A stretch of DNA of 63,177 nucleotides, filler included, from Lenisia limosa (Eukaryota > Protista > Breviatea), in assembly GCA_001655205.1 (NCBI GenBank). It is 14 parts of 14 records of this genome, joined end to end, with 100 filler letters (N's around TTAATTAATTAA, not from the genome) between each part and the next. Parts side by side here need not be neighbours in the genome. Positions count along the whole stretch, not along the records: positions 38,125 to 43,614 come from LPNZ01004310.1; 13 more parts are not named here. The stretch is one strand, 5' to 3'. A model generated the notes under the pieces. That model did no database searches. It saw only the letters and a program-made list of their open reading frames with translations, and was not told where the DNA came from. Position numbers and translations under genes: made by a program. This document shows positions 1 through 63,177 of this stretch, one piece after another (the stretch's first letter is position 1; each line of letters opens with the position of its first letter).

Positions 1-3000
1 CCTTGACATGTTCACGCCGAATGGGTACCTGCTTTTGGACCTGGGAGGGGGGGGGGATGTAATATGAAAATTATGAACAAATAAAGCCCAAAATCAACTC
101 TGTTGGCTTGCAAAACAAAACGAAAAACAAAAGAAGCAACTTTCTTCTCTTTTCGAATCGTAGTGACACGGTACCTGTAATGCACGCTATTTGCATGAAT
201 TTCGTTAATTTTTGAAATTTTCCTTTTGCAAATGTTTTTATTTATTCATTGTTATTGTGTTTGATTAAAAGTAATATCTTTTCAGGTAAATGAGTCTGGA
301 TACAGGAGAGGCCACCAACTCTCAAATGAAAGCTCTGTTTGTTTTTTACTATTGGTGTACACTCTTCACTCAAGGCCTTCATATCTCTTGTTGATTCCGA
401 AGATAAGCAAATAATGGGATGTGTTCGCTTGAAGGGAAAATACCTCAACAGGTACGCTATGATACAATCTCTTCGCCATTGCATAAAACAAAACACGTGT
501 GATTTTGACTCCAGTTTTTATTATTATTAATTATTAATAGGCTACTGTATTTCCATGGTCCGAAAAAGACCAGTAAACTATCGATGGTTGTTGAGGATTT
601 GTCAAACAATTCACAGACTGAAGTGAAGCCCAAGGTTTAACGAAACAAAGCCCATAAAAAAAGACCAAAAAAATAAAATAAAATAAATGCAAAGGACAAA
701 ATAAACAAAAAGGGGGTGAGACAAGGGGAGAAGAGGGGAGGGGGGGGGAGTGAAACGGGGAAAATTGACAAAAACAATAATCCTAAGATCAACTTTGTTG
801 GCTAGCAACACAATGGGTTGAAAATAACAATATAAACAAAGCAGGCCAGTCGCTTCTGTAGCACCGCATCCCATCACTCTTGTGTACAATCCAAAAAAGA
901 AGGGGATAAAAAGCCAACAAAAACCCAGAATACCCCCTCCTCCCTTCACGCACCAGTTTGATATTCTTCTCTGAGGGTGTGATACCTAACTTCTCAAGAT
1001 AGCGAGTAGCATACCTGAAAGCGGTTATAAAATAAACAATTGTCACGGATATCCGAACACAAACGACATCATCTTTTCACTATTCACCATCAACCCCCCC
1101 TCCCAAAAAAAGCACTAGCCCAATTTTCAATTTTCCATTTACTCCCCTCCCAACTCGCGAGCAGCCATGACGATGATACTATTTGGAAGATCTATTGACG
1201 GAATTTGCTGCGGCCGTAGGGGAATTGTCAGCTGGAATCCGGAAAGAACCTGGGGGTGAGCGAAGGACGCTATGATGAAGAATTTTGGCACTCATCTATC
1301 CACCACTTGATCCTCCATTGCAACTTCTTCCCTACCTCTACGCCCTTTTTCCTTTCCATTCTTAACTTCTCCCTCCCANNNNNNNNNNNNNNNNNNNNNN
1401 NNNNNNNNNNNNNNNNNNNNNNNNNNNNNNNNNNNNNNNNNNNNNNNNNNGTGCTCTGCCAATAACACCTCTACGATGGTGATAATATTCCTTAAGTGGT
1501 AGTGGTGGAGATGATGGTGATGATAATAACACCCCTACGATGGTGAAAAACATCCTTAATCAGTGATGGTGGTGATGGTGATGATGATGTTAGTAGTGAT
1601 GGTGACACATGTCGTAAACAGTGGGTGATAGTAGTGATGATAATAGTGATGGTGCAATAGTCCTGTAATGCTGGTGGTGATTTCAAATAATCCATAAATT
1701 TATGTGAAAAAAGCGAGAAAGGCATAAATCGTACCTTCTTTTGGGTAGACTTGAACGTTGAGGCGCTTCACTCCCCTAGAATTAAATTAAATAATCATCA
1801 ATAAAAACTGCAGCCACCATTACCTTCATCAATACCACCCCCCCCTAATATTTTTTGTTATTTCTGAGTTATGACTCTAATTTGTACTGCTTTTAAATCA
1901 ATAATAAGCAATTTGCCTCTTCACACTTCCTTTTTTCTTGGGCTCTGTGCAATTAATTTTTTGAAGAAATAAATTGACAAATTAGAATTTAAAGTGTCAG
2001 AAATGGTGTTCTCGTTACAGTATGTCCCTCTTCAAATTTTGAAAATAATTTTTCAATTAATTGCACGGAGCCTTTCCCCATTTTGCCACCCCCCCCCCCC
2101 NNNNNNNNNNNNNNNNNNNNNNNNNNNNNNNNNNNNNNNNNNNNNNNNNNNNNNNNNNNNNNNNNNNNNNNNNNNNNNNNNNNNNNNNNNNNNNNTAATA
2201 AAGTCAACACTTTAGTGCCTCATTTCGCGTTCACAACAAAGGCTATTATACTATTTCAAGATGAGAAATAAAACAAGGTTGTATTTTCACACGCGTATAA
2301 GATATATTAATATACCTAATTATTTGCCTTACAACTCTGTGCACACAGCTTTATGCGTGCAAAGGATATAATCGAATTACAGGGGATTTATCAACTTTTC
2401 AGTCTTGAAGAACCGAAATAGGGCTATAATGGACACGTAAAAACAATTATTATAAAAAAAATAAGAGGTGTCTTGATTACGAACGGAAAAGATACAATTG
2501 TTGGGGAAGGTCCAACGTCTTCCTCATCACTCCGTTAAAAAAGATAGTACGACGAGAAGATTGTCAAGGTGCATTTATCTATTTGTCGTAAACGTTCACT
2601 TTACATGAACGCAAAACGATAAGAGATGAAAGCAAAACTGTATATGGAATAAAAGCGTAGCTAAGGATAATTTATGAGAAGGTTCCATCTGTATATCATA
2701 AATATCCTATTTCGAGACAGTTCCAATGTGAGAAATACGGACAGCCTCCTACTGCTCTGAGAAACGACTTCTCTCCGCCACCCTCATCGCTTCTCTCCTC
2801 CTCTTTGTCATCCTCCTCCTCCTCCTTAGCATTAACTTCATGAATAGACTGCGTAGAGATGGCAGAAGGGCTGCTCTCTGTCAAAAACGGCAGCAGCTTC
2901 TCGGACTTCTTCCTTCTTCTGATCGGTGGTCCAGTGGTGTGGGATGGCAATGCGTCCTCATCAAGGTCCACAAGGACTCGACGGGTGGCTTTGGTGTCCA

Positions 3001-3001
3001 T
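1..3001 (-). CDS. Hypothetical multi-exon protein, 3' end runs off the window
   Basis: ATG at 3001 (MDTKATRRVLVDLDED...). Phase-compatible exons give VLSGFQLTIPLRPQQIPSIDLPNSIIVMAAR|EYATRYLEKLGITPSEKNIKLVREGR (about 1275-940) and VQKQVPIRREHVK (40-1). No domain recognised; linkage of all exons not proven. Confidence 0.4.
1480..1720. repeat. Degenerate (GAT/GGT)n trinucleotide low-complexity tract with an internal ~60-bp duplication
   Basis: gatggtgatgat... runs; the block 'aacacc(t/c)ctacgatggtga' occurs twice. Confidence 0.7.
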
Positions 3002-3390
3002 TACGCATGCATGTGTATGTTATAATGTGATTATGTATTGTATTAATGTATCGTAAAAAAATATAAAATGTGTTCCAAGTGAGCCGAGCCCAAACCGGCC
3101 GGCACATATTGTGACATAAGACAAAAGAGATATATTGGATTTTCGCCTCACTAAAATGACAGCTCACCAGCTCACATATTGACATATGTGTTACATATGT
3201 ATGAGAATAAAAACAAAAAAAGATAACAAAGGGTGAAAGTTTATGATTCGCAATAATAGTGGCAGTGATATCTGCTCCTGGTTATACCAAATGAGAATCA
3301 TACATTAACGCGATTATCAGAGACAGACTATGACAAAAACCAATGTCAAAGGAAGCAGATGTGAAGGGGAGAGTGGTCATGGAAGGAGCT

Positions 3391-6150
3391 AGCTAGTTCT
3401 TGATCAGCTTCGCCTTGGCAGCAATACACTGCTTCTTAGCCCAGGTTGTAACCGGCTCAATCTACACAAAGTCAACTTGCGATCTGTTGTGAGAGCAAGA
3501 CAATATTAAATAAAATCTGCGATAAATAATAATACATAGGAATACTAAAAAAACAAAAATACTCCATGCAGCTTCCACATTAACAAAGGGCTTTGATAAA
3601 CTTCACTTTCGTTTCTAATACAAGATTGAATCTATCACGAACACTCGATAAAAATATATGAAAAATGATAACAATAAAGGGTATTTGATCAAATCCGAAA
3701 ATATTATACCCCAGGTACTTTTGAGCAAAATTGCTGTGACCCTTCGTTCACTGCTGTTCTGAAATGGGCTGTTTCTTGGGGCAACATGTAGTCAGCTGAA
3801 GAAGTAACATTTAGGACTCAACGCTATTATTCTTTATCAAAGTTCCCCTGATGGATAAAACGTTTTAAGCCTCTTAGGTTCATTAATATAGTCTCTTCAC
3901 CCTCCTCCTTCCAAAACAAAAAAAAACTATTACCCCATTATTTGATCATGATTTTTGAGCTTTTGGGGTAAACTGAATGTGTGATTGTGCACAATAATCT
4001 AACNNNNNNNNNNNNNNNNNNNNNNNNNNNNNNNNNNNNNNNNNNNNNNNNNNNNNNNNNNNNNNNNNNNNNNNNNNNNNNNNNNNNNNNNNNNNNNNNN
4101 NNNNNNNNNNNNNNNNNNNNNNNNNNNNNNAATCGCTGTGAAATCCATCCGACAAACCAGTAATATAAGAGAATGCAAGACTGATTGGGACTCGTGTAAA
4201 GTCTACAACGTCAGGTTCCAAGAGAAAGAAGACCTGTTTTTTTTTCTAAAATAAAAACTCATTGTGTTGAAAGGCGAATGATTGGGTGAATTAATACACT
4301 ACAGTAAAAAGAATCACTTATAAGCGTGATGGTGTGGACTGTTCAGAGATATTGTTATAGACCATCACGCTAATAAGAGATATTGGATTATCGTATCTGG
4401 TCAAAGCCGTCCACATCATCACGCTTATAAGAGATAGTATCTGGCCGAAGCCACCATATTATACACTTATAAGAGATATTGGATCATAGCACACTTAGAA
4501 TAGCACTTTCTAAGTGCGCTATAATAATACTCATTCACCCGATCATATTTATTTACTACACATTTAATCCCCATGTAACCGACTTTTACTCAAAATGACA
4601 AGGGGCACGGCACCAGCAGCAACAGCAAGACCTCCAACAACCATCTTGGGGTTCCCATATTTTCCTTCTATAATTCCTGATTTCACTCCGCTGACACAAG
4701 CGCATGCCTTCTTTTGAGCATCGCAGCAAATCTGTTGAATAAGATGATGATCATTAGCATCATGAGACCCGACCAAGTCCAAAAAAATATCAATACACTT
4801 ATCATGTTATATAGTATATCATATGTATATAGTACATGTGAAGTTAAAGCTCCGGACATCATTCAAAATTCACCAGACACATCAAAACTCCCGGACAGCT
4901 TGAGTTTCCCAAATAAAATCATCATAAACCCTATTTCCCTTTTGTTTTCGAAAGTAATTTCAATCTTAAGCAAAGGATGAAACACCTATTTCATATATTG
5001 TTGGGTCAAAACCAAATTAAGTGCCTAAGTTCTCTGGTTATGGCCCAAATACTGTCAGAAACAATATATATCTACAAAGTCTTTATCTGACTGAAGTAAA
5101 GCCCCAGCATCATTACTATATTTTTATCTTTGCCCCATTTTTGCTGATGTAAGCTGTTGTGTGTTTTCTGTACCAAAATCAAAATAGAATACACATCAAA
5201 ATATGTTCACTTATAGTATGTGAGAGGTAATCTTACGGTAAGATACTGATACAAATGTCCACATCCATCCTAACCAAAATTATAATTTAGATTTTTAGAT
5301 TGTGGTGTGTGCAATATACCTTCGACTCACCTCAACTCTACTGCTGACACACTTCCTCACAGACTCCGATGACTTCATAAGGGCTACCTAGAAGCATCAG
5401 AAAATATTCTCTAAGATCTTAGTTTCAATAGAGACTTTATGTATCTATACGATATATTTTATTAAATATACATATAGTATGCATATACTATATCATATGA
5501 TATATAATATCGATATATACTATATCGATATACATTTACATCATATATTATGTACATAGTATGTAGGGCTTCCCTACGTTCCCAAAATAGACTGAATTTC
5601 TCGATAAATCCCGATAAATATCGATATTTGACCGGTCTTTTTCGGACCGCAGGGAAGCCCTAATAGTATAATATATGTATATATCATACTATGTACATAG
5701 TATGTAGGGTGTACAGCTCAACCGCCATTTCCTATACATACATCTACTCTTGATAATATTATAGGAAATACAGGGATGGCCTCACAGGTTTTGTAAGAGA
5801 AACGTTCACCGAATGCGTTAAATATTATGATAAGACTTTGTTAATGTTTATGTGCAAATAATTACCGAAGAATTGCCAAAAAAATATTAGAACCAGATAA
5901 AGTACTGTGTGGTTGATGTCAAACAATATTGACAATTATAAAAACACGTTATTCATGTTGATAAGAACAGCGCATGCCATTTCCCCCCAAGAAGACGGAT
6001 TAAAGGAAAGTTCAAAATTTCATACCTGGATTTTGCATGCGGCTTCCGGCTTAACAAAGAGATTTGTGAGTTTGGCAGCTTCCCACTCCTGGTCATAAAG
6101 GTTCCTGAGCCTCTGCACAACTGAAGGATTGTTAACTGTTACTGAGTGTT
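3391..6150 (-). CDS. Hypothetical multi-exon protein, possibly membrane-associated
   Basis: GT-AG exons: ...LYDQEWEAAKLTNLFVKPEAACKIQ|VALMKSSESVRKCVSSRVE|ICCDAQKK...VVGGLAVAAGAVPLVIL...; VFFLLEPDVVDFTRVP...; terminal exon IEPVTTWAKKQCIAAKAKLIKN* near 3391. The 5' end is unresolved. Confidence 0.35.
5564..5662. mobile_element. hAT-type MITE, subfamily A2
   Basis: TIR TAGGGCTTCCCTACG...CGCAGGGAAGCCCTA; 8-bp TSD atagtatg/atagtata. Confidence 0.9.
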
Positions 6151-6573
6151 CCTCCCCCCATATTCAGCTCAACAAAGTTTCAGTTTAGCATCCTGAATTT
6201 CACATATTAATCATAAAAAATATCTTATTGCAGCGTGGTGCTAAAGGTCACAAAAGGAATCGATCAGGAGGAAGCTTACTGGTTGGTGGAGTTTCCATCT
6301 TTGAAGAAAGTTGTCTTTAAAAGTTGTCCGTTTTATGAATATATGAATAAATGTATACCCTTTCGGAGTGAAATAACAGTGGAAGAAGAGGTGAGAAAGT
6401 TTGAAAGTATAAGTTTTAAACTGGGGGAACGAACATTGCCAAGTACTATTTTAGTCAATTTTTGGATTTTGGTGATATTTATTATCGTGTCATAATAGCT
6501 GTGTGGTGTAGCTATCGTCAAGCCGGGAAGAGGGGGGCTCAAGTTTTAGTTTTTCTCTTTTTCATTACACACA

Positions 6574-9500
6574 ATGAAATTAAAGCGTTTCCTGCTTCGT
6601 TATTATCCACCTGGTAAGTGATCATCTTGAAATATGAAGAAAATTGACTAATTAGGTATCATCCTCGAATTTTCAAAAGGTGGTGAGATGTTCTCGCGGA
6701 CCATTGACCTTCTCACTCTCTCCCATCAGTGAGTTATGCTGTTTATAGAAACCTATTCACAACCACAGGACAAATGTTGAGATTCTTCTCAATCAGGTGA
6801 TGAGGGAGGAACCTTTGATCACTGAGTCCAGAAAGCCGCAAGTTCGTAAACTTATCCATAGTGGGTTAGGAATGAAGATGATGAGATATACAAAACGGGT
6901 TTTAGTTGAAATACTGGCTTTTTATCACTATTCCGTTTCCCCGTTTTGACTGTTGTAGAACTTCTTGAAAAGCTTGAAAGGTCAGAAGACCAGTACTTCT
7001 ACCTGTACAAAATCCTCAGAGCCCATGTTTTGCCTTTAACAAATGTGGCATTCAACAAAAGTGGAGATAGGTAAGAGGTGAAATAAGCTGTTTTATTACC
7101 TGTTCTTTCAAACGCTCAATGTTTGGCGTGTCTTCCTTTTATTCACACAACACCAGATTCATTACTGGCTCTTACGATCGTGTCTGCAAAGTTTGGGATA
7201 CCCATGGTGGTAACGAGGTAGGATTATGCGCGGGTTGTACATTGGATTCAATTCTAATCGCGTTAGATTGTTTCACTTGAAGGACACAAGAACGTTGTTT
7301 ATGCGATTGCCTTCAACAACCCCTACTCGTAAGCTCGATTTCAATAATATTTTGGACATCACTTCGATTTCAAACAAAAAAGAGCCTTCTGGAAAATCAT
7401 TAAAAATCTACACCATTGCCTTTTCTTTGATACCCCCCCCCCCCCNNNNNNNNNNNNNNNNNNNNNNNNNNNNNNNNNNNNNNNNNNNNNNNNNNNNNNN
7501 NNNNNNNNNGGTTGTCACAGGCTCATTCGACAAAACTCTCAAGGTTTGTGAACGTTTCTTGGGGATTGACTATGATATTATCTTGATACTGATCCCGGTT
7601 TTTCTTTTCTTGTGTTTATCGAAAAACCTTTCACCTGAGCTCACGAAAACAAGCGTTTTGATTGTGGTGGTTAATGTCTGTGTACTCGGTTCTGAATACA
7701 AAAGCAATATCTCCAAGAAGCCTTAATTGTGGCAGCTTTGGGACGCTACCACTGGCGAATGCTTCCACACCTACGTCGGCCACTCTTTGGAAGTCGTGTG
7801 TGTTGCGTTCAACCCGCACTCCACTATGATTGCTTCAGGTCTGGTTGAAGTGAACATCTTTTCTCTTTTGTCTTCTTCTCCCCACCCAACCTCGTTGTTT
7901 TTCATTTGAAGAGCCTGCTTTTATTTTCACATGGCTGAACTTCAGCATTTTTTATTTTCAAGAATATTGTAAGATTTCGGATTCCTTATAGTATCCAGGT
8001 TCCATTGATACCACTGCTCGGATCTGGGATGTTGAAACAGGGGTTCAGCTTCACTGTCTCGAGGTTGGTTGGAGTCTTTTGATAGCAAGAAAAACTTGGG
8101 GGATAAATAGAGCAAAGAGAGAAATCTGTAGCAAAGAGAAATTGTAAAAGCCACACCGCCATCTGTATGGGATTTTTCCTTTTAAGATCAGATAGGATTC
8201 CACTTTGGTCATACGAACAACATAAATCCTCGATAAATACCGATGTGCTATCTAAGTCTTTGTTGGACTGAAGCAATAACCTAAAAAGCTTTTGCCCCTT
8301 TTCGATTCTTTTTTTCTTGCTGAATATGCTTACTTGTTTGACCTATTAGGGCCATACTGGTGAAGTTGTTTCGCTTGCGTTCAGCACACAAGGTATGGGT
8401 GGTCACGACCAGTAAAGCTTGTATATCATATAGTAGTATATGATATCAGCAGATACAACCTTGTTTTTATTTCTCATTTCTTTGAAATCGGAGATATTTT
8501 TCGACACATTTAGTCTTTGACACAATAAAGAATTCTTGGAAAGTGGATTGGGGATTAAAGACATAAAGCTTNNNNNNNNNNNNNNNNNNNNNNNNNNNNN
8601 NNNNNNNNNNNNNNNNNNNNNNNNNNNNNNNNNNNNNNNNNNNNNNNNNNNAGGCTCATTTTTTGTTTTGAATGAAAGTATTATTCCTGTCAATAATCCA
8701 GGTGATCGTCTTGTGACCGGGTCCTTCGACAACACCGTCAAGATCTGGGATGTCAAAACCGGCCTTTGCATCCACACTTTGGAGGGCCACCATGGGGATA
8801 TCACCTCGGTTCAAATTAACTTCTCTGGTACGCCTTTTTTTTTTTTGCAGTAAAGTCTCTATTGAAACTGGAATCAAAAACTACCGGATCCTAGTTTCAA
8901 GAGACTTTACTGCAAAAAACACACTTGTAGTCAATGGTTATAACGCTTAGGGGACCTTGTGCTGTCATCTTCAGAGGATCAGACCTGTAAAATGTGGGAT
9001 GCCCAGTCCGGACAGTGCATCTCTACCCTCCGGTAAGCCTGGGTGATGAATATCCGAATTTCGTGATGAGTGAACTGAATTTTCTTCTTCACTCTTTGAT
9101 GCTCTATTATTATTATTAAAACGGAGTTATTAAGAAAATGATTGGGTGAATTAATTCGGTGTTTCATATTCAAAATCTCATAATTAAAAGCATGATGGTG
9201 TAGATGGTGTGGCAAGACAGTTCCATTTTGTATTTCTCATCTCTATGTACTATGATATTAGTATTTTGAAAACAATAAGATAATCGCTTCAGTGGGCATA
9301 CTGATGAAGTGCTTGACGTTCAATTCAATAGTACCGGGTCCCGCGTTGTCACCGCCTCTGCAGATGGTAAAGAGGGAAGGGGTGTACTTCCTGCCTATTT
9401 TGGCGTGGTTATCATCTTTTTCACTTTAGTAAGAAAAAGACTGCTCAAACACCAGACAGAACAATCTTGTCTTTGACATGTTTCTTAGAATTAACACAAG

Positions 9501-10175
9501 AACGCTTATCTTTTGACCAACCTTTTCTTCTTTCTCATTGTTATATGTAACACAATAAGAGGACAACTTTCTTTTGACATGTATCTAGGAACAGCACGAA
9601 TCTATAACACGATGACATCCGTATGTTTGGCCACTTTGGTTGGACATGAGGCTGAAGTCAGTAGAGTTTGTGGGGCGCTTAGTGCTTCATTTTGAAAATG
9701 TTATTGATATTTCTTAGGTATGCTTCTCTCCACAAGGATCTACTGTGCTTACAGCTTCCGCGGATAAAACTGCAAGAATATGGGATGCTGGTGAGTGGGG
9801 GGGGGGGGNNNNNNNNNNNNNNNNNNNNNNNNNNNNNNNNNNNNNNNNNNNNNNNNNNNNNNNNNNNNNNNNNNNNNNNNNNNNNNNNNNNNNNNNNNNN
9901 NNNNNNNNNNNNNNNNNTCAACAATTCATCTCAAATATTTACCTGTTGCTCATCCCCTCCCTAGAAACGGGTGAGTCGCTACAGATTCTTGAGGGCCATA
10001 CAGATGAAGTGTTTAGCTGTGCAGTGAACTACAACGCATCTGCAATCATCACTGGTATGCTGTGAATAAGATGAGCTTGTTATTACCACTAGACCTCAGC
10101 TTTATATAACTATTAATAAATTCAGGAAGTAAAGACAACACTTGTAGAGTTTGGTTTGCCTCCGACCTTAAGTAG
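6574..10175 (+). CDS. DAW1: Dynein assembly factor with WD repeats (ODA16/WDR69), about 17 exons
   Basis: Spliced translation [23 protein letters not shown]...[33 protein letters not shown]...[16 protein letters not shown]...[16 protein letters not shown], closely matching the DAW1 family; all junctions GT-AG. Confidence 0.96.
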
Positions 10176-10350
10176 GGTGTGATGTCTTGTGTTGATCTAG
10201 GTAATGTACACTTGTATTATACTTTTGATAGTTAGTATGCCACCAACATCTATCCAGTGAACTTATAAGGAGGAATGCGATTAAAAAAAACACATGAACA
10301 ACCAAAGTTTAAAGTAATGAATACATTGATAAAGATCAAGAGAATAAAGT

Positions 10351-10465
10351 TTAGAACTCCTCACCCTCCTCGCCTTCACCCTCGCCGTCGATGGAGTCGA
10401 CACCGACCTCTTCGTAATCCTTCTCGAGAGCGGCAAGATCCTCACGGGCCTCGGAGAATTCACCT
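10351..10465 (-). CDS. TUBA: Alpha-tubulin 3' end fragment, cut by a 10-N gap
   Basis: [37 protein letters not shown](TAA at 10351-10353). Confidence 0.93.
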
Positions 10466-10647
10466 NNNNNNNNNNTGACGGGGGCAGGGTGGTGAAGGGG
10501 GAGTGTTTTTCTATGTCATTATTCCCTTCCCAAATTATAGAGCGAATTGCATGAAGCATAATGGAAAACATCACAATGACCTACTCTCTATTGTTTCGTA
10601 TTTTGCATAATTACCCCCCCACCATGCTTTTGGTAATCAAAGAGTTT

Positions 10648-12227
10648 GGTATAGATTGCAGCAGGGATGGAGATACTGCCATCCTCATTGGTCTGTTTCA
10701 TTACAAAGAAGTACAAGCAAAAAAATAATAATAATATATCGCAAATTTTCACTCAAGTGTAATACGTATCACTATCATACGCAAATTGCAGTAATGGGGA
10801 AACAAAAGGAGTATCCTGCCGCAGAAATCAGCCAGACCATGGAATTTCTTAAAGGCGATTGTTGTAGCCCACATTAATTATCAATATTTATACGAGATGA
10901 TATCTTAATTTTGTCATTGATATCTAATACACTGACCGCGAGAAGCAATAGTGTCAGGACTTATCGCGGTCACGTATCTTTCCTAGCTCATATAAAGCCA
11001 GCAAACCCAGTCGGCACGGAGTGCCGTGTCCTCTTCTTCCGGCAGAACGATGATATCCTAAAGGGTCACGAAGGACAGATTTCTTCCACCAAAAATGACC
11101 CCATTTTGGATGGCATGGTGGCATTTGGGCTGAAACAGAGTACATAATCCCAACAATCAAACATAGCTATGTGCCAACCTCTTTCTGAGCTTCCTCTTGA
11201 GCATCAACAAACTCTGCGGTATCCTCCTGGGGGGGGGGGGNNNNNNNNNNNNNNNNNNNNNNNNNNNNNNNNNNNNNNNNNNNNNNNNNNNNNNNNNNNN
11301 NNNNNNNNNNNNNNNNNNNNNNNNNNNNNNNNNNNNNNNNNNNNNNNNNACTGTATATACAGAACAAAAGTGCTCTTACGATCTGTCATGTTTTAAATAA
11401 ACACAAAAGAGGCAGGTGAAAGAATAAACAGGTCTTCAGTCTCAAAAAATACGTTTGGAGTTTTGCATCCTGGACAGAAAGCCGTGCTACTTCCTCCGAT
11501 GTCTAACACTGGGGACCTCAGAAGCTGTCATTCGTGGTAAGTTGTTATTTCACTATTTAATTTCTAACTCCACCAAAACTTGCGTTTCTTGCACGGCATT
11601 TTCGGAAGGAAGTTGTCCTCTCCCAGGTGTTGCTATTCACCAAAAACACAAGCTCGGTAGCAATGAACATTATGCCCCGACATGGTACTTTTTTTACTGT
11701 TCAAGTGGATGGAGCGAGATTCCATCTACCCGTGGATTATGGTAAGGAAGCCAGCCAATAGTCTTTCGACTTGTCTAACTTTGCTAGGGACTTTAGATTC
11801 ATTCTTTGTTGCTGTTTGCTATTCATTATTACGGGACGGGGGGGGGGGGNNNNNNNNNNNNNNNNNNNNNNNNNNNNNNNNNNNNNNNNNNNNNNNNNNN
11901 NNNNNNNNNNNNNNNNNNNNNNNNNNNGGTCGACGTAACAATATTCCGGGTGACATCATTGATGTAGGTTTCCTAAAATTGGAATATCTGTTTTCATACA
12001 TGATATAACGTTTTAAGAGCTTTCTTTTCTTTACTAGCAAGAGTTCCTCACTGCAGAAAGTACTCCTGATCGTCAACACTACTATGTCAATCAATGGGTA
12101 GAGTATTTTGCGGAGGCCTACGAGAATGTTTGTTGCGACTTGCTTTCACTCACCTCTATTTAGAACCCTCAGGCTTTCAGACATTCTAATTTAATAACAT
12201 GGGAAGATGAATACAATCACATTTAGC
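10648..12227 (+). CDS. Hypothetical multi-exon protein, partial
   Basis: Short GT-AG-bounded exons: WMERDSIYPWIM, RRNNIPGDIID|QEFLTAESTPDRQHYYVNQW|NPQAFRHSNLITWEDEYNHI*. Confidence 0.35.
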
Positions 12228-12279
12228 CTTGATCTACCCTAACATAAAACAACATGTTGAAACTCTTAAGCGTCTTTGA

Positions 12280-13510
12280 TTATCTCATTTTACATAATTC
12301 AGGTGATCTCTTCACGTTCGAGCTGATAGACGTGACTGGGATATATGGGATTAAGGGGGAATCGGGTGTTTTTGGATGACTGATTGAGGACTGAATAACC
12401 GTCGGTGAAAACACAAAAAGGACAAAAATGAAAACGATTGAGCGACACACATTATTAGGTGGGAAGAGGAGAAAAAAATAGAAGAAAAAAAAAAGCAACA
12501 TCAAGACAGAAGAGAAAAGGTAAAACGAAAGAAGAAAAAAAGAAGATCTATTCAGCGATACAAAAAAGAAAGATCTTATCAAAAAGTGAAGATAATATCA
12601 ACAAAAAAGACATGAATATATCATCAATTGAATAAAAAGAAAAGAAAAAATGGAAAAAGAACAAACCTCTTCATCCTCATCGTTTTCGTCTTCAAAAAAC
12701 CGGTCCATTTCCGAAAGGTGCAGATTCCAGAGTTTGTCGACTCGTCGGCGCAGCTACAGCAGTCAGACAGACTTGGCCAAGCTACAATTACTCTTTGTAT
12801 ATCAAAACTTGCTAAGAAAAATAATACCAGATGATTTCATTTTGTTCAGAAAATTGTGCTAATCTATTCCCCTCCGCTCCCTACAACGTAGAAAAAAATC
12901 ATCTATACCAGAAGTAAAAGTAGAAAGCAGAGACGCCAAATACAAAAAAGTCACCGCAGTTGACAAAATGACATGCCATGAAAACAATCTGGTTCTCATT
13001 GGCACAACATCAAAGATAAAAACCAATAAGCGGGGAGGGGGCTGATGAACAACATCAAAGATTGACGCCAAAGACTTATTGATCTCACCTTTTCACTGTC
13101 AGGTCTCAGATGACAAGCTTCGCAATAGAGGTGCGCTGCTTCAGAATGTTTCTCTTCCTAAATAGTTTTAACTACTAATGTACCCAATTCTAATCAAGTG
13201 GTTGCAGTGCTTGTGTTTGAATTGTAAAAGATGCCTGTACAGGTTCCATCAAAATCCCAAAAACGTTAGATTGAAACATACCTCTGAAGCTTCTCTGGCT
13301 TGCTTGACCAGCAGGTTGTACTTAATCTTATCCTCTTTAGAGAGGAGGAGCGGATCACTGCTGCTTGGGAGCGCTGGTCTCGACAAGTTCTGATGAACCA
13401 TTGAGTCTTTCTTATCTGCTTCCCTCTGTTCTACTTCTTAAACACTTGTGAGATAGTCTTGCGCACAACACTCTTTGTTAACTCTTCTCTCTGCTCCAAT
13501 CTCGTTAAAT
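12280..13510 (-). CDS. Hypothetical protein with a TPR-like helix and acidic patch
   Basis: KYNLLVKQAREASE...RNILKAAHLYCEACHLRPDSEK|LRRRVDKLWNLHLSEMDRFFEDENDEDEE|SSISHPKTP...CKMR*; one upstream in-frame TAA at about 13438-13440 leaves the 5' structure uncertain. Confidence 0.45.
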
Positions 13511-13742
13511 TTCTATTTTTGAGGGAGACAGTGGGAAAGGGAAATATATTTGCTTATCAGCCTTGGTTTTTGATTCGTAACTTAGCCATGACTTTTTCTT
13601 CGATTTGGTTAATGTAAAACTATTTACCTTCACTCACAGCTCTTCTGCATAAACAAATAGACTCATCCAAAACAAGACCCATGAACAACAAATTTTAAAG
13701 TAATGAATACATTGATACTGATAAAGATCAAGAGAATGAAGT

Positions 13743-16055
<2,313 letters not shown>

Positions 16056-16281
16056 TTTCTTTTTTAACTTGGTTAAGAGTTATAAGAGTAAATTGTTGGC
16101 AAAAAGGAAGACTGCTTTTAAATGAAATGAACTGAACTGGTCATCCAGTAGGATCCGCTAGATCCATTTCGCCGCCGGACTTTTGATTTTAGGACATTTC
16201 AAATTTTGTAAAAATTTTTATCAAAGCCCAGTCAGCTGTATCTACACCCTTTAGCCCTTTAGTTGCGTTTTGCTGTTAAAG

Positions 16282-17344
16282 ATGGTAGATACTGACATAA
16301 AATGGCAGAAAGCGGGCTGGCTTCAAAAAGGTTTGCATATCTAGGTCTTCCTGGAACCTTTCTTACCGTTTAAATATCAAATAATTATGTGTGAAAGTCT
16401 TAATAGCACAGGAAAAACGTCTCAAAAGAAAAAGCGTCGTTTTGTTGTTCTGGCCCATGGAACTGTCCTCTACTTCGAAAAAGAAGTGAACCAATATGAT
16501 GTGAAGGTATTTGTTATTTAGGAGTGTGTTTATTATTGTTTTAGAAACGCCCAAAGAATTCACACAGTCTCCTCGATGCTCAGATCATTGTCCCTAATAT
16601 GCCAGATAACTCCTTTGCTATCTCGGTGAAACTCTCGGTGGGAACTGGTTACACTCGAATGGCGGCAATACTTGTCGTTTTTGTGTCTTTGGTACTATTG
16701 TAACGCCTATTTTCATGGGATGGGCTTGTGAAAAGGGTGATACAGATTCCTGAAGGCAAATAAAATAGTAGTTTAATCTGTATGCAATTACAATATTGGT
16801 AATTGGCAATGTCTGCGAGCAGCTTGTGTCATTAGCTCTTTGTGTTGTCAATGAAACTGGCACCTGTATTTTTAGGGATTGTGTGCAATGCCGTAGAATT
16901 ATGCTGAAATTTGCTTGGGATAATAGCTAAGAGGCCAGCATTACATATCTTTCCTTTAACAAGCAATCTGTTTACGCTCCTAGTCCGGAGTAACATACTA
17001 CTTCTGGGCCGAAACAGAAGACGAACGGAACGAATGGAGGGACGCCTTCAAGAACGCCTCAAGTGACGTTCTTGAGAACCAAGGCCTCCCTGACATCGAA
17101 CGCTCCATTGTGGTGTCCGGTGAGGGGGGTTGTCTTGGACTTCTATTCAATTGCCCTTATCTAAATTTGTTTATTGAAAATACACCTTTCCCACAAGACA
17201 GCACTTTATTGATAGTTTTCCTTTTCCTTTCCCCAAGTTGACTGAGTAGTGATTGAGGCGGCACACCTGAGCAAAAGAGACTTATTCGGCCTTAGTGACC
17301 CTTTCACCCAGGTCAAGTGTGGCGACAAGTCCTTTGAAACTCAG
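16282..17344 (+). CDS. PH-domain plus C2-domain protein, 3' part missing
   Basis: KAGWLQK...KKRRFVVLAHGTVLYFEKE|KRPKNSHSLLDAQI...NSFAIS|SGVTYYFWAETEDERNEWRDAFKNAS (PH); VIEAAHLSKRDLFGLSDPFTQVKCGDKSFETQ (start of C2). Confidence 0.8.
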
Positions 17345-18065
17345 GTAAGCAGCTGGGATTGGCTTGAGGATCAGGATCTTTTAGATTCAATGCAGAGCCC
17401 CCAACACAAGATTGACATACTCGATAACTGGGGATATTGTTGCTGGCTGTTTGACGGATATTGTTGTTGTTGCTGCTGCTCAATTGTGTGCGCTGCTTTC
17501 CTTCAGTCAGGCTTACCTACGGTCCGAAAAATGTGGAAGTATCGAATTTTATATTTTACCAGCGTTCTGGAACCACAGGAAGCCCTATTTGCCCACCTAA
17601 CTCCTTGCAAAGCTAAATCGTTGTGTTGAACCCTTTTATGTGGTTCTAAAGCCTGTTCATTTCGGAACAAAGCACTTTTGCGATTACCTGCTTTGGCATT
17701 TTGGTGGTTTTGCTAAAAGTTCACCTCATTAGGTGTGTAAGAAGAGTCTCAACCCGAGTTGGAACAAGCAGTACTATTTGTGGGTTGGCTGATTTAAAAT
17801 TAATCCATTTCCAATGTCACTTCTGGTTTTATCTAACGTACTAATATTTGATGATGAAGCTAATCATAGCTAGAGCTTCACTTTCAGTTCCAAAAGACCG
17901 GGAAAATATCAATATTTATCGAGGATTTATCAAGATTCAGTCTTTATTTTGGAACTGAAAATGGAGCTCAAATACACTAACCAAATTAAACTAGTAGAAC
18001 ATCTTAAGAGTTTTTGAAGATTTTTAAATAAGACAGCCAGAGATTGTCTTTGTAANNNNNNNNNN

Positions 18066-18620
<555 letters not shown>

Positions 18621-18895
18621 TTTTAATAAATTAACTTGTTTAAGGAAAGTTAAGGATAAATAAAACAAAACGAAATAAAGTTTAAATACAAAATGAAATG
18701 GACTGTAAATTCACGGAATATTGCTCCATTTGGAGTCTGTGGTGTTTATGGCCATACTCCCTTTTGCTAATACTCCTCTTCTGCCCTAATTTATTATAGC
18801 TAATCAATTAATCAATTAAGTGATAATTTATTTTTGAAAAAAGAAGCTACCCTGCAAAGTAACACGTCATACCCCTGAATAGTTGAAAGAGCAAC

Positions 18896-21517
18896 ATGTC
18901 AATGTTGCCGTCCTTTCTAAGGGCTGGAATGCTTGCTAGTAAACAAACATTAACAGTGATGTCATATGCGGTCAAATCTAGCATTCCCGCACTTCGAACC
19001 TCGATCGAGATGCAAGCTCCTCGCATGATGAGCAAGCTACGTCAGATTGGTACTATTGCCGGCTCCAACTATTATCATCCGTATGGCTCTTCAAGTCCCC
19101 ATGGAAAAGCCATCTTTTATGGATCCCTTCTTGTTGGAGCATGTTGGATGACAAAACGCGCCAAAAAGGTTGGGCTACTGATATCTCCTCAGATGTGTTT
19201 AATCTAATCAACGCTTATACAAGATGTATCCAATCTGATTATGTTAGAAACGGCTTGCCAAAAATGCCTACAAGGAAGATATCAAGAGACTCACACGCGA
19301 AACGCAGACACTCAAGGACCTTGTTGAGACTTTGGTGAAGAAAGTTGACTTGTAAGCAGACTGCTATATTCAGTTTTACAAGGGGCTGTTACAGGTTGAA
19401 TGATACACTGTGGTAATGAGAGTTATAATCTTCTTATAGAGGCCAAAAAACAGTGGCAAGCAGCCTTCATATCATAATGATTTGTTCAGGAACCCAGTCC
19501 GCCCCGTCTTTAATAGTGAACCTGTACCTGTCTGTCTCCCTCCCGTTTTCAACCAGCAACAAAATTATGACAGTATGCAGGGCTTGTTCCTCGAAGTATT
19601 ATTTTCATCTAATATTAGCTATTTGATAATATGACTGATTATCAAGTCGATTATTTACAAAGGTTATCACAAGAGTATTTTTGAGACCTATGGTTTTGAG
19701 ATGGCAATCAACTGCTTATAATTGTTTCTGTGTGAATGTGAATAATGATGACGGCACATTTCCTTTTTTAATCACATAGACCCTGGAATTTCGATGAAGG
19801 CTGATGGTGAAAGAGAACTTTGTGAAGAAGAAGGTGGGTTCAGAAAGAAAAATCGTGACAGTTTAATTATTTGAGGGATTTAAGATATGCATAAGCATTC
19901 AAAAAACACCATTTCTTTTGTGTTTCATTTCCTTAGACTTAACCAAGCGTCTTGACGAAAGAGCGGATCAGATTGCCACCGGATTCAACAAGTACACTCC
20001 AATTGCAAAGGTAGGGACAAGGTATCAATATACTCTTCAAAGGCATATTATCGATTCTTTCTTGGAGTATTTCCCTTTTTGGCATCTAATATGGGGAGGA
20101 AAACATAAAGCGTTATTTTTCGATAGTTTACCGATCTTTTTGGCACCGGAGTGAATAATAAATACGGGTCCAAGCCTTTTAAAAAAACTATTACTATTAT
20201 TCCCTCTGACATAGTGCTTTGTTTTATTGATGGATCGCCATTAGTCATGGATTTCAGTTCATCGGATGGACCATGCAGTTTACCCCGGACCACACCCCAG
20301 TCTGCCATCTTCCCTATAGACCGGAGCTAAACCACGCTCTTGGGTCGACTCATGGCGGCATGGTGAGCTGGAAGTAGAGCTTGACTTTGGAGTGTAAAAA
20401 AATCTCATTTCATTTCAAATTACACATAATCAATCAATCCTTGACTAATTTATATTAGACCACTGATAAAAATGTATGAACTTGGTAGCTTTGGGTCTGG
20501 TGTCATGTTTTTGAAGCCATTTCAAGTGTTTATCTTGTAGTACATGTCGATGCTAGATAACGTGATGTGGGCATCTGCTGCTGTCCACCATCGTAAGCAA
20601 TTGGTTTCTCCCGAGTAGTATATGATATGAATAGTACTGTTGAATAGGGATCAGATGTTTTTGAGTTCTTCTTGTTTTCACTTATAAAACACATTTTAAT
20701 GGGCACTCTGGGTTCGGTGATTCTGTTCCTCTTTTTTTTGCTGTCATAAAATGAGCCCCAATTTACACCCTCATTTGCGCATATCGCCTCATTTCTTTGT
20801 TGATATCATATTATTTATCTTTATTGCAGCATAAGCCTTTTGAATAGAAAATAGTCACGTTATTATGACATTTTCATCCTGACATCCCCTCCAATCATTT
20901 CGTTGTTATTCATTCTTACACGAATAGCCCCCCATACCTGGCTCTGTACTGGTGAAATGTCCATTCACTTCCTTCGGCCTGCCACAAACACTGGGTTGAC
21001 TGCTTACGGTCGCGTCATCAAGAGAGGCACGAGACAAGATATCGGTATGATGTTAGTAAATCTATTCCCCTTTTCTGTCCTTACATTTGGAATAGTGGAA
21101 TGGTGTTTCAGTTTACCCTATATTTCCCCCCCTCATTTCTTTTCTCATTTTCCCCCCCTCATTTCTTTTCTCATTTGCTTTGTAATACAATTTAAGTTTT
21201 GCTTCAATATAATGTGTAGAATATTGTTTTCTCGAGAAACTATCGTTTTTGAAATCGAAAATAGACTGCATTTCTCAATAAATCTTCGAACTCTCGATAT
21301 TTTATCAGATCGAAGTGAAACCCTACCCTCAACAAATGCTGACTATTCGTATCAGATCCTATGGTCTTACAAAAAATGCAATATTGTGACAACACTTTAA
21401 ATATCAGTTTCAACGGGTTTTGTGTATTGGGGAGATTCTCACTGAACAGTTGAGGGCTTTATTTACGATGACAAGAAGCGACTAATTGGGCATGCCACTG
21501 GAACCTTTGTGGTTTGA
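18896..21517 (+). CDS. PaaI-family (HotDog-fold) acyl-CoA thioesterase with a long N-terminal extension
   Basis: FIGWTMQF...VCHLPYRPELNHALGSTHGGM|YMSMLDNVMWASAA...LCTGEMSIHFLRPATNTGLTAYGRVIKRGTRQDI|VEGFIYDDKKRLIGHATGTFVV*. Confidence 0.8.
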
Positions 21518-22248
21518 ACATGGATTGAGAACTGACTCTTTATTTATGGGGGAATAGTACTCAAAGAGGCTTACTTAGCTGTATTGATTTAGCCAACTGA
21601 TATGGAGTTCCCATTTTCTTCAAATGATAATTTGATATGATATATCATGCCTGTACCATACTATTAGGTCATTTATCAACGAGTTATTGTTCATATTAAC
21701 CTCACACTTACAGGTTCTTCCAAAGTTATCCAGTGAAAAGTTGAAGGGACAAGTCTAAATCTCTGCTCATCAATGTTACTGTTTCTGTCTTTTGCTATTT
21801 TCTGATTTTTTTCATATTCTTTTTTTTTTGCCTTTTCCGATACGTTATTACACATACATTTCTTTCTTTTATCTTACCTGGGGACTACAAATGACTACTA
21901 TCCATCAACTGGTGGAGTCTGCCCTGTTTGAGGGCGGCTTTTGCTCTTTCATATCGAGTGGTCCTTGTACGTTGGGCTTTTTGCTTACCTAATAAGGTAT
22001 TATTGTGCTTCACTCTCGGATCGATATTTAATTATCGTAGATATACCAAGTATTCAGCCTTTATTTAGAACTTGAAGCGAAGCGCTAAATTTTACATGAT
22101 TGAGTGAATTATTGTTTTTGTACAATCATCAATGTTCCCATTTTCCATACCATAAAGGCAGCCGGCAGTATAGGCGGTGTCAAGAGTGACTGTTGACAAA
22201 TGGGCCTTTATGGATCTATCTTCGCTTGATAGTGTGTGCTGAAATGGG

Positions 22249-23233
22249 TCAGTATGCTACAAATAGATTCATCAAATGCTTTTTTTTTTGTTTCGCCGAA
22301 AACCATATGGGAAGAAAACAATGGTTTTTCTGCTTTGAAATCTGCGCCATCTTCGAGCTGTTGTCGCATAGTTTGGCACCTGATGATTTGACTCTGGATG
22401 GCTCCTTGGGAATTAAATTAATACCCAAGAAAGGCAAACCTTGAGCACATATTTGTCTTGCTGGAAGATAAGCCAAGGAATTGTTCTGCCAAGTTAGTTC
22501 ATAAATATTACTTTTGTATTTGTCACACTTTTTCGTTAAATTACTATGTATTTTATTAGATCAATACATACCGAGTTGAGCTGCCCTTCAAAGAGAAATA
22601 TTGCACGAACAAAAACCTACAATGTTATTTTAGTTCCATCAGACCCAGATTACCTGAATTCCAACAGTTCTTGCCTTTTTGTCATTCGTCGCTTTCCATT
22701 CTCTGACACACTCTGTTCCAAATGTAACCTGAAATGCTCAGCATAAAAGTTCACGGTGTGCAATTTAGGGACTATCCCTCAATTACAGAGCAAGTAGGGG
22801 AAAATAGAATAACCAACATACCCAATTTGAAGGGTCAGGGTCTTCAGCTACAATCATTGACTCGTACTTGCAAGCAAGGTATCCCATTCGGTCTTTGAGA
22901 ACAAGGAATATGGCAGCCTTGAATTTCAACTGAAGGGAGATCTGGTACTGGGTTTCGTTGGTAGAAAGGACATTTTCATCTAAGAAGGACTTTAAATGTT
23001 TCAAATGCTTGGGCTTAAGGGGCTTTGGAAGGGCATTCAGAATAGCTGTCGCTTCACCATATCTGAAGGAGTAAGAAAGAAGGGAAGCAGCAGACTGCTG
23101 AGATTATTGATAATTTAGTATTACTGCTCTTTTTTAAAGTTTTTACTGGTGCGTTGCAAAAAGAAGAACACCAAAAGTGCAGAGATGTCTTTCACCAAAT
23201 ACCTCTTTTCCATTATTGCCAATTGAAGTTCCA
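22249..23233 (-). CDS. Hypothetical multi-exon protein
   Basis: Open exon-like blocks (FRYGEATAILNALPKPLK...EDPDPSNW; LGINLIPKEPSRVKSSG...) with GT-AG edges; no domain recognised. Confidence 0.3.
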
Positions 23234-23515
23234 TAATTTTGTTTATTTTACTTTGTTTTATTCTCTTTCAAACGCATATTCAGTTTTTATGGCCAATATG
23301 CTTCCTTTTCACTCATGTGTATAGATGGCCCAGGTTTGATACTGTTCACCAGCCTTTTCCTTTTCTCGGAATTTTCGCAAAAATCCAAGATATTTACCAT
23401 TAGTTACTCCTTTACCATATATTAACTGCGGAAAATCGGAAAACAATACACTACTGCATTTAGTGAACTTTGGTTTTTTTGCTTCAGAGCCTGTAAGGTA
23501 CTATAAGCAGGCAAA

Positions 23516-24676
23516 ATGAGCTTCTTATTCGGCACTGCTCTCACCGAGCACATTAATAAGGCTACAAGCGACATGCTCCTTGGGCCTTCGTGGCAAGACA
23601 ATTTGGATATCGTGGAGGAAATCAACCAGCAGCAAGATGGGTAGGAGAATGAATGTTATAATGTCAAAAAAGGACTTTTGAGGCCCCGATCATTCAACGC
23701 TGTCTCCTTGGCCCAATTCTTCTTTTGACTAATTTTCCTGTAGAGGCAAAAAGGGGGTCAACCACCTTCGGAAGCGGATGTTTAATAAGAACACTAAGGT
23801 TCAAATGCTTACATTAACTGTGAGTGGGTTCGTAATTGTTTCCCTCGGGATCACCAAAACAATTCATCGAATTGGGCAATAACAAAAAGAGGGCATGGTT
23901 TTGAACAAAGCTTTTCTATCAGCGACTGTCTCCGGCCTCAATATAAAGATGAGATTTAAGGCTAAGGTTTTCGAAACTGAAATCGCCCATGCTTTCCACA
24001 TTACCCTTCCCCACTTTTTCCTACACAGTAGAAAAAGGGTACAGATTGGAAGATGTTGTCTGCCCCAACATCATAATAGCAAGCTTATTATCACTTCTAT
24101 TACTCAATATCCCTTATAAGCGTGATGATGTGGACGGCTTCGAGGTACAACATTCTTTTATTTCTCATTTTCTACATATTCTCATTTTCCTGCTTCCTCT
24201 AACCCTGCAGCTTGCTGACACAATTGCCCGCAACTGCAATAACCAGGTCCTCGGCTTCTTCGCTTCCAAGGAGTTCATGAGAGACATCACGAAGCTTGCC
24301 ATGCCAAAGGTCGGGGGGGGGGGGAGGNNNNNNNNNNNNNNNNNNNNNNNNNNNNNNNNNNNNNNNNNNNNNNNNNNNNNNNNNNNNNNNNNNNNNNNNN
24401 NNNNNNNNNNNNNNNNNNNNNNNNNNNNNNNNNNNNAGTTTGAAAAGGGGATGCTTCGCTCTTGAAAGCGTGGCAGTTCATAGAAAAGTACTCGTGTTTT
24501 GATAAGCCGGAAATTTCGCTGTTAAGCCGCACGGATAGCGATTTTCATTTTGCAATATTATTATATTGTCTAACATTATCTTTACATTCTGTTGGTAGCT
24601 TCACTTCTCCTTACCATTGCAGGTAGCGTCACTTGTCGATACGCGTGTGCAGGAGAAGGCTATCGAACTCATCCAG
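23516..24676 (+). CDS. VHS-domain protein (TOM1/GGA/Hrs-like), N-terminal part
   Basis: MSFLFGTALTEHINKATSDMLLGPSWQDNLDIVEEINQQQDG|GKKGVNHLRKRMFNKNTKVQMLTLT|LADTIARNCNNQV...SKEFMRDI...|VQEKAIELIQ. Confidence 0.85.
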
Positions 24677-24763
24677 GTTATTGGGGGGGGATTTCACAGC
24701 TGATATTGAGGGGGTATGTNNNNNNNNNNNNNNNNNNNNNNNNNNNNNNNNNNNNNNNNNNNN

Positions 24764-24775
24764 TTAATTAATTAA
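24764..24775. other. Artificial contig-joining linker TTAATTAATTAA; also at 26194, 27549, 30763, 33514, 34989, 38069, 43659, 46329, 48194, 51890, 58987 and 60447
   Basis: Identical 12-mer with stops in all six frames, always embedded between two N runs. Confidence 0.97.
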
Positions 24776-24899
24776 NNNNNNNNNNNNNNNNNNNNNNNNN
24801 NNNNNNNNNNNNNNNNNNNGGGGGGGGGGGGGTAATGAAGGACTACATTTTTGCATTTCATATCATGTGATAAAAGTGGGGCATTTATGTTTTTACTGT

Positions 24900-24970
24900 T
24901 ATGTCATCATCATCACCACCACCACCATCATTATCATCATCATTATCATCATCATCACCACCACCACCAC
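24900..24970. repeat. (CAT/CAC)n microsatellite
   Basis: catcatcatcaccaccaccaccatcattatcatcat... Confidence 0.85.
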
Positions 24971-24984
24971 CCTTGACGTATTAG

Positions 24985-25722
24985 ATACGACCCTAAGACC
25001 GACCGCCTCTTTGGATTTGTTCCCTGCACCTATGGACCTGCCCGCTGGCCTATGCCGATTAAGGGTGGGGGGAACTATTGTTTGCCAATCTGGCCATCCG
25101 AGTTGTTTTTTATTTTGGTCATAAATTTCCAACTTTATGGGCTTTGTTTGTTGTTTTTCACCCTTGTGGGCTTACCAAATGCTAGCCAACAGAGATTCCA
25201 GGGAATTTTTGTTTCTAAAATCTTCCATTTTTACCCCCCCTCCCTGAAAATTTTCTTCTAGTTAACCGCCTCAGAGATTGTCTTTAAGAAGAAGAAGGAG
25301 GGCGAGCCAGACAAGGCCTATACCAGGGGCTTCGCTTACGCTCTTCTTAGCGGCCAGGTTTATGCCAAGCTTAAGGACTTTAAGGTGAGGGGATAACTTG
25401 TACTTGTTTAATTAATACTTCCATCACATTTTCAGTTCGAAGCGCGGCCGGCAAGCATTCTGCAGCCCACGCGGCAATCGCGCCCCTTAGTGTTCTTCAC
25501 CGCTCTGTGGCAAACCGGCGTTGACTCTAAGGAGAAGCTTGAGGCTATCTGGTACAAGGGGGGTTTTATCGTGTTATTATTAACCATATTGAAGCAGCAT
25601 TTACCATATTCGGAAGCTTTGGAGCTGTATTTTCCATATTAGGAAGCTTTATTTACCATATTAGGAAGGGACGCGACCGCGACTTCTTACTCCCCCAGCT
25701 TCTTGAGTGGATTGTACCTGAG
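24985..25722 (+). CDS. Partial protein with an RNP1-like motif, possibly an RRM
   Basis: LTASEIVFKKKKEGEPDKAYTRGFAYALLSGQVYAKLKDFK|FEARPASIL...KLEAIW|KGRDRDFLLPQLLEWIVPE, GT-AG and in phase. Confidence 0.5.
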
Positions 25723-25904
25723 GTAGGGGGGGGGGGGGGGNNNNNNNNNNNNNNNNNNNNNNNNNNNNNNNNNNNNNNNNNNNNNNNNNNNNNNNNNNNN
25801 NNNNNNNNNNNNNNNNNNNNNNNNNNNNNNNNNNNNNNNNNNNNNNNNNNNNNNNNNNNNNNNNNNNNNNNNNNNNNNNNNNNNNNNNNNNNNNNNTTTA
25901 TAAT

Positions 25905-26149
25905 CCAACCTAGTTTCAATAGACTTTCTCTTTATTTTCCAACCTAGTTTCAATAGACTTTCTCTTCATGATCCAACCTAGTTTCAATAGACTCTCTTCA
26001 TGATCCAACCTAGTTTCAATAGACTTTCTCTTCATGATCCAACCTAGTTTCAATAGACTTTCTCTTCATGATCCTAGTTTCAATAGAGTCTTTATCTTTA
26101 TGATCCTAGTTTCAATAGAGACTTTATCTTTATGATCCTAGTTTCAATA
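25905..26149. repeat. ~30-34-bp tandem repeat (atccaacctagtttcaatagactttctcttcatg), 7 or more units
   Basis: Directly visible; related units occur in the opposite orientation at about 26555-26632. Confidence 0.9.
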
Positions 26150-27101
26150 NNNNNNNNNNNNNNNNNNNNNNNNNNNNNNNNNNNNNNNNNNNNTTAATTA
26201 ATTAANNNNNNNNNNNNNNNNNNNNNNNNNNNNNNNNNNNNNNNNNNNNTTTAAGGGATAAAAAGAGACGTTCAAATGTCGAAAAATATTCACTAAATAA
26301 GTTCTGACACTTACGGATGCTGAGCTTTATCTTTAGTCCATCTTGTCAGAACTTAGCGCGGTCAGAGCATCAGCAGCATTTACCTATCGATATACAATAT
26401 TGGAAATCGATCAAGCAATTCAGTTCCATTAACCAAAACAGCCGTCTGTGATAGCACCGGATCAACATGCTCATCCTTTTCGGTAGGCGGGTTTCTATTC
26501 GCAGTAGGTCTTTGTTGAAGTATTGTCCATAAAGATCAAGATCACAAATATAAAGTTTCTTTTGAAACTAAGATCATAAAGCTACAGTCTTTATTGAAAC
26601 TAAGATCATGAAGCTAAAGTTTTTATTGAAACAAATCATATGATATATATCCGGCTGTATGGTGTGTAGAGCGTCTATCTTTGGGGCCTCTTTTTCAATT
26701 GTCTAAGCTGGAGTGATGGGATGCGGTGCTGCANNNNNNNNNNNNNNNNNNNNNNNNNNNNNNNNNNNNNNNNNNNNNNNNNNNNNNNNNNNNNNNNNNN
26801 NNNNNNNNNNNNNNNNNNNNNNNNNNNNNNNNNNNNNNNNNNNNNNNNNNNNNNNNNNNNNNNNNNNNNNNNNNNNNNNNNNNNNNNNNNNNNNNNNNNN
26901 NNNNNNNNNNNNNNNNNNNNNCAATTGGCAGGATTTATAATGGCCTGTATTACATTTACGTATGATATATGAGATACTACAATGTCCTCTTTTTTTCTCC
27001 CATCAGGACTTCTATTTTGCATCAACGAATCTAGGAGCTGTCCGAGGCCGCTGAACTAATTAAGACACTCAAGGTGGGCTTGGTCCTATCATTATAGTAT
27101 T

Positions 27102-27200
27102 TAGGGTTTCCCAACGGTCCCAAATAGACTGAATTTCCCGATAAATCCTCGATAAATATTGACATTTTGACGGTTTTTTTCGGACCACAAGGAAGCCCTA
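27102..27200. mobile_element. hAT-type MITE, subfamily A2
   Basis: TAGGGTTTCCCAACGGTCC...GGACCACAAGGAAGCCCTA. Confidence 0.85.
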
Positions 27201-27389
27201 AGTATCATGCGAATCGTTCTATTTCGTCACCATACTGAATATATCATATTATGTGATATGCACAACTCTCTTGTTTTTTGACCATCTAATCTATTCCTTG
27301 ACATTATTTACGATATTTCTCATGGCTTTTTCGGACCCTATGTAAGCCCAAATCATACACTATTTCCCTTTATTTCGTTTTTTGTCCAG

Positions 27390-27504
27390 TTATACCATCA
27401 CCCTTTATATACTTGACCGCTCCAGGCTGCCAATGTCTCAACTGAGTTATACCATCACCCTTTATATACTTGACCGCTCCAGGCTGCCAATGTCTCAACT
27501 GAGT
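27390..27504. repeat. Exact 57-bp tandem duplication at a contig end
   Basis: ttataccatcaccctttatatacttgaccgctccaggctgccaatgtctcaactgag x2. Confidence 0.9.
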
Positions 27505-27993
27505 NNNNNNNNNNNNNNNNNNNNNNNNNNNNNNNNNNNNNNNNNNNNTTAATTAATTAANNNNNNNNNNNNNNNNNNNNNNNNNNNNNNNNNNNNNNNN
27601 NNNNGACAACACAAAAGAGTTGATCACAACAAAACAAACAAAGCCCAATTGAAAACAAGTTTTTGTTTGGCAACTTTCTCCTCCAATGTATTAGAGTTGT
27701 CACTTCTTCTCCATTTCCCTTCCAATAATCAATATGTTACTGGATATCCAATATATTGTATGTTGTATAATAAGCCTATTTGTCCTTGGGAGAGCTACGT
27801 TGAGTTTTTCACAAGGCAGCAGTCTCTTTCTTCAACAAAAACATCGTCATTGACATTAGAATATTACAATGAGAGGGTTAAGAAGCAGTGAAAAGAGAAG
27901 TGACCACGACATCCGCATCTCCAACTCAACAAGTGTTCTTCCTCTGTCAAAATATCTACTCTCCTCTTCTTAGAAGTCTTTATTCACGAACAA

Positions 27994-30322
27994 TTAATTC
28001 TCATCCCAGGAAAACAACATTGTGTATAAATGGTCCAGAGTTGGGGAGGAAATCCCTAAACTCGGACCAGACAGACAACTTTTCAAAAAAAAAAAACTTG
28101 CACAAAGTTTACGGGACAAAGTTTTTTTCGCATCACCTCTATTCAGAACAACCCCCTCATCCTATTTATTCACTACCCACTTTTTCTCAAGGAACTCAAC
28201 AAGAGGAATGGCGAGTTCGTGAGAGGCTCTTTTGATCGTAATGGGCGGCAGGAGCTTTACCTAGAAAATCAATATTTACAAGAAAATCGATACAATTGAC
28301 AATAACATGTTGTTTCTTAAACTCGCTTATTTGTTGATGGAGGAGGGGGGTTAACTGGAGAATCAATAGGTTGATAATGATACTACTCCCTCCAGCACAT
28401 CCTCAATTCATATAGTATATGTATATTATTTTCTCTATCTATCTATAGCTTCACTTCGGTTCGAAAAACCCGGTAAAATATAATTTTAGAAGATTTATCG
28501 AGAAATTCAGTCTTTTTTTTGAACCGAAGTAAAGCCCTATAATTTATCCCCCCCCCACCTTCGGAAGCGCCTCTGTCGGAAGCAAGCTTGGCGGCGGCCC
28601 GGAGTCATCAAGGAACTTCCGACGCTTTTGGGGCTGCGGCGGCGTATCCGGCTCCGGCTTTTTGGGTGATGGCGTGACGGGTGTGGCTGTGGCGTGAGAA
28701 TTGGGTGATGATTGCGTAATAATTGCCTGAGAATTGCGTGAATTTAAACATTGCTCTTCTATTACCCCCCTCCCCCCAACACATACATAGTTTATAACTT
28801 CCCTGGTCAGAAAGACCGGTAAAATATTGATATTTATCGAGGATTTATCCAGAAATTCAATCTTTTTGTGACCGTAGGGAAGCCCTACGTATAACCCCCA
28901 CATCGACATTTATAATACACTAAACCTACACAGGTCTTCCCTACGGTCCGAAAAAGACGGAATTTAATATCGATAAATATCGATATTTGACCGGTCCTTG
29001 TCGCGATCATAAGGAACCCCTGATATACCCCCCCCCCCCCGATATCTCTGATAAGCGTGATAGTGTGGACGGCTTTGGCCAGATACAATCAGATTTTATA
29101 TCTCATTGCTATGTTCTACCCCCCCCCCCTCACAAGGTTTCTTTGGTCGTACGCGCTTCTTGGACCCTGTGGATGACAGGGCGCTCGTTGTGAGAAGTCC
29201 AGCTAGAGGGGGAGTAAGGCACACTAAACACGAACCGAATAATCTGAAACTCCAAACAAAAAAAACAATAACGAACACGAGAGGTCAAATTGGAAAATTA
29301 TGGGGGGGGGCAGCCCAGAATCACTCTGTTGGCAGTCAACACACGAGGGTTGAGAACAAAAAAACAAACAAAGCCCAGGCCAATCGCTTCTACAGCACCG
29401 CATCACTCCAGGAGCTTTTTTATAGGTGACTTAGGGTAAACATACCGGAAAGCTGTACTTTGTAGGAGAAAAGGGGATGATCAGAGAACTTCGGGGGGTA
29501 AGCAATTCGACTGAGTCCGCGTGTCTTGGACACAGGCAGGGTCTGAGCTATAGCGGAGGGGCCTGAGGTGGTAAAATTGGAAATTTATGAAACAAAAAGC
29601 CCAAAATCAACTCTGTTGGCTAACAACACACAAGCGTTGATGACAACAAAACAAAAAAAGCCCAGGCCGGCCGCTTCTTATTACCCCCTCACCGGAGCCT
29701 TCAAGAGCCGCCTCAGAGGTTTGGATCAGTTCCAGGGGAGTGCGTGGCATAGCGAGAAGGAAACCGGATGCGGCGGCCTGGGAAGTAAAATTTGAAAATT
29801 TATGGGTGAAAAGACCCCAAATCAACTCTGTTGGCTCCGCATTTGAGAAACACACTTTGTTTGAACACACACACCACAATTAATCCGTCCCCCCCTTTAC
29901 CCTTGCCAGAGCCGAGGATTTTGGGTCAGCCTTGGCTGACGTTGAACTCACTGCCATAAGGCGATCAACCTCCTTCTAGTAAGGTAAATGGGGATGTGGA
30001 ATTGAACAGTAAAATGATGTAGAAAATTGAAATAAGTAAAACGAGGATGGGTTTACGCCTCTGATTCGGTGAATAGGGATGTAGAAAATTGAACAGGAAA
30101 ATGAGGAGGGAGTCATTCAGGTCAATTTACCTCGAAAGCGTCCAGGCCGATGCAACGGACTCCCAGAAGCCCATTTACCTCGGAAAGCTCGAGACAGTTT
30201 TGGTGGTGCACTGCGGACATTTTCTCGAGTTTCTTCTCAGCAAACGCATAATTCTGGAAATCGGGCCGGGACGAACGGTCGGAAGCGTCGGAAATTGGCG
30301 CTTCCACTTCCTGTTCCGACAT
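27994..30322 (-). CDS. Hypothetical multi-exon, Pro/Ser-rich protein
   Basis: MSEQEVEAPISDASDRSSRPDF...; KEVDRLMAVSSTS...; AIITQSSPNSH...QKRRKFLDDSGPPPSLLPTEALPK|VKLLPPITIKRASHELAIPLVEFLEK...WDEN*. Confidence 0.55.
28446..28539. mobile_element. hAT-type MITE, subfamily A1; two further A2 copies at about 28797-28887 and 28931-29021
   Basis: GCTTCACTTCGGTTCGAAAAA...TTGAACCGAAGTAAAGCCCTA. Confidence 0.85.
29563..29690 (-). repeat. Interspersed repeat family C (~130 bp, C-rich end), here spanning nearly a whole intron
   Basis: gcggtgctgcagaagcgactggtctgggctttgtttg...gccaacagagttgattttgggcttt...cataaatttccaattttactccc; about 15 copies (42-160, 730-880, 29280-29410, 29778-29840, 38600-38680, 39410, 45190, 46240, 48006, 48250, 53250, 54358, 54910, 59957). 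Confidence 0.8.
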
Positions 30323-30819
30323 TGTTGGGAGAAACAGGGGTGCTGAGGGGCTTTGAAGAGAAGAGCTCCGGCCGGCCCTGAGGGATTAAAACGAAGGAAA
30401 GGAAATTTCGATGAAGAATATTAGCGTAAAGGTACTAATCACGAACCGAATAAATATGGAAATATGGGCCCTGAGGGGTAAAACTGGTAAATCTATGAGA
30501 AAAAAAAAGAAGCCCAAAATCAACTCCTGGGAATTAAGCCATGCCATCCTCACATTCATGCAATATCTCTTTACCCCACACCTTCACAAGAATCCCCCCC
30601 ACCCCCCAGGATCAATATATATCCCGCCCACAGTTCAATTGCGTCCAGTTCGGAGGCGACAAGATTGGCGCGATGCTGCAACCAACGCCAGCGCCACGCT
30701 ATGTCATTGGCGGCTTGCNNNNNNNNNNNNNNNNNNNNNNNNNNNNNNNNNNNNNNNNNNNNTTAATTAATTAANNNNNNNNNNNNNNNNNNNNNNNNNN
30801 NNNNNNNNNNNNNNNNNNT

Positions 30820-31260
30820 TCCAGGAAAACCACTGGAAAAGTGAAAAAATCCGATTCAAGTCTTTTCCAATCGAAATAACTCTCGTTTTTTTTGCTCGTG
30901 GTTGTCTTCCTTTTGTTACTTGGAGTTTTCTGTTGAGGAAAACTCCTTGTAAAAAATCAGAAAACCACTCCTAGGAAAAAAAAGGGTTTTCTTATTGGAT
31001 AACCACTGTAAAAGTGAAAAATCCCTACTCCAGTGTTTTCCATTCGAATTCCTCCTCGTTTTTTCTTCATGGTTGTCTTCTTTTGTTCCTCGGAGTTTTC
31101 TGAGGAAAACACTCATTGCTTAAGAAATGAAGCAATTTTTTTGACGCCTGCCTCCATTTTTTCAACTGAGGCCGTATACTTGTGTTTTCCGGCCAGAAAT
31201 CTCCAGTAAAAAAAAGCAGAAAACCACTCCCAGGAAAAAAAACTCGGGTTTTTCTTTTTA
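30820..31260. repeat. ~180-bp diverged direct repeat, 2 or more copies
   Basis: aaccactg(g/t)aaaagtgaaaa...tggttgtcttc.tttttgtt.ctcggagttttctg at about 30829 and 31002. Confidence 0.7.
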
Positions 31261-31945
31261 ATACTTCATTTGGAATTGACCTTGGTACTGTTAACTGCTA
31301 TTTCTTCAATATATCATTAATTCAATGTAAATGATATAATTATCATTAATTGATACATTCTTGTCCTTAAAAAATGTATTTCATTAATAGATATTTGTAT
31401 TATACCGGTCTTTTTCGGACCTGAGTGAAGCCTTTGTTGGTGTAATATATTGTTGACTGGGATAATAAAATTTTTGTTGTATCATACTTATTATGACAAA
31501 ATCGTTAGCAATATCAAGTAATATTGAAAAAAACAAAAGAAAAAAAAAAGGGCCGATGTTCACGGTCAGGTTAGTGTTCACGGTCAGGTGACGTACCTTA
31601 CATACATATGACATAGTATTCGTATTACACATGATATACTATAAATCAAATCGGTTGTTATATTTTTATTGTCTTAGAAATCAAGTGAAGAATTTCCTTT
31701 TCAAAAAACGGTGTACTCCCCTGTTGAAATTCGAATACGAAGGAAGAAAGGGATTAATAATAGCAGTGATGGTTGTGAAGGTATTTAGAAACTCTAAACA
31801 TTGGATTTGTTGACAATAATATATCAAAATCGTACCAACAATATCAAAGTTAATGATAGGGGGCGGTCCTTGTTGTGAAATGGTCCACAATCATCGAAAG
31901 GGTAGGGTCTTCTTGGGCAGGTCTTAGAATTGTGGTGGCGAAAGT

Positions 31946-33065
31946 TCAAGTTCTCCATTGGAAGACACAAGCAACAGGAAGGTGGTCACTTGGATGAATC
32001 ATGGAGGGTGCTCCACGGGTGCGAACTTGTTTGTCAGAGCTCTTAGGGATGACCCGCATGGCTTTCACCGATAACAAGGATGCTGAAGAGTAAGGAAAAA
32101 CTTGGGAGCATAATCAATTCAAGTGGCTTTGTAATACATAAACCCAATTCTCACCTGATTTAGAAGTGTACATGATATGATCGATGATCAAGTCTAAAGG
32201 TTTGCCATCTGCATTTGGTCCAACAAAGGTAGGCTCTCGAAGGGAATGCGTTACTATGGGAATTAGAGATCAATTTTAACTAATTCAAAAGCATACACCC
32301 TACATACATTTGTCTTCTTTCAAAGCTTGAGAGTTATTGGCAGCAACGATATCAGCGTCCCGGTAGGCATCACGGAATCTGCAATGTCAGCGACCTTGAG
32401 CTCCAAAGCACAATAAAATACCCAAAGTGATTGCTTACACAAATGGAATCGAAAGGTCCTTCTTAGATACACACTGTCCGTTTTCTTTAAAGGTTGAAGA
32501 TACAGATCCATGGCGCAAGAAGTGATATACTCCGCCTTGCGGGTCACTGGAGAGTCAAGGAAATGCGGAGAGATTTGTTTCCTAACCTGTTGAAGTCTCC
32601 AGCAATTACGATGTGATCAGCCTGGTTGGCGCATCGGTTCAACGCAGATTTCAGTTGTGACAGCCGATCCGCTCCAGCTTCCAGGGCTCCAGATAAGTGG
32701 CAGTTGACAATAGCAATAACCTCATCAGGTCGGCTTATTGGTTGGAGTCTTGTGATCAAAATTCGAGACCTGCATCATTAATCTCCAACAGTAGTGTTGC
32801 ATATATGATATAAAGAACAAAGAACTTGCCCTTACCTGCTGTCATGGCTAACATGGGTGAACTGGTCCGCTTTGTAACAGGTAACAACGGCAAAAGTATG
32901 AGAGTCCTTGCGCTTGGGATTATCTGTACCAATTAGAAAAGGTCTCTGAAAAAATAAGGCCCGTTGGTTGAGACCCCACCTTGAATCACAAACTGGTAAC
33001 CTAAATTAGCAAGGGCATTTCCTATGTCTTCCTCAAAGGTAGGTCTATTGCACTCCTGTGAAAGT
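31946..33065 (-). CDS. Endonuclease/exonuclease/phosphatase protein (CCR4/nocturnin/PDE12-like), 5' end missing
   Basis: QECNRPTFEEDI...IVNCHLSG...HIVIAGDFNSDPQGGVYHFLRHG...IIDHIMYTS...HPSDHLPVACVFQWRT*: the canonical NxHL, GDFN, DHI and SDHxP motifs. Confidence 0.85.
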
Positions 33066-33708
33066 CACATTGAAAAAATTTGTATCATTTGTATATTACA
33101 CAATATACTGAATAGACATGCTATACATATGATATGCACATAATATATGTTGAAATGAGAAATACACTATGGGTAGTATCGAAGTCACACCATCACGCTT
33201 ATGAGAGATATTGGATTATCCAATCTTTTGTCAAACTAGAATTAAGCCCATAGTGGAGACCAACAATAATAATTATCAACTATAAATATGAAGCAGAGAA
33301 GTGTAAAAATATGGAAATTAGAACTGAAAAAAGGAAGTAAATAAGAAGATATTCAGATTTGTGAGAAGGTAATTAAAGTTGAAACTTTACACAGATTTGC
33401 ATTATTATATATATTTATACTATATATATATATATCTATATATATGATATTATATAGTATATATAATAANNNNNNNNNNNNNNNNNNNNNNNNNNNNNNN
33501 NNNNNNNNNNNNNTTAATTAATTAANNNNNNNNNNNNNNNNNNNNNNNNNNNNNNNNNNNNNNNNNNNNCAGCACCGAGTGGTATTATAATTAGTGCTTC
33601 ACTTCAGTTCGAAAAAAGACTGAAGATCTCGATAGATATTTTACTGGTCTTTTTCGAACCGAAGTGAAGTCCTAATTGTCAAAGTGATATGATATGATGT
33701 ATTATAAC

Positions 33709-33860
33709 AATGAGAAATAAAAAATAAGGTTGTATCTGCCGAAGCCGGTCCATCCATCACGCTTATAAGAGATATTGAATTATAGTATTATATTAATTCA
33801 CCCAATCATTTTGCCTCACGACTCTGTGAACACAGCTTTCTGCGTGCCTCAGTATATCCT
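33709..33860 (+). mobile_element. Interspersed repeat family B (~150 bp, no TIR, 3' hairpin; Helitron-like non-autonomous element)
   Basis: aatgagaaataaaa...ttgtatctggccgaagccgtccacatcatcacgcttataagagatattggatt...cacccaatcatttgccttacaactctgtgcacacagctttctgcgtgc; more than 15 full or partial copies, e.g. 2260, 4277-4490, 24110, 29040, 43428-43562, 53545, 55445, 59043. Confidence 0.7.
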
Positions 33861-33894
33861 ATTATTCCTCTCACACCCAACACCCACCCAGAAT

Positions 33895-34800
33895 AATCGT
33901 ATTGGAGTGCGTGCCAGGCCGGCCATCCACAATCGTTCTCCCTGCGGGCGGTGGAACCTGTAATGTGAGGTTCATATAAGCGTGATGGTAAGGACCGCTT
34001 CGGCCAGATACAACCTTGCTTTATTTCTCGTCATAGTAGTATATCGAACTATATGATTTCATATATTCTTCTCAAAAACGCAAACCAGGGTGGGGGAGGT
34101 GAGAGTGTCAGTGGAAATTCCGAAGCACTCCCAGTAGCCACAGTATGAAATAATGTAGACGTTTTTTGAGGCTGAAAAGATGAGGAGAGATGGATTTTGA
34201 GTCTGAAAAGATGAGGAGAGATGGTTTTTGAGGCTAAACAGATGAGTGGAGTGAATTTTGAGGCTGGAAAGATCAGAAGATCAGATGTGTATCCCGTTAT
34301 TAGCCAAATCATATATAATTCGTACCAATATCAAAATAACATACTAATGAAATATTAAATAATTTTCAGCCTATAATATAATCCGTACCCGTTATCAGCA
34401 TGTGGGCCATGTACTGCGCATGGATCTCGACGATCACTTCGGGGGTAGCAAAAATCTAGACAATAACGATAGAAATTCCAAAGTTTTTTTCAAAAAAAAA
34501 AAATGTAAGAGCTAAAGAAGAATTTCGATAAATCGATACATATTTGCATATCCTTGAATTTCAATAAACCCAGGAAAAACTCTGGATAAACCCTCGATAA
34601 ACCCTTGGAAAATTCTTGAGTCCCAATAAACCCCAACAACCTGGGGAGTAGCCGTGACGCTAGACGAGAACATATTACTGTCCGTGTTACCCCAGAACCA
34701 AAGATTATCTGAGGAGTCCAGGGCAAGGACGATGTATTTTGAGGATGCCAGGGCTGTAAGTCTGTCACCCTCCGCTATCGGGATGTTGACATTGACCAGA
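33895..34800 (-). CDS. Partial RCC1-like beta-propeller protein
   Basis: LVNVNIPIAEGDRLTALASSKYIVLALDSSDNLWFWGNTDSNMF...TPQ; VPPPAGRTIVDGRPGTHSNTIIL. Confidence 0.45.
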
Positions 34801-36048
34801 CTGGTGAGGGAGGGGGGGGAGTAAAACGAAGGAAATTTCTATGAAGAATATTGGCGTTAAGGTACTAATCACGAACCAAATAATCTGGAACTCCAAACAA
34901 ACAAAAAAAAACAAGCAATAACAAACACGAGCAACCAACGCTAANNNNNNNNNNNNNNNNNNNNNNNNNNNNNNNNNNNNNNNNNNNNTTAATTAATTAA
35001 NNNNNNNNNNNNNNNNNNNNNNNNNNNNNNNNNNNNNNNNNNNNGGTGTTCTTTGTGAGAGCGCAATCCTACCAAGATTATGCAGCCCTCTGGGATCACC
35101 TATATTTCCCCCACGCCTTGTGTCGGTTGGGAATAATTTATTATTAGAAGAAACCTGAAGAGAGGAAAGGAGGAGGGGAATTCCAGGCTGAACCTTTCTT
35201 CGCCCATTCATTCATTATAATAAACAGCCTAAGAGATTTACTAAGTGAAGAAATAAAGAAAGGAGAGTAGATGGATTTGAAAAGACGGGGGGAGGACGGG
35301 ACGCAGTCCACTAGAATGAAGTCCACTATGACAAGGTAGGGAAAAAACAAGGAGCCTAGATTTTCAGAGTGTTCTGTTTTGAGCTTCATTAAAACTCAGG
35401 AAGAAAACAACTCGCTCCACAAAAGACCTCTTCGTATAGGAGCTTGGATCATACAACATTGTAAAAAATAATCACAAAAGGTCATGATGATCTTCAGAGG
35501 GTGGACTCAAACAGAGTTTTAATAGATGACAGTCGAAACTTCATCCCTCAACCCATGAATGCAAGTTTACTGAGATATACAACCACTGAGATATCACTGG
35601 TGGATTATTGTTCTATTGCAAAATTGTCATTCTTAAGAGTTGGATAAGATCAATGACATCCAATGATTGGCTTATTACAATACTACCAGTTTGAGAAGAC
35701 TTCACTTCTTCAAGAATAACTTCCTGAATTTCAGAAAACACGTTCTCTGTTGACTTACTACTTGAATACCGCCAAAATATGAATACAAATAATTACCTTA
35801 ATGATAATCGTTGACTAATAATATGGGAAGGGCTCTGCAAAATGTAGAATGAGCTTGCCATATTGAAAGGGAATGACACATGACTTTCAATCACACAGTT
35901 TGAGGGCCACTGATTGATATGCTGCATAAATCAAATAATAAATGTATCACAACTGATCACGACACACAGTGTATGAATTGAATGATTTGTCAAAGTGATA
36001 ATTTTTCAATTCAGCTGATAGAATACAAAAAACAAGATTATTCACTGA

Positions 36049-36237
36049 TTAGGGATTACACAAACAAGAAGCAATAAGTTTGACAACTGTTGTTTTACCA
36101 CTTCCAGGACAACCAGTTATTATCATCATTTTTACATTACAAGTTGCATGCGCAGTCGGCTCAAAGCATGGGGCCGGCGCGATGAGTACCAGGCATGATC
36201 TCAGATCTCTGAAGATTTTTCTTGATGATTTTGTCAA
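36049..36237 (-). CDS. P-loop NTPase exon, weakly Rad17/RFC-like
   Basis: KMMIITGCPGSGKTTVVKLIASCL Walker A; flanking exons not resolved. Confidence 0.35.
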   Translation of the reverse strand: MTKSSRKIFRDLRSCLVLIAPAPCFEPTAHATCNVKMMIITGCPGSGKTTVVKLIASCLCNP

Positions 36238-38374
36238 TTATTTTGAAAATTTATCTCTCTTTATTTGGCATTCTTTTTAGTATTCCGCAGTAATATAGAG
36301 AAAACATTATTTCAACAAGTTTTGTTACCATCTGAGTCGCGTCCACAGCAAATTAGAACTCTTTAAGCCGGACTTTTCACTTCCCTGTCGCTTTGCTATC
36401 CAAAGTTGGACTGATGAAGCATTGAAATTGTGTATATATACATATGGTTTCCAACCAAATCGCCATCACAATTTGAGATGTTTGGGCTATCACTGGAAAC
36501 TCAAGGAAATACTTGTGAGTTCTTTACTTATAACTATTTAAGTCCAGATTTATTCAGCAAAGTGACAGGAAAGTGAAAAAGGAAGTAAAATTGGGGCTGT
36601 TTTATAGACGATACGACTCTACTGGTAATCATACTCGTTAGAATGGTTTTATACCCTTTTTATAACGGAATACTGTGAAGAATACCAAATTAGAGACAAG
36701 AAAAATTCCTAAAAACAATCATATGATGTCACATGATGTCACCTGATGTCAAAAAAAAAATCATGCCTGGTACCCCTCATCCCCTGGCTCAAAGAGCTCG
36801 AAGTCAAGTTTCAAAGGCAAGCAAAAGGCAAGGCACAAGAGGGGCCGCAGCCGCCACGGGGGGTCAATATTCTAAGCCTGGGGAAACATTTTTGGGTCTG
36901 GTTCGGTTTCAACCAAATCTATGGTGCACTTTTTTGAACCAGTTGTAAAAAGAAGCTTAAGTTGTGTTTATAGAATTGATTTTGAAAAATAGAGGGGTCT
37001 TCTACGAGTTCAAAAACAAGTGCACCTCATATTTTGACAAACCGGTTTCAGTCATCCTGTGGAGGGGGGGTTCAAGTCTCCCTGTGGCAGTTTTTTTTTC
37101 TTCTTCGAATTCTTTTATTTCAGTGAGAACAGCTTTTACTTCTTTTTGAGTCAACTGTAGATTATCCGAATAGATCGCAATAAGACAATTGAACATACTA
37201 AGATACTAACTTATGGTTAGAATCAACACTACCTCGAGATAAAAAGTGTAGCTCCTGCTACGAAAGTCTGATTTCTATTCCATCGCCTATAAAAATGTTC
37301 CCATTACCTTGAGATATTAATAACTACTACAAGTAGGTTTTGTTCTTTACATATTGAAGAGTACTACTATCTGAACCTTCTTTTTGTTGCCTTCAGCCAG
37401 ACCATTTTTATGTGCATTTTGACAAGAAAATCGGATGTATTAGAAGTAAAAAAGGATCATTCAGTCAATGAAACGAGAAAACGTAACAAAAACAAGAAAA
37501 TTGAATTAATGACTGTATTTAGGACCGTGAGCATATATACTCTATATATACAATATCTACTATATTTCATAATTTCGCTAATACTCTTCATAGAAATTCC
37601 CTTCGTTTTACTCCCCCCAACCTTTGTGGTCATTTCTACCTCATTCATCTCTATTCCGACGGAGTACCCATGTTCCCTTGCCTTCCCGACGAATTAACCT
37701 ACATGTATCGCGTGCTTCTGTTTGATCACTCTCTCCCAATACATGCAATGTCTCGAGAAGCAGCGTTGCAATTCCCGCAACAAAGTTTCGCGACGTCGGC
37801 AAGTGCATTCTGCAAAGTCTGCAGCTCGCAGGTGAATACCTCATACCTGAATGCGGTCAATATCCTAAACCTCTCTAAAATCACTGAGCCTTGAAAAAAC
37901 AAAACATCATTGGTATTTGAAAGCTGATATCTTCAAACGGAGTACTTCAGTTTTATTTATTTACTTTGCATTGCAATCGTACTTCTTTGTAGTATATATA
38001 TATATAGGTTGGTGTTGGAAACCGNNNNNNNNNNNNNNNNNNNNNNNNNNNNNNNNNNNNNNNNNNNNTTAATTAATTAANNNNNNNNNNNNNNNNNNNN
38101 NNNNNNNNNNNNNNNNNNNNNNNNGGGGGGGGACTTCCCAGCCGACTTTTCAAGGGGGGACAGCTTTTTTCCGAGATATTGGGTTTTTGTATAGTATTAA
38201 TTCACCCATATAATAATAGTACCTACAAACACAAACCTCAGGTGAAGGTAATTCAAGCATATATTATATACATACCATATATACACTCACCCTCAAAACC
38301 ATACCATTTACCCTACTACAAAAAATCCTCCTCACAACCTAGTTCTTCTATTCCACTCCACAACTCACACCAGG

Positions 38375-40393
38375 TTAGGCGCTGACGTCGTTTTTGGCGT
38401 ATTTAACGCGCGTGGCTGCGATGTAGTACTTGCCTGGCTTTTCCTCTTGCCAGCTGCCTCCTAAAACTCCCTGTTCACACTAAAAAAATAACTTCTGGCT
38501 TGGTTTATTGAGAGTTATCAAAGATCTATCGAGAAATTTGGGTTCTTTTCGTTGAAATTGACACCCCCTTCCCCCACAACCAACCCCCTAATATACATGT
38601 ATTTACAGCCAACAGAGTTGGTTTGAGCTTTTTTGTTTCATAAATTTTCCTATTTTACCCCCCCCCCCTCTCCCCCATACTGCAGCACATGTTAAAAACC
38701 TGGCTTTGCGATCCGTGGCAACGTGGGTGAAGCCCTAGGTTAATTATTTGTTTAAAGGTAAACTATACATAAAAAACAATATTACACTGCTGTAAATGGA
38801 AAGAAAATGGTACACTGGGTATATAATACATGTATTATATTAAGTATGAAATTGGACATTATGCACAATAAACTGACTGTGAAAAGTCTCGACACGGATA
38901 GTGAGCTTTATATTTAGTTAATCATGTCAGGACTTATCACAGTCTCTGTATATAGAGGTGAGAATAAAACAAGTGAGTATCTGACCAAGGTCTTAAAACA
39001 AAGCAAGGAATACGTAAGAAAAGGGAGTTGCATATTCTCACATCACACCACATTCTCAAAAGTCCCCCTCCATAAATATACATGTATCATATTTAATATT
39101 ATATCGGCCTTTCTCGAGAATATACCCCAGACACCATCCACCCCCCCCCCCCAAANNNNNNNNNNNNNNNNNNNNNNNNNNNNNNNNNNNNNNNNNNNNN
39201 NNNNNNNNNNNNNNNNNNNNNNNNNNNNNNNNNNNNNNNNNNNNNNNNNACGTTTTCGGCTGTTTTGGAAACCGGCAGGGTGATCTGCGAAATTAGAGAT
39301 TTAAATTTCGAAAATTAAATTCGCCTTCATTATCATATTCTTCCTCTCCTCCTCCACCTTCTCCATTATATTCCACACTTCCTCGTCCTGTCTTTTCTTC
39401 CTCAAAAAAACAAACAACGCCCAGACCAGTCGCTTCTGCAGCACCGCATCCATCAAAGGGTGATTGGAGGGGGGGTGGCACACTCTGGATACGTCTTTCT
39501 CGCTTCCGAACCATTCTTAGCTCTTTAACTTCTTTTCAATCTTCAATCTTCGGCAGCATCCTCTCTTCCATCAGTCTTCTTTTTACGTGGTTCCTCTAAC
39601 TCCTACTACTCCATATACCGCGTCTTCATTTATCTTCAGCGTTCTTCCTTCTTCCTTCTTCGTTCAATCTCAACTCCCTTTCTTTCTTCATCTTCTTCCT
39701 TCCTTTCTTCTCTTTCTTAAATAATTGCGAGCATTCATCCTTATCTCTATCTTCGAATAATTCCTTTCTTCTCTTTCTTCAAATAATTGCGGCAAGGACT
39801 TCTTTAGTCTTCCATCTTCTTCCTATCTTTCTTTTCAGCTTCTTCTCCTTTCTCCTATATGGTATTTTTCGGACTAGAGGGAAGCACTCTTCATCCAATA
39901 ATATCATCAAACACCCTCTCTTAGGCTTGAATTACATCATACCACCCCAATCTTTATACTCCAACTAGGGCATCACTTCGGTTCGAAAAAAGACTGAATT
40001 TCTCGATAAATCTTCGAAAAATATCGATATTTACCGGTATTTTCCGAACCGAAATGAACCACTAACTCCACCCTACGGTCCGAAGACCCGCAAAAAACCA
40101 ATATTTATCATGATTTATCAAAGAATTCAGCATGCTTGTGACCATAGGGAATCCCTAATCATACCTCCTCGTCGCTTGACACTGCCGCGCCTTCTTTAAA
40201 AATGATCGTTTCGCAGACCTTGCAGTAAGCTGAGGGATCAGGAGAGAGCAGTCACTTAAACACAATATAACAACAATAGTCTGGAAAATTAATGTTATTA
40301 AACAATTATTCTTTATCTGCTGTGGGTTAAGCAAATCGAGGGAGATCTCTCACCGTTTTTAGGATTCTTGCTGGCGTCGACAGGGGAGGTCAT
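38375..40393 (-). CDS. RABIF: Mss4/RABIF guanine-nucleotide-free Rab chaperone
   Basis: MTSPVDASKNPKN|AYCKVCETIIFKEGAAVSSDEE|ITLPVSKTAEN...gap...GFTHVATDRKARFLTCAA|CEQGVLGGSWQEEKPGKYYIAATRVKY...*: two CxxC zinc knuckles with Mss4 spacing. Confidence 0.8.
39966..40064. mobile_element. hAT-type MITE, subfamily A1, in an Mss4 intron; an A2 remnant is adjacent at 40070-40158
   Basis: TIRs present; TSD actccaac/actccacc. Confidence 0.88.
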
Positions 40394-41166
40394 TTTCGTC
40401 TGTTTTCCGATGTTAAAATGTAAACCTGTACAAGATCAAATGAATAAGAAGAATAAGGCTCTGAAGGAAACAAAAAGGTGCCAGATATCCTAGAATGTCC
40501 TTAAAAGGAACATTTGATTATGTAATCATACTTTCTAAATTCGTGTAGAACTGAATTGAACTGAACTCTAATGGTATTTAAGCTTTTTTTCGGGAGTTTT
40601 GGAGTTGTTGTTTTCTGTCTGGCTTGCTCTCGAAGCTTAAGGGTTTTTATGTATTGTATCTTCCCGTTTATTTGCCACGTGCATAGCTTTGGGGAAAGTC
40701 CTCGGACCATTGGGTAGAAAGTACCCCTCGTAATGACCTTATCGCTTGACCTGTAGTCGTGCCACGACGCGAAAGCTGAGCTTTTGGCTACTTGTTGGGT
40801 GTCATCGTCATAGCAAAGTCATGCAAGCGGCAGTTTTTACTGCTAACTCAACGGGGCTTACTGGCCGGAAACAACCATTTTTTTATTCCTTCTCTAAAAA
40901 TATCAAATTACAACATATATATATGCAAACTCGACGCGGAAGCGCGCATGGTGCACACATTCTGCATTTCTAAGTAACAAGAAAAAGTTTTTTCAAAAAG
41001 CAGCGCATTCATGTGATATATTCTCCTTGGACCATTGTTCTTGTTTGCCTTTGGTCTTTGTCTCATCAAATAAAACACAAAGACGCAAAGTGATTGAACG
41101 TCAACATCAGGAAACAGCTACATCTAATAACATATCAAAAACAGAAAGAACAGCCAAAAGGAGGTT

Positions 41167-41918
41167 CTAGAGAGTGATGACTTGGTAACCCTCTTCAAGG
41201 TACTTAGTAATGCCAGCATGACCATGCATATCTTCAAGGCGGTCCACATTGAGGGCCTAGAAGTGGGTCAAAATTGAGCAAATCTATTGTAGAGGTGGGA
41301 AACAAATATTGTCTTCCTCCTTCAAAAATATAAAGACCACGCAAGGTGAGCCAACCTCAGCCTTAGGAGTCATATCAGAGTCGGCAGCACCGCACCCCTT
41401 AGTAGCACCAGCACAAGTTCCGGCGATGACTCCAGAATCCTGGAAAAGTAAGGATCAGTTAGGGAATTGTTGGACGTAGGTCACTTAGTATAAACCTGCG
41501 AACGAAAATATATATATAAAAGATTTTTATTCCAAATGGCGTGTGAGAGGGAGGGGGAAGAGACTTACAAACGCAAAAAGAGTCAAACATGATGGAAAGT
41601 TCGACTTTCGCAGCCCTGCTTACAATAGCTTCTTTAAGTTGCTTGGCAAACCATTCACTGTCCCATCCAAAGCACTTGGTGGCAGCTCCTTCAAGGATCA
41701 CCTTGGCCTGGAGAAAATTTAGGAAAATAAGATGTTTAATTGTTACAACTGGCATTCGTTTGAATAATAATCAGATACCCATGTAAACAAGATCATTACA
41801 GGTTTGCCTATCCACATACGGTGTGTCCTTTAGCGACAAGATCTTTGGCATACCACAGAGCGTGGGCGAGACGGCATTGATCGTCAGAAAAAGCAACAAT
41901 AAGAACCTTAAGAGACAT
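41167..41918 (-). CDS. DsrE/DsrF-like protein, 118 aa, 4 exons (41918-41820, 41707-41624, 41439-41356, 41256-41167)
   Basis: MSLKVLIVAFSDDQCRLAHALWYAKDLVAKGHTAKVILEGAATKCFGWDSEWFAKQLKEAIDSGVIAGTCAGATKGCGAADSDMTPKAEALNVDRLEDMHGHAGITKYLEEGYQVITL*; KVILEGAATK, GTC and GH...KYLEEGYQVITL match prokaryotic DsrE-family proteins. Confidence 0.82.
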
Positions 41919-42163
41919 TTTGAGTGTTTTTGAGGAAAGTTGAAAAAAAATTGTTTAGGGGACTAATATTGAAGGGGGAAGGTAGAGAAATAACCTGGGG
42001 GTTCTAGAACTATCTAAACTATGTAAGTTGAGTTCTTCATGGATTTTTACCAGGCAATAAGTAGAAGTGAGAGAGGATATTTTATTAGAGAATAAAGTAA
42101 GGATTAGATCAAAGAAAATTTTTTACTCTGTTTTCTTCACAGTTTTCTGTTGTACGCCACAAA

Positions 42164-43397
42164 ATGGCTCCTGATAGCATTGATGTGGTTAAGCAGTACA
42201 AGCTGATGGCCGAAGAAGCTGAGAATATTGAGTTCATGGTGCGAGACAGTGGTCTATTATCAGGTGAGCGCTTGTGGGCCCTTCTTCTTCTCTCACCCCT
42301 TTTTTGTCCATATAACATCCTGAAAATAGAATTTTAACTCTTGTTACAACATAGGGTTGATGATCTTTCTGAAGGAGGAGGACAAAGAAGATGTCCGTAA
42401 GGCTGCTCTGGAGACTCTTCTGGTAAGCGTCAAGCTCAGATGATAGAAAAGAAAACGTTTTTTTTTTATGTTTTGGGTGATAGAAATATGGACACAGGAG
42501 GGTTCACCTCACTTCATATTCCAGCTTTGACAGACAGAATAACAGTTTCAACGAGATCTTCGACTGACCCCTCTCTTTCCAACTTTTTCTTCCCTTGTGC
42601 ATTAATCACTGCATCTCTTCATATTATCATTTCACATAGTATTATCATTTTTCATAATTATCTTCCCAGTTTTCTTCAACATATCATTTAACTCATATAA
42701 ATATTCTCATTTTGCTTCTTTGTTCACGATTTAGATGTTCGTCGCCAATGAAGATGGTAAAAGCATTATCCGAGAGCAAAGTAAGCCTGATATTCTTAAA
42801 GAGCAAGAGTTGATCACGATAAGTTTTCTCCTTGGGAAATCATTTTGCAAATCGGTCAAGACTTACCCTGGTCACTGTATATAATAAAATACTATATCAT
42901 ATCGAATATCATATGTAAAGGGACAGAAAAATAAACCAAAGGATCAGATAATTACATATAAGTGTGTCCATATATATTATGCTTTTTTTAGAACAATATA
43001 ACCATGAGGAGGGAGGGAGGGGAGGGGGGTAAATCTGACACTGAACCATTCTAAGNNNNNNNNNNNNNNNNNNNNNNNNNNNNNNNNNNNNNNNNNNNNN
43101 NNNNNNNNNAAATCCCGGCAATTCTTTACTCTTTGGGGGAAATATAGATTCCATTATTGGAAGCAGAGAAGTATTCTTTACAAGAAATTAAATTACAATA
43201 AAGGGATACAAAAGCAATACATAGATCAATACTATAAGTGTGACTAGAGAGCTTGGCTTTTGGGCTTCATAAATTTTCCAATTTACTCTTTTACAGGCGA
43301 GCTTGTTTCAGTTATCCGGCACGGAGCGACAAAGTTCAGCGGGGATCAAAAGGATTTGGCTCGGAACATTCTCCGCAAGCTTTTTGTTGAGGCCAAG
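42164..43397 (+). CDS. ARMC1: ARMC1-like armadillo-repeat protein, N-terminal part
   Basis: MAPDSIDVVKQYKLMAEEAENIEFMVRDSGLLSGLMIFLKEED...VRKAALETLL|MFVANEDGKSIIREQ...DQKDLARNILRKL resembles the ARMC1 N-terminus (DALSVVNQLRDLA...DQGCLPGLILF). Confidence 0.65.
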
Positions 43398-43741
43398 GTG
43401 CGGGGGGTTATTTACGATATGGGAAGGCACGCAGAAAGCTGTGTGCACAGAGTTGTAAGGCAAATGATTGGGTGCATTAATATTCTATAATCCAATATCT
43501 CTTATAAGCGTGATGGTGCTGACGGCTTCGGCCAGATACAACCATATTTTTTATTTCTCATTGCTGTATATGCATATCATATATGATATAATATATATTT
43601 ATGTGGGGGGGGGGNNNNNNNNNNNNNNNNNNNNNNNNNNNNNNNNNNNNNNNNNNNNTTAATTAATTAANNNNNNNNNNNNNNNNNNNNNNNNNNNNNN
43701 NNNNNNNNNNNNNNAAACGAAAAGCACTTCAACGAGCTTAC

Positions 43742-46164
43742 CTGTTTAGCAAGCTGAATAGAGGCAATTCGCAAGGCTGCTGCAACGCGACGTGAGAGAA
43801 CTGGAGCTGTCCTGGAGACGGTAAATGATTATTATTAATCTGGTCAGTGGTAATTTGAACACGATTGCATACACAGTAACCCCCTCCCTCTTTCACGTTA
43901 TATTACCAGTTTACGTCGAACCGAGGTGGAGCCCTATTGCCAAACCCTACCTAAATCCTGCAGAAAACAGCAGGATTTCAGCAATAGCAGTGGAGTCGGC
44001 AGCCATCATAGAAACAGGGCGGAACAGAGCTTTGAGGTTCTGCGGCAGGTCGGATCGCCCAACATATCTGGGTATAGTAAGTGAAGGTAAGGTTACACAA
44101 TGATTCCAGGAACTATCTTGGGAGATAAGGTACATAAAGTGGCTGGAGATTAGTCACACAGAGAGACATCATCATAAACCCCGAGTTGAGGTCGCGCCAG
44201 GGTGGTAACCCCAGGAAAGAATAAAAAAAAGGGTAATTTGGGAGATTTTGCAAGAGAATTATAAAGCAATGTGAAAAAATCAATATAGCTAGTTGTATCT
44301 GGCCGAAGCCGTCNNNNNNNNNNACAACTACTCAACTTTCTCCGTACCTCCTCAGCAATTTTCCAGTTTACCCACGTTGGATTCATGGTGGTGAAGATAG
44401 CGCTTGTACGGTCGAGATGGACATCAACGCCTTCCAGTTTGACTCTCTTATTTCCTGCTGCCATGCCGCTTTGAATTGCAGCAATTTGGTAGGATTAAAT
44501 AGAGAACTCATAAATATTTGACTATCTTTTTGCCTGCTGGTATCCCNNNNNNNNNNNNNNNNNNNNNNNNNNNNNNNNNNNNNNNNNNNNNNNNNNNNNN
44601 NNNNNNNNNNNNNNNNNNNNNNNNNNNNNNNNNNNNNNNNNNNNNNNNNNNNNNNNNNNNNNNNNNNNNNNNNNNNNNNNNNNNNNNTCGATTTTTTTTC
44701 GAACCGAAGTGAAGGTCAATCATATTTAATTCATACTTAGTTGAGATGATTTAATTAATTATAATTAAGCATGCAACTATTAACAAGTATTTTCCAATCA
44801 TCCTCATTACGAGCTGATTTTTGCCTATATTTCATACAATCGCCAAGTTTACCCTGGCCCACCTGGGTCGCGACAATGGATAAGACATCGGCTGGGATTC
44901 TGTTGAACTCGTCAAAGACGGCCCAGGCTCCTGAAGCTACCACACCTCCAAGGAACCGAGCCATCGTCATTGAAGTGAACTCCGGACTGGGGGGGGGGGN
45001 NNNNNNNNNNNNNNNNNNNNNNNNNNNNNNNNNNNNNNNNNNNNNNNNNNNNNNNNNNNNNNNNNNNNNNNNNNNNNNNNNNNNNNNNNNNNNNNNNNNN
45101 NNNNNNNNNNNNNNNNNNNNNNNNNNNNNNNNNNNNNNNNNNNNNNNNNNNNNNNNNNNNNNNNNNNNNNNNNNATACACACACAAAAAAAAGAAGCTCA
45201 AATTCAGTTGGCTAGCAACACACGAGGGTTTAATAGAGTAAATCAAACAAAGCCCAGACCATCACCCTAACCTGCAAAAAAGAATCGTAAATGCAGTGTG
45301 TTTATATTTCAGGTAAAGAGGAACGTAAACAATGATAGCAACATAGTTAGCCATTGTAATTTCGCAAATATGTTAAGAGACTAATTTCAGTTCATTTGAT
45401 ATTTAAAGCAAGTTGTTGTTGGAGAACCTGGCTTGGTCGAAGGACAAAAAGAACCGTAAACGAGAGTGTAACTTGCGTGATTTAGATTATGTGTATTCGA
45501 TAAGAAAACAACAATTATGATTTTCATAATGACCAAATTAAATTCATGTCAAAAGCAGTAAGAATATGACGTCAACGAAAGTTTATATTCGAATATCCGT
45601 GACAATTCTCAAACACAACCTGCTTATATACAAAAATTGAAAAACAATTCCTCTCAAGAAAAAAAAAGAAGAAAAAAAACAGGGACTCCACAAACCTGCA
45701 GTTGAAGATGACGCATTGTTTAGCCACAGCTTTGGCTAAATCCTTGCAGGTCTCAGATTTGCCCGTTCCTGCTGGACCTTGAGGAAGACCTCCCATGAAG
45801 GACGAGACCGTATTGAGAAGAGTTCTGCCAAGGGAATTAACAGGGAAAATTCGGGGGACGTATCAGGTACTATCCAAAATAATATTACTTCTTTCATTGG
45901 ACCTTGCTCAATTTAATGATGTGAAAATTTGTTTGAAAATCGAGTGTCTGAAAAAAAAAAGCTCTCAAACCACACATTCAAACCACACTCCCCCTTTCAC
46001 GTAAAGCATCTCAGGGTCAGAGGCGTAATAACAAGGCGAGAAGAGTTGCCAAGATACTCGAAGCCATAAGCAACAGTGGCAAGAGACATTTGCACGGTCG
46101 CCTTGTCGTCCTGCCAATACGCCCGAATATTCCGCTTCCAATCGTACGAGTTGACCGAAATTAC
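43742..46164 (-). CDS. Axonemal dynein heavy chain, AAA1 region (inner-arm type), partial
   Basis: [22 protein letters not shown]...[27 protein letters not shown]...[13 protein letters not shown]...[29 protein letters not shown]. Confidence 0.95.
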
Positions 46165-46628
46165 CTTGATAGGGGGTGAGATGGGGACGTTTAGGGAGAT
46201 CAGAGAAAATATATTTTATAAAAAAAAAGGTGAGGAGTAAAATGGGAAAATTTATGAAACAAAAAAAAAGCCCAAATCAACTCTNNNNNNNNNNNNNNNN
46301 NNNNNNNNNNNNNNNNNNNNNNNNNNNNTTAATTAATTAANNNNNNNNNNNNNNNNNNNNNNNNNNNNNNNNNNNNNNNNNNNNGAAATTATATAATAAG
46401 AAGAAAATGAAGATGAAGATGAAGAAGCGCAATAATAACAACAAAACAAACAAAGCCTAGGCAGGTCACTATGCCCTTCCCCATCATACATCAACAGTGA
46501 CCAGGATAAGTCTTGACTGGAGACATTGGATTTTACTATCATCTTCACCCAGTCATTTTCCTTACAACTCTGTGCACACAACTTTGTGCGTGCATGCTTT
46601 ATTACACGAACCTCCCATATTATACACA

Positions 46629-46729
46629 TTGGGCTTCACTTCGATTCAAAAAAACCGAGGAAATATCGATAGTTTTCGAGGATTTATCTAGACATTCTGT
46701 CTTTTTTTTTGAACCGAAGTGAAGCCCTA
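46629..46729. mobile_element. hAT-type MITE, subfamily A1
   Basis: GGGCTTCACTTCGATTC...GAACCGAAGTGAAGCCCTA. Confidence 0.85.
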
Positions 46730-46920
46730 ATAATACATCATATGCATATGCATATGCTTAGCCACCACTACAGAGTTGATTTTGGGCTTCTTTATTTCAT
46801 AATTTTTCAATTTTTACTCTCACTGGTTCGTAGCTGTGTGATACTTTGTGTTATCTCATCTCTTTTGTCTCTTAATTCAAACAGTATTTTACTCGTCCTT
46901 CTAACATTATCCAGAAACAG

Positions 46921-46999
46921 CTGCGCTATCCATGCCGGGCGTGTGACTATCATGAAGCGAGATCTGGAGCTTGCCCATCGTCTGGCTAATTATTTCTAG
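46921..46999 (+). CDS. Histone H3-family C-terminal exon, divergent (CenH3/CENP-A-like)
   Basis: CAIHAGRVTIMKRDLELAHRLANYF* after a cag acceptor. Confidence 0.6.
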
Positions 47000-47425
47000 G
47001 GGTGCGGGGGGTAATTAGCTATTATCCAATTTTACTCCCAGTTTTTCGGAAGGATTTGCGATGGTTGTGTATTAGTTGTACTATAGTGTGTATGGCCTCT
47101 TGATGTATTTTACTTCTCTTCCACCACAATAGAGATTCATCGTTTAGAAATAGACTGAGCTTCTTGATAATCCCAAATATTGATATATCCAGGTCGGGCC
47201 GTAGGGAAGCCCTGAACAATGGGGTATCCAGCCAAAGCCGTCAACATCACCACGCTTATGAGATATTGGATTTCGTGACAATAATCATTTGCAGGAGAAA
47301 AACGAAAAAGACCGAGTGTGTACAGTTTGAAACAAAGTGTATCAACAATTACCATAAGTAGACTTAGAACAAAGAAACAAACACCTACAATCACAGCGAA
47401 ACGAACCCAAAATTCCCTAGTGGTT

Positions 47426-48005
47426 CTATTGCATTTTCCTCTGGACGTTACTGAAGCCCATACCCATAGCAGTGACCATAGTACCGCCGTTGTCGTCCTC
47501 GAGAAGCTTGAACTTGACGTTGAAGATGTCATTAAGGTTTCGGAGGGTTTGGATTCTAACGAGTCAGATGAAGCAAAAGACATCGCATATAATATGCATA
47601 GTACTTGGGCTTCACTTTGGTTCGAAAAAAGACTGAATTTCCCGAGAAATCCTCGAAAACTCTCGATATTTTATCGTTCTTTTTTGACCCTAAGTGAAGC
47701 CCTGCATAGCACAAAAACAGCCCCTTCACAGATAGCTAGATATATGTATAATTATGATATATCATATACGATATAATCAGACACATTTACTACATGATAC
47801 ATACATACATACTGTAACATACATGTATTATATTATATCGATATATATACTATCATAGATACAGTGTATGACACCTGTATATTACCCCCCCCCCCACGCG
47901 TTCTTAGTCAAAGGACCAAGTCGAACGCGGGAAACGTCCTCGGGACAAAGCGCCAAAAGAGTCAGGAGGAAGCCTTGGTTGAGGGAGTCGACACAGGGTG
48001 CATAT
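47426..48005 (-). CDS. RCL1: RNA 3'-terminal phosphate cyclase-like protein, last two exons
   Basis: PCVDSLNQGFLLTLLALCPEDVSRVRLGPLTKNA|IQTLRNLNDIFNVKFKL...TMVTAMGMGFSNVQRKMQ*. Confidence 0.88.
47605..47704. mobile_element. hAT-type MITE, subfamily A1, in an RCL1 intron
   Basis: TIRs present; TSD catagtac/catagcac. Confidence 0.88.
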
Positions 48006-49029
48006 CTAGGGGAGAGGGTTAAGTCCGAAACCAACTCTATTGGCTTACAAGGGCTGATAACAACAAAACAAACCAAGACCATTCCAGTCGCTTCTACAGC
48101 ACCGCGTCCCATCAAGTATATATCATAGTGTATTGGAGGGAGGGGGGGTNNNNNNNNNNNNNNNNNNNNNNNNNNNNNNNNNNNNNNNNNNNNTTAATTA
48201 ATTAANNNNNNNNNNNNNNNNNNNNNNNNNNNNNNNNNNNNNNNNNNNNAAATTGGAAACTTTATGAAACAATAAATAAATAATAAAAAAAAAAAGCCAA
48301 ATCAACCCTGTTGGCTGAAGAGGGCCAGTCGCATCTATAGTACCATCACTCCAGCGTGTGAAGGAGTCTGATGAAAATAGTGTTGTTCGGGGAGGGGTAT
48401 GGTGAATGATATTATATCAACAAGAAAACTGGAGATCACACCATAATACATTGATTTGTAAGCTATACTGAAACAATCATTGATTAGACTGAAGGGGATT
48501 GTAAAAAAAAAAAAAAAATAATAATGAAGAAAAAAAAAGCAACAGCAANNNNNNNNNNNNNNNNNNNNNNNNNNNNNNNNNNNNNNNNNNNNNNNNNNNN
48601 NNNNNNNNNNNNNNNNNNNNNNNNNNNNNNNNNNNNNNNNNNNNNNNNNNNNNNNNNNNNNNNNNNNNNNNNNNNNNNNNNNNNNNAACCGAAGTGAAGC
48701 AAGAAGCATCAGTATGCCACTTAAGAGGACCAATTCAACCGATCTTCATCATGGTGTTAACATAAAAAAACAGACTGTTCAATTCTGAAAGAACACCTGT
48801 TTAGAAACGCTGGTATTCCTAGGAACCACAACGCTACTGCCCAACGCAGCTCACATCACTGCCGCCCTCTCGGACAAACTAAAAGAACCAGAGATCAAGG
48901 GCATTAGTCATCATGACCACCTCCCTTGCTCCCAAAGTCTTTTAAACATGTTTAAAGGCCTTATCTCCAATCAAATACACGGAGTCGCAGAAAACTTCCC
49001 TCGCTGAGATGAGTATAATGGGTTCTCAC

Positions 49030-49682
49030 CTAGTAGTGGAGCGCACTGATCTCAGGTGATTGCCATAAACGGGCACCCTGTGCTCCTGAAGAACCATGCG
49101 GCTGTGTCTGTTGGGGTCTGAAGGCTCCATCATTGACAGATCGGCGCGAATTGAAGAAGTCAGTTGGTCGACGGAGGGAACAACGAGGCCTAGAGAGTCG
49201 TAAGCCCCGGAATCATTTGGATGTTCACTTACGTTGATGTGAATACGCGTCTGAAGGCACAGGGAGAACCTTAGAGGTAAAACGAGAAAAAAAGATGTCG
49301 TGCTTAAACTGCGTGTCCTGCATTATCTGATAACTTTGCTATAAATCCACAAACTTCCTCAGGAGTGATAGTTGAAGGGGCCTTGCCACGAGAAACTGAG
49401 GGGTAAATGCAAATAAGTGCTGAATTAACCTACGTAAGAGGTTCATCCAATCGTCAACAACTCGTTTGATGGAGCTTGGGATTCCTAGTTCGCCAAGGTT
49501 GTTAGGGGAAAGCTCAACAAAGCGTGAACCTGTAAGCGGTAAAATGACCATCCCCTGGGTAACAAACCATTAATTTTGTGTTCAAGTACGGCAGAAGCAA
49601 GCGCATCAAGTTGGTTTTGGTAGAGGAAATCTGACACTTGAAGAACGGTCCAGCTTCGGACATCATTCAGATTTATTTCCAT
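49030..49682 (-). CDS. SAM-domain protein, N-terminal part
   Basis: MEINLNDVRSWTVLQVSDFLYQNQLDALASAVLEHKING|SRFVELSPNNLGELGIPS after removing a 38-nt intron. Confidence 0.65.
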
Positions 49683-50023
49683 TATTCAGCTATATAGCTT
49701 GGTGTAACGAAGAACTATCTTCTGTAGAAAAATTTCAGGACTAGCAGAATGTGTATCGCAATCTGGAAGTCCTCTCAGCCTTAGGGGAGACTAGGAATAC
49801 ACACCTCCTAATTTAACTGACAAGCTCTCAAAAAAGACCGACAAAATAAAAGTTTATCCGCTACAGTCATGTTTTGGCTCGGAGAGCATAGCCCAGTTCC
49901 GACGTTTTCCTGCTGAGCAGATCTGCATCTGTCCGTAATTAGTTTGTGTTATTAGAGAAGGTATATCTTGTTTACATTTAGAAAATTTCTTGGACACTAA
50001 GAATCAGCGTTTCCCACACTAAA

Positions 50024-51815
50024 ATGGGGTGGTGTGTTCACCTTGTGCCCTTCTATCTCGCCTTCTGTGCATTGCTATGCACATATGGACTGACAAATGC
50101 GGCGGTGGATGTAACAGATTGTTCGCAGCTTGATCTTCAATCCAGTCGTGACATCTCTGGAGGGGAGACAGTCTTCTCGCTTAAGAAGAGCATTGACTGT
50201 TCGAAGCATGAAGGCAGCATTGTATGATGGGCAGTTTTGGTCAATAAATCGTCCCTCTTTTGCTTCATATGAGATCATGCCAAAAAATGAGTTTCCCTTT
50301 TTTTTTCGCAACTTTCTCGGATGTATCGTTTGTTTCACGGTTCATAATTGCCGCCTCTATGGATTGGGAGAGATATGGGTTTGCTTTTCCCCCTCTAATT
50401 TCATTTTCTTCTTTTGGTCTGGCGAATGTCTGCAAAGGCCCATTAATTACACACCAGTACCATGCTGATACTTTTGCGGACCTACTTTTGGCCAAAATGG
50501 GATAAATTTGGGCTCCACAAAATATATGCTTTTGGGGAAGTGAAGGTTATCAGCTTTAAAAACGGAGATATGATGTCATTGAACTATGCAGTGTGACCTT
50601 GGTAAGTCTTGTCCGATTTATCACATGATTTTCCCATGATAATCAATCAAGACTTTCTGTATGCAATGATGTTTGTTTATGTTTAAGCATATTGAGAGTA
50701 AGTATACGATTGATGTGATTGGGCGTAAGATATTAGTTAGCGCTGGTTTCAGGTTTAATTAGGGCTTCACTTTGGTCGAAAAAAGACTGTATTTCTCGAT
50801 AAATCCTCGAAAACTATTGATACTTTAACGGTCTTTTTCGAACCGAAATGAAGCCCTAGTTTTAATAAATGAAATAGGTCTTCTTTTTTTTTCAAATAGT
50901 GATTATTATAATGGCAAATATAAGTTCGAATTGTGATGAATATAATATGAGGTTAAACAGGTTTTTAATATAATAATGAATAAGAAGTTCATATTATGAT
51001 GTACAATGCTTGACTATGATAAGTGCAACCACACAACTCATGAGTAATATATGTAATTGTATATCAGCTCATGTTAACAGTAGTTTTTGTTGACAAAATT
51101 CTACTATACTATATGTTTACACCTTTTGTATTGTACCGATTCTTGTCAGTAGTCGGTAATTGAAAAGGTGAGTCATTAGCCATATATTCTTTAAGAGTGT
51201 GGGGTGAAGAAAGGTCCAACNNNNNNNNNNNNNNNNNNNNNNNNNNNNNNNNNNNNNNNNNNNNNNNNNNNNNNNNNNNNNNNNNNNNNNNNNNNNNNNN
51301 NNNNNNNNNNNNNNNNNNNNNNNNNNNNNNNNNNNNNNNNNNNNNNNNNNNNNNNNNNNNNNNNNNNNNNNNNNNNNNNNNNNNNNNNNNNNNNNNNNNN
51401 NNNNNNNNNNNNNNNNNNNNNNNNNNNNNNNNNNNNNNNNNNNNNNNNNNNNNNNNNNNNNNNNNNNNNNNNNNNNNNNNNNNNNNNNNNNNNNNNNNNN
51501 NNNNNNNNNNNNNNNNNNNNNNNNNNNNNNNNNNNNNNNNNNNNNNNNNNNNNNNNNCATTGACACATTCAGAACTTTGTCCACCCCACGATCATCGACG
51601 GCAATGGACACACCATCACATTTGCAACGAATTGCCCTTCAACCCACGTTTTCCGCAACCAGTACAACCTCACCGTCAAAAACGCCAGCTTCAAGGGAAC
51701 ATGTGGGGAGACATTCCTTGTAGATCAAAATGATCATGATCTTTTTTCCGGTTCGATTTTTATACCACTCCCCTCAGAATTGATTGTTTTCATCATTATT
51801 CTGTGTTATCACAGG
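50024..51815 (+). CDS. Secreted or surface protein with a GLUG/beta-helix-like motif, partial
   Basis: Hydrophobic signal peptide; DCSQL...LKKSIDCS; IIDGNGHTITF...NLTVKNASFKG. Confidence 0.5.
50760..50858. mobile_element. hAT-type MITE, subfamily A1
   Basis: TIRs present; TSD ggtttaat/gttttaat. Confidence 0.9.
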
Positions 51816-52519
51816 GTCATATTTTTCTTTTTTGTTGCTTCATTTNNNNNNNNNNNNNNNNNNNNNNNNNNNNNNNNNNNNNNNNNNNNTTAATTAATTA
51901 ANNNNNNNNNNNNNNNNNNNNNNNNNNNNNNNNNNNNNNNNNNNNCGGCACGGATACTCCGGTCTACAAGTTGTCAGAAAGTCATCAAAAAATGTGGTGG
52001 TAAATCACTGCTTTATCGAGCAAAAATAAAAAATAGTAAAGACAAAAGGCCCAACTTTTTCAACTACGGACGTTTTCCAAAAATAGCCCTTTTTTAGAAA
52101 AGCCGGAAAAAGCCAAGGGGAACAAATAGGGCTAAGAAACTGTTTAAATATCTCACCATATTAGGATGTATAAACGCCTTTTGCAACTATTAAGATGTAC
52201 AAAAAAAAGCCCACCCCCCCTTAACCTCAAGTCAAATCAATCTTAAAAAAGCCTTATTAATACCTATGTGACTTACCTTTGTTTAGTGTAATAGACATTT
52301 ATTAATANNNNNNNNNNNNNNNNNNNNNNNNNNNNNNNNNNNNNNNNNNNNNNNNNNNNNNNNNNNNNNNNNNNNNNNNNNNNNNNNNNNNNNNNNNNNN
52401 NNATTAGAGATTCCCTACGGTCCGAAAAGACCGTTTAATATCGAAGATTTATCGAGAGATTCGGTCTTTTTTAGGACCATAGGGAAGCCTTAATCAATTT
52501 CACGATTAATTAATACCCC

Positions 52520-55500
52520 AAAACACTCAAAACTCACAATGGACACTTCGCTCGAGCCAGAAGCAATACTCGTGAACGAGATCTGTGAGGGTATAATGGT
52601 GGTATCTGTGAGGGTACAAGGGTATCTGTGAGGTACAAGGGTATCTGTGAGGTACAAGGGTATCTGTGAGGTACAGGGGTATCTGTGAGAAGGATAGTAC
52701 AAAGGGCAGGAAAGGGTGGAGAAAGAATGATCTGAAGAAGCATGAGATTAAACTGCTATTTGCTTGTGATCTATTGATCTATTAGAGATTAAACCGCTAT
52801 TTGTTTGTGATCTGCTGTCCCTTTGATACAAGTGATCAAGGCTTACTGTGAAGACTTTGCCTTGTTCACTCCGGATGGACAATTCGGTAAATTCTGCGTA
52901 ACCTAATGTGTTAATTCATCCGAAAATGAGTGTGAAATCTACTAGTACTATGATCATATGACCACTATCGAGTCAAAATGTGACGTGATATCCACTACTG
53001 ATGTGATTATATGCTCGCTTTCGAGTCGAAATGACGGAGATAAGATAATACGAGGGTTTAATCGAGATTTGTCAAACAATTATCATACGAGTGGATTCAT
53101 ATCACTGCGATTTACTGTGCTGTTTAGATAGGATCGAAAGAAAGTTGCCTTATGACTCTATACATAGCTTCTGGCGTGCCCCTTACACGCATACCTGAGG
53201 CGTTGAATGCTGCGAGTTGGCCTTGAAGAACTAGGGGAAGTGGGTCGACCTAGGGAGTAAAATTGGAAATTTGAGAATCATTTGTAGGGGCGGTATCATC
53301 TATTCACACTAAACAGTAAAGATAAGAAATAAAAAATAAGGATGTTCTGGCCATGTACCATATCATCTATCACAAGACAACCCTAATACCTCGGCCCTCA
53401 CAAAGGCGACTGCGTTCTCAAGAAGAGATCCCGAGTACTTGTCGCGGATCTGGAATGTTGGAATGTTAAAAAGTTGTCAACGCTTTTGAAACCCGCGGAA
53501 AGATGAAGTGCAAACGGATGTGTTATTTTGAGGCACGGGGGTATATCCATCACAGGATAATAGTATCTGGCCGAAGCCGTCCATTCCATCACGATAAGGA
53601 ATATTAGTATCTAGATGAAGCCGTCCACACAGTGTCATATGATATCTACTAATGGGAATGAAAAATGGGCGAGCTAGTTCGAAGCCGTCATGTTTGGAAA
53701 TGATCTGAAATATGCTTAGGAGGATAAACTGGTGGTGCAAAGAGGTTGGGGAAACAAGAACAAATTCATGGGGGAACCATTTTGTATTATTCATAAAATG
53801 AGCTGGGGCTTCACTTCGGTTCGAAAAAAGACTGAATTTCACGACAAATCCTCGAAAACTATCGATATTTTCCCGAACCGAAATGAATCCCTAAATATAG
53901 CACATTAGACTACCAAGCCTCACCGCAATAATGGGGTGCGGCCTAATGGGATGCTGGTCATTCGTTGTGGTTGGCGCTTCGGATGCAAGCTCGAGAACGA
54001 ACACGTCTGGAAAGGTGAGAAGTAGGGCTTCCCTCTGGTCCTAATATAAATATATCTGTATAAGATCGAAGTTTTTGAGGATTTATCGGGGAAATTCGGT
54101 CCTTTTGCGGACAGAAGGGAAGACTTTGTGATTGGATTATAGTGCATTGTCTTAATTTAACCCATCGGTTGACACAAAATAATAGCGAATTGCACTTATA
54201 TTTCATCAAGCTCCTTATAAAGCAGTACCCAGATTAAACACACGAGTCCCTCAGACTTGTTATCAGGAGGCTCGGAGCAGTGATGTTGTTGATTCCCTCG
54301 GGGGACAGCGTAATTTTCAGTTCCAACGAATGCTCGTGGCCACTTGGTACCGCACATCTGAGGGGTATAAGGTGAAATATTTATGAAACAAAAAAAGCTC
54401 AAAACCACACCAGAGGATCAACAGGTAATATGACTTAATTATCGAATTGTGTTACTGGTGGAGGTTTTTCGGAAATAACTTCACATGAATTCGTAAAAAA
54501 AAAAACTCTCAAAACAATAGAAAAAGCGAAACACAATATCTAATATCTCATTTTATACATATCATATTATATATTAGCTATGGATTCACTCGGGTACGAA
54601 ATTGATCGATGTAGAGTGATTATCTTATCAAGACATTCAGTTCTGGATCACACTGAATATGATATCTAATATCTCATATAACCTAAGAGTGAAGCCGCAC
54701 CTGAGCTTTGACGATGATATGAAGTCCGGCTTTTGACATAGTTCTGCAACACAGCACATGGAATCTGCGGATTCTGGGGGGGGGGGGGGGGNNNNNNNNN
54801 NNNNNNNNNNNNNNNNNNNNNNNNNNNNNNNNNNNNNNNNNNNNNNNNNNNNNNNNNNNNNNNNNNNNNNNNNNNNNNNNNNNNNNNNNNNNNNNNNNNN
54901 NNNNNNNNNNACTTCTGCAGCACCGCAGTCAAAAATAGAAACCTCAAGAAAAAAACACCAAATCAACTCTGTTCGCTAAATACTGGAATAAAACACTAGG
55001 ATAGAAAACAAAAAGAAAAAAAAAGAAAACGCCTCTTTAGCACTGCTTCAGAAATGGAAATTTATGGACCTCTCCCTCCAATAAAAACAATTCAACAACG
55101 TAAAATCATTTCCAAATAGAAAGACAAAGCTTCATGATCGAACTTAGAATGTAGGAAGTTGCACTTATTCGTTCATTCATCCATTCTCTCCTCCCACAAT
55201 TACAAATAAAACCATTAACACATCCAATTTGTATACTGCGTNNNNNNNNNNNNNNNNNNNNNNNNNNNNNNNNNNNNNNNNNNNNNNNNNNNNNNNNNNN
55301 NNNNNNNNNNNNNNNNNNNNNNNNNNNNNNNNNNNNNNNNNNNNNNNNNNNNNNNNNNTAGAATCAGCAGGAGTTTCACTTGGTACAACCATAGTGACCG
55401 CCTAGAGTGATGAGAGGAAATAAAGGGTTTCAGCAAAAAATGGTAGAAATGAGAAATAAAACAAGGTGGTAGCTGTCCAAAGCCATCCACATCATCACGC

Positions 55501-56620
55501 TTATGTATATTGGATTATTTTGCACAATACTATTCACCATGGTGATGCGATTGTGAAACAAATTGTTCCAGAGTAGTGTACATCAGTGTTCCCCTCTCCC
55601 CTACCGCAGGACTAAAGCAGAGAACATTGGTCGAAGGGCTTGAAACTTGTACCCCTCTCAAAACGCTGATGACCTAAACGGGTCGAATTATGTTGGTCCC
55701 AGTTAGGGCTTCACTTCGGTTCGAAAAATACCGGTAAAAATATCGATTATTTTTGAGAATTTATCGAGAAATTCAGTCTTTTTTCGAATCAAAGTGAAGC
55801 CCTGGTCCCAGTGAACTAAATTGTTTGAAACAATTAGTTGACATCATTTGAAAAGAACCGCCTGTTTTTTGCGGGGTGAGGAAGAAAGCATTGCTAAAAA
55901 AGAAATTTTCTCACTAATATGATTAGGGCTTTATTTCAGAAAGAAAAAAATCGGTTAACTCTCGAAATATATCGAATTTATCGAGTAAATCAGTGAATTT
56001 CAGGAATAGAAAAAGCCCTAATAATGATATATGATGCCATATACCACCTGTAGAGCAGAAGAACACCCGCCCCCATCATACCCTGAATATTCCAATGTCA
56101 GTAGTGATATTTGCAGGAACCATCACATTTCCGTATGTTTCGTTGAAATTCTCAAGAGGAAGCTCCAAGGTCCAATCCAGAGTCTCCAATATAACCACCG
56201 CCGGGTATTTTGTAAGAAAAGGACCGCCAGTAACGTGGATCATGAGGCCAGCCGATAGCTCGGTTCGGCTCGGAACCGCAGTTTCAACGGACCGGACCAG
56301 AGGAATGGTCAGAGCAGGACCATGAATTGAGCCCCAGTACCAGAGACGCAGGTTAACAATGTCACTTGTTTGGCTCGGAAGCACACATCGGAAGCTGGGG
56401 CCGGATATTTGCTGGGCTTCAACATAGCCGGCGGACCACAAGCAGAACGCGCGTTGTGAAATACTCTGAAGCGGAATGTAGTGTTTTGCGTCAATTTGGA
56501 GATCAACCGTGTAGTTATGGCTCGGAGTGAGATCGGAGTTATTCGTCTGCGTAAGGTTGGCGTCCTTTGTGACAGCAACTATTAGGTCAGCAATAAAGAT
56601 CAGTGATCGCAATAAGATAC
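52520..56620 (-). CDS. Large multi-exon surface protein with IPT/TIG/Ig-like beta-sandwich segments, partial
   Basis: Beta-strand-rich exons with many N-x-S/T sites: SFRCVLPSQTSDIVNLRL; SSKLRCGFTL|RCAVPSGHEHSLELKITLSP; VDPLPLVLQGQLAAFNASG. Confidence 0.5.
52601..52690. repeat. 19-bp tandem repeat (ggtatctgtgaggtacaag), about 5 units, intronic
   Basis: Directly visible, period 19. Confidence 0.9.
53804..53893. mobile_element. hAT-type MITE, subfamily A1; a diverged A2 copy follows at about 54023-54126
   Basis: GGGGCTTCACTTCGGTTCG...CGAACCGAAATGAATCCCTA. Confidence 0.82.
55704..55804. mobile_element. hAT-type MITE, subfamily A1, with a perfect TSD
   Basis: gtcccagt|TAGGGCTTCACTTCGG...AAAGTGAAGCCCTG|gtcccagt. 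Confidence 0.93.
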
Positions 56621-56643
56621 GGATATTGAGATTTATCTTTAAT

Positions 56644-56743
56644 TAGGGCTTCCCTACGGTCCGACAAATACCTGTATAATATCGATATTTATTGAGAACG
56701 TATCCAGAACCTCAGTCTGTTTTTGGATCGTAGGGAAGCCCTA
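56644..56743. mobile_element. hAT-type MITE, subfamily A2
   Basis: TAGGGCTTCCCTACGGTCCG...GGATCGTAGGGAAGCCCTA. Confidence 0.88.
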
Positions 56744-56862
56744 CCTTGCGTATACTATATGATATATAATGTTAAAGCTGAACCATTATTCTATCGTCAC
56801 TAACCTAATAGATCAGCAATGTAGTAAAAAGAGCTTAACAATAACCAAAACCCAATAATAAC

Positions 56863-56946
56863 TAGGGCTTCACTTCAGTTCGAAAAAAGACTGAATTTCT
56901 CGATAACTCCTTGATAACTACCTTTTTGTACCGAAGTGAAGCCCTA
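56863..56946. mobile_element. hAT-type MITE, subfamily A1, internally deleted
   Basis: TAGGGCTTCACTTCAGTTCG...TACCGAAGTGAAGCCCTA. Confidence 0.88.
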
Positions 56947-56969
56947 ATTATAATAACTATTGCTTCGAT

Positions 56970-57049
56970 TTCCCTGATACCACCTTTTTGAATTCTTCAT
57001 AAGCTGTCATTCCCTGATACCACCTTTTTGAATTCTTCATAAGCTGTCA
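56970..57049. repeat. Exact 40-bp tandem duplication
   Basis: ttccctgataccacctttttgaattcttcataagctgtca x2. Confidence 0.9.
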
Positions 57050-59159
57050 ACACAAACCTTGGTCATAGAACACTCCTCTATTCGAATGAGCCACTACGAC
57101 GCCTTCCGTCTACACTGTTAGAATAGAAGGGAATTTTATAATAAGAGAGAAGGAAAATGTTTAACAACAGAGGGAAGAGAAACGTTACAACAGGATGAAA
57201 ACGTTATACCAAGAGAGAAACATTACAACATGATGAAAATGTGATAAAAGGAGGAAATAACTTATTCCAAAAAATTTACTGTATTTTCCCGACTCAAGGG
57301 TTTTCCAGGAGGAAAATCCATGAATGAAAAAAAGAATTCCAAAGAGGCTGCCTACTCGGAGAACACCCAGAAAGCTGAAGATCGGGGTCTCAACTGTAAG
57401 TCTGTGAACAGTGTTCATTCCATTGTAAAAGACCTGGAAGATGTCTCCTCGCACTACATTGGTGAAACAAGGCCTCAGAAATTGATCGAATCGTTGAACC
57501 TCAAACTATTAGTTTGAGAATCGACATCTTCACCCCTCCCAAGTATCACAAAAAAACATTCCCACATACACCCACCCCCCCCCCCNNNNNNNNNNNNNNN
57601 NNNNNNNNNNNNNNNNNNNNNNNNNNNNNNNNNNNNNNNNNNNNNNNNNNNNNNNNNNNNNNNNNAGTCTAATTATCAGTACTTCCTACAATTTGTTATT
57701 TTTTTGAAGAAATTAATTGCACTCAGTCCTACTAATTATTGAAGCACCCCACGCCCACTTGTCACCAGTGTGGCTTCTGTCACTCCATTTCCATAAACTA
57801 AACAAGTCAGAAATGATCACAAAATGAATAACATACCGCATAATATAATATGCATACATTGACAAAAGACAACTTCAAGCTACTCCCAGCAAAAAATAAA
57901 ACACAAAACACAGTCCAGTCAAACCGGTGAGGATACGGTCATTTTCCTCGACCATTTCAAGGACATCCGATTCGAAAGGCTGGTCGAGGTCTACTGGGTC
58001 CATCTCCTTAGATGGTGAAAAAGGGAAATTGGCGCAATTATGGAACCTGGATATGAAAGTAGTCAATAAACGCAAAAGTCTTCGTTGTCTAACGAAACGT
58101 ATTCTGACATCTAATATGTGCATTGTCTTCATAAAGCTAGTTAGTTACAACAACACAACTTATTATAAACATTATAAGAATTAAAAAACACTTACCTGGT
58201 TATTGATAGCTGGGGGGTTGTAGGATTTACTGCCGCAACTAAAGACTCTTCCGGACTCTGGATGGTGACGTCGATACTATTGGGGGGAGGGGGGGTATAA
58301 AATATGTTTTTTTTTTTGATAAATCATGGAGAGCTTTCTAAAAATATCTGGTGATGAGAAAATATCTGGGTGAATTTTAAAAATACTATGAGGTGACTTG
58401 ATCATATCCTGGGATAAAATAAAACAACAGAGTGCTTTGAAATTAGTGTAAAAAGTAGAACCCCCCATACCCATCAATAATACAATAGAAACTACCAACT
58501 CCCCCAACCTGCAACAAAATAGAAACTACCCACACCAGCCGCTGCAGAAACAATAGTCTCGTTGGCGGTAATATTGAAGCCTGGTGCCTAGAAAATGAGC
58601 TGGATAGAAGTGTCTTGCATACAGGGATAATAATAACAGTTTGTCTCCACATATGGAATAAAATAGAGAATATTATATATAATAAAGCATAGCATAATAT
58701 CTAAAAGGTGATACGCCCGAAGCCATCTACACCATCACACTTATATATAAGGGATATGAGATTATATTAAAATACTAATTTACCCAATCATTTGCTTATT
58801 TACATATCATATACCATGTCATAAGCAAATGATTGAATGACTATAAAACTGAACAATAACATGTAAAAGAATGACTCCCCCTCACCTCCATGAAGTCCTG
58901 AGTGCTCCCCGAAGTGCCCATACCCCTGCAAAGCGCCTGGTTNNNNNNNNNNNNNNNNNNNNNNNNNNNNNNNNNNNNNNNNNNNNTTAATTAATTAANN
59001 NNNNNNNNNNNNNNNNNNNNNNNNNNNNNNNNNNNNNNNNNNGCTGTCCACATCATCACGCTTATAAGAGATACTAATATATTAATTCACCCAATCATTT
59101 GCCTTACAACTCTGTGTACACAGCTCACTGCGTGCCTCCAAGCATAGTACATATTTGAC

Positions 59160-59862
59160 AAGGTATCTCATCCTACCACTAAGTCTCCATGGAAATCAGC
59201 CTCTCCATGCAGCAGGGTGAACTTGACACTCCCAGTCTGGAATGTCACCAGTGAAGAACTGGTCGAAGAAAAGACCGCATTACCATTTGGGCTTCACTTT
59301 GGTTCGAAAATAGACGGAATTTCGCGATAAATCCTCGAAAATAATCGATATTTTACAGGTAAACCGAAGTGAGCCCTAGTTACCAGACCCATCACCCTAT
59401 CCCCTGATGTTATAGTATCACAAAAGACCAGGTTAATCACCTCACTCAATGTAAGATTTTCTCCAAAAAAAGAGAAAAATAAACAAACGCACAATGAGGC
59501 AACTACAAGATATCAAACCTTCAGAAAAGGGCACGCCTTATACACCCAGCCAAGCCGAGCCATAAACGTTGAAATAACCACTTCTTGCACCCCGGGCTAA
59601 AAGCTGGTTAGACTGACATCATAATTCCCTCCCCAATCATGAACAAAATCAAGGCTTCACTTCGGTTCGAATAAGACCGGGAAAATATCGATAGTTTTCA
59701 AGGTTTTATCGAGAATTTCAATCTTTTTTTGAACCGAAGTGAAGCCCTTAGCAAAATGGTTCGCAAACCTGTATCAGATCCCTCAACGTGGCTGCTTTGG
59801 AGTTCTTCTGGTTACCTGCCCCAACTGACGCAGTCAACACGTAGCCATGGGAAACCGCTGGG
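59160..59862 (-). CDS. Hypothetical multi-exon protein fragment
   Basis: In-phase exons VSHGYVLTASVGAG...ATLRDLIQ|SNQLLARGARSGYFNVYGSAWL|GDRVMGL|FFTGDIPDWE. Confidence 0.45.
59287..59378. mobile_element. hAT-type MITE, subfamily A1, at an exon/intron junction
   Basis: TIRs present; TSD attaccat/gttaccag. Confidence 0.85.
59650..59749. mobile_element. hAT-type MITE, subfamily A1
   Basis: TIRs present; TSD aacaaaat/agcaaaat. Confidence 0.87.
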
Positions 59863-61585
59863 GGGGGGGNNNNNNNNNNNNNNNNNNNNNNNNNNNNNNN
59901 NNNNNNNNNNNNNNNNNNNNNNNNNNNNNNNNNNNNNNNNNNNNNNNNNNNNNNNNCGGGGGAGTAAAATCGGAAAACAACACAAAAAGCCCAATCAAAT
60001 CTGTTGGTTGACAACACACGAGGGTTGAGAATAAACAAAACAAACAAAGCCAGGGCGTGAAGGTTCAATCACGACTGGGGAGGGGGGGAGGGAGTAAAAT
60101 GGAAAATGTATAAAACAACGTAAATAAATGATTGGGTCGATTTTTGTGTGATCTGTTTTTGAAGAAGCCTAAGAATAATTCTTGCACACCCCTTCTACCT
60201 TTTCTTTTAGGTTTTTCTGGAGGTTCAATAACACTGTGAACTTGGTTTTGGAACGGGGACTTGGGGGGAAGGATGGGGTCCTGTAATACATTATCAAAAA
60301 GATAGTTTCAATTCATAGTAGTCAATTCAAATCTTTACAATACTTTTGTTTAAAATATCATATACTAATACTATATCGATATATATATATATATAAAGCA
60401 ATNNNNNNNNNNNNNNNNNNNNNNNNNNNNNNNNNNNNNNNNNNNNTTAATTAATTAANNNNNNNNNNNNNNNNNNNNNNNNNNNNNNNNNNNNNNNNNN
60501 NNATATATTTGGAAAAATTCAAACGCATCATGGTAGTCATTCTGTTCCGGATTCTTGGTTTTCTGGAATGTGAATTGAACCCAACAGGAACAAGGAGGGG
60601 GGGGGGGCAATTCCACAAACTTTCGCAAGTTTACGTGAGAGTGAAAGAACATCTCCCAACTTCATCAGAGTCAACTGTGGGGTAAAAGAAAGACGTAACC
60701 ATGAATGAAGATTAGAAGTTTGATTGAACAACCCAAAAAGGAACAGAACCCAAGAGCACAGACATAGGGCTAGGACAGGGATTGACAACATTGCTGATCA
60801 TTACTTAATCGAATAAAAAGAATTTATCACTAGTCTACTCAAAGGGACAGAGGAGAAGTACAGCGAGGGGATCAAATTGTTACGCAACAACACACATAAT
60901 CACACCCAAATTAGACCCCATAACCCATAAACACTAATTTACAATAAAAAAACACCCTTACTTGCTCTTTTGCCAGTTTTGCATAGTCACGATCTTTAAG
61001 GTTTGGCTTCTCAGCTTTCATTTTGTCTGCAAGAGAATCTAACACATTTTTCAAGTCAACCATAGTGACAAAAGACAAAAAAGGGGGAATCCCTCAATCT
61101 GTTAAGTGATTGCTTTTGATTAGATTGTCCCCAACCTACTCTGTTTTTTTGGGGGTTTTTTTTACCCTTTTTCTTCAACCTTTGTTGGTTTTGCCCTCTG
61201 TTCTTGATGTTCACCTTCTTGTGTCGCTCCCTCCCCAAACCACTCTTCATAAACTCAAATTTATTTGAGTTTTAATGATATATGAGCACAACACAGTTGT
61301 GATTGAGTGTTTTTAGTTCTGTAAGCCCTCTATCTCGTCTATTCTGAGTTTTTTTTATCATGTGTCCAATTTATCCCACAACTCCAGCACTCGCCAAATC
61401 CTGCACCCAACTTCGAACCAACAGTGCTGTTGCCAGTTCACCAGTGGGTGGCGTTGGGGTTGGGGTTGGGCTTTGGTTCATATGATTCGAGGCTCAGTTA
61501 AGCCCTTTGTTTCTGTGTATTCACTCTACTAATGGAATCAAAGCCCTTACATTATAGATGGTCGCAATCTGGATGTGATGTGATG

Positions 61586-61665
61586 GGGGATAAAGATGCC
61601 ACATTGTGAGAGGGATAAAGATGCCACATTGTGAGAGGGATTAAGATGCCACATTGTGAAGATGT
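61586..61665. repeat. 25-bp tandem repeat (taaagatgccacattgtgagaggga) x3
   Basis: Visible; related to the 46-bp minisatellite at the window end. Confidence 0.85.
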
Positions 61666-62959
61666 TGAGGAGAAGATGTATGGGGAATGGGAATGGGAAG
61701 AAGGTCATGTGATAGTGGTCCAATTTCCTCCCACCCCCTATTCCATACCAGCCCTGTGCTGGGACCGGATATAACCGGGCAAGCAAGGCTCGTTCAGCAA
61801 TGAATAGAGATGGGCTTTCTGGTTGAAGTTTTTTTGCTTCCACGTGACCTGCTACTGTTTGTTGAATGTATCTGTTCAGCTTTTTTGAGTGGAATCAGAG
61901 TGTTGCTCTCCAAGCAAGCATTAGTCTAGAGTCAACATTTGAAATTGGGCTCAAGTTAAGATGAAGATGCCACTTTTGTGAAGGGACATGGATGGCACAA
62001 TTGTGAAGATGAAGTTTGGAATGAAGAAGATTGCTGACCTGCTGGACTGGGCGAACCGAGGAGACACTGGAGAAAGCTTCCGATGACTATTTACTTGTCC
62101 CTTTTTTTTTGGTCACTCGACATCAAAAATGATCCAATGACCAACCTATTACCTGACACACCAACATTAATAGGGACTTTAATCGCTGTGGTCCCTGGGT
62201 TGAGAGGATGAGAGCATGTTTGATTACATTGCCCAGTAGAACTTACTGATGAGAGGTGGTTACGGTTCTTCCTTGCTCTTGAGCAGAAGAATTTGTTGAT
62301 TGTTTTTAAAACAACCCTCAAAGAATCAGTTAAAGGCCTGAAAAGGTAGACCGGACTTGGAATCCGCCCTGACTTCTGTCTCAGAACCGTTCGCGTGCCC
62401 TGATGTACCGCCTCTACATCATGCTTCAGAGGTAAGGATGATATGTTAACATACCTGTCCAATCATGTAGACACTACACAGGAAAGAGAGAAAAGAAATT
62501 GGAATGTAAATTGTCATCTCACCAGTAACGTAAGACGATCTTTCAGCGCAAACGTATCAGTCATCTCCCCCCCCCCCCAAACNNNNNNNNNNTGATCTCT
62601 TTTTGTTGAGTGATTATATTCATTGCGTTGTAGTACTATTATTTATTTATTTTCGAAATGTTATCCATATTACTCACTTCAGTTTGATATTTCAATGCTA
62701 CATTGAGGTTACCACTGCTTGGGAATGGGAGGGGAATGGGAGTGGAGGGAGTGAAGAGGCTGTTGGAAGAAAGAAGAATTGCAATTGTGAGNNNNNNNNN
62801 NTTTTGTTGAGTGATGTAGTACTATTATTTTATTATTTTCGAAATGTTATCCATATTACACACTTCAGTTTGATATTTCAATGCTACGTTGAGGTTACCA
62901 CTGTTTGGGAATGGGAGGGGAGTGGGAGTGGAGGGAGTGAAGAGGCTGTTGGAAGAAAG

Positions 62960-63165
62960 AAGAATTGCAATTGTGAGAGGGATACAGATGCCACAATTGG
63001 AGGGGAGAAGATGTAATTGTGAGAGGGCCTAAGATGCCACAAGAGGAGGGGAGAAGATGCAATTGTGAGAGGGATACAGGTGCCACAATTGGAGGGGAGA
63101 AGATGCAATTGTGAGAGGGACTAAGATGCCAAAATTGGAGGAGGAGAAGATGCAAATGTGAGAAC
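62960..63165. repeat. 46-bp minisatellite with an internal inverted repeat, 4 or more units
   Basis: cacaattggaggggagaagatgcaattgtgagaggga(tacag/ctaag)atgc repeated. Confidence 0.9.
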
Positions 63166-63177
63166 TCAGTTTGTGGG

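Follow-up and report, generated by a model that had tools for sequence, protein, structure and literature searches.

A spliced nuclear gene of Lenisia limosa whose product may be a very divergent relative of the DsrE-type sulfur carriers

Sulfur carriers of the DsrE/TusD/YchN type are regarded as prokaryotic equipment, and the suggestion that a gene of this kind is present in the breviate Lenisia limosa raises the questions of whether the locus is a genuine eukaryotic gene, whether its product has kinship with the DsrE family, and how it came to be there. The locus lies in a window of 63,177 nucleotides, this being the whole stretch of DNA that was analysed, composed of 14 parts of the assembly GCA_001655205.1 joined end to end; all positions are those of the window, and the part considered here (38,125 to 43,614) comes from LPNZ01004310.1. 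The original prediction, made from the sequence, was of a DsrE/DsrF-like gene that had been transferred laterally from an anaerobe and was domesticated in its present host.

Direct reading of the minus strand between 41918 and 41167 bears out the predicted complete ORF, in which the removal of three phase-0 GT-AG introns unites four exons (99, 84, 84, and 87 nt plus TAG) to encode a product of 118 residues (Table 1); the motifs that had been quoted for it, KVILEGAATK, GTC, and GH..KYLEEGYQVITL, are all present. Retention of any of the introns would bring a stop into the frame or shift it, so that the frame is open in the spliced form only. The G+C content is 46-56% in the exons and 32-40% in the introns, and intron 2 has a CTAAC sequence 22 nt upstream of its acceptor. 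RNA evidence was drawn from a polyA metatranscriptome library of a public study that contains the same DNA. A 244-nt contig from this library has the junctions 41256/41356 and 41439/41624 at the predicted sites with 0 mismatches, and since it skips 184 and 99 nt, introns 2 and 3 are seen to have been removed; it should be noted that these are assembled contigs and not reads, which establish that the spliced form exists and do not give its level. Exon 2 is represented in the contig by its last 21 nt, joined to exon 3; its first 63 nt, like exon 1 and intron 1, are covered by no polyA-RNA contig. The splicing that had been predicted is therefore documented in RNA for introns 2 and 3 but not for intron 1, and the model of exon 1 and intron 1 is based on the ATG, the strong donor and acceptor, and the likeness of exon 1 to the N termini of DsrE-family proteins. 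The locus is a genuine, expressed eukaryotic nuclear gene, the spliced form of which is found in polyA RNA.

Table 1. Features of the DsrE-like locus and of its immediate surroundings (window coordinates)
Feature	Position	Strand	Description
RNase MRP RNA gene	40608-40873	+	Rfam RF00030, full length, model 1-266, 111 bits (gathering score, 50)
3' UTR	41117-41166	-	at least 50 nt; RNA contig reaches 41117
Exon 4	41167-41256	-	29 codons + TAG, ALNVDRLEDMHGHAGITKYLEEGYQVITL; after cccacttctAG acceptor
Intron 3	41257-41355	-	99 nt, GTTGGC..TAG, phase 0, in-frame stop; skipped in polyA-RNA contig
Exon 3	41356-41439	-	28 codons, DSGVIAGTCAGATKGCGAADSDMTPKAE; after cttacttttccAG acceptor, before GTTGGC
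Intron 2	41440-41623	-	184 nt, GTAAGC..CAG, phase 0; skipped in polyA-RNA contig
Exon 2	41624-41707	-	28 codons, AKVILEGAATKCFGWDSEWFAKQLKEAI; after ttttctccAG acceptor, before GTAAGC
Intron 1	41708-41819	-	112 nt, GTATGT..CAG, phase 0; predicted from sequence
Exon 1	41820-41918	-	ATG, 33 codons, MSLKVLIVAFSDDQCRLAHALWYAKDLVAKGHT; before GTATGT donor
Head-to-head intergenic region	41919-42128		RNA contig of plus-strand neighbour begins at 42129

On its 3' side the gene converges with a gene for RNase MRP RNA, a molecule found only in eukaryotes, which lies 243 nt from its 3' end. The RNA gene has intact CR-I and CR-V elements, a TATA-like sequence, TATTTAAG, about 30 nt upstream (40574-40581), and a terminator-like run of seven T residues directly downstream (40878-40884). 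The removal of introns in polyA RNA and the fact that the contig also carries the RNase MRP RNA gene exclude prokaryotic contamination and place the DsrE-like gene in the host genome. Contamination had been judged improbable at the outset, and this judgment stands; the neighbors then invoked, Mss4 and an ARMC1-like gene, were not confirmed by Pfam scans of the flanking ORFs and single exons, and one ORF in the region supposed to contain them overlaps the RNase MRP RNA gene. The minus-strand ORF of 105 codons at 40504-40818, which overlaps that RNA gene, is probably not a gene. On the 5' side, a plus-strand neighbor is represented by a 975-nt polyA-RNA contig that starts at 42129 and spans 42129-42334 and beyond, with the ATG of its ORF at 42164. 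Because only about 210 nt separate the start of this neighbor from the start codon of the DsrE-like gene, the intervening region probably contains a promoter common to both, as judged from the spacing.

Several other features of this part of the window were recorded. Residues 24-57 of a plus-strand ORF at 43248-43487 weakly resemble CENP-X/MHF2 (E = 0.25 in a phmmer search of the PDB), with the match, KFSGDQKDLARNILRKLFVEAKVRG, at the same positions in the 81-residue protein; the ORF gave no Pfam match to CENP-X. The region 39300-39965 is a strongly C+T-rich tract of low complexity, with a GC skew to -0.57 and (TTCTTCC)x3.4 at 39642-39665; its long stop-free frames are compositional and are not genes. 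Runs of N are present near 39150-39260 and 43000-43100. The same locus is found in an independent metagenome assembly (ENA ERZ3820729, NODE_4202, 4031 nt), which by coordinate arithmetic extends about 390 nt past the high end of this part of the window.

The proteins of DsrE type with which the product was compared were E. coli YchN, TusB, TusC, and TusD, TusD from four other genera, plasmid-borne DsrE and DrsE_2 proteins, and 80 genomic DrsE_2 loci; all of the fetched DsrE family members are bacterial or archaeal, and a Sporosarcina DrsE_2 protein used as the query of a word-index search brought up only Bacillales proteins of 91-99% identity, adding no diversity. Family profiles were compared with the exons singly and in order, the queries being 28-33 residues in length. 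In hhalign, residues 1-33 of exon 1 align with residues 1-33 of TusD (alignment A4; P = 6.7e-5, probability 64%), with the Met residues and the GH pairs in register, and the score of exon 1 against TusD in hmmsearch --max, 6.0 bits at 4-32, is reached by about 0.3% of 300 shuffles. The hhalign comparison also places exon 1 on columns 5-33 of DrsE_2 (alignment A3; P = 9.3e-4) and on helix 1 of YchN at 22-29 (alignment A5; P = 0.008). The N-terminal strand-helix similarity of exon 1 is thus found in the same register in three DsrE subfamilies, ending in a common GH, and exon 1 is predicted to form strand 1 and helix 1 of a DsrE-like fold. Exon 4 scores 2.8 bits against columns 131-150 of the DrsE_2 profile in hmmsearch --max, a score that 0 of 300 shuffles exceeded; hhalign places it on columns 134-149 of DrsE_2 with P = 0.078, and gave no significant alignment of exon 4 with TusD. 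Exons 2 and 3, which are the expected place of the second strand and of the active site, gave no significant hhalign alignment on their own with DrsE_2, TusD, or YchN.

A joint test used dynamic programming to fit the four exons, kept separate, onto a profile in their order. The exon-chain score on DrsE_2 is 46.3 bits, as compared with 35.6 ± 3.2 for shuffled exons (p = 0.004), and p is 0.001 when fragments of real, unrelated proteins are used as decoys; for TusD, z is 3.1-3.2 (p = 0.005-0.0065), and for YchN it is 1.4 (p = 0.10). The sum of z over the three families, 7.93, lies above all 2000 of 2000 shuffles (p < 5e-4), these p values being somewhat optimistic because the profiles were picked after a first look. 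Exons 1 and 4 are the source of the colinear signal, with nothing specific from exons 2 and 3. In a pairwise version of the chain test, z is about 3.0 for TusD and 2-3 for the DrsE_2 seed, as against 1.18 or less for 39 unrelated control segments that include the flavodoxin-like NarL receiver; there was no signal in 9 of 11 single DsrE-type proteins. The DsrE-family match that had been anticipated therefore appears in the hhalign alignments of exon 1 with TusD, DrsE_2, and YchN and in the joint colinear test, but not in exon-wise Pfam scans, which were blank. Kinship of the 118-residue protein with the DsrE superfamily can be regarded as weakly to moderately supported by these sequence comparisons.

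The candidate active-site loop is encoded by exon 3, which contains Cys70 (41413-41415) and Cys77 (41392-41394); the product also has Cys15 and Cys45. The only columns that hhalign picks for exon 3 are those of the active-site cysteines (Cys78 of TusD, and CGTC of YchN against AGTC), with P values of 0.35-0.99, and its placement of AGTCA on the CGTC motif of YchN (columns 78-82; P = 0.35) is not significant. By eye, SGVIAGTC resembles HGVALNIC78 of TusD and QGVKLVAC120 of DrsE_2, and the Cys70 of GVIAGTC can be aligned with Cys78 of TusD, Cys120 of DrsE_2, and Cys81 of YchN. It had been proposed that the first cysteine of a CxxC-like pair was kept and the second replaced; one cysteine of the pair is indeed kept, but the situation is the other way round, since AGTC, relative to the CGTC of YchN, retains the second cysteine and has lost the first. 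The product does not conserve the RG found after the cysteine in YchN and TusD. Also absent are the DrsE_2 signatures TFxGLN (F-x-T-F-x-G-L-N) and CxMTMD, the columns of which are invariant in alignments A2 and A3; the product has ILEGAATK and CAGATK. Because these invariant motifs are missing, the protein is not a canonical DrsE_2 member (PF13686) in the narrow sense.

The origin of the gene has to be considered in the light of the search for closer relatives. A word-index search of 5.8 billion proteins of 54-171 residues with the 98-residue ORF that contains exon 2 returned only this ORF itself, which a single metagenome contig in ENA encodes; for exon 3 the query was the surrounding 56-residue stop-free stretch, with which none of the 5.8 billion had three 5-residue words in common. 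Exon 1, in an exhaustive phmmer search of 1.84 billion representatives at E <= 0.001, retrieved its own 36-residue ORF and two WD40 proteins. The WD40 matches (P0003 and P0004) are spurious, these being multi-repeat proteins that match through the repeat core, the VAFSPDGxRLASxSWD of which is mimicked by residues 8-23 of the product, VAFSDDQCRLAHALWY (41850-41897, minus strand). A P-loop of the LMW-PTP/ArsC type, suspected in exon 1 by eye, was likewise rejected, as it has the wrong spacing and no nucleophilic Cys. Eight-residue patterns from exon 3 were found in none of 185,579 prokaryotic species genomes, and those from exons 1 and 3 were not found in the JGI metagenomes. A literature search for eukaryotic DsrE-like genes gave nothing relevant. 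As judged with exons 1, 2, and 3, and within the reach of exon-sized queries, which detect only relatives above about 55-60% identity in the exon used, the gene has no close relative, prokaryotic or eukaryotic.

The account in which a DsrE/DrsE_2-family gene was transferred laterally from an anaerobic bacterium or archaeon, was then domesticated, and gained its introns draws on the fact that the fold family faintly matched here is, to our knowledge, known almost only from prokaryotes, which makes a prokaryotic source plausible; a spliced gene embedded in eukaryotic DNA is also in keeping with it. However, no donor-like sequence came to light among the prokaryotic species genomes, in the JGI metagenomes, among the proteins searched for three 5-residue words of exon 2 or 3, or among the representatives searched with exon 1, and an anaerobe as the donor has zero support. 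The gene is tightly packed, with a Pol III RNA gene on one side and a divergent neighbor on the other, and the composition of its exons and introns is typical of the locus. The three spliceosomal introns, the locus-typical composition, the tight packing, and the isolation of the gene together make a recent transfer from a sequenced or sampled donor unlikely; if the source was prokaryotic, the three introns and the lack of anything near exons 1, 2, and 3 point to an old transfer or to an unsampled lineage. Transfer from an anaerobe in the form originally proposed is considered rather unlikely; the candidate origins are an old transfer, an unsampled donor, and an old eukaryotic family.

Quite apart from its origin, the product might be a lineage-specific small alpha/beta protein that is unrelated to DsrE, its likeness to the family reflecting a generic strand-helix N terminus and chance. 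This would explain why no relatives were found anywhere that was searched, why the signal is confined to exon 1 and, weakly, exon 4, and why the signature motifs of the family are missing. It would also fit the blank exon-wise searches: Pfam and NCBIfam scans of the four exons singly gave 0 families at E <= 10, which says little for pieces of 28-33 residues; phmmer searches of the PDB with each of the four exons gave noise only; and in the ESM Atlas exons 1 and 3 matched unnamed short clusters with scores below 0.9. Similarly, exon 4 had no BLASTP match to YchN, tblastn with eight DsrE-type seeds against the genomic piece gave noise, and MAFFT merely stacked the four exons on YchN, with no scaffold alignment. 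On the other hand, chance does not readily account for the placing of exon 1 in the same register by three subfamily profiles with a best P of 6.7e-5, for a joint colinear score that surpasses 2000 shuffles, or for the absence of any comparable signal in the NarL receiver and the 38 other control segments, and an unrelated protein is considered unlikely.

Vertical inheritance within an old eukaryotic DsrE-like family that has been poorly sampled, with no transfer into this lineage, would agree with the long residence implied by three phase-0 introns, a normal composition, and a tight fit between nuclear genes. The own proteome of the source organism is missing from the protein collection, so that its relatives also appear to be unsampled. 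Nevertheless, the searches recovered no eukaryotic orthologue, at least above the limit of about 55-60% identity below which exon-sized queries are blind, and this reading is regarded as quite improbable. A start located elsewhere than in exon 1, such as the ATG at 41755 within intron 1, which opens the ORF 41459-41755 in the frame of exon 2, would be compatible with the lack of RNA coverage of exon 1 and intron 1 but is most improbable, given that exon 1 opens with an ATG and is followed by a consensus GTATGT donor, that the polypyrimidine-CAG acceptor of its intron is strong, and that this exon provides the best family signal, with its Met1 on Met1 of TusD.

The reading that is modestly favored is that the 118-residue product is a very divergent single-domain thiol protein of the DsrE/TusD/YchN (DsrEFH-like) fold that acts by a persulfide mechanism; the DsrE fold by itself, taken without the mechanism, is favored with somewhat greater confidence. 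In TusD and DsrE the active-site cysteine (Cys78 in each) carries a persulfide. By analogy, the product would be a small cytosolic thiol protein working like its bacterial relatives, in which the central strand, GVIAGTC, would end in Cys70 at the position of TusD Cys78 and YchN Cys81. A rhodanese, TusA, or a cysteine desulfurase might, for instance, donate a sulfane sulfur that Cys70 would bind as a persulfide and then hand on. Cys77, seven residues farther on in KGCG, could be a resolving cysteine or second ligand, a thiol that partners Cys70. Both the sulfur-carrier function and the partners are thus what we infer from the behavior of the better known proteins.

If this identification is true, one more prokaryote-type component of sulfur trafficking would be at work in a eukaryote, and the lack of near relatives would in addition suggest a branch of the DsrE family that has yet to be sampled. 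A more far-reaching version, that the gene founds an unsampled, eukaryote-borne DsrE branch whose own active-site loop, A-G-T-C70-x6-C77, replaces CxxC or C..RG, and that it was acquired anciently from prokaryotes and performs a sulfur or selenium step not yet described in the eukaryotic cytosol, is speculative and unlikely to hold as a whole. As this is a single small gene with a predicted function, the weight of the result is modest.

The known proteins of DsrE type resemble the product in different parts of the chain. TusD belongs, like DsrE, to PF02635 (DsrE/DsrF-like), the family containing the catalytic subunit of the TusBCD and DsrEFH sulfur relays. It is of similar size (128 residues versus 118), exon 1 corresponds to it residue for residue over TusD 1-33, as far as the GH at the end of helix 1, and the G-V-x4-C strand that leads to the cysteine can be matched by eye (HGVALNIC78 and SGVIAGTC70). 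However, the conserved AALRRG that follows the cysteine in TusD is missing from the loop of the product, exons 2-4 have no significant alignment with TusD, and the gene described here, unlike that of TusD, has spliceosomal introns; TusD also has the partners TusB, TusC, and TusE, whereas none are known for the present gene. The "DsrE family protein" of YchN type, represented by E. coli YchN and plasmid-borne relatives, is almost identical in length (117 versus 118 residues) and has LRLAxxL in helix 1 where the product has CRLAHAL; its invariant C-G-T-C is comparable with the A-G-T-C of the product, after which comes A..[KR]G, Ala taking the place of the first Cys of CxxC in the product. The invariant Asn9, Pro12-Tyr13-Gly14, and C-terminal DKVLxF of the YchN group are absent from the product, and the chain score as a whole does not reach significance (z = 1.4).

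Two adjacent DsrE family genes on plasmid pHMA411 of Haloarcula marismortui (locus L003, 3001-6369) adjoin yqeB and selD, which are selenium utilisation genes; some proteins of DsrE type are tied to the handling of selenium and not of sulfur.

PF13686 (DrsE_2), or "DsrE/DsrF/DrsH-like family protein," comprises 159-residue proteins encoded in cst-like sulfur operons of Bacillales. The product lacks an insertion of about 40 residues that is present in these proteins, together with their TFxGLN and CxMTMD. DrsE_2 is nevertheless the family with the best colinear profile score, and the likeness extends to both ends of the chain, the N-terminal strand-helix IILFSGD.. of DrsE_2 having its counterpart in LIVAFSDD.. 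and the C-terminal DG.E.AGV..YL in ED.HGHAGITKYL of the L. limosa protein.
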